Shown: one piece after another, positions 1 to 64,000 of the stretch
How positions within the stretch are numbered: the stretch's first letter is position 1
Layout: each line of letters begins with the position of its first letter
The notes under the pieces: generated by a model
Seen by the model: the letters and a program-made list of their open reading frames with translations, nothing else
What the model was told of the DNA's origin: nothing
The model's database searches: none
Made by a program: the position numbers and the translations under genes
DNA from: Puniceicoccaceae bacterium
GTDB taxonomy: Bacteria; Verrucomicrobiota; Verrucomicrobiia; Opitutales; Oceanipulchritudinaceae
Assembly: GCA_040830765.1 (NCBI GenBank)
Contig: JBFOMH010000019.1
Span: 64,001-128,000, forward strand
Length of the DNA stretch: 64,000 nucleotides
Direction of reading: 5' to 3'

Positions 1-565
1 TGAGCACCGCCGCCTGGTCCATGATCCCGCAGGGGACATCCGCATAGTCGTGCTCCGCCTTCTGGCACAGCTTAGCCAGATCAAAGCGATCCATCGTTTT
101 TCCAGCCATGGCCAATAGGGCCAGGCCCGCTGCCGCCTCAAGGGCGGCGCTACTGCTCAGTCCCCCACCAACCGGAATTGTCGACTCGACTTGCGCGTCA
201 AATCCCTGCAGGGGAATGCCGGCCTTCTCTAATCCGGCCATGACGCCTCGGATGTAGCGACCCCAGTCACGGCCGTTGTCAGGCGAAAGGGCATCTATGG
301 CGAACTCCGCCCGCTCTGGAAAATTGGCCGAAGCCAGGCGGACCGTACTGGTTCCGTTGGGCCGGACCGCCATCACCATGTAGCGCTCGATTGCCGCCGG
401 AAGGACCCAGCCGCCGTTGTAATCCACATGCTCCCCGATAACGTTGACCCGGCCGGGGGTAACAGCGACGACGCTCGGCGAATGGCCCCAGGTCCGGGCA
501 AACTGTTCCTTGACCCGCTCTACGATGCGGGCTGAATCTTCGGAATCTTTTATAAAATCGGTCAT
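1..565 (-). CDS. galK: Galactokinase (GHMP kinase family), 3' part runs off the window
   Basis: Manual translation from ATG at 565: MTDFIKDS...PGRVNVIGEHVDYNGGWVLPAAI (galactokinase signature), IPVGGGLSSSAALE (GHMP ATP loop), AEHDYADVPCGIMDQ. Not in the ORF track because it is truncated. Confidence 0.85.
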   Translation of the reverse strand, partial: MTDFIKDSEDSARIVERVKEQFARTWGHSPSVVAVTPGRVNVIGEHVDYNGGWVLPAAIERYMVMAVRPNGTSTVRLASANFPERAEFAIDALSPDNGRDWGRYIRGVMAGLEKAGIPLQGFDAQVESTIPVGGGLSSSAALEAAAGLALLAMAGKTMDRFDLAKLCQKAEHDYADVPCGIMDQAAVL

Positions 566-667
566 ATGATAACGCCTCCTCGGTCGCTTTTAATAAAGCT
601 TAGCATAATATTGTCCCTTGCAATTGATGAATTGTTATCAATTATTTAAGAAATCCGGTCAATTTAG

Positions 668-1834
668 ATGAAGCGCATTGCCATACTTGTGGAAACAGCC
701 TTGGCCTCGGGAAGGAGCATCCTTGCGGGGATCAGCGAGTATGTCCATGAACGGGACGACTGGTCCGTCTTCCACCCGACCGGTTACCTTGGCGCCACTG
801 AGCCCGGCGGACTCGAACAGTGGGACGGAGATGGGATTATCGCCCGCATCTCCGGAACCCGGGTTCTTGAATCCGTGCGACTGAAAAACGTTCCGGTCGT
901 CGATGTCCTGGGCAACGTTCCCGCCTGCCCCTACCCCATCATCAAGAGTGACGACCGGGCCATCGGACGCATGGCGGCGGAACACTTTATCGAGTCCGGT
1001 CATCATCATTTCGCCTTCCTTGGTCTGGAGGATGAGCGCTGGTCACTGGATCGTGAGGAGGCATTCCTGGAAACGGTCCGCCATCGGGCAAGGCAGACCT
1101 CGAGCTTCCACCTCAATGCGGATGAGAAACGTGCCGGCCACTGGAACGAGAACGTCCACCACATGGTGGAGTGGCTGGAACCGCTTCCACGACCGCTGGG
1201 ATTGATGGTAGCCAGTGATCAGTTTGGCCCCATGGCCATGAAAGCCTGCCAACGGATGGGGCTTCTGGTCCCGGAGGAGATCAGTGTCGTCGGGGTGGAC
1301 AACGACCAGCCCTTCTGCGACCTTTGCCGGCCCCGGCTGAGCAGCATCGAACCGGACCACGTGAAGGTCGGTTATGAGGCTGCCAGGCTGCTGGACCGGA
1401 TGATATCCGGGGAAACGGTCTCCATCCGGCAGGTTGAGACGTCACCCCTGACCCTGCACCGGCGTCCCTCCACCGATGCAACAGCCGTCAATGATCCGAC
1501 ACTGGTGAAGGCCCTGCAATATATCCGCGAAAGCGCCTGCCTTGGGATATCCGTTGATGCCGTCGCCCGGGAGGCTGGTCTCTCGCGCAGCGTCCTGCAG
1601 CGACGCTTCCAGGAGCACCTCGGAAGAACTGTCGGGGAAAGCCTGCAGGCAACCAAGCTGCGCCGGGCCCGGGACATGCTCACGTTTACGGAACTTCCCC
1701 TTGCTGAGGTGGCCGAGCGAAGCGGATTCAATTACCAGGAGTACCTGACCTACGTCTTCAAGAAGCACCTCGGCACGACGCCTGCACGCTATCGGGCCAA
1801 TACGAGGGAGTTGGCCCGGGACAGTTTAACGTGA
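668..1834 (+). CDS. XylR-type transcriptional regulator (periplasmic-binding-protein-like sensor + C-terminal AraC HTH)
   Basis: N-term RIAILVET..., VPEEISVVGVDND, LSSI, C-terminal AraC pattern LAEVAERSGF...YLTYVFKKHLGTTPARYR; divergent from galK. Confidence 0.9.
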   Translation: MKRIAILVETALASGRSILAGISEYVHERDDWSVFHPTGYLGATEPGGLEQWDGDGIIARISGTRVLESVRLKNVPVVDVLGNVPACPYPIIKSDDRAIGRMAAEHFIESGHHHFAFLGLEDERWSLDREEAFLETVRHRARQTSSFHLNADEKRAGHWNENVHHMVEWLEPLPRPLGLMVASDQFGPMAMKACQRMGLLVPEEISVVGVDNDQPFCDLCRPRLSSIEPDHVKVGYEAARLLDRMISGETVSIRQVETSPLTLHRRPSTDATAVNDPTLVKALQYIRESACLGISVDAVAREAGLSRSVLQRRFQEHLGRTVGESLQATKLRRARDMLTFTELPLAEVAERSGFNYQEYLTYVFKKHLGTTPARYRANTRELARDSLT

Positions 1835-1894
1835 AAAATATCAGGGACAGGGCGACTGGCTGCTAAAGGAATTGAGTGCTTCAGCAAGGTTGTC

Positions 1895-2932
1895 TTAACG
1901 GGTTATGGTGCCGTCCAAATCCCAAAGATCCTGCCAGTCATTTGCCCCTTCCCAGAGGAAAACCTGCCCCTTGATAAGGCGGCAATTCCGATCAATACCG
2001 GCGATAGCGGCCATCTCCTCATCTGTCAGGGGATCGTCGCAGATGCTCTTCAGGTTGGAGAGGTAATTCCGGCGACTGGTGGACATGGGGATCGGTACCT
2101 GACCCCGCTGGGCGGCCCACTTGACGCACAAGGTGGCAGGATGGATACCGTGATTTGCCGCGATCTCGACAATTACCGGATCCTCAATATCAACCGTGTC
2201 TTCAGGGGTACGGTCACGCTCAGGTCGGGCCGGGGATCCAATGGGGCTGTAGCCAACCGGGACTATCCCGTTCTTCACCACGTAATCGAAGAGATCCGGC
2301 TGCTGGAAATGCGGGTGGAGTTCCATTTCATTGACGGCCGGCTTGATAGTGGCATCTCGCAGAATCAGTTCCAGCTTGGGGACTGTGACGTTGGAGGTAC
2401 CGATATTGCGGACCAGTCCGGCCTCCACTAATTGCTCCATCTCCTGCCAGGTCCGCATGAAGTTTTCATGGATGTAGGGCGTGGAGTCCGGGGATCGGGA
2501 ATCGACATCGCATTTCGGCGGATGGTAGTTGGGAAACGGCCAGTGGACGAGGTAGAGGTCGAGATAATCCAGACCAAGGTCCTGCAGTGACTGCTTGCAG
2601 GATGCTGTTACTTGTCCTTCCCCATGCATGTCGTTCCAAAGCTTGGACGTGATCCAAAGTTCCTCGCGGGCGATCCCGCCATCCAGGATCACCTTCAGGG
2701 ACTCGCCTATCTTGTCTTCATTGCAATAAACCGAGGCACAATCGAAGTGGCGGTAACCGACAGCCGCCGCCCCGATGACAGCATTGGCAATGGCCTCATG
2801 GCTCACGGCATCCGAACCGAAGGTTCCAAGCCCGATAGCCGGTATTGTGTCCCCGGTGTGAAGGGTCCGGAATGGAACGGTTGCGGGGTCGACTTCATCT
2901 CCCTTCCGCTCGAGTAAAGGATGTTCTGACAT
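1895..2932 (-). CDS. Aldo/keto reductase
   Basis: IPAIGLGTF, GYRHFDCASVY, ITSKLWN, DYLDLYLVHWP, IGTSN, VNEMELHP motifs. Confidence 0.92.
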   Translation of the reverse strand: MSEHPLLERKGDEVDPATVPFRTLHTGDTIPAIGLGTFGSDAVSHEAIANAVIGAAAVGYRHFDCASVYCNEDKIGESLKVILDGGIAREELWITSKLWNDMHGEGQVTASCKQSLQDLGLDYLDLYLVHWPFPNYHPPKCDVDSRSPDSTPYIHENFMRTWQEMEQLVEAGLVRNIGTSNVTVPKLELILRDATIKPAVNEMELHPHFQQPDLFDYVVKNGIVPVGYSPIGSPARPERDRTPEDTVDIEDPVIVEIAANHGIHPATLCVKWAAQRGQVPIPMSTSRRNYLSNLKSICDDPLTDEEMAAIAGIDRNCRLIKGQVFLWEGANDWQDLWDLDGTITR

Positions 2933-2956
2933 TGTTTGATGGAGTTTGAGAATAGT

Positions 2957-3388
2957 TCAGCAGGGGGTGACGCCCTTTTTTAGCAGGATGTTGCCGTACT
3001 TGGCCGTCTCTCCGGTCATGACCACGGCAAAGGCGGACTTGGCCCGCTCATAGAAGGCAAAGCGATCGATGCGTTCTATCGGCGCGACGCCGGGATTCGT
3101 CTGGTGGATGCTCATGAGGTACGATTCCTCAACGGCCGGATCCAGGGTATCGCCTTCCACCGCAGCCATCATGGCAAGGGGATGTTCCACATAGGAATCC
3201 AGTTCAAAGAGCGGTAGAATGGCCGCCAGCAGATCGGGAATGCGTAGGCCGTCGGCGCGAATGACGTAATCATTGCAGCTCTCGCCCGGGAAATGGGCGT
3301 CGGCGAGGATGAGCTCGTCCCCATGTCCCATGCGGGCCATGACTTCGAGCAATTCAGGACTGATGAGGGGTGATATGCCTTTTAACAT
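2957..3388 (-). CDS. fucU: RbsD/FucU-family mutarotase (L-fucose mutarotase-like)
   Basis: [14 protein letters not shown]...[15 protein letters not shown]...[28 protein letters not shown]. Confidence 0.9.
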
Positions 3389-3410
3389 GATAGATGTTCC
3401 TAATTAAAAT

Positions 3411-4529
3411 TTAACAACAGCCACAATCGCTGTCCGCAGCCAGGTTCGCTCCGCTGCTCTCGCGTTCCAGTTCCTCGTCGAAACAGACTGCAACCTTTCC
3501 ACAACGACCCTCGTTCATTAGCTCGTATGCCTTGTCGACATCACTGAGAGCAAACCGGTGCGTGACCAAATCCTCAGGATGGATTTGCCAGCGGACAAGG
3601 CGCTCAATGAGCTCCTCCATGCGCCAGAGATTCGTCACCCAGGACCCGTAGATCGTCTTCTGGTCATGGATGATATCCCGGGATGGGTGGAATTCACACG
3701 TCCCACCCTCGCCAATGAAGACAATTTTGCCCCATTTGCGGGCTGCCTGAATGGCAGTCAGGCGGGCTTTGTCGTTGCCGGAGCAATCCACTGAGCGCTC
3801 GACGCCCCTTCCGCCGGTCAACTTCAGGACTTGGGCGAGGTTGTCCGGACCGGCTGTCAATACATGGTCACAAAGTCCCTTTTCCAGCGCGATCTCCATG
3901 CGCTCCGGGATAACGTCAATCCCGATAATCTGGTTTGCTCCGAGGGCACGGCAGAGCATCCCGGCCGCCAGCCCAACGGGGCCCAACCCGGTGATGAGCA
4001 CGGCATCATTGCCGCTGATCCCAATCTTCTCCAATCCTTCATAAACGGTCCCGAATCCGCAGGCCACCTGGGCTCCATCGACATAACTGAGTTCATCCGG
4101 AAGCAGGCAAAGGTCCTTTTCCTCTGCCAGGCAATAATCCGCCATGCCGCCATCCCGTTGCCAGCCATAGGCGGCCCGGGAGGGACTGGTGCAGCTGATC
4201 ATGTAACCCCTGCGGCAGTCGTTGCAGACCCCGCATCCGGAAATATGGTAAACGACAACTCGATCCCCTTCTTTAAAGCGCTTCAAACCGGGGCCGGCCT
4301 TGACGATTTGGCCGCAGGGTTCATGGCCAGCAATCTTGTCTTGGTAGGCCTCGGGACCTTTGCCAAGATGCTCCCGGTAGATGGCCCGGATATCGCTGCC
4401 ACAGATAGTGGAGGCCTTCATCCGGAGAAGAACTTCCCCGTGCCCAGGCTCGGGGACCGGGACATCCCTGAGGACCGTTGTGCTGTTTCCGGGCAAGTAG
4501 GCCCCTTGCATCGTATTGGGTAGTGCCAT
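3411..4529 (-). CDS. Zinc-binding (MDR) sugar/polyol dehydrogenase, YphC-like
   Basis: [26 protein letters not shown] structural Zn, GLGPVG Rossmann; [25 protein letters not shown] and GSWVT segments recalled as similar to E. coli YphC. Start taken at MALPNT (4529). Confidence 0.85.
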
Positions 4530-4568
4530 GGTTTCTTCAAGATAATGCATGGGGCCTGAAAAGAAAAT

Positions 4569-4699
4569 CGAAAATCCGGACCTTGGGATGGATAATAATG
4601 ACCTTGAATAGAGGCCAAGCCATCTTCTGGCGCCAAATAGTCCTGAGGAATTCGGATTATCCGATTGAGGTCAGGAATATCCATGTTCAGGATGTATCC
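4569..4699. promoter_or_regulatory. Candidate operator repeats (GGTCnGGATTATCC-like) in the divergent dehydrogenase/fucP promoter
   Basis: Minus strand: GGTCATTATTATCC (4603-4590) and GGTCCGGATTTTCG (4582-4569), 21 bp apart. Plus strand: AATTCGGATTATCC (4649), GGTCAGGAATATCC (4669), GTTCAGGATGTATCC (4685). Confidence 0.45.
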
Positions 4700-4793
4700 T
4701 TCCATTCCCCGTTCCAGCCAAAGCAACTAACATCGCGGCGGGTGGGCATCTATTACAGGGATTGTGTTTCATCATTACCTCACTAACCACATC

Positions 4794-6212
4794 ATGAGTA
4801 ACTCCAATAATGACGGCGGGAACCACGCCAATCGGGTCGTCCAGCCCCAGTACCTCTACCCCTTCATCCTGGTCACCAGCCTCTTTGCCCTCTGGGGCTT
4901 TGCCAACGACGTGACCAATCCGCTCGTCCGGGCCTTCAAGGAAATCTTCCTCATCAGCAATGCCCAAAGCAGCCTCGTGCAATGGGCCTTCTACGGCGGC
5001 TATGCCACCATGGCCATTCCGGCAGCCCTGGTCATCCGCAAGCTCTCCTTCAAGTCGGGCATCATCATTGGGCTGATCCTCTACGCGGCGGGTGCGCTGC
5101 TGACCATCCCCGCGGCCTCCCTGATGCAATTCAACATCTTCCTCATTGGGTTCTATGTCCTGACCTTTGGACTGGCCTTCCTGGAGACCAGCGCCAACCC
5201 CTACATACTCTCCATGGGCTCACCGGAGACGGCCACCCGGCGCCTTAATCTCGCCCAGGCCTTTAATCCAATGGGTTCCCTGACGGGGATGCTGGTAGCG
5301 AGCATGTTGATCCTTCCCAATCTCGACGTGGCCGACTTCCGCCAGGCACAATGGGACAATCATCCGGAATACCAGGAGATGCTACCCAGTGAGGTGGATG
5401 GTTTGATCAACACAGCCTTGGAGACTTTCGCTGAAACCAGTCCGCAAACCCATCAGGCGATGGTTGCCCATGACCTCAGTGTCGTGAAGATCCCCTATGT
5501 TGTCATTGCCATGGTGGTCACCGGGGTTCTCCTCCTGTTCATTGTCTCCAAGATGCCGGATACCGGTGACGAAGAAGAAAAGATCCGGCTGGGACCGCTG
5601 ATGCGACACTTGTTTGGCAGCTTCCACTACTACGGAGGTGTGATCGCCCAGACCTTTTACGTGGGGGCCCAAATCATGTGCTGGACCTTCATTATCCATT
5701 ACGGGATGACCCTCATTGGACTCAGTGCTGCCCAGGCCCAGAATTACAATATCATCGCCATGGTCATCTTTCTCAGCTCCCGTTTCATCTGTACGTTTTT
5801 CCTCAAGTACATCAATCCGGGCATGCTGCTGGGCATTCTCGCCATTGGGGGCGGTTTGCTGACCTTGGGAGCGATCTTCATCCAGGGCATGCCGGGCCTT
5901 TATTGCCTCATCGGTGTTTCCGCCTGCATGTCACTGATGTTCCCGACCATTTACGGCATTGCGCTCCATGGGCTGACTCCCAACGACGCCAAACTGGGCT
6001 CGGCCGGGCTCATCTTTGCCATCGTTGGCGGTGCCTTCATGCCACGGATGCAAGGCGCCATGATCGACGGCGAAGGGATGACCCTCTTCGGCCAGACCCT
6101 GGAGTCCGTCCGGGTCTCCTTTTTCCTGCCCGTGATCTGCTTCATCGTCATTGCCATCTACGGTTTCCTTTCCAACGCCATTGACCGCAAAGAGCACCCC
6201 GGCGGAGCCTGA
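4794..6212 (+). CDS. fucP: FucP-family sugar:H+ symporter (MFS)
   Basis: PFILVTSLFALWGFAND, FLETSANPY, RRLNLAQAFNPMG, FYVGAQI, MSLMFPTIY motifs; about 12 hydrophobic segments. Confidence 0.9.
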   Translation: MSNSNNDGGNHANRVVQPQYLYPFILVTSLFALWGFANDVTNPLVRAFKEIFLISNAQSSLVQWAFYGGYATMAIPAALVIRKLSFKSGIIIGLILYAAGALLTIPAASLMQFNIFLIGFYVLTFGLAFLETSANPYILSMGSPETATRRLNLAQAFNPMGSLTGMLVASMLILPNLDVADFRQAQWDNHPEYQEMLPSEVDGLINTALETFAETSPQTHQAMVAHDLSVVKIPYVVIAMVVTGVLLLFIVSKMPDTGDEEEKIRLGPLMRHLFGSFHYYGGVIAQTFYVGAQIMCWTFIIHYGMTLIGLSAAQAQNYNIIAMVIFLSSRFICTFFLKYINPGMLLGILAIGGGLLTLGAIFIQGMPGLYCLIGVSACMSLMFPTIYGIALHGLTPNDAKLGSAGLIFAIVGGAFMPRMQGAMIDGEGMTLFGQTLESVRVSFFLPVICFIVIAIYGFLSNAIDRKEHPGGA

Positions 6213-6275
6213 GCAGCCGCGCAGAGCCAGCAAGTCGGGATTGAAACAATGACCGACTCATGTTAGCTTTCACTG

Positions 6276-6680
6276 GTGACGCTACTGGAATGGTTCAAGG
6301 AACATGAAGCCCTGCTGGCTTGGAGCGGTGGCTTGGGATTCCTCATGTTTGTCGCTTCGATCGCCGCCATTCCCATTATCATCGCCTGGATGCCGGAAGA
6401 CTATTTCGTCCGCATCTCGCGGAAACCCTTCAAGCGCAAGCCGTTGCGGCAAGTCCTCCGTATTCTCAAAAACTTACTCGGCCTGACGCTCCTGCTGTGC
6501 GGACTCATCCTCCTGCTCCTCCCCGGACAGGGCATTCTCACCATCGTCATCGGAATCAGCCTCATTGACTTCCCGGGCAAGCACCAGCTCCAGTTGCGCC
6601 TCGTCCAGACCCCTAAAATCCGCCAGTCCATCCAGTGGATCCGCGCCAGGGTCCATCATAAGCCCCTCATCATCCCCTGA
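6276..6680 (+). CDS. Small membrane protein, PGPGW-like family
   Basis: Hydrophobic segments and LLLPGQGILTIVIGISLIDFPGK motif; GTG start. Confidence 0.7.
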   Translation: MTLLEWFKEHEALLAWSGGLGFLMFVASIAAIPIIIAWMPEDYFVRISRKPFKRKPLRQVLRILKNLLGLTLLLCGLILLLLPGQGILTIVIGISLIDFPGKHQLQLRLVQTPKIRQSIQWIRARVHHKPLIIP

Positions 6681-6783
6681 ATACTGACCGGTTCGGATGT
6701 AAAACCCACCCTGAGCTCGCCTCACAGGTTTCCAGAAGCTCTGTAATTCTAAAAACAGACAAGAAGACAAATAGCCCCTTTTG

Positions 6784-6835
6784 TGCGCTTTTTCAGTCTT
6801 CAAACAGATTTTTTCAATGACCTAACCAATTGCGA
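6784..6835 (+). promoter_or_regulatory. Regulon operator site A + -35-like TTG
   Basis: TGCGC-TTTTTCAG-N13-TTTTTCAATGAC-N8-TTGCGA upstream of ATG 6890. Confidence 0.75.
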
Positions 6836-6889
6836 CAAGGTGCATAACTGCCATAGCTTCATTTCTGAAACCTAAATCTCCACTAGAAC

Positions 6890-7765
6890 ATGAAGAAAAC
6901 CTACTTACTTATACTCCCTCTTATTCTCCCAGCCCTAACCTTTTCCCAACCGGTCCAGTTGTGGGAGTTCAACGACGCGGCGGGAACCATCCTTGAAGAA
7001 ACAGTGAATACCGGGACTCCCGGGTCGGCTGTCTGGAGCGCTGGATTCGGAGCCAGCACAACGAATGGAAGTGGCCTGTTCATCATCAATGATGCGGACG
7101 GCAATGCCTTCAAGACAGCCCCGATGGGAACCGGCGAGGGCATGTTGACCTATGAATTCATCATTCACTCATGGGACCTTGATGAACAGAATGATCCGGC
7201 AGCCCAATCCTTCCGCAATTTCGGGGTTCGACTTCGGGATAATGGTGCGGGCAGCAATGTTATGAATTTCCAGGTCCAACAGCAGGGAAATGGCAACCTG
7301 CGCTTTCGCATTTCCGACAACAACGGCATAACCAACCAGGTCGTTGGTGCTTATGACGGATTGCCGATGGTCAGCACAACTATTTACACGGTCCAGTTGA
7401 TGATTGATACGGCAACAGGTGCATGGACGCTTAATATCAATAATGATACGGCGATCGCGTCCGGCACGGCCATAGTCGGCAACCTAGACACGCTGAATTT
7501 CTATAAACAGGGTGCATACGGTGGTGGTTCCACCCCAGATTTTGTCGCCATTGAAGAGATTTCCCTGAGTGGGCCAGTGGCCAGTGTGACGTGGGCCGGC
7601 TACGATGTCGACGACCTGGGCTGGGCCAATACAACGCCGTGGCTCGGTTTCGTGAATGTCCTTGCTGATCCCTGGATCTGGTCGGCCAGCATCAACAACT
7701 GGATGTACATGCCGGAAGAAGGCGTGGGCGAAGGCGGCAGTTGGGCCTACGTTCTTGGCCAATAG
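6890..7765 (+). CDS. Secreted beta-rich protein with C-terminal Trp/Gly-rich domain
   Basis: Signal peptide MKKTYLLILPLILPALTFSQ; passenger resembles the 21938-22747 protein; C-terminal 56 aa match the 55436-56422 protein. Confidence 0.85.
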   Translation: MKKTYLLILPLILPALTFSQPVQLWEFNDAAGTILEETVNTGTPGSAVWSAGFGASTTNGSGLFIINDADGNAFKTAPMGTGEGMLTYEFIIHSWDLDEQNDPAAQSFRNFGVRLRDNGAGSNVMNFQVQQQGNGNLRFRISDNNGITNQVVGAYDGLPMVSTTIYTVQLMIDTATGAWTLNINNDTAIASGTAIVGNLDTLNFYKQGAYGGGSTPDFVAIEEISLSGPVASVTWAGYDVDDLGWANTTPWLGFVNVLADPWIWSASINNWMYMPEEGVGEGGSWAYVLGQ

Positions 7766-7810
7766 ACTTTTGTTTGGTTAGGGGTGGATTCCACCCTGGG
7801 TTTTTGGACT

Positions 7811-7842
7811 AGGCCCGCCCTTCATGGGGGCGGGCCTTTTTT
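7811..7842 (+). terminator. Rho-independent terminator
   Basis: AGGCCCGCCC-ttcatgg-GGGCGGGCCT-TTTTT between convergent genes. Confidence 0.85.
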
Positions 7843-7856
7843 CACCAAATGAGATT

Positions 7857-9707
7857 TCAGGTCCCCACCCGGTCGAGGGCGCGAGCCTCTGTCTCGCGGC
7901 GGAACTGCCGGGTATAGAGGGCGAAATAGTGCCCCTTGGCGGCGATAAGCTCTGAATGGGAGCCCATCTCGATAATTTTCCCCTTGTCGATGACGAGAAT
8001 CCGGTCGGCGGAGCGGATGGTGGAGAGCCGGTGGGCGATGACGAAACTGATCCGCCCGCGAAGAATGGTGTGGAGGCCCTTCTGGATGAGGGCTTCGGTC
8101 TCGGTATCGATGGAGGAAGTGGCCTCGTCCATGATGAATATCTGCGGATTGGCGAGGATCGCCCGGGCAAAGGAGACCAGCTGCTTCTGTCCGGTGGAGA
8201 GGCGGTTACCGCCCTCCCCGACCGAGGTATCGTATCCGTTTTCGAGCTTGGAGATGAACCCGTGGGCATTGACCATGCGGGCGGCCTGCTCGACTTCCTC
8301 CATGGAGGCGTTGAGGCGTCCGTAGCGGATATTCTCGAGCACGGTCCCGGCGAAGAGGTGCGGTGACTGCAGGACGATTCCCAGGTTGGACTGGTACCAT
8401 TCGAGGGAACGCTCACGGTATTCCACATCATCGATGAAGATGCCTCCCTTGGTGGGTTCATAGAACCGGGCCAGGAGGTTGACGATGGTGCTTTTACCGC
8501 CCCCGCTGGCCCCGACCAGGGCAATCGTTTCGCCCGGATTGACCGCGAGGCTGAAGCCTTCGAGGACCGGTTCGTTGTCCTCGTAACTGAAGGAGACATC
8601 GCGGAAATCAATCCGCTGGATTTGCGCCGGATAGCCATCCGGGGCCATGCCCGGACTGCCCTGGGCGTTGCTGTTGGCCTCTAGGCGCTTGAGGACATGT
8701 TCGCTGTCCGTAATCCCGGGTTCGGTGGCGAGAAGGCTGAGGACGCGCTCCCCAGCGGCCTGGGCACCCTGTAACTGGACAAGGATTGAGGCGATCTGGT
8801 TGATCGGCTCGAAGAATTGCCCGGCATAGAATATGAAGGCGATCAAGGTCCCGAGGGTCACCGCACCGGCAAGGTGGTCGACCCCGCCAATCCAGAGGAC
8901 GGTCCCGGCCGCGACACTCCCGATAGTCAGGACGATCGGCAGGTAGACGGCCGACTGGATGGCGTTGAGTACCGAATAGTCGTACATCTTGTCTGACAGG
9001 ACCTGGAATTCCTTCAGGTTGGCCTTTTCGCGGACAAAGGTCTTGGTGGTCTTCAATCCCTGGATGCCCTCACTGAAAGCCGCCGTGATGAAGGAGTTGT
9101 ACTTTCGGGTCTTGCGCGAGCTCAGGAGGAGCCGCTTCTGGAACCAGGAGCTGATAACGACCAGTGGTGGGACCACCCCGAGCACAATCAGGCCCAGTTT
9201 GAGATTGAGGACCAGCAGGATGACCGAGATGGCGAGGATGAGACTGGAGGCCCAGACAAGGTCAAGGAGGCTCCAGGCAATGACCCGTGAAAGCTTGTCG
9301 CAATCACTGGTCAGCCGGGAGATCAGCCAGCCGGTTGGGCGGTGGTCAAAGTAGGCAAACTCCAACTCCTGGATGCGGGTAAAGGTGGCCCGGCGAATAT
9401 CATGGCTCATGTGGTGACTGAGGCCACCCGCGAGATTGATGAAGGCCCAGACCCCGAAGGCGAGCAGGGCCGCGAGGCCCATGTAGGCGCCCACATAGGG
9501 CAACGGATTGAAGCCCTGTTCCATATTGGTGACATCGTCCACCGCCCAGCGGGTAACGAGCGCAAAACTGGCATCACAGACTGCGATCGCCACAGCGGCA
9601 ACCCCCAGCAGGATCATCATCCGCTTGTAGGGCATGGCATGTCGCAGCACCTGGCCCCAGAGCTTCAGGTCCAGCCGATCGTGAAAGGTTTCTTCTTCAA
9701 GATGCAT
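7857..9707 (-). CDS. ABC exporter, fused TMD-NBD subunit B (consensus ATP site)
   Basis: N-terminal TM domain, Walker A GASGGGKST, LSTGQKQ, IFIMDEATS, IAHRLSTI. Confidence 0.95.
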   Translation of the reverse strand: MHLEEETFHDRLDLKLWGQVLRHAMPYKRMMILLGVAAVAIAVCDASFALVTRWAVDDVTNMEQGFNPLPYVGAYMGLAALLAFGVWAFINLAGGLSHHMSHDIRRATFTRIQELEFAYFDHRPTGWLISRLTSDCDKLSRVIAWSLLDLVWASSLILAISVILLVLNLKLGLIVLGVVPPLVVISSWFQKRLLLSSRKTRKYNSFITAAFSEGIQGLKTTKTFVREKANLKEFQVLSDKMYDYSVLNAIQSAVYLPIVLTIGSVAAGTVLWIGGVDHLAGAVTLGTLIAFIFYAGQFFEPINQIASILVQLQGAQAAGERVLSLLATEPGITDSEHVLKRLEANSNAQGSPGMAPDGYPAQIQRIDFRDVSFSYEDNEPVLEGFSLAVNPGETIALVGASGGGKSTIVNLLARFYEPTKGGIFIDDVEYRERSLEWYQSNLGIVLQSPHLFAGTVLENIRYGRLNASMEEVEQAARMVNAHGFISKLENGYDTSVGEGGNRLSTGQKQLVSFARAILANPQIFIMDEATSSIDTETEALIQKGLHTILRGRISFVIAHRLSTIRSADRILVIDKGKIIEMGSHSELIAAKGHYFALYTRQFRRETEARALDRVGT

Positions 9708-9710
9708 GAC

Positions 9711-11564
9711 TCAGGTTCCTTGTGGTGCCGAAGTGGCAACGGTTGGAGTGGGATCATCCCCCTTGTTCTGGATGTGCCAGAGCCGCCGGTACAATCCATC
9801 GCTGGCGCACAATTCCTCGTGAGTGCCGCTCTGGATGATGCGGCCGTTGTCCATGACAATCACCTTGTCGGCGTGGGCCAGCGTGGACAACCGGTGGGCA
9901 ATGACCAGTGTCGTCATTTTTCCATGACGTTTCTTGAGGGCGTCGATAATGATTTCCTCCGTCTCCGTGTCGACGGCACTGAGGGCGTCGTCCAATAGGA
10001 GGACCGGTGCCTCCCGCAGGAGGGCCCGGGCCAGGGCCACCCGCTGGCGCTGACCGCCCGACAGGGTAACGCCACGCTCGCCGACCATTGTCTCGTAACC
10101 GGAGGGAAACCGGTCGATGGTTTCGTGGATATGCGCCATTTGGGCAACACGGCTAATCTCCTCCTCGTCCGCCGAGGGGCGGCCGATGCGGATGTTTTCG
10201 ATGATCGACTTGGAAAAGAGGAAAGGCTCCTGCATTACAGTGGCGAACTGGTGCCGGGCCCATTTCCGGTCCAGGTCCTTCATCTCGGTTCCATCAAAGC
10301 GCAGGCTACCGGACTGGTAGTCATAGAGACGCAGAAGCAAATGGATGAGCGTCGACTTGCCGGATCCGGAAGGCCCGAGGATGGCCAGGGTCTGGCCGGG
10401 AAGGACCTCAAAGGAAACTTCCTGCAGGGCGACCTGACCGTCATTATGGGAGAATGTCACGTTTTCCGCGACGATGTGACCCGCGCCGGCCGGCTCGTCT
10501 ACTTCGCCGGTACGCCCTTCCTCGGGTTGCTCGAGGATGTCCTGGATTCGACCAATGGCCACGATCGACTTCCCCAGCTCGGTCAGGGTCCGGCCCATCT
10601 GGCGAACCGGCCAAAGGACAAGATTGAGCAGCATAATGAAGGCAAACAGGGTGCCTACCGTCAGCTCCCCGGCTGAAATGAAATAGATGCCCAGACCAAG
10701 CACGATGGCGTTCTGGGTCAGGGCAATCATGTCGGAAATTGACCAGTAGATGGCCATCAGGCTGATCAGGCGCAAACCCAGGTCGCGGTATTCCTGATTC
10801 GGTCCACTAAACTTCTCGATCTCGAAATCCTGTTGCCGGAATGCCCGGACAACGCGCAAACCGGTCAGGTTCTCCTGGACCACGGACGTCACCTTGCCCT
10901 CCGCTTCGTCAAAGCGCTGGAAGAGGTGCCTCACCCGCTTGATATAGAAATAGCCGAAGGCAATGATCGGACCGATGAGGATAAAGCTCGCCAGCGCCAT
11001 GTGGAAGTCCAGCAGGAACATCAGCGGAATGGCTGTGCCCATGAGGATGAGGGCATGGCTCACGTCGACCACCTGGTTGTTGATGGCCAGGCGGAGGGTC
11101 TCCACATCGCTAGTACAGCGCTGAACAAGGTCACCTGTCTCGGCCTCGTCGTGGAAGCGCATCGGCAACTCCTGCAGGTGAGAGTAGAGTCGGTTCTTCA
11201 GCTTCCGGGCAATGCCATCCGCCGCTTCAGCCGCCAGCTTGCCCTTGAAGAAGTTGAAAATGCCGGCAAATAACGTCAGGCCAATCATCAGCAGGCCGGC
11301 CAGCCAGAGGTTCTGCGCCAGCCAGGACTGCTCAACGAAGCGCTCAAAGAACTGGACAATCCGGCTGCTGCCGTTCCCGCTCTCAAGCGCGTAGTCGATG
11401 GTCCCGCTGGCGACCAGGGGAACAAGGAACCGAAGTCCCGTCCCGGCCAGCATCGCGGCAATAGCAAGCGCGAACCGGCCCCGGTAGCCGGTCATCAAGG
11501 ACCACGCAATCCGTACCGCTTCGGCGGCCGGTCGCATTGGTTTGTTCTGTTGATTGTCTTGCAT
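9711..11564 (-). CDS. ABC exporter, fused TMD-NBD subunit A (degenerate Walker B)
   Basis: GPSGSGKST, LSGGQRQ, LLLDDALSAVD (D for catalytic E, typical of heterodimeric MdlA-like exporters). Start probably ATG 11564 or 11537, not the TTG at 11612 which lies inside a terminator. Confidence 0.93.
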   Translation of the reverse strand: MQDNQQNKPMRPAAEAVRIAWSLMTGYRGRFALAIAAMLAGTGLRFLVPLVASGTIDYALESGNGSSRIVQFFERFVEQSWLAQNLWLAGLLMIGLTLFAGIFNFFKGKLAAEAADGIARKLKNRLYSHLQELPMRFHDEAETGDLVQRCTSDVETLRLAINNQVVDVSHALILMGTAIPLMFLLDFHMALASFILIGPIIAFGYFYIKRVRHLFQRFDEAEGKVTSVVQENLTGLRVVRAFRQQDFEIEKFSGPNQEYRDLGLRLISLMAIYWSISDMIALTQNAIVLGLGIYFISAGELTVGTLFAFIMLLNLVLWPVRQMGRTLTELGKSIVAIGRIQDILEQPEEGRTGEVDEPAGAGHIVAENVTFSHNDGQVALQEVSFEVLPGQTLAILGPSGSGKSTLIHLLLRLYDYQSGSLRFDGTEMKDLDRKWARHQFATVMQEPFLFSKSIIENIRIGRPSADEEEISRVAQMAHIHETIDRFPSGYETMVGERGVTLSGGQRQRVALARALLREAPVLLLDDALSAVDTETEEIIIDALKKRHGKMTTLVIAHRLSTLAHADKVIVMDNGRIIQSGTHEELCASDGLYRRLWHIQNKGDDPTPTVATSAPQGT

Positions 11565-11571
11565 TGCTTGA

Positions 11572-11601
11572 AATGAAAAATCCCGCTGTGGAGCGGGATT
11601 T
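11572..11601 (-). terminator. Second terminator-like hairpin in the ABC leader
   Basis: Minus strand AAATCCCGCT-ccac-AGCGGGATTT-TTCATT immediately before the start codon. Confidence 0.6.
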
Positions 11602-11605
11602 CCGG

Positions 11606-11640
11606 AAAACAAAAAGGCCCGCTCTGTTCAGGCGGGCCCA
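11606..11640 (-). terminator. Attenuator terminator upstream of the ABC operon
   Basis: Minus strand tgGGCCCGC-ctgaacaga-GCGGGCC-TTTTTGTTTT. Confidence 0.8.
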
Positions 11641-11668
11641 CAAAAAAGGGATATCCTATGAATAAGGA

Positions 11669-11734
11669 TTAGGCCACGCCATGCCTCCGCATCGTGGAGG
11701 CGCAAAGAATACTATGGATGACCGGCTTGCTCAT
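11669..11734 (-). CDS. Putative leader peptide (21 aa, MSKPVIHSILCASTMRRHGVA)
   Basis: ATG 11734 to TAA 11669; its 3' end GGCGTGGCCTA is complementary to the terminator left arm TGGGCCCGCC. Confidence 0.6.
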   Translation of the reverse strand: MSKPVIHSILCASTMRRHGVA

Positions 11735-11831
11735 GAAAAATTTCCCGTGGTTAATTCGTTCTTATAAAGATATGCCCCCGGGGTACCTTGGTTGGCAAGC
11801 CGAATTATCAAAAATTACCCCCGGCGTAGGC

Positions 11832-12449
11832 TCATTGTAGTCCAGCCATACCTTTGCGGATGCGGTTGACGATGGTGTAGAGCAACAAGGCGATGGCCGC
11901 GCAGAGCACCCAGTTAAACCAGCCAGCCAATCCAAAGCCAATGGCTGCCAGGAAACCGGTTACGCCCCAGAAAAGGGCCCGATCACTTTTGCCCATTGGA
12001 CCATCGTAGCGGCGTTCACCACCCAGGGCTTGCAGAATCAGGCCGGTGAATTCAGTCAGGATGGCCAGGATGACAAACACCACCACCAGCAACGGCGACA
12101 TCGCGGGATGGGCCACGAAGGGCAGGTAGAGGCAGGTGTCGCTGATCACATCACCCAGCTCGTTTAGCACACCGCCCAGATCCGACTTCTGCCCGTGCTC
12201 CCGGGCCAGCATGCCATCAATGGCATTCAGGGCCATCCGGATGAACAAGACAACCGGCAAGCCTATCAAGGCCGCGGGGTTCGTCGGCTGGAGGTATAGC
12301 CAGAGTCCCTCAAGGGCCGACAAAATGACCGCGAAGATTGTCACTTGATTGGCGGTCACCCCATTCCGGGCAAGGAACCGGGTTATCGGCCTGAGTAAAT
12401 TCTGAAAGGCCGGTTTCAGTTGGTAGACAGTCGGGATTTTCATGGCCAT
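11832..12449 (-). CDS. CDP-alcohol phosphatidyltransferase family (YnbA-like)
   Basis: TVYQLKPAFQNLLRP, RMALNAIDGMLARE...GGVLNELGDVISD, GPMGKSDRA. Confidence 0.9.
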   Translation of the reverse strand: MAMKIPTVYQLKPAFQNLLRPITRFLARNGVTANQVTIFAVILSALEGLWLYLQPTNPAALIGLPVVLFIRMALNAIDGMLAREHGQKSDLGGVLNELGDVISDTCLYLPFVAHPAMSPLLVVVFVILAILTEFTGLILQALGGERRYDGPMGKSDRALFWGVTGFLAAIGFGLAGWFNWVLCAAIALLLYTIVNRIRKGMAGLQ

Positions 12450-13399
12450 CAGGTAAAGTAGAAGCGCACCAGATGGAAAAAGATCGGTGCCGAGAAGCAG
12501 AGCGAGTCGACCCGGTCAAGCATACCCCCGTGTCCGCCAAGGACCCGCCCATAATCCTTGACGCCGCGGTCGCGCTTGATGGCGGACATGATGAGCCCTC
12601 CCCAGAAGCCGAACAGGCAAATCATGAAGGACATGACCGCAGCCTCCCACCATGTACCAGGAGTCGCCCACCAGAGGAGCGTACCTAGAAGGGTTGCTGA
12701 ACCAACCCCACCAATAAAGCCCTCCCATGTCTTGCTCGGTGACAGGATGGGGACTATGGGCGTCTTTCCGAGGAGCTTCCCGAAGACATACTGCAAGACA
12801 TCGCTGGCCTGCACGACAATGACAAAGAAGAGGAGCAACTTGCTGTTGGACCCGGGATAATCGGGAAAGTCCAGAATCAGAAGTGCGGGGACATGGCTGA
12901 TGAAATATACGCACAGAAGCACTGCCCATTGGATCTCGGAGGACCGCTCCATGAAGTCCTCCACATCGTTGCCGACGGCAGACAACATCGGAATAAAGGC
13001 CAGTACCCAAACAGGAATAAAGATGACAAAAAAGCCATACCACTCAATCCAGATGAGCAGGTAGTTGATTGGGATGACGAGAAAGAAAGCCAGGGCGAGG
13101 GTGTTGTAGTCAGTTGGCCGGGTTGGGGTCAGGGTGACGAACTCCCGCATGGCCAGAAAGGAGATCAGCGCAAACAGGATGATCGTTCCAGTGGGTTCAT
13201 AAATGATCGCGATGGTGAAGATGATCACCATGGCCCACCAGGCTCGTACACGCGAAGCGAGGTTTTTCAGGACCGGGCTTTCCCTGCCCCTGGCCCGGCG
13301 GCACAGGATAGAGGTTATAAGTGAGGCAACCGAGAGGAAAACCAACACTCCGCCAACCAGGTAATGTATTCCAGGATCATACATGACAGGTTCAATCAC
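12449..13399 (-). CDS. Phosphatidate cytidylyltransferase (YnbB/CdsA family)
   Basis: SDVLQYVFGK..GK, SPSKTWEG, SAIKRDRGVKDYG..LGGHGGMLDRVDS. Confidence 0.92.
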   Translation of the reverse strand: MIEPVMYDPGIHYLVGGVLVFLSVASLITSILCRRARGRESPVLKNLASRVRAWWAMVIIFTIAIIYEPTGTIILFALISFLAMREFVTLTPTRPTDYNTLALAFFLVIPINYLLIWIEWYGFFVIFIPVWVLAFIPMLSAVGNDVEDFMERSSEIQWAVLLCVYFISHVPALLILDFPDYPGSNSKLLLFFVIVVQASDVLQYVFGKLLGKTPIVPILSPSKTWEGFIGGVGSATLLGTLLWWATPGTWWEAAVMSFMICLFGFWGGLIMSAIKRDRGVKDYGRVLGGHGGMLDRVDSLCFSAPIFFHLVRFYFT

Positions 13400-14009
13400 T
13401 CAGTTCGAGAAGCGCATCCCGGGCATGCGCGAGAAATTCGTCCCGCTTCCCGTGCAAAGCCTTGAATGGAAGGGGTTCACCGAAGGTAATCCGGCTAATC
13501 AGGGGAATCGGGAAAAACTTCCCCTTGGGCATCATCCGGTTGAGGTTTTCCAGGTAGATCGGAATCATGGGGACCTGCGGACACACCTCTGCGATGTGAA
13601 AGAGCCCGCTCTTGAATCTGGCCGGCTCCATGCCAGTCTGACGGGTCCCTTCCGGAAATACGATCAGGGAAGTACCGCCCTCCAGCACCTTGCGCATCTG
13701 TTCAACTGGATTGTTCGCCCGTGTGATGCGTCGTCGCTCGATGAGCAAAGCGTTGAATACATCACATCCAAGGAAACGCGTCATCCGGTTGCGAACCCAG
13801 TAGTCCTTACCCGCTACCGGCCGCGTGTTCAGTCGCTCCTTATGTGGCAGGACCGACCAGATAAGCGTAAAATCCATGTGCGAGGTATGGTTGGCGTAGT
13901 ATACTTTCGGTCCTGGGGGCAGTTCCTCGCCGTGAATCGGCCGGACCCCGCAGATCACCCGGATGGTGGCTGCCGTTACCTTGAGGGCCAGTCGCTTGAA
14001 ATCCGCCAT
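13392..14009 (-). CDS. Lysophospholipid acyltransferase (PlsC-like)
   Basis: NHTSHMD (HX4D), VAGKDYW, IVFPEGTR, FKSG. Confidence 0.9.
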   Translation of the reverse strand: MADFKRLALKVTAATIRVICGVRPIHGEELPPGPKVYYANHTSHMDFTLIWSVLPHKERLNTRPVAGKDYWVRNRMTRFLGCDVFNALLIERRRITRANNPVEQMRKVLEGGTSLIVFPEGTRQTGMEPARFKSGLFHIAEVCPQVPMIPIYLENLNRMMPKGKFFPIPLISRITFGEPLPFKALHGKRDEFLAHARDALLELSD

Positions 14010-14136
14010 TATCAAGCATAATGGCATAGAGCAGCCACCTGAGAAAGCAATTATTTTACAGTTATTCCCAGCCCCGGAATTTGTTCGCCTTGGTCCTCAC
14101 GGTCGCTAAACTGTGGATTGGAAAGGAGGGGATTGT

Positions 14137-14505
14137 ATGATTAGCAAGTTTGAAGGCTTGCCGGAGAATGTGGCTGCCTATCGCGCTTCGGGAGAAGTGA
14201 CGCGGGAAGACTACGAAAAAACCCTGATTCCGGACGTCGAGGACAAGCTGGAACACCATGAAAAAATCCGGCTGCTCTATTATCTGGGTCCGGAATTCAA
14301 GGGATTCACGGCCGGAGCCATGTGGGACGACACCAAGGTCGGCCTGAAGCACATCGGTTCATGGGACAAGGTGGCGATGGTGACCGATGTCCCGTGGTTG
14401 CGGAATACCGTCAAGTGCCTTGGTTTTGTCATTCCAGGGAAGGTGAAAATCTTCCACAACGCGGAGCTGGATCAGGCCAAGGACTGGATAACCAGTCACA
14501 ACTAG
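14137..14505 (+). CDS. STAS/SEC14 (SpoIIAA-like) domain protein
   Basis: SD AAGGAGG before ATG 14137; GEVTREDYE..IP, AMWDDTKVG, KVAMVTDVPW, AKDWI. Confidence 0.85.
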   Translation: MISKFEGLPENVAAYRASGEVTREDYEKTLIPDVEDKLEHHEKIRLLYYLGPEFKGFTAGAMWDDTKVGLKHIGSWDKVAMVTDVPWLRNTVKCLGFVIPGKVKIFHNAELDQAKDWITSHN

Positions 14506-14550
14506 AGTCCGATCCGCCAGGGAAACCTACGAGTCTAAACAAGCGGGCAA

Positions 14551-15312
14551 TCAGTCCCGCAGCTCAACTCCGACCGGACAATGGTCGGAGCCCAGGACAT
14601 GTTGGCGGATGAAGGCTCCCTGCAGCCGGTCCTTCATCTCCATGGAGGCGCAAAAGTAATCGATCCGCCAGCCAACATTGCGGGAGCGGGCACCCGCCCG
14701 GTAGCTCCACCATGAATACTGCTGGGGATCCTGGTTGAAATGGCGAAAGGTATCGATGAAACCGGCCTCGAGGTGCTGGCTGAAGGCCTCCCGCTCCTCC
14801 TCGGTAAAGCCTGCGCTCTTCTTGTTGGACTTGGGATTGGCGAGGTCGATCTCCTTGTGGGCGACATTGAGATCACCACCGAAGAGGACTGGCTTTTGTG
14901 CCGCCAGTCCGACGCAATAATCCCGGAATTTCCGGTCCCAGACCTGCGTGCGATATGCCAACCGTGAAAGGTCGCCCTTGGCATTGGGGGTGTAGACGTT
15001 GACCAGATAGAACCCGGGAAACTCCAGTGTCTGGGCCCGTCCCTCGGCATCGCCCTCGGGGCAGCCGATGCCGGTCGTGACTTTCAGGGGCTCGACCCGG
15101 CTGAGGACGAGGGTCCCGGAGTAGCCCTTGCGCTCGGCCGGATTCCAAAAGGCGGTGTATCCGGCGGGCAAGGTCCAGTCCTCCACCTGCTCCGGCGTGG
15201 CCTTGATTTCCTGGAAGCAAAAGACGTCGGCCGCCTCCTCGGCCAGATAGGCATCCAATCCCTTGCCGCGGACAGCCCGGAGCCCGTTGATATTCCATGA
15301 GACCAGCTTCAT
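14551..15312 (-). CDS. xth: Exodeoxyribonuclease III / AP endonuclease
   Basis: MKLVSWNINGLRA, QEIK, GYSGT, NVYTPN, GDLNVAH, YSWWSYR, GWRIDYF, GSDHCP; ATGA overlap with the upstream SET gene. Confidence 0.95.
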   Translation of the reverse strand: MKLVSWNINGLRAVRGKGLDAYLAEEAADVFCFQEIKATPEQVEDWTLPAGYTAFWNPAERKGYSGTLVLSRVEPLKVTTGIGCPEGDAEGRAQTLEFPGFYLVNVYTPNAKGDLSRLAYRTQVWDRKFRDYCVGLAAQKPVLFGGDLNVAHKEIDLANPKSNKKSAGFTEEEREAFSQHLEAGFIDTFRHFNQDPQQYSWWSYRAGARSRNVGWRIDYFCASMEMKDRLQGAFIRQHVLGSDHCPVGVELRD

Positions 15313-15848
15313 TGAGCGCCGGCCTTCTTCTTTTTCAGCTTTTTGAGGCGCTTCTTCAGCTTTTTCCGCTCCGACTCGGCAACGATGTAGCCGACACACT
15401 TGTCGGCCCCGCAGCGGCAGGGATGATCGAGGAAATGCTCGATATCATATCCATAATCAAATGAGATTTCCTCACCCTTCCTGATGTCACGGAGGGCATA
15501 GAGCCAGAGCTCATCCTCCTCGTTGACCATCTCGGCATTGGGCTCGCAGGAGTGGTTGATGAGGCGGGCATCGTTGTAATTCTTGTTACCGTCAAGGTCC
15601 CACTCCTCGTTCAAGTCGAATATATAGACAGCGGCCCCACCCGTCTTTTGCGATTCCTCAAAAAGGGCCAGCCCGCGCCGGTTCGATTCCTCCTTGTCGA
15701 TCTTTTCGCCGACGTACTGGATGATCCGTGTCCCCTCGGGAATCTGTCTCGAGGCAAAGACACCTTGCCCATGAATCGACGACTGACGCACCTCACAGTA
15801 CTTGTTGGACTGCTTGACCGTCTCGGAACCTTTTCCGTAACCTGTCAT
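15309..15848 (-). CDS. SET-domain protein-lysine methyltransferase with post-SET and Lys-rich tail
   Basis: IHGQGVFA, ARLINHSCEPN, EEISFDY, CRCGADKC, tail RKKLKKRLKKLKKKK. Confidence 0.9.
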   Translation of the reverse strand: MTGYGKGSETVKQSNKYCEVRQSSIHGQGVFASRQIPEGTRIIQYVGEKIDKEESNRRGLALFEESQKTGGAAVYIFDLNEEWDLDGNKNYNDARLINHSCEPNAEMVNEEDELWLYALRDIRKGEEISFDYGYDIEHFLDHPCRCGADKCVGYIVAESERKKLKKRLKKLKKKKAGAQ

Positions 15849-15920
15849 ATCCCATAACGAAAAAGTATCCGCCCGAACACCTGCAATCAAATTCCTGCAC
15901 AAATAACCTTCATTCCCTAC

Positions 15921-15943
15921 CCTTCGTCCTTAGTCCTTTGTCC
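15921..15943 (+). repeat. Short heptamer tandem repeat
   Basis: CCTTCGT-CCTTAGT-CCTTTGT-CC, nearly the same as 60323-60345. Confidence 0.6.
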
Positions 15944-15948
15944 AAATC

Positions 15949-16305
15949 ATGAACCCACAACAACTCGTCGACGAAGCCACCTTTGAATTTACCATGGGCG
16001 ACCATGCCGCCGCGCTGGAGAAACTCGACCAGGCCATCAAGCAGGATGCCGCCTGTTTTTCCGCCTGGCATGCCATGGCGGAAATCCAGTTTGACCAGCA
16101 GGCCTACGAAAAGGCGCTTGAAGCGGGTAAAATTGCCGTCGGGCTCAAGGAGGATGATGTCCATATCCATACCACCCTTTCCCGAATCTGGATGGAGCTC
16201 GGCGACAAGGACGAGGCCGAGAAGCACGGCGCCCGGGCCCGCGTCCTCGGCTGGAAGGAGCAATTGAAGGAGGAGCCGGAGGGGAACGGCCCGGCAGCGG
16301 TTTGA
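15949..16305 (+). CDS. TPR-repeat protein
   Basis: Helical TPR-like pattern: AALEKLDQAI, AWHAMAEI..YEKALEA, IHTTLSRIWMELGD..EAE. Confidence 0.75.
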   Translation: MNPQQLVDEATFEFTMGDHAAALEKLDQAIKQDAACFSAWHAMAEIQFDQQAYEKALEAGKIAVGLKEDDVHIHTTLSRIWMELGDKDEAEKHGARARVLGWKEQLKEEPEGNGPAAV

Positions 16306-16313
16306 TGCGATAA

Positions 16314-16393
16314 TCGCGCCGTAAAGGCGCTCACTACGTAGCGAACGGGTTTATCCCGCGACAGATTCCGTAGCGAGCGGGTTTATCCCGCGA
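16314..16393. repeat. Cluster of three GTAG-type REP-like palindromes
   Basis: Minus GTAGTGAGCGCCTTTACGGCGCGA (16337-16314); plus GTAGCGAACGGGTTTATCCCGCGA (16338-16361) and GTAGCGAGCGGGTTTATCCCGCGA (16370-16393). Confidence 0.75.
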
Positions 16394-16459
16394 TTATCCT
16401 CCTCCCCCCCGCGATTGACACCCGGACGCATCTTCCCCTAACCTTGTCCTCTTAAACTT

Positions 16460-17440
16460 ATGGATAACGGCGAATTCACCCTGGAGTTTGAGAAACCGCT
16501 GCGCGACCTGCAGCTGCGCCTGGAAGAGCTGATGACGGCCTCCGAGGAGCAGAATTTTGACGTTTCCGCAGAGACGGAAGCCATACGCAAACGGCTTGAG
16601 GAGACCAAGCGGGACATTTACACGCACCTCACCCCATGGCAGCGGGTCCAGCTGGCGCGGCACCCGAAGCGGCCCTATTCGCTCGACTACATCAATGCCA
16701 TCTTCACGGGTTTCCAGGAATTGCACGGCGATCGGAGCTATGGCGACGATCAGGCACTCATCGGGGGAACCGCCTTCTTTGACGGCCAGCCTGTCATGAT
16801 CATCGCTCAACAGAAGGGCCGTGACGTGAAGGACAACCTCCGCCGCAACTTTGGCATGCCACATCCGGAAGGATATCGCAAGGCCCTGCGCCTGATGCAG
16901 ATGGCCGAAAAATTCAACCTGCCGATCATCACTTTCATCGACACCAAGGCGGCCTATGCCGGAGTCGGCTCGGAGGAGCGCCACGTTTCCGAGGCCATTG
17001 CCCGCAATCTGCGCGAAATGGCCAATCTCAAGGTGCCCATCATCGGGATTATCATCGGTGAAGGGGGCAGCGGCGGCGCCCTCGGGATTGCCGTGGTCGA
17101 CAAATTGCTCGTTCAGCAGCACGCCTATTACTCGGTCATCCCCCCGGAAGGCTGCGCTGCCATCCTCTGGCGCGACCGGAAATATGCTGAGACGGCGGCC
17201 AACGCCCTCAAGCTGGGGGCCAAGGAGTTGCTTGAACAAGGTATCGCTGACGAGGTGGTAGAGGAACCCTTGGGGGGAGCCCACAGGGATCCGGAAATGG
17301 CTTCTGAAGCCCTCCGAAAAGCGATCACCAAGAACCTTTCCAAGCTGAAGCGTCTCAAGACCGAGACCCTCCTCGACAAGCGCTACGAGAAGTACCGCAA
17401 CATGGGCGACTTTATCGATCCGGCGGCAACTGAGGCCTAA
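16460..17440 (+). CDS. accA: Acetyl-CoA carboxylase carboxyltransferase alpha subunit
   Basis: LEFEKP, WQRVQLARHPKRP, ELHGDR, RNFGMPHPEGYRKALR, IGEGGSGGALG, YSVIPPEGCAAILW. Confidence 0.97.
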   Translation: MDNGEFTLEFEKPLRDLQLRLEELMTASEEQNFDVSAETEAIRKRLEETKRDIYTHLTPWQRVQLARHPKRPYSLDYINAIFTGFQELHGDRSYGDDQALIGGTAFFDGQPVMIIAQQKGRDVKDNLRRNFGMPHPEGYRKALRLMQMAEKFNLPIITFIDTKAAYAGVGSEERHVSEAIARNLREMANLKVPIIGIIIGEGGSGGALGIAVVDKLLVQQHAYYSVIPPEGCAAILWRDRKYAETAANALKLGAKELLEQGIADEVVEEPLGGAHRDPEMASEALRKAITKNLSKLKRLKTETLLDKRYEKYRNMGDFIDPAATEA

Positions 17441-20400
17441 TCCAGTTCCAGGAAGCGCCGCAGAAATACCCGCTCCGTGGCGGGCAATTGGAACGATTCG
17501 ACGCTCCAGTCAATCGTGCTGTCAATCGCTGAAACAGTCGTGCCGAGGGACTGAATTTCCGACCAAGCGGAAAGGTCCTCAGACCAGAAGTACCGGGGCC
17601 GGACACGCTCGGAGTCCCGTGTCTGATGGCCGAAAGCTATCCGCCACAAGCCTTCTGGGCTAAAGTCTTCCAGGACAACCGAATAAGGCGATATATCGGG
17701 CATTTCCGGATTGGTATTTTCCCAGAACTCATGCACGTTGGTACGGCCGTCAAAGTCGGTATCCGCCTGTGGCAAGGCGGCCAAGCCGGTGAGGGATGTT
17801 GCTGCCAACCAGGTATCAAGTGGGCTTAATGTGACCGTGAGGCTGAGGCTGATGTCGAGACTGGCACCGAGGGGATCCGCCACCTGCAATTCCAGCAGGT
17901 CGGTTCCGTCATCCTCTCCCCCCGGGGTTCCCTGCAAGCGGCCGTCCTTGAAAATCACCAGCCAATCCGGTCCGGATATCTTTCTGAAAATAAGCGGATC
18001 GGCATCCGGATCGGTAAAGTGACTTGAGAGATCCGCCTCCATGGGAACATTCGTTGATGCCGAGAGGGTTGCTGGTGGCGGACTAACTTCCTCCGGTGCA
18101 CGGTTAAGCGGGCCCTTGGCCACCCGCAGAAAGGATTCATTTGGTGAACCCCTCGCGGTAATGTCGGCCCGGGAGTTGGTGGTCTCGGTGATTGCAAAAC
18201 TGTAGGTGCCGTTACCGGTAATGTGGCTACTGACATCCGCCACTGCCCATTCACCGGAGGTGGCCGTGACACTGGCCAAAAGCGAACCGATGACCGGAGC
18301 CGTGTTCCAGGTCAGCGTGCCTTCACTCCATGCATTTTCGACTGCATGGATTTCAAAGGTTCCGTTGTATCCGAGGCTTTCCACGTAAAGGTGCAATTGG
18401 GCACTGTCCGGCGGTTCGGAAAGGTCAGTGACGGAATATTTGAAAAACGCATATCGCCCAAAGTCGGATGTATCGGGGTCCCGCACTTGGACTGGGTTGC
18501 GGCTGCCATAGTTGGTATCTGGATTCTGTTCGTTGATGAAGGTGTCCCCGGTGGCAGTGAACTCAGACACACCGCCCCCCGAACCCATCTTGCGAACCGC
18601 CAGCTCGGCCGTGGAGAAGGCAACAATACCATCAGCGTCTGTGACCGAAAGGCTGAGGGAAGCGGGCCCGAGATGGGATTCATCCGGTGTGCCGCTAAGC
18701 AGGCCCTGCGGGGACAGGGAAACCCATGCCGGACCGGAGAGCATGGCAAAGGTAACGGGTGGCTTTCCGCCTTCCCCTAGCCAGGTGCTTAGGTCATCCT
18801 TGTAAGCCAGTCCGGCATACCCATCCGCCAACTGGAGCAGATCTGTGGTAAAGCCAATGGTAGACCGGAACTGGAGGGAACCAAACTCCATGTAGCCCCT
18901 TTCCGTGGGCGAAACCCCGGTCAGGCCAACAAAATGTCCCCCGAGGTTCTCCCAGGTGAATTCGGCCAGGAGAAACGTGTTTGCCGCATCATTCGAGCCA
19001 AAGATCTTCAATTGATCGCCTGTGCGCTGGATGCGAAGAATAGCAACTGCCGCTGTCACTACCCCGTCCCACACAAAGCTATCCTCCAGGGCTGGCGAGC
19101 CTGCCTGTGACCGGTTGCGGATGCGCACGGTTCCCCCGGCATCCATCGTCACGGATAGGGACCGGGCGTAGGGGGTCAGTTGTTCACGCAGGTTGATGCC
19201 GGCCTCTCCCAGACCCATGACATCCTCCACGGAAACGGATATCGTGTAGTCATCATCCCGATACTGGGCTTGCAGCGGGAGGTTGTCCGATGCTCCGTCG
19301 GAGAGGCTGCCCCCGTTTATGGCCCAACCGAGAATTCCATCGAAGCGGTCAACCACGTAATCGGCATCAACATCGCCTACCGATCCCGGCAAAAGGCCGT
19401 ATCGGCTCCAATTCGGGAACCCAGGCTCGGGCTCAACTGTGAGGTTTAGTTCAGCGCTGTCAGTTTTGCCCGATTGGTCCCGCACAGTGTAAGTCAAGAC
19501 CTCCCCACCCAGCTTCCCGGGGATGGGTTTATAATGGATTCGGTTTCCAACGATAGTGACGGTTGCCAGGTTACTAGGGCCGACGGAATCAATAGCCAGG
19601 CCCTCCCCCTCATCATTGAGGAGAACATGAATGGAGCGCGTTTCGGATGCCCTCAGGCGGACGGTGTCGTCTGTAGCTTGCAGCGGCATCGGCCAATCGG
19701 CCCCCATGGTCGTGGCATTGACCGTGGACGCGGTTTTCCAGCCGCCCATGTTATGGGCAATAACAGAATAGCTGTACAAGCTGCTGCTCATGAGGCCGCG
19801 GTCACGGTAGCTAGTTGCATCGGGTGGCGTTACATGGATCTCCTTGAAGTAGGATTCACCCGGACCCTTCCGCATGATGATGAAGGCTGTTTCGTTGCTG
19901 GAATTGTCGGTCCAGGACAGATCGATAACGCTGCGGGCAATCGGGGTTGCGGAAACTGAACTGGGGGCAGACTGCGGTGCCAGGGGAATAGTCATGTAGC
20001 TCTCCAGGTTGCTCACTTCCGTCGACCAGTTGTTGGTTGACGGCGTCGGGACCTTCACTCCGGCATCATTTCGGATGCGGACATACTCGGTCAGCATCTC
20101 GTTGGCCAGCGTCGGCATGGAATCAAAGAGATCGGTTGTTTCCCCCGGATCGGCAACGAAATCATACAGCTCCGCAAAATGGCGATTGATATGGTAGGCC
20201 AGCTTGTAGCGGCCTTTCCGGTACGCGCCCATGGTTGTGCTGCCGGTGCCGTCGCTGATACCGGTAAAGTGATGCGCAGTTTCCGTCCGGGGGGCGAGCG
20301 CGCCATCGATCACCGCTGGCAGGAAGCTGATGGAATCGATGTGCTGGGAAGGCACCTCGGGGACACTGCCCATTTCCAAAAAGGTCCTGTAGAAGTCAGC

Positions 20401-21783
20401 ACCATGGACAAACGCCTCGGTTCTCATACCGGCCTGGGTCACACCGGGCCAGTAAACAATCAATGGAATGCGCAGCCCGCCGTCGTAGCACCAGGTCTTG
20501 CCAAGGCGGAAGGGAAAATTGCTGGTCGGGAATTGGTCCGGAGCGTTGTTCTTGTCCGCGTCAAAGGTGCTCTTTCCACCATGGTCCGAGCTGATGACGA
20601 TAATTGTCCTGTCGGCGATGCCCTGCAGTTCCAACTCTTCCCTTAGTCCGGCCAGGCTGTCATCATAGCTCTTCATCATCGCGGCATAGACAATGTTGTC
20701 CTGCCAAATGCGCACATCGGCCGTGTAGTCCTCAACCAGCTGGCTTCCACCCGGATGGTAGCTGAAATCGACATTGTCCCGCTTCTGGGTAAAGTAGCTA
20801 ACATCCGCCGGCTTGGCCTCCAGGGGTGTATGCACCGCGTAGTGGCTCAGGATCATGAAAAAGGGCTGGCCGGCATGGTTGGTCATATGATCGGAGATAA
20901 AGCCCCTTGCCTCGGAAGTCAGGCGATCGGTCAGGTACTCATCCGCATTGGCTGCAGGTCCGAGGTTGGGCAGATTGTAGGAAAGTGTTCCGGGATCCGG
21001 GAAGTAACTGTTGTTTGGAGCACCGTATTCTCCCGCGGCAATGCTGACATCATAGCCTTGGTGCTCCGGAGCCTTCCCTTCTGCTTGTGATCCAAGATGC
21101 CATTTGCCGATAAAGCAGGTCCGGTAGCCGCCGGCCTGCATAGCCTCTCCAACAGTAATCTCCGACGGATCGATCCCGCCCCCACTGCCAATGGCCTCCG
21201 GACGAAAATCATACATGCCAGTCTGCAACGAACGCCGCGCCACCACGCAGCGTGGTCCGGAAGCGTAGGCGTTGGTAAAGGTCACGGCCTGGCTAACAAG
21301 GGTGTCCAGAGCAGGGGTCTCATGGATCGTCGGGCCATCTGTCGCCTCTTCCCGCAGCGCCACGATGTCCTTGTAGCCCATGTCATCCGCCAGCAGGAAA
21401 ATGATGTTCATCGGCTCAGCCGCCTCGCCACTCACCGGGCCGGCCCAGGCGGATTCACCAGCCGCGTTGAAGGCCCGGACTCGGAACTCCGGCGAAACCC
21501 CACTGGTGTCCCCCGATACCAACAGCAGCTGCGTGTTCGGGCCCAGTTCAGCGATCTTGACCCAGCTGTTCCCCTCGTTGCGCTCTATCTCAAGGCCTGC
21601 CTCATCCGCTGCCCGATCTTCCCAACGGAGGAGCCAGGTTCCGGCTCCGGCAGGGGTGACAGTCATCTCCCGGGGACCAGCAGGTGTCCCCAAGGCAAGG
21701 ATTTCGGGAGCTGAAAATCCGCTACTGGCTGGAAGCGCTAAAAACAATGAAGCAAGAAGAGATATCGGACTATGCCATCTCAT
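17437..21783 (-). CDS. Large secreted multidomain sulfatase (FN3-like, S1 sulfatase, FN3, Ig-like, DNRLRE/CBM96-like module, C-terminal DxDxDG tail)
   Basis: Signal peptide from MRWHSP; NIIFLLADDMG, PRCVVARRSLQTG, GKWHLG, SDHGG; LSWTDNSSNE (FN3); DTFINEQNPDTNYG...WSEGTLTWNTAP; two GLLSGTP/GRLQGTP Ig repeats. Confidence 0.88.
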   Translation of the reverse strand: MRWHSPISLLASLFLALPASSGFSAPEILALGTPAGPREMTVTPAGAGTWLLRWEDRAADEAGLEIERNEGNSWVKIAELGPNTQLLLVSGDTSGVSPEFRVRAFNAAGESAWAGPVSGEAAEPMNIIFLLADDMGYKDIVALREEATDGPTIHETPALDTLVSQAVTFTNAYASGPRCVVARRSLQTGMYDFRPEAIGSGGGIDPSEITVGEAMQAGGYRTCFIGKWHLGSQAEGKAPEHQGYDVSIAAGEYGAPNNSYFPDPGTLSYNLPNLGPAANADEYLTDRLTSEARGFISDHMTNHAGQPFFMILSHYAVHTPLEAKPADVSYFTQKRDNVDFSYHPGGSQLVEDYTADVRIWQDNIVYAAMMKSYDDSLAGLREELELQGIADRTIIVISSDHGGKSTFDADKNNAPDQFPTSNFPFRLGKTWCYDGGLRIPLIVYWPGVTQAGMRTEAFVHGADFYRTFLEMGSVPEVPSQHIDSISFLPAVIDGALAPRTETAHHFTGISDGTGSTTMGAYRKGRYKLAYHINRHFAELYDFVADPGETTDLFDSMPTLANEMLTEYVRIRNDAGVKVPTPSTNNWSTEVSNLESYMTIPLAPQSAPSSVSATPIARSVIDLSWTDNSSNETAFIIMRKGPGESYFKEIHVTPPDATSYRDRGLMSSSLYSYSVIAHNMGGWKTASTVNATTMGADWPMPLQATDDTVRLRASETRSIHVLLNDEGEGLAIDSVGPSNLATVTIVGNRIHYKPIPGKLGGEVLTYTVRDQSGKTDSAELNLTVEPEPGFPNWSRYGLLPGSVGDVDADYVVDRFDGILGWAINGGSLSDGASDNLPLQAQYRDDDYTISVSVEDVMGLGEAGINLREQLTPYARSLSVTMDAGGTVRIRNRSQAGSPALEDSFVWDGVVTAAVAILRIQRTGDQLKIFGSNDAANTFLLAEFTWENLGGHFVGLTGVSPTERGYMEFGSLQFRSTIGFTTDLLQLADGYAGLAYKDDLSTWLGEGGKPPVTFAMLSGPAWVSLSPQGLLSGTPDESHLGPASLSLSVTDADGIVAFSTAELAVRKMGSGGGVSEFTATGDTFINEQNPDTNYGSRNPVQVRDPDTSDFGRYAFFKYSVTDLSEPPDSAQLHLYVESLGYNGTFEIHAVENAWSEGTLTWNTAPVIGSLLASVTATSGEWAVADVSSHITGNGTYSFAITETTNSRADITARGSPNESFLRVAKGPLNRAPEEVSPPPATLSASTNVPMEADLSSHFTDPDADPLIFRKISGPDWLVIFKDGRLQGTPGGEDDGTDLLELQVADPLGASLDISLSLTVTLSPLDTWLAATSLTGLAALPQADTDFDGRTNVHEFWENTNPEMPDISPYSVVLEDFSPEGLWRIAFGHQTRDSERVRPRYFWSEDLSAWSEIQSLGTTVSAIDSTIDWSVESFQLPATERVFLRRFLELD

Positions 21784-21818
21784 AACATCACCCACCATTC
21801 TTGCCGCAGAACCCCAAA

Positions 21819-21870
21819 AAACGAAGGAATAGAACAGTGAAATCCTGTCCGCAACCACTGAATTCTGTCC
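21819..21870 (-). promoter_or_regulatory. Regulon operator site B
   Basis: Minus strand GAATTCAG-N13-GATTTCACTGTT-N8-TCGTTT upstream of the large sulfatase (weaker match). Confidence 0.55.
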
Positions 21871-21879
21871 CCTGTTTCA

Positions 21880-21912
21880 AATAATAAAGCCACCCGGCTG
21901 GCCGGGTGGCTT
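21880..21912 (-). terminator. Rho-independent terminator after the PEP-CTERM gene
   Basis: Minus strand AAGCCACCCGG-cca-gCCGGGTGGCTT-TATTATT. Confidence 0.8.
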
Positions 21913-21937
21913 GGAAAAATTGATTAGGCAAAACGTC

Positions 21938-22747
21938 TCAGCGACCAGTGCGGCGGTAGAAAACAAATCCCAAGGCCAGGAGACCAGTCAGGAAGGCAAA
22001 AGTGCCCGCCTCCGGAACCACAACACTCAATCCCATTTCGTCAACACTCACGGAATTCGCAGCACCCGCCCAGGCGCCGCTTTTGACATAAACCAGTTGC
22101 CCGATGTCAGTGCCGTTGAAATCCGAGAAGGAATGGGTTTCAACTCCATCCACGAGATAACGGACTGTATTGAGATCAAAATCAAACTCGACGGAAACTT
22201 CAACGGAAGTCGCACTGGCAAGACCCAGTGTGACGACCTCCCGGAACGCGCTTCCAGAATCAAGGGAAGTTGCTCCTCTCACCCGGACGACCGAGTCCGA
22301 TTGAACATTCCAGATAATCTGGGCAATTGAGTTGGAACCTCCAGAGTCATTGACAGCAAGCTTCCACGTATCTCCGACACTTGCCGCATCCATGTTCCAG
22401 GAGTTAAAATTCACGGAAAGGATGTATTTTCCAGTCGTTACTGGTGCATCGTAGATGTTGTTGTCATTGGCATCGTTCGGACCCAGCGCATCCGGAAGCT
22501 TGCGGGTGGTTGTGCCGCTATCGCCAGCAAGCACGAATAGTCCTGCACCATCGGCTATATCATTGAAGCTGGTTGTGTTGAAGTTCCAGCTGGAACCCCA
22601 GGAACCGGAGTTGGTGGCATCCCTCAAGCCCGCTCCGCTCGAATCTGAATCAAAGGTCCAATATTCGAGCGCGGTGATGATTTGGGCACTGAGCGCACCG
22701 GCTATCAGGCAGGCACTTAAGGTGGTAATCGCGGTTTTAATTTTCAT
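21938..22747 (-). CDS. PEP-CTERM-type surface protein
   Basis: Signal peptide MKIKTAITTLSACLIAGALSA; C-term VPEAGTFAFLTGLLALGFVFYRRTGR (PEP-like motif, TM helix, basic tail). Confidence 0.9.
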   Translation of the reverse strand: MKIKTAITTLSACLIAGALSAQIITALEYWTFDSDSSGAGLRDATNSGSWGSSWNFNTTSFNDIADGAGLFVLAGDSGTTTRKLPDALGPNDANDNNIYDAPVTTGKYILSVNFNSWNMDAASVGDTWKLAVNDSGGSNSIAQIIWNVQSDSVVRVRGATSLDSGSAFREVVTLGLASATSVEVSVEFDFDLNTVRYLVDGVETHSFSDFNGTDIGQLVYVKSGAWAGAANSVSVDEMGLSVVVPEAGTFAFLTGLLALGFVFYRRTGR

Positions 22748-22818
22748 GATAAGGAGGTGACTAGGTAGTTACTAAGCTGATGAGTGAATCTAAAAAGTAA
22801 CGCCCCGGGGCATGGAAT

Positions 22819-22870
22819 TGTAAATAAGCGATAGCATTGAATATCAGCAGCGTAAGACTGAAAACAGGTA
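22819..22870 (-). promoter_or_regulatory. Regulon operator site C
   Basis: Minus strand GTTTTCAG-N13-ATATTCAATGCT-N8-TTTACA. Confidence 0.65.
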
Positions 22871-22972
22871 CAGGCCATATCCCGGCAGCAATGCAACATG
22901 TTGCATATTATTCGTTTAGCCGAAAATGGGAATTTTGCTGCGAAAAGGTTCAGGGAGGCATAGACCAGAAGG

Positions 22973-23965
22973 ATGAACAAAGGATTGGCCTCAACTATCA
23001 CGCTCTCCTGCCTGTTGATTCCCTGGTTGGCAATGGGGTCGAGCAGGATGATGACCGACCACGGCTACGAAAACCTCATTGAACTGGACAACGGGACCTG
23101 CCGGGTGGTGCTGGAGCCAAATATGGGCGGGCGTGTTTTGAATTACCAGTTCCAAGGTGTGGAGGTGCTCTACCAGGACCCGGAACAGGCGGGGCTGCGC
23201 CCGGACAAGGACGAATGGGTTCCCTTGATCGCAGGAGGTCGGTTTGACTTTGGCCCTTCCTTCTATCAGCGCCCACGCGGCACCCTGTGGCAGGGGGAGT
23301 GGAAAGGGGAAATAACCGGCGAGCTCTCGGCCCGCCTGACCAGCCAGGTGGATCCGGACTGCGGGGTACAGTTAATCCGGGAGTTCACGCTGGCTGAAGA
23401 GGGAACACACCTGCGCTGTGAGCAGACGATTATCAATCATACGAAGGACGTTCTATGGACGATGCACTGGAGCCGGACAATGGCGGTCGGTGGCGGTATT
23501 GCCTATGCCCCGATTCCCGACCAGGGACACTTTCCAAAGGGTTATGCCCTGAATGTCGAACCCCATGGAGCATTCAACTTCATCCCCGAAGAGGAACCGG
23601 ATGTGCGGATCAGGGATGGCGTCCTTGAGTTTCTCAAGGAGCCGTCCGCGCCAAAAACCATCTTCAACCTCGACGAAGCTTGGATGGCTTACCTGACGCG
23701 GGATGACATCTTGTTCGTAAAGACCTTCCCCTTTGATCCGGAGTGGCGCTATGGCGATCCGCCGCAGCACCATGCCTCTTACTGGTGGAAGGGCGAAAGA
23801 GCGACAGAGTTCGAGCCCAACGGACCCCTGGAGCAGATTCCTCCCGGTGGCCGGGCCAGTTTTCATGAAGACTGGTGGCTGGGACCCTTCCCCTTCCCGG
23901 AGGATAAGGTTGTTAATATAGCCAAGCTTCGCCAAGCTGTGGCAGACTTTTCAAGACAGCCATGA
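22973..23965 (+). CDS. Secreted galactose-mutarotase-like (DUF4380-like) protein
   Basis: IELDNG.CRVVLEPNMGGRVLNY, GGRFDFGP, EFEPNGPL..IPPG...HEDWWL pattern; signal-like N-terminus. Confidence 0.6.
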   Translation: MNKGLASTITLSCLLIPWLAMGSSRMMTDHGYENLIELDNGTCRVVLEPNMGGRVLNYQFQGVEVLYQDPEQAGLRPDKDEWVPLIAGGRFDFGPSFYQRPRGTLWQGEWKGEITGELSARLTSQVDPDCGVQLIREFTLAEEGTHLRCEQTIINHTKDVLWTMHWSRTMAVGGGIAYAPIPDQGHFPKGYALNVEPHGAFNFIPEEEPDVRIRDGVLEFLKEPSAPKTIFNLDEAWMAYLTRDDILFVKTFPFDPEWRYGDPPQHHASYWWKGERATEFEPNGPLEQIPPGGRASFHEDWWLGPFPFPEDKVVNIAKLRQAVADFSRQP

Positions 23966-25389
23966 AACGACTCCTGCCCCTATTGCCCCTGTTCCTGGTC
24001 CTGCAACTTTATTCCAAAGCCGAACTACCCAATATTCTCTTCATCCTTTCCGATGACCAGGCATGGGAGACGCTGGGCCTGCATGGTGGGGAAGTGAAGA
24101 CCCCCAACCTTGACCGGTTGGCTGCACAGGGAACCCTCTTCACCCACGCCTACAACATGGGGGGCTGGCACGGGGCGGTTTGTGTTGCCAGTCGAACGAT
24201 GCTGAACACGGGAAGATCTATCTGGCGGGCCCAAGCAGCTGAAGAGCGGATCCATCAAGGCGAAGAAGAGACCTTCTGGGCGGAACACTTGTCTGAAGCC
24301 GGATACACCACCTATATGTCGGGCAAATGGCATGTCAGAAAGCCGGCAGCAGACGCCTTTGACCACGTTGCGCATGTCCGTCCCGGAATGCCCAAGACGG
24401 TCCCGTCCGCTTATTTCCGTCCCGATCCGACAGGCCAGAACAGTTGGGCACCTGACGACAAATCGCTGGGCGGTTTCTGGGAAGGCGGCAAACACTGGAG
24501 CGAAGTGGTGGGTGATGACGGAGTCGCCTTCCTAAAACAGGCCGCGGGGAAGGAGGAGCCCTTCTTCATGTATCTCGCGTTCAACGCGCCGCACGACCCG
24601 CGCCAATCCCCGAAGGCATTCGTGGATATGTACCCGGTAGAGAACGTTAAAGTACCGGAAAACTTCCTTCCGGATTATCCCTACAAGGTCGAAATTGGCT
24701 GCTACAGTACAATCAGCAAGGGCCAACCGAGTTACCTTCGGGATGAAAAACTGGCTCCCTGGCCGCGGACAGAGGAGGCTATCCAGCTCCACCGGCAGGA
24801 GTATTACGCCATCATCACCCACATGGATAAACAGGTTGGGCGCATCCTCAAGGAACTCGAAGCAAGCGGGCAAAAGGAGGAAACAATCATCATTTTTACT
24901 TCCGACCATGGTCTCGCTGTCGGCCGCCATGGGCTCATGGGCAAGCAAAACATGTACGAGCATAGCCTGCGGGTTCCGTTGATCATTGCCGGACGGGACA
25001 TTCCCGCCGGCAAGCAGATCAATATCCCGGTCTACCTTCAGGATGTCATGCCAACATCACTACAATTGGCCGGGCAGGAAATCCCGCATTCCGTCGAATT
25101 CAAGAGCCTCCTTCCCTTGCTTGCCGGGGAGGAGACGATCCACTACCCTGCCCTCTATGGAGCCATGTGGCCAAACAAGCAGCGGGCGATCATCAAGGAT
25201 GGATGGAAGCTGATGCATTACCCAAAAGGTGATATCTACCGGCTCTATAACCTGCAAAAGGATCCGCTGGAAATGGATGACCTGGCTAATGATCCGAATC
25301 AGGCGGAGCGTGTTGTGGCACTGAAGGCAGGCCTGCGGGAGCTTCAACTGGGCATGGAGGATCCGCTTGTTGTGCAGAAGACGCCTTAA
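23962..25389 (+). CDS. Sulfatase (S1, CxAxR motif)
   Basis: NILFILSDDQ, AVCVASRTMLNTG, GKWH, FNAPHDP, SDHG, GKQNMYE. Confidence 0.93.
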   Translation: MKRLLPLLPLFLVLQLYSKAELPNILFILSDDQAWETLGLHGGEVKTPNLDRLAAQGTLFTHAYNMGGWHGAVCVASRTMLNTGRSIWRAQAAEERIHQGEEETFWAEHLSEAGYTTYMSGKWHVRKPAADAFDHVAHVRPGMPKTVPSAYFRPDPTGQNSWAPDDKSLGGFWEGGKHWSEVVGDDGVAFLKQAAGKEEPFFMYLAFNAPHDPRQSPKAFVDMYPVENVKVPENFLPDYPYKVEIGCYSTISKGQPSYLRDEKLAPWPRTEEAIQLHRQEYYAIITHMDKQVGRILKELEASGQKEETIIIFTSDHGLAVGRHGLMGKQNMYEHSLRVPLIIAGRDIPAGKQINIPVYLQDVMPTSLQLAGQEIPHSVEFKSLLPLLAGEETIHYPALYGAMWPNKQRAIIKDGWKLMHYPKGDIYRLYNLQKDPLEMDDLANDPNQAERVVALKAGLRELQLGMEDPLVVQKTP

Positions 25390-26912
25390 GCGGCATCCGG
25401 TTGCATCCAGTAGAGCTGCTCCCACCATTGTGCGCCGTCATTGTCCTGCATTGGCCCGGGCGTGCTTCTGCCCTCGAGGATGATCCGGTTCAGTTTTTCC
25501 AGCAGTTCCTGGACCTTGGTGGGATTCTCCTTCAGCAGGTTCCGCTTTTCTGATGGATCTTCAGCCAGGTTATAGAGGGACTGGTTTTCCGGACCCCGGC
25601 CCATGAGAAGTTTCCAGTCCCCATCGCGAAACGCCAGCCAGCCCCGGAAGTCCCTGTGTACCATCCCGTTACGGACATATTCTCCCGGTCGCCCCACCAG
25701 CAGAGGCATCATATTGAAGCTATCCACGGCCGCCTCGGGTTGAATAGGTTCGCCAACCAAGGCAGCACAGGTTGCGTAGAAATCGTTGAGGTTGCAAAGG
25801 CTTTTGGACAAGGAACCGGCATCCACCGAATCGGGCCAATGGACGATAAAGGGGACACGATGGCCACCTTCCCAGAGCGATGCCTTGCGACCCCTGAAGT
25901 GCAGGCTCGGATTGTGTCTAAATTCTTCCTCCATCTCCTCGGGAAAGGATGCTTTCGAGGCGCCATTGTCGGCGGTAAAAACAATCAGGGTGTTATCGAG
26001 TATGCCCTTGGCCTTCAGGGCAGCGACAACCTGACCGACGGTCCAGTCAATCTCGTGAATAAAATCGCCATAGATGCCGCATTCGCTGGTACCCTTGAAT
26101 GACTGACGCGGAACAACTGGCGTGTGCGGTGCGGTAAGAGGCAGGTAAAGAAAGAAGGGTGAATGTGTATCGGCATTCTCAATCACCTCGACCGCCTTGC
26201 GCGTCAATCCAAGCAGGATCTGGTCCGGCTCAAACCCCGGGACCTGCAAGCCGGCCCGCATCATCAGCTGTGGCTGGCCTGCCTTTTTACCGCCCTGGAA
26301 CGGTCGTTGCTCCGAGGGAACGGTCACTGCACGGTCGTTTTCCAACCAGGTGTAAGGCGGAAAATCAAGGGAAGCGTTAATGCCGAAGTAGTAATCAAAC
26401 CCGAAATCACAGGGGCCAGCCTTGAAGGGTGCGGCAAAGTCGATTAGCGGTTCGACTGCCTCGATTTCCCTTCCGAAGGATTCCCTCCATGTGCCGTCCT
26501 TGAGTTTCCAACTTATCCCCAGGTGCCACTTGCCGACCATCGCTGTTCTATAGCCGTGGCGCTTGAGGAGTGAGGCTACGGTATCCCGGCCCGGCTCGAT
26601 GAGACTCATGGAATAGCCGCCCAGAACACGGTCTTTTAGCCGACTGCGCCAACTGTAGCGGCCGGTTAGCAATCCATAGCGGGTTGGCGTGCAAACCGAG
26701 GCACTGGTATGGGCATCCGTGAAGCGCATACCTCCGCTTGCCAACCGGTCAATTTCAGGCGTGCGGACCTTGGCTTCCGGGTTATAGCAGGACAGGTCAC
26801 CTAGCCCCATGTCGTCCGCGAGGATGTAGACGATATTTGGATGATTGCAGTAACCGGATAATGGCAGTAACACCATCAGGCCAATCGCACGGGTGACGGA
26901 TATTGTCTTCAT
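25386..26912 (-). CDS. Arylsulfatase (S1)
   Basis: NIVYILADDMG, VCTPTRYGLLTGRY, GKWHLG, ADNG, WEGGHRVP; start at MKTISV. Confidence 0.93.
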   Translation of the reverse strand: MKTISVTRAIGLMVLLPLSGYCNHPNIVYILADDMGLGDLSCYNPEAKVRTPEIDRLASGGMRFTDAHTSASVCTPTRYGLLTGRYSWRSRLKDRVLGGYSMSLIEPGRDTVASLLKRHGYRTAMVGKWHLGISWKLKDGTWRESFGREIEAVEPLIDFAAPFKAGPCDFGFDYYFGINASLDFPPYTWLENDRAVTVPSEQRPFQGGKKAGQPQLMMRAGLQVPGFEPDQILLGLTRKAVEVIENADTHSPFFLYLPLTAPHTPVVPRQSFKGTSECGIYGDFIHEIDWTVGQVVAALKAKGILDNTLIVFTADNGASKASFPEEMEEEFRHNPSLHFRGRKASLWEGGHRVPFIVHWPDSVDAGSLSKSLCNLNDFYATCAALVGEPIQPEAAVDSFNMMPLLVGRPGEYVRNGMVHRDFRGWLAFRDGDWKLLMGRGPENQSLYNLAEDPSEKRNLLKENPTKVQELLEKLNRIILEGRSTPGPMQDNDGAQWWEQLYWMQPDAA

Positions 26913-26928
26913 TCTTCCAGGCATATAT

Positions 26929-29241
26929 TCAATCAGAAGCCCGCAGCAGGAACCCAAGGTTGTCGAAATAGATGCGGCCGGTGACCGGGGCTTGTGATTC
27001 CAGTTGGTAACGCACCCCGTAAAGCCGTGCCATCGCCTTGAGGCGGCGCGGGTCGGATATCTCGAAACGAAAATGTTCCCAGCGGCCCCGCATGTCCTCA
27101 AGCCGGATGGAGCCTACCACCATCCAGTGGTCGGCCTCACTTTGCATGACTATGTTCACCCGCGCATCGGGGTCGTCCGATTTGAAATCCGGGGAGGCTT
27201 GCATTTCGCCGATAATCCCTCCAATGCGGGCCTTGGGGAGTTTCTCGGGCATACTTTCCAGCAGCAAGAGCACATCAGCATTATCGCCCGGCATGGCGTT
27301 CTCCAGAATGGTTTCAGCAACAAACTCATTGGGCTTGACGGAGGGCTCCATCCCAATGGTGAAGGTCCCGCTGGCACCCCACTCGGAAATCGGATTGTCG
27401 AAGGTCCAGTGAATGACTGGACGTGAAGCCACCGCAATCAGATCAACAACTGCCTGCGCTTTCAGGTCACCGGAGCGTGCCGTCAGCTTCAGCTGACCCG
27501 ATGCGGTAGGGTTCACGAAGCAGCGGGCAACGGACCGGGAAAGGGAAACCGTCAATGATGTTTCCTCTACCGGCCCTGTAAAAGAGAGCACAACCGGTTC
27601 AGCATCCCCGTCGTGCGGATTTCCAGCATTATCCGTGACATAGACCCATGCCTCGAGCGGCAGGTCGGCCGGCGCGTTTTCCGGGACAAGAAGATTCAGG
27701 GCCATCCTGCCCTGGCTCGGCGGCGTTTCCTGCAAACGTGCCGCCTCGTCCTCAAAGGGAATCTCAACTACTTGCAGACTGAATGGCGGAACCGTGACCA
27801 TCCCGTCTCCGGGCATTGTCCATTCAACAACCGACGGTGGACAACTCCAGAGCGGTTGATGGGAGACCGGATTCCAGAAGTACTCCCGATGGGAGAAAGT
27901 GGCCAACCGCCCTGTACGGGTAAAGGCTCTTGTAGCTGGTAATTCAATACATATTTCCTGGGTCTCTGATTCCGACCAGTTGACCAGCATGATCTGCCAC
28001 CCGGTGTCACTTTGCGTCACGAATGAGGCGACAGTCCCACTGTTATTCATGGTGCTGGGCACAACACGGTCACCCATGAGGTTGGCCCAGATGTAATGGG
28101 CCCAATAGATACTCTTGGGGACAATGCCATTCCTACCCACATGGAATGCCCCGTGTCCGCCTTCAGCTGTGGCTGTCAGCAGGTCCCATTGGTTGGCAAA
28201 GGTCACCCCTCCCTCAACCATGGTACCAATCCAGACAGCCGACCAGAGTCCGTTGATCAGGTCCCCGGTATCGCGGTCCTCGTTGACCTTCATGTTCCAC
28301 TCGGTGATGCCAATCTCAATCGCGTCCATGCGCTCAGGCTGGTAGGTCTGCTTCCATTGCCGAATGTGCTGCAAAGCCTCGCGCAAAAGCTGGATATCGG
28401 TGAATTTCCCTTCCGTGTCGGCTCGCTGGACCCCGACCGGGTAGGCATGGAAGCTGATGAAGTCCAGTTCCTCTCCCGCGTCGCGGATCAATTCCTCGAC
28501 AAAGGCCAGACTCAGGTCGGAACTGGCCGGCCCCCCCACCTTGATTGCCGGATTAACTGCCTTTAGCGCCCGGGCATACTCGAGGAAACGCTCCGCATAG
28601 ATCTCCCCGGTCATGCCAGTGCCATCCGGGAGAAAGTGACCAACTTCCCACTGCCCGTTCAGTTCATTGCCGATTTCCCAGTAGGGAACAGAGTAATTAT
28701 TGCTGTCCGCCCACGTGAGCCATTCTACCGCCATTTGCGGCGTTCCCGTCCCGACATTGACCGTGACCATCTGCTTCGCGCCCATTGACTCGGCCAGCTC
28801 ATGCTGCCTCCTCACATCGATCACGCCATGGTAGTCGGACAGTTCCTGACTGGTTCCGTGGATACGGAAACCCGGGGCGTAGGCAGAATAATCGACCTGC
28901 CACTTTCCGTCCTGAAAGGCTTCCCTATTAAAGACCTCGCCATCCCGCACGCCATTCCCGTTCCAGTAGTATTCATTCGACCATGAGCCACCGGGGAGCC
29001 GTATGAGGCCTGGCCCCCACTCCTTGAGAAACTCCTGGAATTCATCTGTGCCCAGATACTCCGGTTCGTACCACAGGGCAAGGTTGGTACCCAGTAGAGC
29101 GGAGAGGTCGATTCGCTTCCCCTTCGGCTCTCCCTCAATCCTCAGGGTATCCACGGATGCAAATGCTCCAGGAAGGACGATGATGAGCAACAAGGGAAGG
29201 GCTGTCAGTAGGGAAAGGCGACTCTGTCGGTGAAGTGTCAT
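26929..29241 (-). CDS. Secreted clan GH-A glycoside hydrolase (GH44/GH51/GH79-like) with C-terminal accessory domains
   Basis: LLGTN, LIRLPGGSWSNEYYW, YWEIGNE (acid/base), DFISFHAY, IGITEWN (nucleophile). Confidence 0.75.
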   Translation of the reverse strand: MTLHRQSRLSLLTALPLLLIIVLPGAFASVDTLRIEGEPKGKRIDLSALLGTNLALWYEPEYLGTDEFQEFLKEWGPGLIRLPGGSWSNEYYWNGNGVRDGEVFNREAFQDGKWQVDYSAYAPGFRIHGTSQELSDYHGVIDVRRQHELAESMGAKQMVTVNVGTGTPQMAVEWLTWADSNNYSVPYWEIGNELNGQWEVGHFLPDGTGMTGEIYAERFLEYARALKAVNPAIKVGGPASSDLSLAFVEELIRDAGEELDFISFHAYPVGVQRADTEGKFTDIQLLREALQHIRQWKQTYQPERMDAIEIGITEWNMKVNEDRDTGDLINGLWSAVWIGTMVEGGVTFANQWDLLTATAEGGHGAFHVGRNGIVPKSIYWAHYIWANLMGDRVVPSTMNNSGTVASFVTQSDTGWQIMLVNWSESETQEICIELPATRAFTRTGRLATFSHREYFWNPVSHQPLWSCPPSVVEWTMPGDGMVTVPPFSLQVVEIPFEDEAARLQETPPSQGRMALNLLVPENAPADLPLEAWVYVTDNAGNPHDGDAEPVVLSFTGPVEETSLTVSLSRSVARCFVNPTASGQLKLTARSGDLKAQAVVDLIAVASRPVIHWTFDNPISEWGASGTFTIGMEPSVKPNEFVAETILENAMPGDNADVLLLLESMPEKLPKARIGGIIGEMQASPDFKSDDPDARVNIVMQSEADHWMVVGSIRLEDMRGRWEHFRFEISDPRRLKAMARLYGVRYQLESQAPVTGRIYFDNLGFLLRASD

Positions 29242-29292
29242 ACTGTCTTCAAGGAGTACAAGGATTCCTATGCAAGATTCACTCAAGTGACT

Positions 29293-29344
29293 CCGCAACC
29301 AGAATATTCATTGATGAGAGCGTTCTATATACTGAATTTGCGTA
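29293..29344 (-). promoter_or_regulatory. Regulon operator site D
   Basis: Minus strand TACGC-AAATTCAG-N13-CTCATCAATGAA-N8-TTGCGG. Confidence 0.7.
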
Positions 29345-29384
29345 CCAGCATTGGAATGCAGGAATTCGGAATTTTCCCAATATC

Positions 29385-29436
29385 TGCGCATTTTCAGCTT
29401 AAAATCTTCATTTTTCACTGATTTAATTCGTTGAGT
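29385..29436 (+). promoter_or_regulatory. Regulon operator site E
   Basis: TGCGC-ATTTTCAG-N13-TTTTTCACTGAT-N8-TTGAGT. Confidence 0.75.
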
Positions 29437-29471
29437 GTACAGAATTCGTTTTGAGACAATGTTCACACTCC

Positions 29472-30923
29472 ATGGAGCAGACTGATACCCCTTACGACCC
29501 CAAAAAGTCCTCTATCGCCATAGAAGACCGCGTTCCGTTCTCCCGAAAGCTGGCCTACGGCATCGCCGGACCGGTGGACATCTGGAGCGTCTGGATCCTG
29601 GTCAGTATTTCCTATCCGCTCTTCAACATGGAACTGGGCCTGGCCCCAACCAAGGTGGCCATCATCCTCATGGCCCTGCGCCTGTGGGACGGGATCGCCG
29701 ATCCGGTGATGGGCTGGATTTCCGACAACACACGTACCCGCTGGGGCCGTCGCCGGCCCTACATCTTCATCGGGGCAATTCTCGCCGGTCTGACCTTTCC
29801 TTTCATCTGGTGGTTCCCCCAGGGCCTGAGTGACTGGCAGATTGTCGGCTGGGTGGTTGGCTTCGGCATCCTGTTCTACACCTGCTTCACTATCTGGGCA
29901 ATGCCCTACCAGAGCCTCCTGATGGAGATGACGCCCGACTACAACGAGCGGACCCGGGTTGCCGCTGTACGCGGGCTTATCCAGTCCGCCTCCAGCCTGG
30001 TGGTGGGGTTCTCCTGGTGGCTGGCCCTGCGGCCGGTCTTTGCCGATCCGGTAACCGGGGCGGCCAGTACCGCCAACGGCATGCGCTATATCTCTCTCGT
30101 CGTTGCTGTCTTTATCATCATCCTGGGCGTCCTTCCGGCTATTTTTGTCAAGGAACGCTACTACGACTCAGAGACCGTCCAGAGCCAGGGAAAGGTTAAT
30201 CTACGGAAGAGCCTCAAGGAGACACTGAGCAACAAGCCGTTCATTATTCTCTGCACCTTCACCATTTTCTTTCTTCTCGGAACGAGCATTTATGACAGCT
30301 ACGGCCGCTACGTTGGGACGTATTATGTCCTCGGTGGCGACTGGGAACGCAGCTCACTCTTCCAGATATACGGTACCTTCATCTACACGGTCTGCAGCCT
30401 TGGCCTGATTCCGGTTTTCCGGCGCGTTTCCGAGCACATCGGAAAAAACCGGACCCTCCTTATTGCAACCACATTAGTGCTTATTTCCGGCATCCTGACT
30501 TGGTTCACCAACCGGCCGGACCTGCCCTACCTGATGCTCGTGAATACGGTCTTTATCGGGGCCGGTTATGCCGGACTCTGGCTCATGATTCCCTCGATGC
30601 AGGCGGACGTGGTTGACTCCGACGAACTGGCCACCGGGGAGCGCCGCGAAGGGAGCTTTGCCGCCATTTACTCCTGGGTCCTCAAGCTGAGCTTTTGTAT
30701 CGGTTTTCTCATTTCCGGTCCGCTGCTAGAGTTCACCGGATTCGATGCCGAGCTCGGCAGTGCCCAGCCGGAGAATGTCCTGCTCAACCTGCGCATTGGC
30801 TACATCGCCCTGCCGGTCGGGGCCCTTATCCTGGCCGTATTCCTCCTGCGGGCCTTTCCCATTAATCCGGAACGCGCCCGCGAGATCCGCGACTCGCTGG
30901 AGGCAAGGCGCGGCAAGGTGTGA
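29472..30923 (+). CDS. GPH-family (MelB-like) glycoside MFS transporter
   Basis: RLWDGIADPVMGWISDNTRTRWGRRRPY, EMTPDYNERTR, ADVVDSDELATGERREG. Confidence 0.92.
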   Translation: MEQTDTPYDPKKSSIAIEDRVPFSRKLAYGIAGPVDIWSVWILVSISYPLFNMELGLAPTKVAIILMALRLWDGIADPVMGWISDNTRTRWGRRRPYIFIGAILAGLTFPFIWWFPQGLSDWQIVGWVVGFGILFYTCFTIWAMPYQSLLMEMTPDYNERTRVAAVRGLIQSASSLVVGFSWWLALRPVFADPVTGAASTANGMRYISLVVAVFIIILGVLPAIFVKERYYDSETVQSQGKVNLRKSLKETLSNKPFIILCTFTIFFLLGTSIYDSYGRYVGTYYVLGGDWERSSLFQIYGTFIYTVCSLGLIPVFRRVSEHIGKNRTLLIATTLVLISGILTWFTNRPDLPYLMLVNTVFIGAGYAGLWLMIPSMQADVVDSDELATGERREGSFAAIYSWVLKLSFCIGFLISGPLLEFTGFDAELGSAQPENVLLNLRIGYIALPVGALILAVFLLRAFPINPERAREIRDSLEARRGKV

Positions 30924-30942
30924 CAGCTCTTTATTAATCCCC

Positions 30943-33900
30943 ATGCAGCTCAATCTGAAGACAACCCATAACTCGCTGGTGGCAGGCATCCTCCTCGCTG
31001 CCAGTTGGTTGTCGGCTGCTCCGGAAACGCCGCCCAATATCATTCTCATCGTGGCTGATGACCTCGGTGCGCATACATTGGGAATTGATGGTAATCCGGT
31101 TTTGGAAACTCCCCAACTGGACCAGTTGGCCCTTTCCGGGACCCGCTTCGCCCAGGGTTATGCCCCGGCTCCCGTGTGCAAGCCCTCCCGGGGCGCCATC
31201 ATGACCGGGCAGTACCCGCCGCGTACCGCTGTCTACCGCGTGGCTGAGCGCCACAAGGGGTACGGGGACAAGATCCGCCATGTCCTGCCGGACAATGCCC
31301 CTCTGTTGCCACTGGAATCCATCACCATTGCAGAGGTGCTTGCCGATGCCGGCTACCGCACGGCCCACTTTGGTAAATGGCACTTGCAGGCCGGTCCCCG
31401 TGGCCTCCCCGGCGAACAGGGCTTCGACACATTTCTTGAAAGCCACGGAGCCCATTTCAATGCACACACGGCTCCGCCAACGGACCTGCCTGAAGGCAGC
31501 TACATCGGGGATGTCATGACCGACCGCGCACTGGCCTTCGTGAACGAGGCCGTCAGTGAATCAAAGCCTTTCTTCCTCTACCTGCCCTATTTCCTCATTC
31601 ACAAGCCATGGGAAGCCAAGGAGGAGCACCTGCGGCATTTCCGCGACAAGCTGGGCCCGGATGCCGATGAGACCCTGGTGACCGTGGCGGCCATGACCCT
31701 CAGCCTGGATGAAAATGTCGGACGGGTCATGGATTACCTGAAAGAGAGCGATCTGGCCGCCAATACCCTTGTTGTCTTCACCTCCGACAACGGAGGCTAC
31801 AAGATGGACGGCAACATCCTCAACGCGCCCCTGCGGGGCTGCAAGGGAGAGATGTATGAAGGAGGACTGCGCGTTCCTTTTATCTTTTCCTGGCCGAATA
31901 GGATTCCGTCAGGAAGCATATTGAACGATCCCATCCATGGAGTTGATCTCTTCCCCACCCTTGCCGCCTTTGCCGGGGCTGAATCGCCAACCGGCCATTC
32001 TGTCGATGGGGTCGACCTGAAGGACCTGATCACGGGAAGAGTGGAGCAACTCGCCCCTCGTCCCCTGTTCTGGTTTTTCCCGAAGTACGCCGGCTGGAAC
32101 AAGAAATCCGAGTTATGGCGCGACGAATGGCGCAACGTCATCCTGGATGGCGGATACAAACTGATTGAATACAGGGAAACCGGCCGGGTGGAACTGTTTA
32201 ATCTACAGGAAGATCCCTTTGAGACAAAGGAATTGAGCGATGCGGAGCCGGAGAAGGCAAAGGAACTGCAACAAAAACTGGCCAACTGGAAACAATCCGT
32301 CGGAGCCCCGCCAGAAGTGCCGAACCCCGGCTACACCGGCCCTCTGGAAGTTGACGAATTGATGGCCTACGAGGTCGATGCCTCGGTGGAGCTTCCCACG
32401 GCCTCGCGGGCAGCCCATGAAGCCTGGAAGGACCAGCGCTTCGGCATGTTCATCCACTGGGGACCCATTTCCCAGATGGGCAAGCAACTGAGCCACTCGC
32501 GCAAAAGTCCCAGCCATCGCACTGGCGGGCGCCCCTACAAGACCGCCCCGATCCCTCCGGAAGTCTATGATGTCCAGTACAAGACGTTCAATCCGGTCAA
32601 CTTTGATCCGGATGCCATGATGAAGATGGCCCGTGCCGCCGGAGTGGAGTACGTCGTCTTCACCGCCAAGCACCACGCCGGCTTTTCCATGTTCGATTCC
32701 GCAGTGACCGAATACGATATTCTGTCTACCCCCTACGGAAAGGACATCACCCGTGAGCTCGCGGATGCCGCCCGGAACAACGGAATTGATTTCGGATTTT
32801 ACTATTCCCCGCGCGACTGGTATCATCCCGATTGTGATTCTGAGAGTCACCACCAGCGCTACATCGAGCAATTCTACAAACCCCAAATGACCGAGCTCCT
32901 TGAGAACTACGGCCCGATTCATTCCATCTTTTTCGATGGATTGGGACCGGGAGACTGGGGCGACACCTCTGCAGAAGTCATGAAAATGATCCGGGATCGC
33001 CACCCGGATGCCATGGTCAATGACCGCGGCGGCGCCGGGGCCGACTATTACACGCCAGAACATTACATAAGTTACTTCAACAATGACGTCTCCTGGGAGG
33101 CCTGTCACACCACGACCGGACAATGGGGCTACAATCCGGATGTCGGGGCCAAGTCGCTGCCTGATTTAATGGAGATTCTCCTTTATACATGGGGTGGCGA
33201 CGGCAACATCCTGCTTAACATAGGTCCCATGGGGGATGGCTCAGTCAATCCGGTGGAACAGGAACGCTTCGGGCAACTGGCCGATTGGTGGCGCGTGCAT
33301 GGTGAGGTCAGTATCCGCGGAACACGAGGTGGCCCCTACATTCCTGGTCCATGGGGCGTATCCACCCGCAAGGATAACCAAATCTTCCTGCACATCTTCC
33401 GCTGGGGAGAAGGCGGAACGCTCTCCTTCCCGGCGTTCGAAGGGATGAAACTCAAGACTGCCCGGCGGCTTGACGGAGGTCCGGTCAGCGCCAGCGAATC
33501 CAATGGCCACTACCAGGTGCAGATTGATCCGAAAAGCCGCAATGACATTGTCACTACAGTTGAGTTGTCGTTCGACAAGCCAGTTTCCGGACTGGAACCC
33601 CTCCAACGCATCCAAAGCCTGACAATTTCAGCTGTTCTTGATAGCTCCCACAACCGGAAAGAACTACCCTTCCTGCGCGACCAGGATGTCCATACGGAAT
33701 GGTACGCTTACCTGCAACCTGAGGATAACAAGGAACTCTGGCTGGAGGCCCGCTTTAAGGAACCGGTAACCATCGGCGCATTCAGCGGTGCCCGCGGCGA
33801 GCACTGGGCACCCCAGCACCGGGCGGATCTACAGGTCCTGAATGAAAGCGGTGATTGGGAAACCGTCTCCGGCAAGTTTAACCGCTTCCGCTTCACTACC

Positions 33901-34029
33901 ATGAATTGCCTTCCCCAGCCGGTCACGACCGACCGGGTGCGCCTGCGGATCCAGAGGATCCGCAGCTATTCCAACCCCCAACACTTCGTCCTGGCGGAAT
34001 GGGAGCTCTTTCCGCCGATTGAGAATTAA
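30943..34029 (+). CDS. Sulfatase - GH29 alpha-L-fucosidase fusion with C-terminal beta-sandwich (F5/8-like) domain
   Basis: Signal peptide from MQLNLK; NIILIVADDLG, VCKPSRGAIMTG, SDNGG; then RFGMFIHWG, FTAKHHAGF, IFFDG, VNDR, WEAC, NILLNIGP (GH29). Confidence 0.9.
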   Translation: MQLNLKTTHNSLVAGILLAASWLSAAPETPPNIILIVADDLGAHTLGIDGNPVLETPQLDQLALSGTRFAQGYAPAPVCKPSRGAIMTGQYPPRTAVYRVAERHKGYGDKIRHVLPDNAPLLPLESITIAEVLADAGYRTAHFGKWHLQAGPRGLPGEQGFDTFLESHGAHFNAHTAPPTDLPEGSYIGDVMTDRALAFVNEAVSESKPFFLYLPYFLIHKPWEAKEEHLRHFRDKLGPDADETLVTVAAMTLSLDENVGRVMDYLKESDLAANTLVVFTSDNGGYKMDGNILNAPLRGCKGEMYEGGLRVPFIFSWPNRIPSGSILNDPIHGVDLFPTLAAFAGAESPTGHSVDGVDLKDLITGRVEQLAPRPLFWFFPKYAGWNKKSELWRDEWRNVILDGGYKLIEYRETGRVELFNLQEDPFETKELSDAEPEKAKELQQKLANWKQSVGAPPEVPNPGYTGPLEVDELMAYEVDASVELPTASRAAHEAWKDQRFGMFIHWGPISQMGKQLSHSRKSPSHRTGGRPYKTAPIPPEVYDVQYKTFNPVNFDPDAMMKMARAAGVEYVVFTAKHHAGFSMFDSAVTEYDILSTPYGKDITRELADAARNNGIDFGFYYSPRDWYHPDCDSESHHQRYIEQFYKPQMTELLENYGPIHSIFFDGLGPGDWGDTSAEVMKMIRDRHPDAMVNDRGGAGADYYTPEHYISYFNNDVSWEACHTTTGQWGYNPDVGAKSLPDLMEILLYTWGGDGNILLNIGPMGDGSVNPVEQERFGQLADWWRVHGEVSIRGTRGGPYIPGPWGVSTRKDNQIFLHIFRWGEGGTLSFPAFEGMKLKTARRLDGGPVSASESNGHYQVQIDPKSRNDIVTTVELSFDKPVSGLEPLQRIQSLTISAVLDSSHNRKELPFLRDQDVHTEWYAYLQPEDNKELWLEARFKEPVTIGAFSGARGEHWAPQHRADLQVLNESGDWETVSGKFNRFRFTTMNCLPQPVTTDRVRLRIQRIRSYSNPQHFVLAEWELFPPIEN

Positions 34030-34056
34030 CAAAATAACTACCAAACCACGCTAAAT

Positions 34057-37000
34057 ATGAAACTCCACAAATACATACTACCACTACTCGTTCCGTTGAC
34101 GCCTGTTTTTGCACAGACCGAAGAAGGAACCGCTGAAGAAGAAGTATTCGAACTCTCCCCCTTCGTCGTCGATGCCGGGGAAGATACCGGATACTACGCC
34201 TCCCAGACCCTTGCCGGAACCCGCTTGAAGACCAATGTCCAGGACGTCGGATCCTCCATCCAGATCCTTACCGAGGACTTCCTTGATGACGTTGGGGCGG
34301 ATGACGTCAACGACCTCTTCCTCTACACCACCAATACGGAAGCCGCTGGACTGAACGGGAATTTCACGGACTACACCACCGGAGAAACCTCCCTTGGAGA
34401 TGAGGCTTTCAGAATTGATCCCCAAGGTGCGCAGCGGGTCCGTGGTCTCTCCCGGGCGGACCTGACCCGGAACTACTTCCTCACCCGCCTGCCCAGCGAC
34501 CGCTACAACACCGAGCGGGTGGAAATCAACCGTGGAGCCAATTCCATTCTCTTCGGTCTCGGCAGCCCTGCCGGTATCGCCAACACCTCCCTCAAGCAGG
34601 CCCGCTATTCCGACTTTGGGGAAATCCGTTACCGTCTCGATGGCGAAGGGACCCACCGCGGAGAACTGGACTACAATACCGAAGTCATCGACGGCAAACT
34701 GGCCGTCCGCTTCGGAGTCCTTGTTGATCGTACCAAGTACCGCCAGGAGCCCGCCTTTGAGGATGACGACCGTTTTTATGTCAACCTCAACGCCCGCCCC
34801 TGGAAGGGTGCGGCCGTACGTGCATGGGCGGAAACCGGCAAGCGCAAGGCCAACCGGCCCAGTCTCATCTTCCCGGCCAGCACAATCAAGTTCTGGTTTG
34901 ATGCTTCCCCGGAGGTCAACGGCCAAATCCAGGATATTTTGGATGAGAATGGCGTGCTCAACATCAGCGGCAATCCGCTGACTGTGCCATCTACCAACCG
35001 AATCGCCTATGATCCGGACCTTTATGATAAGTGGGCCCGGAATATAAACAACATCATCAATGCCGATGATGTGAACCTCGATGGCGTGGTAGATGGAGCT
35101 GATGACACGGCCCGCATCATGGCCCTTCAGAATGCCATAGTATTTCCCCAGAACAATGCCGACCGCTATGTGAAGCATCCCAATGCCTCCCGCCAGTTGT
35201 TGAAAGTATTCAACTATAATCAAGCAGTGGCCGGCGGCGCACCCTACGGCGTCGACACCATTCAGAGCAACCTGAACTCCGCTCAGTGGCGACCCAAGCT
35301 GAAAGGCGGCGTCCCACCGGAAACCGACTTGAGCGGTAATGGACGGTTTTCCTACAACTACAATTCGTCCATCCAGCCATGGCGCGACCGCGATCCGGTT
35401 CTCGTTCCGGAAAGTATTGATGACCTGGCTATCTACGACTTCACGGAGAACCTGCTCTCCGGTGACTCCGCCTTCCAGAATGATGACTTCGACCAATACA
35501 ACATCGCCTTCGAGCAGTTGCTGTTTGAAGAAAAATTCGGCATCGAGATTGCCTATGACAAGCAATCCTACGAAAGGGAAACATTTGTTCCCTTCCAAGG
35601 CTTCACTGGCGTCTTTGTCGACACCATGCCATCCTACCTCGGGGCACCGAATCCGAATTACGGCCGGGCATTTGTCCAGGCCCGTACCAATAAGATCGAT
35701 ATCACCGATGACCGGGATTCTTTCCGTGCGACCGCCTTCTTCCGCTTCAATCCAGCGGAGATATGGGAGGACTCCCGCATCGCCGCATGGCTCGGGGAGC
35801 ACACCTTCACCGGCCTCTATAATGATTATTCGCAGTCGTTTACGCGATCGGCCTTCAATCAGTACTACACCGACCAGTATGCCGGTTCGACACTCCGGGA
35901 CAACGATACCCAGATCGCAGACAGCAATCGCCGGTTCAACTACATCGTCTACATCGGCGACCAGAACCTCTACGATGTCGGTACGTATGACGAAGTCCGC
36001 CTCCACCGCATGACCGACCAGCAGTTGTGGAATCCCGGGCAAACCGCTACCTTCACCGATATTGATCCGGTTACAGGCGAGTTAATGGAGACAACGATTA
36101 CCTCGGAAGTATTCATGGATAACTACACCCTGGAGACACTGGACAATGAGTCTTATGCTGCCATCTGGAATGGTCATTTCTTCAATGGGAACCTGATTGG
36201 TCTCGTTGGCTGGCGTCAGGACGAGGTCTATGCAGTCAACTATGATGCCGATATCGATCCGGACACGGCCCTGGCGCATCCGGACCGGCTCCTGATCAAT
36301 GGTATTGATGACCGCAAGGTGGAAAGCCTCAGTTGGTCAGTGGTCGCTCATGTACCTGACCGGTGGATGCCACAGGGTACCGGAGTCACCCTTCATTACG
36401 GTTACTCGGAAAACTTCCAGCTGGGAACGACCGGTGTGGACCTCTACGGCAACCAGGTTGCCCCGCCAGCCGGAGAAACCAAGGAATACGGGATCACCGC
36501 TTCCCTCTTCGATGGAAAGCTCTATGCCCGTCTGAACTGGTACGAGACGAGCCTCCTAAACCGTCCCTTGGAAGGCAGCGCCAACCTCTACGATACCTTC
36601 ATCGACCGGATCCTGTTGCACACCTATGCCAACCTCAAGGAATCACAGGTCGCCGGTCCGCAAGATCCTGTAATCGACCCGGATACCGGAGAACCCGACC
36701 CGAATTCCGGAACGGAAAACTTCGATCTCGGCATGGCTGCCCTCGCCGGGCTTGAGCCCCTGATTCCGCAATCCGCACTGGAGGCCGCGAACCTGGTTGG
36801 CATTGATGGCACCGGTAATGTCGCCACCAACCGCCGCGACCTTAACTGGGCCGACACAGAGGACGTCACTGCGGAGGGCTTCGAAGTGGAACTTACCTAC
36901 AACCCGACTCGCAGTTGGCGGATCTCGCTCAACGTAGCCCAGCAGGAAACCGTTACCAGCAACTACTCGCCACGATTGGCAGCATTGCTTGAGCTGACGG

Positions 37001-37575
37001 ATCCCTGGCTCAACAGCGCCACCGGCTCCATCAAGGACCTCCGCTTCTTCCCCAATTACGACAACGATCCTATCCAGTGGATGACCGGGCCTTTCGTTGA
37101 TACCAATGAGATTGGCGAACGCAGCGAGCTGCTGGTCTATGATGAGTACCGCAATGCCGTCGCCCAGCAGGGCAAGGTATCCGCGGAGCAACGCGAGTGG
37201 CGGGTCAACCTGATCACCAATTACAACTTCCGTGACGGCCGCCTCAAGGGCTTTGGTATCGGGGGTGCCCTGCGCTGGCAGGACGGAGCGGTCATCGGTT
37301 ACCCGACCGAATTGATTGACGGCCAATTCATCTCGGATATCGACAATCCACACGTTGCGCCAAGTGAAACCACGGTCGATGCCTGGATCCGCTACCGTAC
37401 CAAGATCTTCAAGGGGAAGGTTGACTGGCAGATCGAATTGCGCGTCCAGAACCTCAATACCGACGCGGATGACTTGATCCCGGTGGTGGCCAAGAACTCC
37501 CAGGAGTACGAGGTCGCTGTCTGGCGCTCCGGCCCTCCGCGGGTCTTCCGCCTGACCAATACCTTCAAGTTCTAG
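34057..37575 (+). CDS. TonB-dependent receptor (Opitutales-type)
   Basis: Signal peptide; VFELSPFVVDA..D.GYYASQTLAGTRL plug, RVEINRGANSILFGLGSPAG, C-terminal RLTNTFKF with terminal Phe. Confidence 0.93.
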   Translation: MKLHKYILPLLVPLTPVFAQTEEGTAEEEVFELSPFVVDAGEDTGYYASQTLAGTRLKTNVQDVGSSIQILTEDFLDDVGADDVNDLFLYTTNTEAAGLNGNFTDYTTGETSLGDEAFRIDPQGAQRVRGLSRADLTRNYFLTRLPSDRYNTERVEINRGANSILFGLGSPAGIANTSLKQARYSDFGEIRYRLDGEGTHRGELDYNTEVIDGKLAVRFGVLVDRTKYRQEPAFEDDDRFYVNLNARPWKGAAVRAWAETGKRKANRPSLIFPASTIKFWFDASPEVNGQIQDILDENGVLNISGNPLTVPSTNRIAYDPDLYDKWARNINNIINADDVNLDGVVDGADDTARIMALQNAIVFPQNNADRYVKHPNASRQLLKVFNYNQAVAGGAPYGVDTIQSNLNSAQWRPKLKGGVPPETDLSGNGRFSYNYNSSIQPWRDRDPVLVPESIDDLAIYDFTENLLSGDSAFQNDDFDQYNIAFEQLLFEEKFGIEIAYDKQSYERETFVPFQGFTGVFVDTMPSYLGAPNPNYGRAFVQARTNKIDITDDRDSFRATAFFRFNPAEIWEDSRIAAWLGEHTFTGLYNDYSQSFTRSAFNQYYTDQYAGSTLRDNDTQIADSNRRFNYIVYIGDQNLYDVGTYDEVRLHRMTDQQLWNPGQTATFTDIDPVTGELMETTITSEVFMDNYTLETLDNESYAAIWNGHFFNGNLIGLVGWRQDEVYAVNYDADIDPDTALAHPDRLLINGIDDRKVESLSWSVVAHVPDRWMPQGTGVTLHYGYSENFQLGTTGVDLYGNQVAPPAGETKEYGITASLFDGKLYARLNWYETSLLNRPLEGSANLYDTFIDRILLHTYANLKESQVAGPQDPVIDPDTGEPDPNSGTENFDLGMAALAGLEPLIPQSALEAANLVGIDGTGNVATNRRDLNWADTEDVTAEGFEVELTYNPTRSWRISLNVAQQETVTSNYSPRLAALLELTDPWLNSATGSIKDLRFFPNYDNDPIQWMTGPFVDTNEIGERSELLVYDEYRNAVAQQGKVSAEQREWRVNLITNYNFRDGRLKGFGIGGALRWQDGAVIGYPTELIDGQFISDIDNPHVAPSETTVDAWIRYRTKIFKGKVDWQIELRVQNLNTDADDLIPVVAKNSQEYEVAVWRSGPPRVFRLTNTFKF

Positions 37576-37592
37576 GGTTATCATATTCACGC

Positions 37593-37622
37593 ATGCGGGC
37601 CTGGCTCAACCCGGGCCCGCAT
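37593..37622 (+). terminator. Intergenic hairpin after the TBDR (mRNA stabiliser or partial terminator)
   Basis: ATGCGGGCC-N12-GGCCCGCAT, no strong U tract. Confidence 0.5.
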
Positions 37623-37649
37623 TCCCCAACCATTTATCCTGCTTTAATT

Positions 37650-40085
37650 GTGGAATACGGATACTTTGACGACGCCTCGCGCGAATACGTGATCACCCGC
37701 CCGGACACCCCTCTGCCCTGGCTCAATTACCTCGGGCAGGACGATTTCTTCGGGCTCTGTACCAACACTGGCGGCGGCTATCACTTCTACCGCGATGCCA
37801 AGCTGCGGCGGGTCACGCGCTACCGCTACAACACTGTCCCGCTGGACGAAAGCGGCCGCTATCTCTATCTCAAGGATGGCGAAACGGTCTGGAGCCCGGC
37901 ATGGAAGCCCGCGCGCACGGAACTGGACCGCTACGAATGCCGCCATGGGACCGGTTACACCCGCTTTCTTTCGGAAAAGGACGGCCTCTCGGCCGACCTG
38001 CGCTTCTTTATTCCGCGCAATGACCCGGTGGAGATCTGGACCCTGAAGTTAAGCAATGAAACGGGTTCGGCAAAGGAACTGACCCTCACCTCCTACCTCG
38101 AATTCTGCTTCTACGAGGCCTTGAATGATGCCACCAACTACCAGCGCACATGGTCCATTGGCGAGGTCGAGGTCCACGGGGGCAGCATCTATCACAAGAC
38201 GGAGTACCGTGAGCGACGCAGTCACTACACGGTCTTTCATTCCTACGAGCCGGTGGATGGATTCGACACGGATCAGTTTTCCTTCCTTGGCAGCACCCGG
38301 GGCATCAGCAATCCGGTGACCGTCGAAAGGGGTCAGGCCGGTAACAGCATTGCGTCCGGATGGAATCCGATTGGCTCCCATTGTATCAAGGTAAAACTGG
38401 AGCCGGGTGAAGAAAGAGAGCTGACCTTTCTTCTCACCTACGTGGAGGTCCCCGAAGAGGCCAAATGGAACAAGGACGGCTCCATCAACCGTGGCCCGGC
38501 GGAGGAAGTCATTGCCCGCTATGGCGATTCCGCGGCCGTGGAGAACGCGTTTGACGGACTGCGGGAGGACTGGGAAGCCCTCCTCGGTAATTTTCAACTG
38601 GAGACCCCTTGCCCGGTCATGAACCGCATGGGCAATACCTGGAACCAGATCCAATGCATGGCCACCTTCAACCTGAGCCGCTCCGCCAGTCTCTTTGAAA
38701 CGGGCATTGGCCGTGGCATGGGCTACCGCGACAGCAATCAGGACCTGCTTGGCTTTGTCCACATGGTGCCGGAAAAGGCGCGTCAGCGGATCCTCGATAT
38801 TGCCGCCACCCAGCTACAAAGCGGCCTCTGTTACCACCAGTACCAGCCCCTGACCAAGCAGGGCAATGCCGACATCGGCGGGGAATTCATGGACGACCAC
38901 CTCTGGCTCATCCTCTCCACCACCGCCTACATCAAGGAAACCGGAGACTTCTCCATCCTTTCAGAAAACATTGGCTACGCCGATAAACAGGAAAAGGAAG
39001 GCACCCTCGCTGACCACCTCTGGACCAGCTTCCGCTATACTTTAGACAACCTGGGTCCAACAGGTTTCCCCCTTATCGGCCATGCCGACTGGAATGACTG
39101 CCTCAACCTGAATTGCTTTTCCACCGAGCCGAACGAGTCCTTCCAGACCGCGCCCCACCGGACGGATGGCAAGGTAGCCGAGTCGCTCATGATTGCGGGC
39201 CTCTTCCTTGCCGCCTGCCGTGAACTGGAAGGTCTGTATCGAAATACCGGTGACAACGAACAGGCCGAATCCGTCGCCATGGCCAGCCGGGACATGCTCA
39301 AGATGGTCGAGGAGAAGGGCTGGGACGGCGAGTGGTACCTGCGGGCCTTTGATGCCCATGGCAATTCGGTCGGCTCCGCGCAGAACACATTCGGAAAAAT
39401 CTACATCGAGAGCCAAGGCTGGCTCCTTCTCGGTGGGGCCGGTCAGGAAAATGGCCGGGCCAGGCAGGCACTGGAAAGCGTCCATGAGCACCTCTTCACC
39501 GACTATGGCTGCGTCATCCTCGACCCACCCTACCGGCGGTACCAGGTCGAGTTGGGCGAAGTCTCCAGCTATCCGCCGGGCTACAAAGAGAACGGGGGAA
39601 TATTCTGCCACAATAACCCGTGGATTCACCTTGCACTGCTCAACGCAGGCATGGGCGACCGCGCCTACGCCTACTACAAGAGCATTTGTCCGGCCGCCCA
39701 AGCGGATCTTTCCCTCTACAAGTCGGAGCCCTATGTCTATTCCCAGATGATAGCCGGTAAAGCCGCCCTCAACCACGGGGAGGCCAAGAATGCCTGGCTC
39801 ACCGGGACCGCGGCATGGACCCTCCTCACCGTCATGCAGGGCTTTGCCGGGCTGAAACCGGATTTCGACGGGCTGGAACTGGATCCGTGTATCCCTTCCG
39901 ATTGGCCGGAAATCAAACTTACCCGCAAGATCCGCGGAACGACCTATAAGATCCATGTTCGCAACCCGGATGGGGTCTGCAAGGGCATCAAGCGCCTGGA
40001 AGTCGACGGGCAGTCCATTGAAGGTAATCGTATTCCCTATCTTTCGAACAATGACGTGGTGGAAGTTGTCGCACAATTAGGATAA
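37650..40085 (+). CDS. GH94 glycoside phosphorylase (cellobiose phosphorylase-like)
   Basis: GTG start VEYGYFDD..REYVIT.PDTPLPWLNYLG, GRGMGYRDSNQD, ADWNDCLNL, YPPGYKENGGIFCH, WLTGTAAW. Confidence 0.92.
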   Translation: MEYGYFDDASREYVITRPDTPLPWLNYLGQDDFFGLCTNTGGGYHFYRDAKLRRVTRYRYNTVPLDESGRYLYLKDGETVWSPAWKPARTELDRYECRHGTGYTRFLSEKDGLSADLRFFIPRNDPVEIWTLKLSNETGSAKELTLTSYLEFCFYEALNDATNYQRTWSIGEVEVHGGSIYHKTEYRERRSHYTVFHSYEPVDGFDTDQFSFLGSTRGISNPVTVERGQAGNSIASGWNPIGSHCIKVKLEPGEERELTFLLTYVEVPEEAKWNKDGSINRGPAEEVIARYGDSAAVENAFDGLREDWEALLGNFQLETPCPVMNRMGNTWNQIQCMATFNLSRSASLFETGIGRGMGYRDSNQDLLGFVHMVPEKARQRILDIAATQLQSGLCYHQYQPLTKQGNADIGGEFMDDHLWLILSTTAYIKETGDFSILSENIGYADKQEKEGTLADHLWTSFRYTLDNLGPTGFPLIGHADWNDCLNLNCFSTEPNESFQTAPHRTDGKVAESLMIAGLFLAACRELEGLYRNTGDNEQAESVAMASRDMLKMVEEKGWDGEWYLRAFDAHGNSVGSAQNTFGKIYIESQGWLLLGGAGQENGRARQALESVHEHLFTDYGCVILDPPYRRYQVELGEVSSYPPGYKENGGIFCHNNPWIHLALLNAGMGDRAYAYYKSICPAAQADLSLYKSEPYVYSQMIAGKAALNHGEAKNAWLTGTAAWTLLTVMQGFAGLKPDFDGLELDPCIPSDWPEIKLTRKIRGTTYKIHVRNPDGVCKGIKRLEVDGQSIEGNRIPYLSNNDVVEVVAQLG

Positions 40086-40088
40086 GCC

Positions 40089-41672
40089 ATGAAGAAATTG
40101 ATGAACCAGACCTGCAGACTGGCACATTGCCTGAAGGGGGCCTTCCTCCTATTCGGATTGTTCGTGGCCCTTCTTGGCTCGATCCACGCCGGGGAACGTC
40201 CGAATATCCTGATGATCGTTGTCGATGACCTGAAGCCAAACATCGGCAGCTTTGGGGACGCACAAGCCATTACCCCGGCGTTGGACAAGCTTTCCGCCCG
40301 CGGTACCGTATTCCTCAACAGCCACTGCCAGCAGGCGGTCTGCGGGGCTTCACGTGCCAGTGCCCTCACCGGCCTGCGTCCGGACACCGTGCAGGTCTGG
40401 GACTTTCAGTCACGCATGCGCGATGCCTTGCCGGATCTGGTGACCCTGCCACAGTATTTCAAGAATTCCGGTTACCACACCGCCTCCATCGGAAAGATCT
40501 TCGATTTCCGCTGTTGTGACGGCCGCGAAACCAATGATGTCGCCTCATGGAGTCAGCCGCACACGACCATGCATGCCCCGCATCTGGCAAAAAGTTATTA
40601 CGGGGATCCGGAAACCATCCGCAGACTCGAGGAAGGCGAATCGAAAGCCCGCGCAGCGGGCAAAACCACCCAAGGCGAGATCCGCCAGTTCACCCAGTTC
40701 TTTCCGACAACCGAATGCCTTCCGGAGAATGTGCCGGACAACTTCTACGAGGACGGCATGCGGACCGATCATGCTGTTGACCTGATGAAGGATCTGGCCG
40801 CTTCCGATAATCCCTTTTTCCTGGCAGTCGGTTACAAGAAGCCTCACCTGCCCTTTGTCGCTCCAAAAAAGTACTGGGACATTTATGATCCGCAGGATCT
40901 CTCCCTGGCTGCGTATCAACAGATGCCGGAAGGGGCACCTGAGTACCACTTCCAGGACTCCTGGGAACTGCGCGGGGGCTACGCGCCCATACCGGAAGGC
41001 CGCCTGCCGGATGCCATGCAGAGGCACATGATCCACGGCTACTACGCCTGTGTCTCCTACATCGACAAACAGGTGGAGAAACTGATGGAGGCACTCGAGG
41101 AAAACGGGATTTCGGAAAACACCATTGTCATCCTCTGGGGCGACCACGGTTGGCACCTTGGCGACCATGGCATGTGGTGCAAGCATACCAACTACGAGCA
41201 GGCCACCCGCTCTCCCCTTCTCATTGTCGATCCGCGGATGGCTTACCAGACCCGGACAACCATGAAACCGGTGGAGTTCCTCGACATGGCCCCCACTCTC
41301 GCAGAGCTAGCGGGCTTGCCGGTTCCCGAGGCCTTTGAAGGTCGCAGCCTCGTTCCCCTGCTGGAGTGCCCCGACTCGAACATCAAGCCATTCGCCGTCA
41401 GCCAGTTTGCCCGTTCACAGGGCGCTCCCAACAATCTCATGGGCTACGCCTTCCGCGATGAGCAACATCGCCTTATCCTCTGGCTGAAAATGGATTACAA
41501 GGGCGGCCAGCGGCAGGGTAAGTTGATCGATAAAGAACTCTATGACTATGCTGAGGATCCCCTTGAAACCCGCAACCTCGCCGTGGACCCGGAGCATTCT
41601 GATTTGCTCAGCGAGATGATGGACGCGGCCGCCGCCTTTGCTGCCGAACAGATGACCATCTCATGGAAATAA
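40089..41672 (+). CDS. Sulfatase (iduronate-2-sulfatase-like, CxAxR)
   Basis: NILMIVVDDLKP, VCGASRASALTG, GYKKPHLPF, WGDHGWHLGDHG.WCKH. Confidence 0.93.
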   Translation: MKKLMNQTCRLAHCLKGAFLLFGLFVALLGSIHAGERPNILMIVVDDLKPNIGSFGDAQAITPALDKLSARGTVFLNSHCQQAVCGASRASALTGLRPDTVQVWDFQSRMRDALPDLVTLPQYFKNSGYHTASIGKIFDFRCCDGRETNDVASWSQPHTTMHAPHLAKSYYGDPETIRRLEEGESKARAAGKTTQGEIRQFTQFFPTTECLPENVPDNFYEDGMRTDHAVDLMKDLAASDNPFFLAVGYKKPHLPFVAPKKYWDIYDPQDLSLAAYQQMPEGAPEYHFQDSWELRGGYAPIPEGRLPDAMQRHMIHGYYACVSYIDKQVEKLMEALEENGISENTIVILWGDHGWHLGDHGMWCKHTNYEQATRSPLLIVDPRMAYQTRTTMKPVEFLDMAPTLAELAGLPVPEAFEGRSLVPLLECPDSNIKPFAVSQFARSQGAPNNLMGYAFRDEQHRLILWLKMDYKGGQRQGKLIDKELYDYAEDPLETRNLAVDPEHSDLLSEMMDAAAAFAAEQMTISWK

Positions 41673-41706
41673 ACCAGGAATCCTTTCACCCCCAAAACAC
41701 ATCCCG

Positions 41707-43275
41707 ATGAAGAACAAGACAATCCCGGCCGGTCTGGCCCTGCTGTTGGCCCATGGCCTCCTCGCCGTTGGTCAGCCGAACATTATTTTCATCATTACCG
41801 ATGACATGTACCCCTGGCAGATGAACTTCATGCCGGAGGGGGAAGGACAAAACTACTCACCCAATCTCGACCGCCTGGCCAACGAGGGAACGGTCATGCG
41901 CAACCAGTACGTCTCATCGACCGTCTGCACACCTAGCCGCTACAGTTGCATGACCGGACGCTACGCCAGCCGTTCGCAGGATCCGGCCTTCACGCGTGTG
42001 ACGGAAGAACTCGGGCAGTCACACATTCAGTGGAATTCCTTTGCCGACCCGACACGGGAAAAGACCATCGCCCATCACCTGCGCGATGCCGGTTACCGGA
42101 CCGGCTTTGTCGGCAAGGACCATGTCATCCTGACCCCGGGGCGGAAGCATCTCAAGTTGTCGGATGATGCCGATGATCCGCGGGTGAAGAAGATCATGAA
42201 ACAGAACGCCACAGCCAGCAAGGCGGCCTACGCCCGGGCGGGCTTTGAGTACGCCGAGCGCATCTACCACAACAACCCGGATTTCAACGGAAGCCGGCAA
42301 TTGGCGGTGCACAACCAGGACTGGATCACCGAGGGGGCCCTTGAGTTTCTCGGCAAGGATGACGAACGGCCCTTCTTCCTCTACTTTGCAACGACCATCC
42401 CCCATGGACCCACCGAGGAAGATCGCTCATGGAACGCTGATCGCCGGGCCACCCCGGAAGGATGGCTGGAACATCCCCCAAAGGTCCAGCCCGATGCCGT
42501 TTCCATTGTCCGGCGCTCCATCAAGAACAAGGTCGAGGGCAAGGAAACGATTATCTGGATCGATGACGCCATCGGGGAATTGCTTAAAAAGCTCGAGGAA
42601 ACCGGCGAGCTCGAGAACACCATCATTTTCTTCTTCAATGATCACGGTCAATCCGCCAAGGGATCCGTGTATCAGGGCGGTGCCTACAATCCCAGTGTCG
42701 TCTGGAAGAAAGGCGGCTGGCCGGTCGGCAGCGATGCCCATGCCCTCGTATCAAATATCGACTTTGTCCCCACCATCCTCGACATGGCCGGTGCCCCCGC
42801 ACCCGACAATGTCGATGGCGTCAGCTTCCTGCCCGTCCTGGAGGATGAAACCGACTCCATTCGCGACTCCCTTTTCTTTGAAATGGGCTATACCCGCGCT
42901 GTGTTGAAGGACGGAGTCAAGTACATCGCCCTGCGCTATCCACCCAGTATCGCCAACATGACACGGGAGCAGCGCCAGGCAAAGCTGGACTGGATGAATA
43001 ATAACCTGCGCGACCGCGGTCGACCAGTACATACTGAAGATCCCATGGCCCCCTTTGGCCATTTGATGGAAGTCCCGGGTGGACATGATGCCGAGCAGGG
43101 TGCAGTCCGCTCATACCCGCATTATTACGAACCGGACCAGCTCTACGACATAGGGCTTGATCCGAACGAGCGCAACAACCTGATCAACGACCCCAAGTAC
43201 CTCGAGAAGGCAGTGGATCTGAAGCGCACCCTGCAAACCTATCTCGATACCCTGCCAGGAGACTTTCCCTTGTAA
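41707..43275 (+). CDS. Sulfatase (S1)
   Basis: NIIFIITDD, VCTPSRYSCMTGRY, GKDH, NDHG. Confidence 0.92.
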   Translation: MKNKTIPAGLALLLAHGLLAVGQPNIIFIITDDMYPWQMNFMPEGEGQNYSPNLDRLANEGTVMRNQYVSSTVCTPSRYSCMTGRYASRSQDPAFTRVTEELGQSHIQWNSFADPTREKTIAHHLRDAGYRTGFVGKDHVILTPGRKHLKLSDDADDPRVKKIMKQNATASKAAYARAGFEYAERIYHNNPDFNGSRQLAVHNQDWITEGALEFLGKDDERPFFLYFATTIPHGPTEEDRSWNADRRATPEGWLEHPPKVQPDAVSIVRRSIKNKVEGKETIIWIDDAIGELLKKLEETGELENTIIFFFNDHGQSAKGSVYQGGAYNPSVVWKKGGWPVGSDAHALVSNIDFVPTILDMAGAPAPDNVDGVSFLPVLEDETDSIRDSLFFEMGYTRAVLKDGVKYIALRYPPSIANMTREQRQAKLDWMNNNLRDRGRPVHTEDPMAPFGHLMEVPGGHDAEQGAVRSYPHYYEPDQLYDIGLDPNERNNLINDPKYLEKAVDLKRTLQTYLDTLPGDFPL

Positions 43276-43292
43276 CTCAACTCGTCAACGCC

Positions 43293-44375
43293 ATGGAAAA
43301 GCCAGTCAAGCGGATCACCGTACGTGACATTGCCAAAGTGGCCGGAGTCAGCCACTCGACGGTCAGTCGTGCCCTGCAGGGTTCCCCCCTCGTCCGCAAA
43401 GGAACCCGGGACAGACTGGTCAAACTTGCCGAGGACATGGGCTACCGGCCAGATCCGATGCTCTCCGCCCTCACAGCATACCGGTCCCGGGTCAAGTTGA
43501 GGAAGCAGCGGAGTGCGATTGCCTTTATCATCGGGCCTTACATCGCCGACAGTTGGAAGGATATCATCGAGAGTGCCCATCAACGGGCCGAGAAACTTGG
43601 ATTTGATCTCCAGAAATATATCTGGAGGGAGGACATGTCTCCGGTCCGGCAATCGGAAATTCTCCGCTCTCGCGGTATTCGCGGAATCATCGTGGGGCCA
43701 CTGACCAAGGAGAATCACCTTATCGAGCTACCCTTGCGGACGAATTACTTCAGCCTGGTTGCTATAGGTCGTTTTATCTCCACCCCCCGTATCAATACCG
43801 TCACCCCCAACCACTTTGGCTCTGTCCGCCAAGCCATCGAAAACCTGCGGGCCAAGGGATACAAACGTGTCGGCCTGGCTCTCCTCGATCGACTTAATGC
43901 CCATGTGGATGACCGGATCCGGACGGCCTATCTCGGTTGCCAATCAAACCTGCCTGAGAACGAACAGGTCCCGGTGTGCCTCGCGACCAGTGAAGAGTGC
44001 GAGACGGAACAGATTGTCAGTTGGATTGAAAAGGAAAAGCCGGATGCGGTGATATCCTACAACCACATCCATGAGCATCTCATCGATGCCGGTTTGCGCA
44101 TCCCGGAAGACATTGCCTTTGCCTCGCTCAACCTGAACCGCCGTTACGAGGGACAGTTGGCCGGTACCAATGTCAACGACCGCATGGTCGGCCAAGTCGC
44201 AGTCAACCTGATTAACGGCCAATTGCTTATCGGAGAAATCGGGGCTCCGGAAATCCGCCAGACCCTGATCGTCGACACCTTCTGGGAAGATGGAGCAACG
44301 GCTCCGGGCAAGACCGAGGATTCCTCCTTTCAGAATGTCCTACCAGCCTACTCATCAAATGAAATACCTCATTAG
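43293..44375 (+). CDS. LacI-family transcriptional regulator
   Basis: ITVRDIAKVAGVSHSTVSRAL HTH, MGYRPDP, IPEDIAFASL. Confidence 0.92.
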   Translation: MEKPVKRITVRDIAKVAGVSHSTVSRALQGSPLVRKGTRDRLVKLAEDMGYRPDPMLSALTAYRSRVKLRKQRSAIAFIIGPYIADSWKDIIESAHQRAEKLGFDLQKYIWREDMSPVRQSEILRSRGIRGIIVGPLTKENHLIELPLRTNYFSLVAIGRFISTPRINTVTPNHFGSVRQAIENLRAKGYKRVGLALLDRLNAHVDDRIRTAYLGCQSNLPENEQVPVCLATSEECETEQIVSWIEKEKPDAVISYNHIHEHLIDAGLRIPEDIAFASLNLNRRYEGQLAGTNVNDRMVGQVAVNLINGQLLIGEIGAPEIRQTLIVDTFWEDGATAPGKTEDSSFQNVLPAYSSNEIPH

Positions 44376-45216
44376 CTTCGCTATCTTCCTTTGCCTAACC
44401 GCGGGCACTCTTGAATCGGCCCAGTCCAATACCAAGGTCTTTGACAGCTACCGTCTCGATTCAAAGCACAGTGACGACATCAACTATCCCGTTGTCGGAA
44501 TTGGGGAAAGAACGCCCCTTATCCTCAAGAATGGCCAGGTCATCGAAGGCGGACGGCACTTTATCCGTCTCAAGCCAAAGACACAGGTCAATGACGAATC
44601 CATTGAAGTCCTGTCCATGGACCAAAAGAGGAACGAGAAGGCAATCATCATCAAGGCCACCTTGAAAAGCAGCGTGCCCATGGAACGGCCCTTCGCGCTC
44701 GTCATCTACGAGGTCCCCGGAAAGGGTGACATGCGGTGCAAGTTCTCCAAACTGCCAAAAATGACCGGTGAGCCCCAACAGGTCACGATGCGCTTCAATG
44801 CCAACGGTGTCCCCGAAAAGGGATGGACCCTGCGCTTTTTCAATGGTCAGGATGAAGTCTATACTGACCAGATCCCCGATCTGCGCGACGCCAAGCCCAT
44901 CGAGGCGTTTGTGCTTCATCTTGGCCGGCACATGAACAAGGTTGGCCTCGGCGACGCCGGCCCAGCGCCGTATTATGTACCCGTCAGCAAGCCAGGTCCG
45001 GAATTGCTTCCCGAAGGGGACGAACCGGTGATGATACGGGTCAAAATGACCATCAAGGAAGACGGCCGCGTTGGCGAATTCTCTTTTCCGGACGAACTGG
45101 ATGCGGAATTGGAAAAGCATATCTCCACCAGCATCCGGCAATGGCTACTCTTTCCCCGGATCAAAAACGGGCAACGGTTGGAAACAACAGTTGTATTTCC
45201 TCTGCAACTACGCTGA
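44359..45216 (+). CDS. Secreted protein with C-terminal TonB_C-like domain
   Basis: Signal peptide MKYLISFAIFLCLTAGTLESA; C-term VMIRVKMTIKEDGRV...SIRQWLLFPRIKNGQRLETTVVFPL. Confidence 0.65.
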   Translation: MKYLISFAIFLCLTAGTLESAQSNTKVFDSYRLDSKHSDDINYPVVGIGERTPLILKNGQVIEGGRHFIRLKPKTQVNDESIEVLSMDQKRNEKAIIIKATLKSSVPMERPFALVIYEVPGKGDMRCKFSKLPKMTGEPQQVTMRFNANGVPEKGWTLRFFNGQDEVYTDQIPDLRDAKPIEAFVLHLGRHMNKVGLGDAGPAPYYVPVSKPGPELLPEGDEPVMIRVKMTIKEDGRVGEFSFPDELDAELEKHISTSIRQWLLFPRIKNGQRLETTVVFPLQLR

Positions 45217-45252
45217 TTCTTCCCAATCACGATCTACAGGAATCGAAAACCT

Positions 45253-46719
45253 ATGAAAAAAGTTTACTACATGGTCCTGTGCCTGCTTGCGGCAAAAGCT
45301 CTGTGCGCTGCGGACAGGCCAAACATACTCCTCATCGGCATCGATGACCTGCGTCCCGAGCTGGGCTGCTACGGGGCCAACCACATGGTCACGCCCAACT
45401 TGGATAACCTGGCCACCGAGAGCATTCGCTTTGACCGGGCCTATACCCAGCAGGCGGTCTGCCTGCCGGCACGGATCAGCCTCTACAGTGGGCAGTATCC
45501 GCAGACCACAGGGGTGACCACCCTGCAGGACAAGTTCTGGCAACTACATGACAATCCCCTCACCCTGATGCGTTACCTTCGTGAAAACGGCTATCACGCC
45601 ATTGGAATGGGTAAGATCCTCCACGATGAGCAGTGGAAGGAATGGGACGACTGGACGGAGATGATGAACCTCTCCGAGATCTACAAGTCCCGTTATACAT
45701 CCCAGGAAAGCCTCGTCGAGCTGGAACAGCTCAAGAAGGAGGCACGGGCCAAGGGCCTCAAGGGCAAGGCCTATCGGCAGTACGTCAAGCTCGGCCCCAC
45801 TGAGCAGACCTTTGGTCCGGATGAGAATTACCATGACTATGCCCTGACCAACCTCGCTATCAGGAAACTGCGGCAACACAAGAACGGCGACAAACCGTTC
45901 TTTCTCAATATCGGCTATCGCAAGCCGCACCTGCCGTTTGTCGCGCCGAAGCGCTATTGGGACCTCTACGACCGTGATCAACTGCACCTGGCCGCCAATC
46001 AGCAGGCCCCGGAAGGCGCGCCGGACATTGCCTTGATGACATGGGGGGAGCTGCGGGCTTACAAGGGTGTTCCAGCAAAGGGTCCGGTGACGGATGAAAT
46101 GGCCCTGGAGTTAATCCATGGCTACTATGCCTGTGTCAGTTTTGTCGATGACCAGATTGGCCGGCTGCTCCAGGCCCTCGATGCCGAAGGCCTGCGCGAA
46201 AACACCCTTGTCATCGTGTGGAGCGACCATGGCTGGAAGCTTGGCGAGCATGGCATGTGGTGCAAGCATACCAACTACGAAATCGATACCCGTATTCCTC
46301 TTTTTATTCGCCTGCCCGATGGCCGCCAAGCCGGATCAACCGCCGGAGAACTGACCGAGCTCATCGACCTCTACCCGACCCTTTGTGATTACCTCGGACT
46401 CCCCATCCCGGAGCACTGTGAAGGAAAGAGCATCACTTACCTATTTGAGGATGCCGGGCAAGTTAAGGCGGAGGCCGCCTACAGCGAATTCCAGCGCCAT
46501 GCCGGCATTACCGGATTCACCATGAAGTCAGGAAATCTTCGCTACACGGAATGGATCCACTTGCAGAGTGGCGAAGTTAAGGATCGCGAGCTTTACGACC
46601 ATACGGTCGATCCGGATGAAAACCGCAATCGGATCAATGACCCGGCCTTTGCGGAAAAGCTTCCCCTACTCGCCCAGCGCCTCCACAAGGGTCCCGCCGG
46701 GCGCTACATCAAGAACTAG
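45253..46719 (+). CDS. Sulfatase (iduronate-2-sulfatase-like)
   Basis: NILLIGIDDLRP, VCLPARISLYSG, GYRKPHLPF, WSDHGWKLGEHG. Confidence 0.93.
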   Translation: MKKVYYMVLCLLAAKALCAADRPNILLIGIDDLRPELGCYGANHMVTPNLDNLATESIRFDRAYTQQAVCLPARISLYSGQYPQTTGVTTLQDKFWQLHDNPLTLMRYLRENGYHAIGMGKILHDEQWKEWDDWTEMMNLSEIYKSRYTSQESLVELEQLKKEARAKGLKGKAYRQYVKLGPTEQTFGPDENYHDYALTNLAIRKLRQHKNGDKPFFLNIGYRKPHLPFVAPKRYWDLYDRDQLHLAANQQAPEGAPDIALMTWGELRAYKGVPAKGPVTDEMALELIHGYYACVSFVDDQIGRLLQALDAEGLRENTLVIVWSDHGWKLGEHGMWCKHTNYEIDTRIPLFIRLPDGRQAGSTAGELTELIDLYPTLCDYLGLPIPEHCEGKSITYLFEDAGQVKAEAAYSEFQRHAGITGFTMKSGNLRYTEWIHLQSGEVKDRELYDHTVDPDENRNRINDPAFAEKLPLLAQRLHKGPAGRYIKN

Positions 46720-46733
46720 GGCGCGGGAGCCGC

Positions 46734-48134
46734 TTACTTCAAGCTCCGTTGCAGGAGTTTCCAGCCAGTTGAGCTGGCGTGGAGTTCCCTGGACAATTCC
46801 TCGACCACATCGGCGTAGGCCTTCTTGCCAGCCAGGTTTTCCTTGCCGAAGGGATCCTTCTCGAAGTCGAAGAGATCCCGCCCGACGACCTTTGCGGTCT
46901 TGGTATGGATCCATTCAATATACCGGTACCGGGGACTCCTCACCGAGTAGCCGTAGGCTCCACGGCTCTTGTAAATGGCCGTGCTGACCTTGCGGGGGAA
47001 AGCCATGTCACTCTCGAGACAGGCGGCAAGGCTCACGCCCTGCAATTGACTTGGGGTGGTTAATCCCGCCAGCTCGCACAGCGTCGGAAAGACATCTGTG
47101 AACTCCACCGGGGCCTTGGTCACTATCTCGGTTCCCTTTCTCGGATCGACAATGATCAATGGAGCCCGCACGGCCTCCTCAAAGGCGGTATGCTTGCCCC
47201 AGAGGCCGTGATCGCCAAGGTGGAATCCATGGTCCCCCCAGAGGACAATGATCGTGTTATCTGCCTCCCCAAGGGCATCCAGCTCATCGAGCAGGCTTCC
47301 GATCAGGAAGTCTACCCAGGAGACGCAGGCAAGATAGCCATGAATCATGTTGCGTTGCACCTCCTCCGGGATGTCACCCTCATCCGGAACACCATCATAT
47401 CCCCGGGTTTCATTTGAATTCCAATATCCGTAACCGGAATTGCCCCTGGCTTTCTCCTGGAAGACCGCCAACTCGATTGCCGCGGGATCGTAAAGGTCCC
47501 AAAAGCGTTTGGGGGCAACGAATGGCAAGTGTGGCTTCTTGAATCCAACGGCTAGGAAGAATGGTTTCTCTGAACCTGAAACTTCCCTGAGCCGCTCAAG
47601 ACCACCCTTGAGGATGCGTCCATCGGGAAAGGCCTCATCGGGCAGGTTATGAGCTGCCGTCACCTGCCGGCTCTTGGGCATCAGGGGAACATCACTAGGC
47701 GGTGCTTCCATGTAGGGAAGCGTCCACGAAGGAGCATCCCCCTGCTGGCGACCGTCAACGCAACGGGGATCATAAATCTTACCCACCCCGGCGGTAATGT
47801 AGCCGTTGTTCTTGAAATGTTGCGGCAGGGTCAGGACATCCGGATTCACGTCCCTCATCTTTGTCTTTAGGTTGAGGACTCCTGTTGTCTCGGGCCGAAG
47901 CCCCGTGAGGATGCTGGCCCGCGAGGGTCCGCAAACAGGAAACTGGCAGGCGGCATTCAGGAAGGTGGTCCCTTCGCTGGCCAGTTTGTCTATACGCGGT
48001 GATTGCACTTCCGCGTATCCGTAATTCCCGAGCAACGGCTTGAGGTCATCAACGGCGATAAACAGTACATTGGGCCGGTTGCCGAGTACCGTGCAGGCGC
48101 AGGTAAGGAAGGTTAATAGAATCAGGCGTTTCAT
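46734..48134 (-). CDS. Sulfatase (iduronate-2-sulfatase-like)
   Basis: NVLFIAVDDLKP, VCGPSRASILTG, GFKKPHLPF, WGDHGFHLGDHG. Confidence 0.93.
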   Translation of the reverse strand: MKRLILLTFLTCACTVLGNRPNVLFIAVDDLKPLLGNYGYAEVQSPRIDKLASEGTTFLNAACQFPVCGPSRASILTGLRPETTGVLNLKTKMRDVNPDVLTLPQHFKNNGYITAGVGKIYDPRCVDGRQQGDAPSWTLPYMEAPPSDVPLMPKSRQVTAAHNLPDEAFPDGRILKGGLERLREVSGSEKPFFLAVGFKKPHLPFVAPKRFWDLYDPAAIELAVFQEKARGNSGYGYWNSNETRGYDGVPDEGDIPEEVQRNMIHGYLACVSWVDFLIGSLLDELDALGEADNTIIVLWGDHGFHLGDHGLWGKHTAFEEAVRAPLIIVDPRKGTEIVTKAPVEFTDVFPTLCELAGLTTPSQLQGVSLAACLESDMAFPRKVSTAIYKSRGAYGYSVRSPRYRYIEWIHTKTAKVVGRDLFDFEKDPFGKENLAGKKAYADVVEELSRELHASSTGWKLLQRSLK

Positions 48135-48161
48135 GAATAATCCCGTGTAGAGGTAAATGGA

Positions 48162-49562
48162 CTACCGTTTCTGCTTGCGGTCGCGGACGTTCATTTCCGC
48201 TTTCCAGGCCTTCAACTCCTTGTAAAGGGCCTTTTCGATCTTGGGCAGCTTGCCGGCAAGGTTGGACTTCTCACCCGGGTCGGCCTCCAGATCATAAACT
48301 TCGATTCGCTTCTGGTCGAAAAACTCAAGGAGCTTGTAGGGCCCGCGGCGTATGACCGCTGCATTGTAATCCCCTGTGTTATGCCGTCGACCCACATCGG
48401 AATACCAGAAAAAGCTGCGATCGGCATTTAGATTGTCATTCCCCTTCAAGCCATCGACAAAGCTGACGCCATCCACATGATCATCCGGTTGCAGCGGTAG
48501 ACCCAGCATTTCAAGAATGGTCGGGTAATAGTCCATCCCGGTGATCGGGAAGTGGCCCGTCGAACCGGCCTTCACTGCACCGGGCCAATAGACCACTACC
48601 GGGATGCGGATACCCCCCTCGTACATGTGACCCTTCCCTGCCCGCAGGGGAAGATTTGTGGTCGCGAGCTCCCGTTTGTTGTCCGGGCCTGAATTAGATA
48701 GACCACCGTGATCGGAGGTCAGGATGATGATTGTGTCCTCAAACAGGTTGTGGCGCTTGAGGGCATCGATAACGGTTTTCAAGCTTTCATCCACGCTCTC
48801 CACCATGGCCGCGTACCCGGCGTTCGTCGGGTGGCGCAGGTGGCGTCCGTCGGGGCCGATCTCATATTCCGGGCCGTCAAATTCGATCCCCCCTATCTTC
48901 TCATTATAGCGAGCCGTCTTGTCCGGCTTTCCCTGAATAGGCGTGTGGACCGCGTAGTGGGACAAGTAGATAAAGAACGGGTCGCCCTTGTTTGCATCGA
49001 TGAACTCCACAGTCTTCCGGGTCAGGTGGTCGGTCAGGTATTCGCCCTCGTCCGGCTCCAGGGTGTCCGTACCGGTAAGATTTTTCTCGCTCCCGTATGG
49101 GGGAAAATAAGCACCTGGCGCTCCTGCGCTGCCGCCCCCTATGTTGATGTCAAAGCCCTGCGCATCGGGATAGCGCTCCGGACTTTTGCCCAGATGCCAC
49201 TTTCCGGTAAAGAATGTCTTGTAGCCATGGACCTTGAGGGCTTCCGCCATCGTCACATGGGAGGGATCCATGTCCGTCAAACGCTCCCCCTTGCCCTCGG
49301 CGCGACTGGGATGAACCCCTGTTATCATGGCAAAGCGCGAGGGAACACAACGGGGATAGGCCGCGTAGGCCTTCTTGAGGAGCATGCCTTGCCTGGCCAG
49401 ATCGTCGATGGCCGGTGTCTCATAGACGGGTGATCCGGTTAGGGACAAATCGTGATACCCGAAATCATCAACGAGGAAGAAGACGACGTTGGGCCGGGTA
49501 GCCGCGGAAACAGTCGCCGCCGCGACAAGGCAAGACAGGATTAAGGGCTGGATGATTTTCAT
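48162..49562 (-). CDS. Sulfatase (S1)
   Basis: NVVFFLVDDFG, PRCVPSRFAMITG, GKWHLG, LSHYAVHTP, SDHGG, YEGGIRIP. Confidence 0.93.
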   Translation of the reverse strand: MKIIQPLILSCLVAAATVSAATRPNVVFFLVDDFGYHDLSLTGSPVYETPAIDDLARQGMLLKKAYAAYPRCVPSRFAMITGVHPSRAEGKGERLTDMDPSHVTMAEALKVHGYKTFFTGKWHLGKSPERYPDAQGFDINIGGGSAGAPGAYFPPYGSEKNLTGTDTLEPDEGEYLTDHLTRKTVEFIDANKGDPFFIYLSHYAVHTPIQGKPDKTARYNEKIGGIEFDGPEYEIGPDGRHLRHPTNAGYAAMVESVDESLKTVIDALKRHNLFEDTIIILTSDHGGLSNSGPDNKRELATTNLPLRAGKGHMYEGGIRIPVVVYWPGAVKAGSTGHFPITGMDYYPTILEMLGLPLQPDDHVDGVSFVDGLKGNDNLNADRSFFWYSDVGRRHNTGDYNAAVIRRGPYKLLEFFDQKRIEVYDLEADPGEKSNLAGKLPKIEKALYKELKAWKAEMNVRDRKQKR

Positions 49563-49683
49563 GCTGGGGTAGAATTAAGCTAACGAATACTTGAAGGTGA
49601 CACAAGTCTGCCGACAACCAAATACACCAGTGTGCAAAAGTCTTCCCATTGCCAAGAGAGGTGGAAGCCTGTAAGAGAGAGGC

Positions 49684-51528
49684 ATGAGAACAGGAAGAGC
49701 GAGAACAGGCAGGAGTTGGAGACTGGTACTGGCCCTGGCAACGGGCCTTGCGGGCTCAGGACTAGCGGGAGCCATGGAATGGCAGGCGGTGGACGCCAGC
49801 GGCAAGCCAACGGGGGATCTTGCTCCGGACGGACGGCTTGAACTCAGCTGGCAGGAAGACACCGGCGTCCCTTGGGCGACCGGGCCAGCCTGGCGGACAG
49901 CGGTTGATATTAAGCCGGAGGCGAAAGCGCTGCAAATCCGCTTTCAAGCCCGGTCAACTGCCGGCGAGTCCGGCAGACTGGACCATGCCATGAAGCTGCA
50001 TGTCTTGAAAGCCCTTGGGGAGCGTCCTTTTTTTCGCTGTGGTCCCCACCTCCGCAACGAATGGGAACAATTCGAAGTCACCCTTGGCCTTCCGGGGGAT
50101 TTGAAGAAAGGGCGCATCTTCATCTTCCTGGCCTATGGCTGGGGAAGCTCAGCGATTGAGGTGCAGGCAGTTGAATGCCATCAATTGACCGATCCTCCAC
50201 CCGCGCAGGACTGGCGCAGGATGGGCAGCTGGTACGATGGGCAGGCAATGAATGCCCCCTGGCGGGCCAAGGCAGAGGAAATGATCGAGCAGCACCGGAA
50301 AGCGGATGTCACGGTCCAGGTAGTCGATCTTGCCGGCCAGCCGGTGGAGAATGCCATGGTTGTCCTTGAACAGCAAAGCCATGCCTACCAGTTCGGAACG
50401 GCAGTGGCGACCCAGCAATATCGCTGGATGCGGAAAACGGGGGCCAATCCCTCCCGTGAATCCTCACTTGTCGCTCTTGACATTCCCGGGAATCCGCTCG
50501 ACCGCGAAAAGGCTGTCGCGGATGCCCGGCGCTACTTCTCGGAAATTGTCGCGAACTTTAACTACTTCGTGACCGAAAACGGGCTTAAGGCGCAGGCTTG
50601 GGCCGGTGATTGGGCGGGCTTCAGGCTGGAAGACACCTTTGGGGCGATCCAGTACCTGACGGACCAGGGACTTGAGGCCAAGGGGCATGTCCTGGTTTGG
50701 CCGGGCTGGAAAAACGCCCCCCTTTACATGAAGGAGCACGGAACGGATCCAGCCGTCCTCGACCGACTGGTCAAGGCCCACATTGTCGATATTGGGAGCA
50801 CCATGAATGGCAAGGTCGGCAGTTTTGATGTCATGAATGAGGCCTTCAATAACAACGATTTCATGGAGATTATCGGCAATCAGGTCATGACAGAGTGGTT
50901 CAAGCTGGCCGATCAGGTCCTGCCGGATGCACGTCTGTGCGTGAATGATTTTCTTCTCATCGCCAACGGGGGCCGCTACACCGAAAAGCTCGACTTCTAT
51001 GAGGACCTGGTGGGGCAACTGCTAGAGGAAGGGGCGCCCCTTGATGTCATTGGATTTCAGCACCATTACCGGCACACTTTCCTGACCTCCCCGGAAAGGG
51101 TCTGGGAGCTGTGTGATCGCTACAGCCGCTTCAACCTGCCGCTGGAATGCAGCGAATTCGATGTCAGCATTGAGGATGAACAGCTTCAGGCGGACTTCAC
51201 GCGGGATCTCCTGACGGCCTGGTTCGCGCATCCATCCACCCGGGCCTTCCTGTTCTGGGGATTTTGGGAGGAGGCGCACTGGCTCCCGGATGCCGCGCTG
51301 ATTACAAGGGACTGGCGAAAGAAGCCCAACTACCATGCCTACCGGGACCTTGTCTTCAATAAATGGTGGTCCGGTTGGGAGGAGAGCCGCACTGGTAGCG
51401 ATGGTCTAACGACAAGCCGCGTCTTCCACGGGACCTACACGGTTACCATCATCAGGGACGGCATGACCCAGACCCTTCAGGGCGTGGAGGTTGGTCATGG
51501 CGGATCAGCGTTAATCGTCCGCCTATGA
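49684..51528 (+). CDS. GH10 glycoside hydrolase with N-terminal CBM-like region
   Basis: IEQHRK.D, YQFGTA, VTENGLK, KGHVLVWP, FDVMNE (acid/base), IGFQHH, CSEFD (nucleophile), FWGFWE..HW. Confidence 0.85.
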   Translation: MRTGRARTGRSWRLVLALATGLAGSGLAGAMEWQAVDASGKPTGDLAPDGRLELSWQEDTGVPWATGPAWRTAVDIKPEAKALQIRFQARSTAGESGRLDHAMKLHVLKALGERPFFRCGPHLRNEWEQFEVTLGLPGDLKKGRIFIFLAYGWGSSAIEVQAVECHQLTDPPPAQDWRRMGSWYDGQAMNAPWRAKAEEMIEQHRKADVTVQVVDLAGQPVENAMVVLEQQSHAYQFGTAVATQQYRWMRKTGANPSRESSLVALDIPGNPLDREKAVADARRYFSEIVANFNYFVTENGLKAQAWAGDWAGFRLEDTFGAIQYLTDQGLEAKGHVLVWPGWKNAPLYMKEHGTDPAVLDRLVKAHIVDIGSTMNGKVGSFDVMNEAFNNNDFMEIIGNQVMTEWFKLADQVLPDARLCVNDFLLIANGGRYTEKLDFYEDLVGQLLEEGAPLDVIGFQHHYRHTFLTSPERVWELCDRYSRFNLPLECSEFDVSIEDEQLQADFTRDLLTAWFAHPSTRAFLFWGFWEEAHWLPDAALITRDWRKKPNYHAYRDLVFNKWWSGWEESRTGSDGLTTSRVFHGTYTVTIIRDGMTQTLQGVEVGHGGSALIVRL

Positions 51529-51529
51529 C

Positions 51530-52726
51530 TCAAGCGTGATCGTCGATGTGGCGGTATTTTTGCCGGTACTCCCGCGGCGACATGTGCGTGTCCTTCTTGA
51601 AGGCACAACTAAGATTGGAACTGTTGCTGTAGCCGCAGCACAGGGCAATGTACTCGACCTTGTCATCGGTCTCGGTCAGGAGGCGCTTGGCATTCTGGAT
51701 GCGTAAGCGGCGCAACTCGGACGCCGGCGACCGGCTGAGGTGCTTGTGAAAGGCCTTCTCCAGACCACGTTTGGAAAGGCCGGTGTATTCGCAAATGTCC
51801 TCGATGGTGATGGGCTGTCCGAAATTTTCCCGGATGAAGCGGATCGCATTGACCACCGCCGGATGGGTAACCGCCAGGGAATCCGTGCTTTGCCGCCGCA
51901 CCACGCTGTGGGGAGGAATCCGCTTGAGAGGCTCTTCACTTGTTATCTCTCCGCGCATGAGGCGGTCCAGTTGCTGGGCAGCCTGGTAACCCACTTCTGT
52001 CAGGTTGGTCCGGATACTGGACAAGGGTACTACCGCACTCTCACAAAGCAGTTCAATGTTGTCGACGCCAAGCACGGCAACTTCCTCGGGAACATGGATG
52101 CCATTACGGACGCAGATTTCAATCAAGGTCGCCCCCAGGTTGTCCTGGCCGGCAAAGACGGCCAGCGGCCGGGGCAGATCGCTGATTTTCTGGAAGATAT
52201 CGGCCTCATGCTTGTGCCAGTCGCCAATCATTTCCGGCGGTGACTGCTTGATCTCGTAGAGGTGTTCCGGAGATACCCCGCGCTTGATAAGGCCTTTGAA
52301 AAAAGACTCCCGCCGGACCTTGTTTACGGTCACCTCCGCCCATGCGTAATAAGCATAGTGCGTGTAGCCACGGGAATGGAAATGCTCGGCGGCCAATTCG
52401 CCTATTTGCTCGTTGTCGACGACGACCTGGGGGACCTTGCGAGGCATGTCCTCAATCGTCACATCGACGGTTGGAATGTCCAAGTGGTCGATGAATTCCT
52501 TCAGGCTCGGACCATAGCAAGTGATGGCTCCATCCCCGGGCCAGCCTTTGGGAATAAATCGATCCGATATCATGTAGGGAGACATGTGCCAACCGGCCTC
52601 CTTGGCATAGTTGAAGACACCGCGGTAGAGCCGCTCGTCAAACCAGTCGAAGGCCAGGATGATACTGGGTTGGCTGAGCTCGGCACGCTCGGAGGGAATG
52701 ACAAATGTCTTCTTTTTTTCAGCCAT
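51530..52726 (-). CDS. XylR-type (sensor + AraC HTH) transcriptional regulator
   Basis: VPEEVAVLGVDN, LSSI, VVRRQST, IALCCGYSNSSNLSCAFKK...SPREYR; divergent from the second GH94. Confidence 0.9.
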   Translation of the reverse strand: MAEKKKTFVIPSERAELSQPSIILAFDWFDERLYRGVFNYAKEAGWHMSPYMISDRFIPKGWPGDGAITCYGPSLKEFIDHLDIPTVDVTIEDMPRKVPQVVVDNEQIGELAAEHFHSRGYTHYAYYAWAEVTVNKVRRESFFKGLIKRGVSPEHLYEIKQSPPEMIGDWHKHEADIFQKISDLPRPLAVFAGQDNLGATLIEICVRNGIHVPEEVAVLGVDNIELLCESAVVPLSSIRTNLTEVGYQAAQQLDRLMRGEITSEEPLKRIPPHSVVRRQSTDSLAVTHPAVVNAIRFIRENFGQPITIEDICEYTGLSKRGLEKAFHKHLSRSPASELRRLRIQNAKRLLTETDDKVEYIALCCGYSNSSNLSCAFKKDTHMSPREYRQKYRHIDDHA

Positions 52727-52774
52727 ATGGGGAGTAAAGGAATGAAAAGGGGAATAGACTAGAATCAGGAATAG

Positions 52775-52826
52775 TTCATTTTTTCAGCAATATGACGAGC
52801 TTTTTCAATGACATAATACCTTGTGG
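52775..52826 (+). promoter_or_regulatory. Regulon operator site F
   Basis: TTTTTCAG-N13-TTTTTCAATGAC-N8-TTGTGG between the regulator and GH94. Confidence 0.78.
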
Positions 52827-52897
52827 AAGTGCAAGGGCGGCAAAGAATTGGGAACAAGAAGATAAGACAATTCCGTTTTATTAGCGCCTTAACTCTG

Positions 52898-55348
52898 ATG
52901 CAATACGGTCACTTCGACGACGCCGCCAAGGAATATGTAATCACCAATCCCCGCACACCGGTGAAGTGGATTAACTACATCGGAAAGATTGGATTTGGAG
53001 GATTCGTTGACCATACAGGAGGAGCTATTCTTTGTGCCGGTGACCCGGCGCTGAACCGCATCCTGAAGTACATCCCGCAGCTGCCGGCCTCTGACCCGCG
53101 CGGCGAGACGCTATACCTGCGCATCAAGACGAAAAGCGGATACAAACTGCTTTCTCCCTACTACACCCCGACCCTGCAGGACGTGGAAGAATTCCTCAGC
53201 CACGTCGGGCTTGGCTACCAGCGGATTGTTTCGGTCGTGGACGGTATCCGCACGGAGGTTTTGATTTTCATCCCCAATGACACGCCAGTGGAGATCCGGG
53301 ATATCCGGGTGACCAATGAATCCGGCAAAGCACTGGAAATCGATGTCATTCCCGTGGTCGAGTACACCCATTTTGAGGCCTTGAAGCAGTTCACCAACGC
53401 CGACTGGGTTCCCCAGACGATGATGTCGGAAGCACAGAGGGAGGAAAACGGCCTTCTGGTTTTGCGGCAGTTTCCCTTCATGCGGAAGGAAACGAAGCAC
53501 AACTTCTTCACCTCCAACCAGCCGGTTGATTCATTTGAAAGCGACCGGTCCCGTTTCCTGGGCCGCAAGGAATATGCCACCTGGCAAGACCCTCAAGCCC
53601 TGGACGAGGAAAGGTTTTCCAATTATGAGGCGCTGAGGGGAGATAACATCGGTGCCCTCCTTCACAAGCTTGGGACGGTTCAACCTGGCGAAACACGCCG
53701 CCTCATCACCCAACTCGGCCAGGCCACCGTCGAAGAGGTACCCCTTCTTGTCCAAAAGTACCGCGATGAGGCTGCGGTGGACATGGCCTTTGCCGATTTG
53801 GCCGGCTTCTGGGAGGATTACCTGTCCCGCTTCTCCTGTGAAACGCCGGATCCCGCCTTTAATTCAACGGTCAATGTGCACAACCCCCGCCAGTGCTACA
53901 TCACCATGAACTGGTCCCGCTATCTCTCCATGTATCAGTTGGGGCTGGGCTCCCGCGGCTTGGGCTTTCGCGACAGTTCCCAGGACACGATGGGTGCGGT
54001 CATGGGAGCTCCGGGCGAAGTGAAGGAACTCCTTCGCAAACTGATCAGTGTCCAGAATCCCGATGGCTCCGCCATGCACCAGTTCTATCCTCTGTCCATG
54101 GAAGCAAATGAGGGCGACGCCCGGGAAGAGGGTGAAAAACTGGTCTACGGGGATGACCACCTGTGGGCGGTCCTGGCCGTTTGTGCCTATATCAAGGAAA
54201 CGGGTGACTTTGCTTTTCTCGATGAACAGATAAGTTTCTACAGCAAGAAGCTGCCGCTGGAAGAGAGGGAAAAGGCCCATGTGCTGGATCACCTCATGCG
54301 GGCCTTGGAATATACCCGTTCCCATACAGGACGCCACGGCCTGCCGCTGTTGGGCTTTGCCGACTGGAACGACACCGTTAATCTCAAGGGCGATGCGGAA
54401 AGCCTTTTCAACGCCCACCTCTATGGATGGGGTCTGCTCGAGATGGTAGACCTGATGCACCACCTCGACAGGGAGGAATCCGCTGAGGTATACATGGCAT
54501 GGCATGCCGAGATGAAAGAGCGGGTCAATGAGCACGCATGGGATGGCGATTGGTGGGTCCGCTATTTCACCGAGGAGGGAGAAGCGCTTGGATCGAAAAA
54601 GAACAGCGAGGGAAAGATATTCACCAACGCCCAGTCATGGGCAGTCCTATCCGGATTCGCTGACAAGGAACGGGCCACCCTGTCACTGGATGCGGTGGAA
54701 AAGCACTTGAACACGGCCTGCGGAATCAAGCTCAGCTGGCCAGGTTATAGCCGATACGACAAGAGGATTGGCGGCGTTTCCACCTATCCTCCCGGCGCCA
54801 AGGAAAATGGTGGTATCTTCCTCCACTCCAATCCATGGGTCATGATTGCTGAAAGCAGGCTCGGCAACGGCAACCGCGCTTTCCAGTATTTCAATCAGAT
54901 TAATCCAGCTGCCAAGAATGAGGAAATCGATACATACGAGATTGAACCCTATGTTTTTGCCCAGAACATCCTCGGCGATGAACATCCCCAGTTCGGACTT
55001 GGGCGTAATAGCTGGCTTTCTGGAACCGCTTCATGGACCTACCAGGCAGCGACACAGTATATCCTAGGAATCCAGCCGGTGTTCGACGGATTGCGGATTG
55101 ACCCTTGTATCCCGGACCAGTGGGACGGTTTCACAGTAAAGCGTCGATTCCGGGATGTCCTTTACCGGATTCGCGTCGAGAATCCACACCATGTCTCCAA
55201 GGGGGTGACCGCCATCACCGTCGATGGCGAGACACTACCCAGCAACACCCTTCCAATAATGGAGCCTGGTGCCACTTGTGATGTTGTGGTCAAAATGGGA
55301 TCTGTCGAAGCGGCGACCAAGCCCGGTCCTGCAGTTGCTTTCGGATAA
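52898..55348 (+). CDS. GH94 glycoside phosphorylase (second paralog)
   Basis: MQYGHFDD..KEYVITNP.TPVKWINY, GLGFRDSSQD, ADWNDTVNL, YPPGAKENGGIFLH, WLSGTASW. Confidence 0.92.
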   Translation: MQYGHFDDAAKEYVITNPRTPVKWINYIGKIGFGGFVDHTGGAILCAGDPALNRILKYIPQLPASDPRGETLYLRIKTKSGYKLLSPYYTPTLQDVEEFLSHVGLGYQRIVSVVDGIRTEVLIFIPNDTPVEIRDIRVTNESGKALEIDVIPVVEYTHFEALKQFTNADWVPQTMMSEAQREENGLLVLRQFPFMRKETKHNFFTSNQPVDSFESDRSRFLGRKEYATWQDPQALDEERFSNYEALRGDNIGALLHKLGTVQPGETRRLITQLGQATVEEVPLLVQKYRDEAAVDMAFADLAGFWEDYLSRFSCETPDPAFNSTVNVHNPRQCYITMNWSRYLSMYQLGLGSRGLGFRDSSQDTMGAVMGAPGEVKELLRKLISVQNPDGSAMHQFYPLSMEANEGDAREEGEKLVYGDDHLWAVLAVCAYIKETGDFAFLDEQISFYSKKLPLEEREKAHVLDHLMRALEYTRSHTGRHGLPLLGFADWNDTVNLKGDAESLFNAHLYGWGLLEMVDLMHHLDREESAEVYMAWHAEMKERVNEHAWDGDWWVRYFTEEGEALGSKKNSEGKIFTNAQSWAVLSGFADKERATLSLDAVEKHLNTACGIKLSWPGYSRYDKRIGGVSTYPPGAKENGGIFLHSNPWVMIAESRLGNGNRAFQYFNQINPAAKNEEIDTYEIEPYVFAQNILGDEHPQFGLGRNSWLSGTASWTYQAATQYILGIQPVFDGLRIDPCIPDQWDGFTVKRRFRDVLYRIRVENPHHVSKGVTAITVDGETLPSNTLPIMEPGATCDVVVKMGSVEAATKPGPAVAFG

Positions 55349-55374
55349 GAATACCCTCCAGACTGATTCACTCG

Positions 55375-55415
55375 AAAAGAAAGGCCGCTCCCGATCAGGA
55401 AGCGGCCTTGATGTT
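55375..55415. terminator. Terminator between convergent genes (U tract on minus strand)
   Basis: AAAAGA-AAGGCCGCT-cccgatcagga-AGCGGCCTT. Confidence 0.75.
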
Positions 55416-55435
55416 ATGACAAAGAAAAAGGGAGG

Positions 55436-56422
55436 TTAACGAAGCACGTAGACCCATGCACCGCCTTCACCGGATTGCTCAGTGGAAATGTACATCCAAC
55501 TGGCAAAAGGCACAGAGTAAATCCACGGATCCTCGATGACATTGACCCAGCCCAGCCAACCGCCGGTATCTACATAGCCAGCGTCACCAACAGGATATCC
55601 CTTCCAGGTGTTGCCACCACTTCCGGCGACCTCAGCAATGGCAACCCCGGTTAAGCTACCCCGGTTCTTGCCCAGATTGGCTTCGTCAAATGTGAAGTCA
55701 TAGCTGCTCGCAAAGCTGGTGCCACTGGTCAGGGCACTGCAATTCAGGCGCACACCCGGAAGGTAGGCCGGAGGCTCAGCACCATCGTCAACATTTGACC
55801 AGTCAACGATCGCGGTGTTGGAAGTAATCGCTCCTTTTTGGGCACTGGCAGCTTCGATCACGGCGACGTCATCATACTCTGTATCCCATGTATAGCCGAG
55901 GCTGAGGGGAATGCTCTCGTCACCACTCCATTCAACGGCATCCGCATCCAGGAAAACCAGCTCGCCGCTGTCTGCACGGACTATGTAGAGCATGGCTCCA
56001 CATGTGTTGTTGGCAGAGGCGGTGGCGGTAAAGTCGTAAGTTCCTCCCGTTGGAATCTCCGCATAGCCAACCCAACTGGTGGGATTGGGATCGGTACCTC
56101 CAAGCAAGGTTCCCGCGTCCAAGGCAGTGAAAACAATCTCAGTCACGACGGTGCCATAATCTGTGATGTTATTGTCTACATCAACGACAACGGTACCGGC
56201 GACCGATGCACCGAATGACATTGTCATGACAGAAAGCTTCTTGTTGGTGGCGACCGACCAGACGACCATGTCGCCGGCCTGTACCTCAACCGAAGGTATG
56301 ACTTGGCCCGGGGCAGGTGAGCTGAGGCCCAGGCGATCATAAGCGGTAATGGAAACAGCCGCACTCAAGGATCCGCAAAGGGAAGCCAAGAGTACCGCGG
56401 TAAGTGCATTCTTGTATTTCAT
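55436..56422 (-). CDS. Secreted protein with C-terminal Trp/Gly-rich domain
   Basis: Signal peptide MKYKNALTAVLLASLCGSLSA; linker GSGGN; tail TWKGYPV...WLGWVNV..DPWIYS...WMY...GEGGAWVYVLR. Confidence 0.85.
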   Translation of the reverse strand: MKYKNALTAVLLASLCGSLSAAVSITAYDRLGLSSPAPGQVIPSVEVQAGDMVVWSVATNKKLSVMTMSFGASVAGTVVVDVDNNITDYGTVVTEIVFTALDAGTLLGGTDPNPTSWVGYAEIPTGGTYDFTATASANNTCGAMLYIVRADSGELVFLDADAVEWSGDESIPLSLGYTWDTEYDDVAVIEAASAQKGAITSNTAIVDWSNVDDGAEPPAYLPGVRLNCSALTSGTSFASSYDFTFDEANLGKNRGSLTGVAIAEVAGSGGNTWKGYPVGDAGYVDTGGWLGWVNVIEDPWIYSVPFASWMYISTEQSGEGGAWVYVLR

Positions 56423-56494
56423 TGGTTTATGAATTTTGGGGTTCGAGTATTGCAGAGGCGTTGATGTGACAATGTTCACTTATTGATCGGAAAG

Positions 56495-56546
56495 GTTCAA
56501 AGGCTAGTGTAAGTGAAAAAAGACCGTTAAAGGATGAATATGCGTA
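56495..56546 (-). promoter_or_regulatory. Regulon operator site G
   Basis: Minus strand TACGC-ATATTCAT-N13-TTTTTCACTTAC-N8-TTGAAC. Confidence 0.7.
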
Positions 56547-56573
56547 CATATTAATCGGAGCAGTCCAAATTCA

Positions 56574-56625
56574 TGCGCATACTCAGGGAAAGAGAATGCT
56601 AATTCACTGACTGAATCCCTTGTGA
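56574..56625 (+). promoter_or_regulatory. Regulon operator site H
   Basis: TGCGC-ATACTCAG-N13-TAATTCACTGAC-N8-TTGTGA. Confidence 0.7.
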
Positions 56626-56741
56626 AAATCAGAAAAAGGGCAGATCCTGTGCAAAACAAACCATCACCTTCCCTTCCACAGGGTACATGTCACCGCTCCA
56701 TCGCCATGATTGGCGAAGCACAAACACAAAATACAAAACAC

Positions 56742-57056
56742 ATGAATATCACTACCAACAAGATGATCGCCACTATCCTCATCAGCGGCCTTCTGGCCAC
56801 CCCCCTCCTGGCCGGCAAGGCGGATGCCGACCAGAAGGCAGCCGAGCGCAAGGCCAAGACATTCCTCAAATGGGATGAAGACGGTGACCAGCAGCTAAAC
56901 AAGGAGGAATTCTGCAAGATGCACACCTCCTGGATGGAGAAGAGTGGCAAGGAAGCCAAGCAGAAGGAACTGGACAATCGCTTCAAGAACAAGGATGCCA
57001 ATGGCGACGGCCAAGTCACCTTTGAGGAGCACTTCGGCATGCCCCTGCCAAAGTAG
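56742..57056 (+). CDS. Small secreted EF-hand protein
   Basis: Signal peptide (MIATILISGLLATPLLA), two EF loops DEDGDQQLNKEE and DANGDGQVTFEE. Confidence 0.82.
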   Translation: MNITTNKMIATILISGLLATPLLAGKADADQKAAERKAKTFLKWDEDGDQQLNKEEFCKMHTSWMEKSGKEAKQKELDNRFKNKDANGDGQVTFEEHFGMPLPK

Positions 57057-57102
57057 GCAGAGTTCTTCCCAAGCTTCAGCCAATCAACGCCTTGCAACCC
57101 CC

Positions 57103-58383
57103 TCAAGCCGGCTTGGGAAGACGCTTTTGCTTGATCAGCTGCATCACCCCGGCGGGTGACTGCCTCTGGTGATAGAGGCCGGCCATGGCCTTCATGTAGG
57201 GATCCATCTTGGTGAAGATGAACTTGTATCCCGAACAGAGGTAATGCAGTCCGGGCTCGTCGTCCGGCGTCAGGATGAACCGCTGCTTGGGGCAGCCCCC
57301 ATTGCAGGCAAAGCGGACTTCGCAGTCACGGCAGTACTGCGGCAGCGACGACTTTTTGGCCCGGCCAAAGGCCTTTTGCTGATCGCTTTCCACCAGTTCC
57401 GTCATCGACTGCCCGTTGATGTTGCCCAACTTGAATTCCGGATAAACGTAGTGATCACATGAATACAGGCTGCCGTCGTGCTCAATAGCCATAGCCCGGC
57501 CACATTCCTCCTCAAAGACGCACAGACCGCCGGGCACATTGGCCCACTTTCCCAGTGCCACGTCGAAAAGCTGGACATAGATCCTCCCGACATCGTGCTG
57601 CACCCAGCGCTTGAAGATGCTCCACATGAAGCGCCCATAGGCCTTCGGCTGGACGCTCCACTCCGTGACCGGGGCATTGAGGTTGTCATCCTCCTCGGAA
57701 AACCTGGGCGGGGTCGAATACCAGAGCCCGAGCCGCTTGGCCTCCTCATCCGGCAAGCGTTCGACAATGGGAATGAACTGCAGGTAGCGCGACCCGATCC
57801 CCTTGAGAAAGGCATAGACTTCCGGTCCTTTGTCCTGGTTGGCCCGGTTGACGCAAGTCAGCGTATTGAAATCCACCTTGTGCTTCTTGAGGAATTCGAG
57901 GCCGCGCATCACCTCGTCGAATGTGCCCCGACCTTTGCGGTCAACCCTGTAGGCATCATGCAGCTCCCGAGGCCCGTCAATACTGAGCCCGACCAGGAAT
58001 TTTTCCCGCTTGAGGAAGCTGCACCATTCGTCATCCAACAGGGTCCCGTTGGTCTGAAAGGCATTGTCGATTTGACGCCCCTGCCCGTACTGCTTCTGCC
58101 AGCGGACCACCTTTTCAAAGAAGTCGACTCCGCACAGGGTCGGTTCCCCGCCCTGCCAGGCAAAGGTAATGGGATCGGCCGGCTGGGCCTCGATGTAGCG
58201 CTTGATGTAGGCCTCGAGCGTGGCATCGTTCATCTTCCACCGCTCGCCGTCCCCGAAGAGCATCTCCTTCTCGAGATAAAAACAGTACTGGCAATCCAGA
58301 TTGCACTTCGGCCCGATCGGTTTGGTCATGATGTGGAAGGGCTGGCTGGCCCGCTGTTCCACGATGTCGACTCCCTTTGCCAT
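57103..58383 (-). CDS. Anaerobic sulfatase-maturating enzyme (radical SAM + SPASM, AslB/ChuR family)
   Basis: CNLDCQYC, WQGGEP, QTNG, SIDGP, SPASM C..EECG...CDHY...CRDC...CNGGCPK...C. Confidence 0.95.
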   Translation of the reverse strand: MAKGVDIVEQRASQPFHIMTKPIGPKCNLDCQYCFYLEKEMLFGDGERWKMNDATLEAYIKRYIEAQPADPITFAWQGGEPTLCGVDFFEKVVRWQKQYGQGRQIDNAFQTNGTLLDDEWCSFLKREKFLVGLSIDGPRELHDAYRVDRKGRGTFDEVMRGLEFLKKHKVDFNTLTCVNRANQDKGPEVYAFLKGIGSRYLQFIPIVERLPDEEAKRLGLWYSTPPRFSEEDDNLNAPVTEWSVQPKAYGRFMWSIFKRWVQHDVGRIYVQLFDVALGKWANVPGGLCVFEEECGRAMAIEHDGSLYSCDHYVYPEFKLGNINGQSMTELVESDQQKAFGRAKKSSLPQYCRDCEVRFACNGGCPKQRFILTPDDEPGLHYLCSGYKFIFTKMDPYMKAMAGLYHQRQSPAGVMQLIKQKRLPKPA

Positions 58384-58483
58384 ATGGCTGCAAATGCTGC
58401 CCATCCACTACCTGTTGACAATTATTATTTCCCTTTGACAGGGCAACCGGAGAGCTAACGCTTTTAAAATAAGCTAAATTTCC

Positions 58484-59179
58484 ATGTCCACCTTCCGCAA
58501 TATTCCGCTTGGGGAACGTCCCCAGGAACGCCTCCAGTCCAAGGGACCTACCGCCCTCTCCGATGCCGAGCTTCTGGCGGTTGTGCTGCGCAACGGGACC
58601 CGCGGCCACGACGTCATGCACCTCTCCAACGCAATCTTGCACAGCATTGGCTCCTTGCGGGGTCTCCTCCGCATGTCGGCCAGCGACCTGCAGGCCTACC
58701 CGGGTGTGGGAGAGGTCAAGGCCCTGCAACTGCAGGCGGTCATCGAGATTGCCCGGCGCATCCTTTCCAGCGGGGAAGCGGCTCCCCTCATGGATTCCCC
58801 GTCGAAGATCTACCACTGGCTGCTGCCGATGGCGGATGGCGAGCCGGTGGAGAAATTCTGGGTCCTCTCACTGAACCGCAAGAACCGGCTCCTGCGCTGC
58901 GAAGCGGTCACTTCCGGCACGGCGACGGCCAGCCTGGTCCATCCGCGGGAAGTATTTCGCGAGGCCATCCGCAACAGTGCCTCGGCACTGGTCTGTGCCC
59001 ACAACCATCCGAGCGGGGATCCCTCCCCCAGCCAGGCAGACATCCGGGCCACCCGGCAATTGCGCGAAGCGGCCAAAGTAGTCCAGCTGGACCTGCTCGA
59101 CCATGTCATCATCGGCCAGGCCGAACACGATCCCGCCGGCACCGGCTATTACTCATTCGCCGAATCCGGGCTGCTGTGA
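58484..59179 (+). CDS. radC: RadC family JAB-domain protein
   Basis: ERPQERL..G..ALSDAELLA, VHPREVF, AHNHPSGDPSPSQAD, LLDHVIIG. Confidence 0.93.
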   Translation: MSTFRNIPLGERPQERLQSKGPTALSDAELLAVVLRNGTRGHDVMHLSNAILHSIGSLRGLLRMSASDLQAYPGVGEVKALQLQAVIEIARRILSSGEAAPLMDSPSKIYHWLLPMADGEPVEKFWVLSLNRKNRLLRCEAVTSGTATASLVHPREVFREAIRNSASALVCAHNHPSGDPSPSQADIRATRQLREAAKVVQLDLLDHVIIGQAEHDPAGTGYYSFAESGLL

Positions 59180-59187
59180 ATATTTAA

Positions 59188-59649
59188 CTACGAAATACGC
59201 GAACCGATTTCACTGCAAATAGCCGTGAGTTCAACTTCGTCGACGGGGTCAAAAGCAGCAGGGTCATCGGAGTCGATGTCGAGTACGGCTCGGAGGGTTC
59301 CGGACTTGTCGAAGACCGGAAGGACAATTTCCGATTGGGTGGTGCTGGAGCAGGCGATGTGATCGGGAAAGGCATGCACATCATCCAGGCGGAGGAGCTG
59401 GCCGGTCTGCGCCACATGACCACAGACTCCCTTACCAAAAGGGATCACCAGACAACCGTGTCCGCCCTGATAGGGACCAACTTTCAACAGGCCCGGCTCC
59501 ACCACTCGATAGAAGCCAGTCCAGTGGAAGGCCTCGAAGGCCAGATGCAACTCACAGGCGACCGTTGCCAGGATGGCGATTTCATCGGTCTCCCCCTCGA
59601 GGAGCGCCCAGATCCGGGCCCGGACTTCCCTGTATCTATCTTCCTTCAT
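59188..59649 (-). CDS. GAF-domain protein (free methionine-R-sulfoxide reductase-like)
   Basis: WTGFY, VGPYQG..GC..IPFGKGVCG, DVHAFPDHIAC, SEIVLP, VLDIDS. Confidence 0.85.
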   Translation of the reverse strand: MKEDRYREVRARIWALLEGETDEIAILATVACELHLAFEAFHWTGFYRVVEPGLLKVGPYQGGHGCLVIPFGKGVCGHVAQTGQLLRLDDVHAFPDHIACSSTTQSEIVLPVFDKSGTLRAVLDIDSDDPAAFDPVDEVELTAICSEIGSRIS

Positions 59650-59728
59650 GACCAGTCAAATACGTGTGTTTCCGAGAAAACCCGAAATCCCTTGCATGGC
59701 AAGACATCGGTCTCCACGGTCCAGCATT

Positions 59729-60208
59729 ATGCAGATTACATCCAATCAAGTCGTCACGATGCATTACACCCTGACCAACCCGGCTGGCGAAGTCATCGAC
59801 TCCAGCGAAGGCAAGGCCCCATTGGCCTACCTTCATGGTCACGGAAACATCATTCCCGGGCTGGAAAAGCAGCTTGAGGGCAAGGTCGTCGGCGACAAGT
59901 TGAAGGCAGAGGTCCCGGCCGCCGAAGGCTATGGCGAACGGAATGAGGAGATGGTCGTCGAGGCCCAGCGCTCCCAGTTCCCCGAGGGTGTCAACCTTGA
60001 GGCCGGCATGCGCTTCCAGGCACAGACCCCTGCCGGTCCCCGGATCGCCGAGATCAAGAAGGTCGAGGGCGACACCGTTACCGTCGATACCAATCACCCG
60101 CTTGCCGGAGTCGACCTCACCTTCGATGTGGAAATCATGGAAATCCGTGAAGCCTCCGCCGAGGAAATCGACCACGGCCATGTCCATACCGGCGAAGGCG
60201 GCCATTGA
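59729..60208 (+). CDS. slyD: FKBP-type peptidyl-prolyl isomerase SlyD
   Basis: VVTMHYTL, YLHG..NIIPGLE, VDTNHPLAG..LTFDVE, short His tail HGHVH. Confidence 0.92.
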   Translation: MQITSNQVVTMHYTLTNPAGEVIDSSEGKAPLAYLHGHGNIIPGLEKQLEGKVVGDKLKAEVPAAEGYGERNEEMVVEAQRSQFPEGVNLEAGMRFQAQTPAGPRIAEIKKVEGDTVTVDTNHPLAGVDLTFDVEIMEIREASAEEIDHGHVHTGEGGH

Positions 60209-60215
60209 TTTCCCA

Positions 60216-60352
60216 GACGAAGGACGAAAGACTCGGGACAAAGGCCTGATGGGAAAGGCTTGATTTGAAAGACCGAATCAGCCTAATTGTTCTCTTTAGG
60301 ATACGATCCATAGGACAAGAGACATTCGTCATTAGTCCTTTGTCGTTTGTCC
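60216..60352. repeat. Two heptamer tandem arrays in inverted orientation
   Basis: GACGAAG-GACGAAA-GACTCGG-GACAAAG (60216-60243) and CATTCGT-CATTAGT-CCTTTGT-CGTTTGT-CC (60323-60352). Confidence 0.6.
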
Positions 60353-60360
60353 AATCCGCC

Positions 60361-60450
60361 GGTGGGATGTATGAGTGGCCGAAAGCGGCGGTCTTGAACA
60401 CCGTTAGGCCGGAAACGGTCTCGGGGGTTCGAATCCCTCTCCCACCGCCA
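60361..60450 (+). tRNA. tRNA-Ser (anticodon TGA), long variable arm, encoded CCA; D-stem poorly paired
   Basis: Acceptor GGTGGGA/TCCCACC, discriminator G + CCA, anticodon arm GCGGT-CTTGAAC-ACCGT, variable arm AGGCCG-gaaa-CGGTCT, T loop TTCGAAT. Confidence 0.88.
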
Positions 60451-60559
60451 CTCGACAAGCTCGTGGCAGGCCAAGCGAGAGCTTGGACTGACGCGAGCGC
60501 AGGCGAGTGCCCTGAGCGAGCGTAGCGAGTGCCCTGAGCGAGCGTAGCGAGTCGATGGG
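60448..60559 (+). repeat. Structured tRNA-trailer element with 22-bp tandem duplication
   Basis: GCGAGTGCCCTGAGCGAGCGTA twice (60503-60524, 60525-60546); imperfect inverted termini CCACTCGAC...GTCGATGG; hairpin CCAAGC-gaga-GCTTGG. Confidence 0.7.
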
Positions 60560-60573
60560 CTAAACCAACCCGA

Positions 60574-63500
60574 TCAGTCGAGGGAATTGAAATCGAGCAT
60601 ATCCTCTTCGTCCTCAATCAGGGAAGTTTCCTCAGGAATCACCGGGAACAGATTGGAAAAGCTGCCCAGGCGGGAATCCAGTTCAAACAGGGAACCGGAA
60701 TAGGAAGCCACCGGGACAGGCTCCACCATGACGACCTGGCGACTGGTGGCCTCTTCAGCATGACCGGACTCGCCAGGAAGTGCTTCTGACGTGACTCTGT
60801 ATGACAGTGCATCCACTCGGATAGAATTCGGGGCGTACAATGGCTCAGTTACTGTTGATGAATCCACAGGATTGCTCATCCCGACTGCCAAAGCCTGATC
60901 AATAAGAGGCTTTCCGCTAAAATCCGATTGATGAGTGAGGTCTGTCCCATCGGAATGCAGTTCCTCAATTGATACCGTGCTTGTGCTTGAATTTGGATCA
61001 AAGTCGTTGATCTCAAAGAACCTCGGTGGTTGAGGGCCGACTTCCCTTTGCAGCTCAGTCGACTTTAAGAGGAGAGTGACGACAGTCACTTGCAGATCAT
61101 CCACCTCCCAAGGCCCGTCGTCATTTACTGCTATGACAGAGATCGAATAATTCCCTGTCATCGAATAGGTGTGCGTAGCAGTAACTCTTGCAAGGCCATT
61201 GCTGGGTGAAAATGGTCCGGTTATCGTTTTAAGATTCCCATCACCCCAATCGATTTCCACGGACTCAACAAAATCGTCACCCTCGTCCAAGATATCGAGG
61301 AAAAGAACATATTCATCACTGAGAGAGAGAACATCTGGTCCGGTAACCTGGAGTGCAGGCGCAAAGTCCATAACAGTCACAGCAGGTCCATTGGCCATCC
61401 AAGTCCCGTCATCATCGGTCACAGAAACGGAAATCGAATAGGCATTGGGACCATCGGAATATACGTGTTCCACAACACCATTCCCAGGGAAGTCTTGAGC
61501 GGGATAGGTATCAATAACACCGTCGCCCCAATCTACCTCAATCGAAAGGATTGCATCCTCTCCCGGGTTGTTTACACCGATCTCCAAGGAGTACAGACTG
61601 CCCTCAAATACCTGGCTGATACCTAAGGCAACAATTGTCGGAGGAATATTGTCGACCTGAATAGGTAAGGGACCGGCCAAATGATACTCATGCTCTAAAG
61701 AGTCTTCATCCTTAACGGAAACATTGATTGAGTAACTGTTGAAGCCATCCTTGTAGGTGTGGAAAAAGGCGCCATCGACAGGTAATTCCGAAAAGGAATC
61801 CACAATCCCGTCGCCCCAGTCGATAATCACTTCCAGCACTTCGTCATCTCCCGGGTCCGTCACCTCGACAATCAACCGGAATGGGTCACCTTCAGAAACA
61901 TTCGGGACCCCGGACAAGCCAATAACCGGATCCAGATTGTCGACAAAGACTTTCTGCTGTGCCGTATAATTACCTTGGTCGGCTGTGATTTGTAACTCAA
62001 TTTCATAAACACCGTCATCTGGCGGGATGAAGATGGCCTCCCCGGCGTTGCTGGTCAGGAAATCGCCTGCAAGCGGATTCTCGCTTCCCACCAGCCGGAC
62101 GGACCATGCGTATTGAGGATTCGAGAGCAATGGATGACTGGCGGAAATGTTTATTGTTTCGCCCTCATCAACGGATCCGGAAAGGGGATTCCCCTGGCTA
62201 AATGCATCAATCCAAACAGCTGACTGAAGGTGGAAACCGAGTCTCCAGAGGCTTGCTCCGGATTCATTGGCTCGGTTAGCCAGGAAGTACAATTGGTTGT
62301 TGAATTGAGTTAGTGATATCGGAACTGAGCCAGACACTCCCGGATTGATGTCCGCAACCAACTCTGTTTTGGATCCATCTGTTCGCCACAGCTCATACCC
62401 ATGATCTGCATCTGCGGCGCGGAAATACAGCCAGTTCCTCGCCCCGTCAAAGAACTGTTTCAATTCAAACGGGTAAGAATTAAATGGTCCGGGATTGATA
62501 TCTGTGACCAGCATGAAACTTGATCCATCCGTGCGCCAGAGTTCCGCCCCATTTTCCGGATCGACTGCCCTGAAATATAGCCAGTTCTGTGTTCCGTCAT
62601 CAAAGTTCGTCAAATCAAAGACAAGGCCCGACGGGCCAAGATCCAAATCAGTGGCTAAAACGGGCTGTGAGCCATCAGTCCGCCAAAGTTTTGAGATTGA
62701 ATTGGAGTCCGTTACCCGGAAATACAACCAGTGGTTTTCTCCGTCCGTGAAAGGCGTCAAATTCGAAAGGCTTGCACCCTGAGGACCATCGAAAATTTCC
62801 CCGACTAGCTGCGGGGCTGACCCATCTGTACGCCAGAGCTCCCTGCCGGATTCCGGGGTTTCTGCCACAAAGTAAAGCCATTGAGATGTCTCGTCCGAAA
62901 CGGGAGTTAAGTCAGACAAATATTCATAGACACCAGATACGGGTTCTGTCGTGAATCCGTCAGTGCGCCAGAGCTCAGGTGGGCCGTTATCGATGCCCGC
63001 ACTGAAATAGAGCCAATTCTTCGAACCATCATGGAAGGCGGTAAACTCACCGTATATTGTATGACCACCTCCCTCTGTGACATCCTTGACCAGTTCCGGT
63101 TTCGAGCCATCAGTTCGCCAGAGTTCCGTACCGGTCGAAATCGTGTATCCAGAGAAGTACAGCCAATCCTTCTGGCCGTCATGGAAAAAGGTCAGGTTTA
63201 AAGGAGTCGAACTGAAATTGCCCTCCAAGAGGTCAAAAACCAACTCAGTTGTCTCACCGTCGGTCCTCCAGAGCTCGGCACCATGTGTTCCGTCTTTGGC
63301 CGTAAAATACAGCCAATCCTGGGTCCCATCATTTGAAATAGTGAAACCCATTGGATACGAGCCGCTCCTCGAAGGATCGGACTCAACAACCAATGGATTG
63401 ATTCCGGTAGTACTGCCCTCCGGAGACACGAGTTCGACAACAACCCCATTTGTACGCCATAGCTCCCGTCCGTAGAATACATCGTTCACAATATGATCCG

Positions 63501-64000
63501 CACTAAAGTACAACCAGTCGTTGAACTGGATAAAGTCTCGGGCGTAGGGGAGGTCTGAGACTTCAACAAGCGATAGGAACGCCAACCGGTTGGAATCCGG
63601 TCCGTCCAATGCTCCTGACACGATATAATTTTCCAGACCCAGTAAGGCAACCAGCGGCTTACTGTCATTTGGGATATTGCTGAAAGCAAAGGCTCCCTTA
63701 AAGTTGGTTATGGTGATCTGCTCATTCGCTTCGTATTGACCATTTCGATTGTCATCCAGATAGACCAGCAATCCTTCCCTGCCATCCTCGGTAACTTGCC
63801 TGATTCCATCGCCATTGAGGTCGTTCCAGATCGTGTCATACACGGCACTGACACCGAAACTTACCGCAAAGGTTGAGATATCCGTCCTGCCAGATAACTC
63901 CCTGTCGTAACCAATAACAGTAATACGGGCCGATCCGGTATATCCCGGTAAACTCGAAATCTGGAGTTCATCATTTTCCGTTATCCATGCCAATACTGCG
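60574..64000 (-). CDS. Large surface protein, 5'-truncated: SdrD-B-like module, ELWxxDGT propeller repeats, PKD-like repeats, acidic tail
   Basis: WNDLNGDG...VYLDDNRNG; eight (E)LWRT(D/N)G repeats; three (I/V)DWGDG modules; frame is open to the window edge. Confidence 0.88.
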   Translation of the reverse strand, partial: AVLAWITENDELQISSLPGYTGSARITVIGYDRELSGRTDISTFAVSFGVSAVYDTIWNDLNGDGIRQVTEDGREGLLVYLDDNRNGQYEANEQITITNFKGAFAFSNIPNDSKPLVALLGLENYIVSGALDGPDSNRLAFLSLVEVSDLPYARDFIQFNDWLYFSADHIVNDVFYGRELWRTNGVVVELVSPEGSTTGINPLVVESDPSRSGSYPMGFTISNDGTQDWLYFTAKDGTHGAELWRTDGETTELVFDLLEGNFSSTPLNLTFFHDGQKDWLYFSGYTISTGTELWRTDGSKPELVKDVTEGGGHTIYGEFTAFHDGSKNWLYFSAGIDNGPPELWRTDGFTTEPVSGVYEYLSDLTPVSDETSQWLYFVAETPESGRELWRTDGSAPQLVGEIFDGPQGASLSNLTPFTDGENHWLYFRVTDSNSISKLWRTDGSQPVLATDLDLGPSGLVFDLTNFDDGTQNWLYFRAVDPENGAELWRTDGSSFMLVTDINPGPFNSYPFELKQFFDGARNWLYFRAADADHGYELWRTDGSKTELVADINPGVSGSVPISLTQFNNQLYFLANRANESGASLWRLGFHLQSAVWIDAFSQGNPLSGSVDEGETINISASHPLLSNPQYAWSVRLVGSENPLAGDFLTSNAGEAIFIPPDDGVYEIELQITADQGNYTAQQKVFVDNLDPVIGLSGVPNVSEGDPFRLIVEVTDPGDDEVLEVIIDWGDGIVDSFSELPVDGAFFHTYKDGFNSYSINVSVKDEDSLEHEYHLAGPLPIQVDNIPPTIVALGISQVFEGSLYSLEIGVNNPGEDAILSIEVDWGDGVIDTYPAQDFPGNGVVEHVYSDGPNAYSISVSVTDDDGTWMANGPAVTVMDFAPALQVTGPDVLSLSDEYVLFLDILDEGDDFVESVEIDWGDGNLKTITGPFSPSNGLARVTATHTYSMTGNYSISVIAVNDDGPWEVDDLQVTVVTLLLKSTELQREVGPQPPRFFEINDFDPNSSTSTVSIEELHSDGTDLTHQSDFSGKPLIDQALAVGMSNPVDSSTVTEPLYAPNSIRVDALSYRVTSEALPGESGHAEEATSRQVVMVEPVPVASYSGSLFELDSRLGSFSNLFPVIPEETSLIEDEEDMLDFNSLD

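Follow-up and report, generated by a model that had tools for sequence, protein, structure and literature searches.

The C-terminal tails of two mutually unrelated, predicted exported proteins in the window, that is, the whole 64,000-nucleotide stretch of DNA analysed here, belong to a real and uncatalogued domain family, which likely has an anchoring role. We consider it somewhat probable, at about 0.55, that the module is a non-covalent envelope tether, which binds one common envelope component and is not cut off. The features of both proteins are listed in Table 1.

Table 1. Features of proteins A and B and of the region 3' of gene A in the window.
Feature	Position	Strand	Description	Basis
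Protein A	6890..7765	+	291 aa; predicted Sec signal peptide, beta-rich passenger of no assigned family, linker, Trp-rich module	
Signal peptide of A (predicted)	6890..6946	+	residues ~1-19	sequence and heuristic script; cleavage site by eye
Linker of A	7562..7588	+	short, Ser/Gly/Pro	sequence; family-wide linker composition
Module of A, short form	7589..7762	+	Trp/Tyr-rich, acidic, 56 aa plus 2 terminal residues	alignment, AlphaFold
Terminator-like hairpin with T run	7811..7837	+	3' of gene A	consensus match only
Protein B	55436..56422	-	328 aa; predicted Sec signal peptide, passenger of no assigned family and unrelated to A, linker, Trp-rich module	
Signal peptide of B (predicted)	56360..56422	-	residues ~1-21	sequence and heuristic script; by eye
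Module of B, short form	55439..55609	-	Trp/Tyr-rich, acidic, 56 aa plus 1 terminal residue	alignment

An earlier note on this DNA had claimed that the two tails align without gaps at 31 of 56 identical positions, and the comparison confirmed it: residues 234-289 of A (nt 7589-7756) and residues 272-327 of B (nt 55442-55609) share 31/56 residues ungapped, whereas 10,000 shuffles of one tail averaged 4.4 identities and never exceeded 13. The passengers proved as dissimilar as the note had stated, with no mutual BLASTP match even at an E limit of 10, and neither of them has a paralog in the genome. Both proteins start with a basic-hydrophobic, signal-peptide-like stretch according to a simple script, and a short Gly/Ser/Pro linker precedes the module in both, as had also been described. 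Neither A nor B matched a Pfam or NCBIfam family above cut-off. Two close relatives of A, at 71-76% identity, both retain the module, while relatives of B keep the short module at 74-77% identity and have a longer aromatic tail at 45-48%. The A and B tails are among the closest in the family, with 14 of 1770 pairs more alike and a mean pair identity of 36%.

Terminator-like hairpins such as the one 3' of gene A were found twice, against 2.0 expected in shuffles. An RNA-library contig of 1459 nt spans positions 6293-7751 with zero mismatches; it and the window may share one source, and it is no proof of transcription. RNA libraries of one study, which bear the label mollusc metagenome, contain the interval 6300-8200 at shares of 0.88 and 0.74; the label hints at a host-associated habitat, and the libraries may be the window's own source.

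An HMM was built from the tails of A and B and iterated over all six-frame ORFs of the genome to convergence, and the short form (56 aa) was found in 55 ORFs; a second profile search gave 61 matches. A long form (~94 aa), found via weak matches in other families, is present in 33 more ORFs and is made of the same aromatic hairpin unit, with a profile comparison giving a probability of 96.8% and E 2.8e-10 over 38 columns. The paralogs anticipated in the note were thus recovered, mostly on predicted exported proteins. A composition scan judged by eye added ~8 aromatic tails that both models had missed. Gly, Trp and Tyr are abundant in the module, which has 22% aromatics, a net charge averaging -5.1 and the conserved motifs D-T-G-x-[WF]-L-G-W and P-W, with no conserved terminal residue in the family. 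The tail had been described as free of a transmembrane helix, and indeed none of 58 copies reached a hydropathy of 1.6 over 19 residues, the highest value being 1.26.

The position of the module is strongly biased. Among the 55 short-form ORFs, 44 stop within 5 residues after the full module and 7 stop within 45 residues, a half-repeat being detected in six; in the long form, 29/33 copies are terminal. Overall, ~90% of copies lie at the very end of the protein, followed by 0-5 residues. Tandem copies were found in 6/55 short-form ORFs, and several have an extra half-repeat. The short form has 1044 database representatives at 50% clustering. The best 150 of these 1044 matches, among which tandem copies are over-represented, comprise 136 that end no more than 8 residues from the stop, 4 that end within 50, and 10 that carry the module N-terminally or internally. 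The expectation that the module would always be C-terminal therefore failed, since it is N-terminal or internal in 8/88 carriers of the genome (4/55 short, 4/33 long) as well as in those 10/150 best database matches. One 70-residue frame with no ATG (L011, G000:C5:68295-68507) consists solely of a well-conserved module, and is possibly a remnant, a frameshifted gene end or a shuffling intermediate.

AlphaFold predicted a compact all-beta fold with pLDDT 94.8 for the short form of A and 90.1 for a second model, with predicted strands only 3-7 residues long. This fold gave no clear structural match, and no sequence match was found in Pfam, NCBIfam, PHROGs or PDB; the library comparison and the structure prediction that had been proposed both left the module without a clear counterpart. 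Sub-threshold matches, one member each, were 7pl5 (E 1.6), PspA (E 0.31) and PspC (E 0.79). No description of the module appeared among the papers listed in literature searches.

The signal-peptide heuristic was positive in 73/88 carriers vs 641/2545 other genes; for the short form it was positive in 46/55, the 9 misses including the 70-aa fragment and possible GTG/TTG-start ORFs. A lipobox-like motif occurred in 1/88 carriers. Passenger domains were scanned in 52 short-form ORFs in one analysis and 34 ORFs in another. The enzyme passengers comprised GH16, GH88, GH95, GH10, pectate lyases, heparinase-like, sulfatase and FGE-like proteins, some of the CAZymes already having CBM6, CBM9 or CBM96; other passengers were CAP, LRR_5, RCC1, HAF-repeat and DUF4465 proteins and an octaheme cytochrome c, and 24/52 scanned passengers had no Pfam match. 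A GH16, an FGE-like protein and a further unrelated protein carry modules that are 69-75% identical (76-84% at the DNA level) and cluster at 99/96 support, and the module is recently shuffled among unrelated passengers. The cytochrome (L026, G000:C17:118028-119677) belongs to the octaheme tetrathionate-reductase family, matching TIGR04315 above cut-off, which suggests an envelope-tethered redox protein. By eye, some passengers resemble cyclophilin and thioredoxin types. These and the octaheme cytochrome could be periplasmic, which makes a surface site uncertain.

The distribution of the two forms was examined across genomes. Judged by the names on homologous records, the lineage is Opitutales in Verrucomicrobiota. 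The short form was found in 18/18 genomes of the genome's own family vs 0/12 others in the order in one search, and in 16/16 vs 3/234 in another, where the best 26 candidates per genome at most were scored; it is nearly confined to its own family. The long form is present in 74/251 genomes of the order, where most families have it either throughout or not at all. In a draw across the phylum it was found in 10/301 genomes, of which 2 lie outside the order. Certain genomes have just 1-3 module copies. One named match lies outside the phylum, a phosphatase/phosphoesterase with a terminal long-form module in a Syntrophobacteraceae MAG (P0184), a possible case of transfer beyond the phylum or of a binning error.

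The module exchanges with other C-terminal tails. A module gene (C12:62474) and its PEP-CTERM neighbour (C12:63596) are 57% identical, and three module genes on contig C34 are 59-64% identical to the PEP-CTERM gene C34:16525; in both cases the identity stops at the start of the tail. Exchange among sorting tails is described in PMC3237569. In the genome, 22 ORFs are PEP-CTERM-like and exosortase gave 3 matches. A third tail with no Pfam match, S-x-[DN]-L-x-x-W ... F-[FY]-R, also uncatalogued, ends 14 ORFs of the genome and was found in 104/251 genomes of the order; 11/88 module carriers have a homolog that ends in it. According to PMC13524802, a T9SS-like system with a C-terminal domain has been proposed in Akkermansia, and the third tail may be that domain. 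One of the 14 third-tail genes lies in the window (17437-21876, minus strand), where it adjoins a PEP-CTERM protein (21938-22768, minus strand), so that all three tail types are present in the window.

PEP-CTERM and third tails were absent from module proteins, in 0/88 carriers and 0/150 of the best 150 of 1044 database matches, and by eye neither tail was seen at the end of any of 23 carriers with an N-terminal or internal module. This mutual exclusion is partly forced, both tails being terminal, and non-terminal cases are too few to check it. Across families, the module is distributed independently of PEP-CTERM and of the third tail. In family f23 the module is present in 16/16 genomes and PEP-CTERM in 0/16, whereas f22 has the module in 0/16 and PEP-CTERM in 16/16, and f29 is likewise the reverse of f23.

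The gene neighbourhood was then considered. Among 21 TonB-dependent transporter genes, 6 lie within 200 bp of a co-oriented module carrier; for a PEP-CTERM gene the count is 2. Viewed from the module's side the link is weak, with 8/88 carriers within 1.5 kb of a transporter, compared with 23/641 among the remaining genes with a signal peptide (p = 0.04; the neighbours are not independent and the control set is crude); the module is thus often beside a transporter from the transporter's side only. At G000:C17:370012-375949 and at L136, a co-oriented run consists of a short-module GH16, a long-module protein and a TonB-dependent-transporter-like gene; this last gene is absent from the PF00593 list, and a similar run occurs in genome G005. 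Two genomes of family f5 (L130:7172-12250 and L131:7485-12484) encode, after a module protein, an exported protein of ~920 aa and a protein of ~375 aa that ends like an outer-membrane barrel.

Because the module exchanges with and excludes sorting tails, its role would be in localisation rather than in catalysis or substrate choice. Non-covalent binding, and not a cleaved sortase-type signal, is indicated because the module has no transmembrane helix, is acidic and compact, and occurs as tandem and half repeats and as N-terminal or internal copies; such position tolerance, tandem copies and half-repeats are the behaviour of a binding module. The passengers are too diverse for a single substrate. 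In the tether model, the passenger would cross the inner membrane by Sec and the module would fold independently, with the conserved Trp/Tyr and the two motifs likely forming a binding face. The target may be a repeating envelope polymer or an abundant envelope protein, an outer-membrane polysaccharide or LPS glycan being the first guess, and tandem copies would give higher avidity. The module would then serve as a choice of anchor alongside PEP-CTERM, and tethered enzymes and binding proteins might be kept near TonB-dependent transporters, at the outer surface or in the periplasm. In Bacteroidota, surface proteins are held near these transporters by lipid anchors. The strong C-terminal bias, with 0-5 residues after the module, counts against a tether and fits a recognition signal too.

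Known systems resemble the module in part. Like PEP-CTERM/exosortase (PF07589, TIGR02595; PF09721), it is a suffix on many unrelated exported proteins with the same junction on paralogs. The architecture of PEP-CTERM is given in PMC3237569 as motif, transmembrane segment and basic tail, which the acidic, folded and position-tolerant module lacks. Compared with PEP-CTERM, LPXTG and GlyGly-CTERM, it has no C-terminal transmembrane helix (0/58 copies; all-beta in AlphaFold), no signature motif and no terminal basic cluster, and 8/88 carriers and 10/150 best database matches break the strict C-terminal position. Nor does it co-distribute with PEP-CTERM (f23, f22), exosortase having been searched in the own genome. 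A PEP-CTERM-like cleaved signal was rejected on these grounds, the module being helix-free, acidic, often tandem and N-terminal or internal in 8/88 carriers. The choline-binding/glucan-binding repeats (PF01473; PspA, PspC, LytB) are short aromatic beta-hairpins that anchor proteins non-covalently from the N- or C-terminus. The module shares the aromatic hairpins and either-end placement and gave the sub-threshold matches to PspA, PspC and 7pl5; it differs in its unit of 56-94 aa vs ~20 aa and its Gram-negative host. The structural matches listed included no beta-hairpin solenoid. With an E limit of 0.1, PF01473 matched nothing in the genome (control positive in 3/14), and LicD, for phosphocholine decoration, was found in 0/5 genomes, 3 of them module-positive (control positive in 1/14). 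The choline-binding analogy is therefore not supported, and choline is unlikely as the ligand. The OCRE domain (PF17780; RBM5/RBM10), a eukaryotic nuclear domain, scored at background level with no evidence of homology. The module also differs from a trimeric autotransporter anchor or BAM beta-signal, since the last residue is F or Y in 5/54 ORFs and W in none, and its predicted strands are just 3-7 residues long.

The C-terminal domain of T9SS (TIGR04183/PF18962) in Bacteroidota is a folded, all-beta, terminal domain without a transmembrane helix on dozens of unrelated Sec-exported proteins. The module shares its all-beta class, its lack of a helix and similar kinds of cargo, and it would be rather unlikely, though worth weighing, that it is a folded recognition tag of this type for an undescribed Opitutales outer-membrane export or sorting machine, possibly via type II. 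The terminal position of most short and long copies, the exchange with and exclusion of PEP-CTERM and third tails, the patchy all-or-none distribution, the three secretins of the genome and the T9SS-like system proposed in PMC13524802 all favour such a tag. N-terminal, internal and tandem copies and genomes with 1-3 copies argue against it, as do the missing conserved terminal residue and secretins in module-negative genomes. The note had not recognised the tail as a T9SS domain, and TIGR04183, PF18962 and TIGR04131 matched 0/58 short and 0/10 long members at E up to 1; PorP (PF11751) and TIGR04183 were unmatched in the genome, and control genomes gave no signal either. Among the genes listed for 20 regions, most of them from low-copy genomes, inspection by eye showed none that recurs beside the module, and the proposed check for co-occurring processing or export genes found none there. 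Of the original proposal of a sorting signal or surface anchor, the anchor half fits, the module being exchangeable with PEP-CTERM and a surface site putative, while the sorting-signal half is weakened by non-terminal and tandem copies, the compact fold and the lack of a co-occurring export gene. A wider version is tentative: the module as address tag of an undescribed Opitutales display system, a new-fold beta-meander read at any position by a receptor or translocon. It would display ~90 enzymes and binding proteins associated with transporters at the cell surface, instead of PEP-CTERM, lipoprotein anchors or a T9SS doing so.

A new carbohydrate-binding module for a substrate outside the cell, for example algal wall or host mucus, would account for the 22% aromatics, the many CAZyme passengers, the tandem copies and the N- or C-terminal placement, but is improbable: the module is also found on multiheme cytochrome, LRR, RCC1 and CAP proteins, the CAZymes target chemically different glycans and some already have CBM6, CBM9 or CBM96, the module replaces PEP-CTERM with no sorting tail ever after it, and no Pfam CBM model matched. 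We give still less credence to a dockerin-like or self-associating docking unit that assembles passengers on a scaffold or lattice; no dockerin model matched, and the scaffold-repeat scan was judged by eye.

Opitutales are polysaccharide degraders according to PMC13274419, and enzyme placement at their envelope is poorly described. The module, present on ~90 of ~2,700 genes, is a marker for an exported set and gives a likely location for many hypothetical proteins. If it is a tag, it would point to an export machine not yet described; if it is a true tether, it would give Gram-negative bacteria a new family of anchors, one without a clear counterpart in structure.
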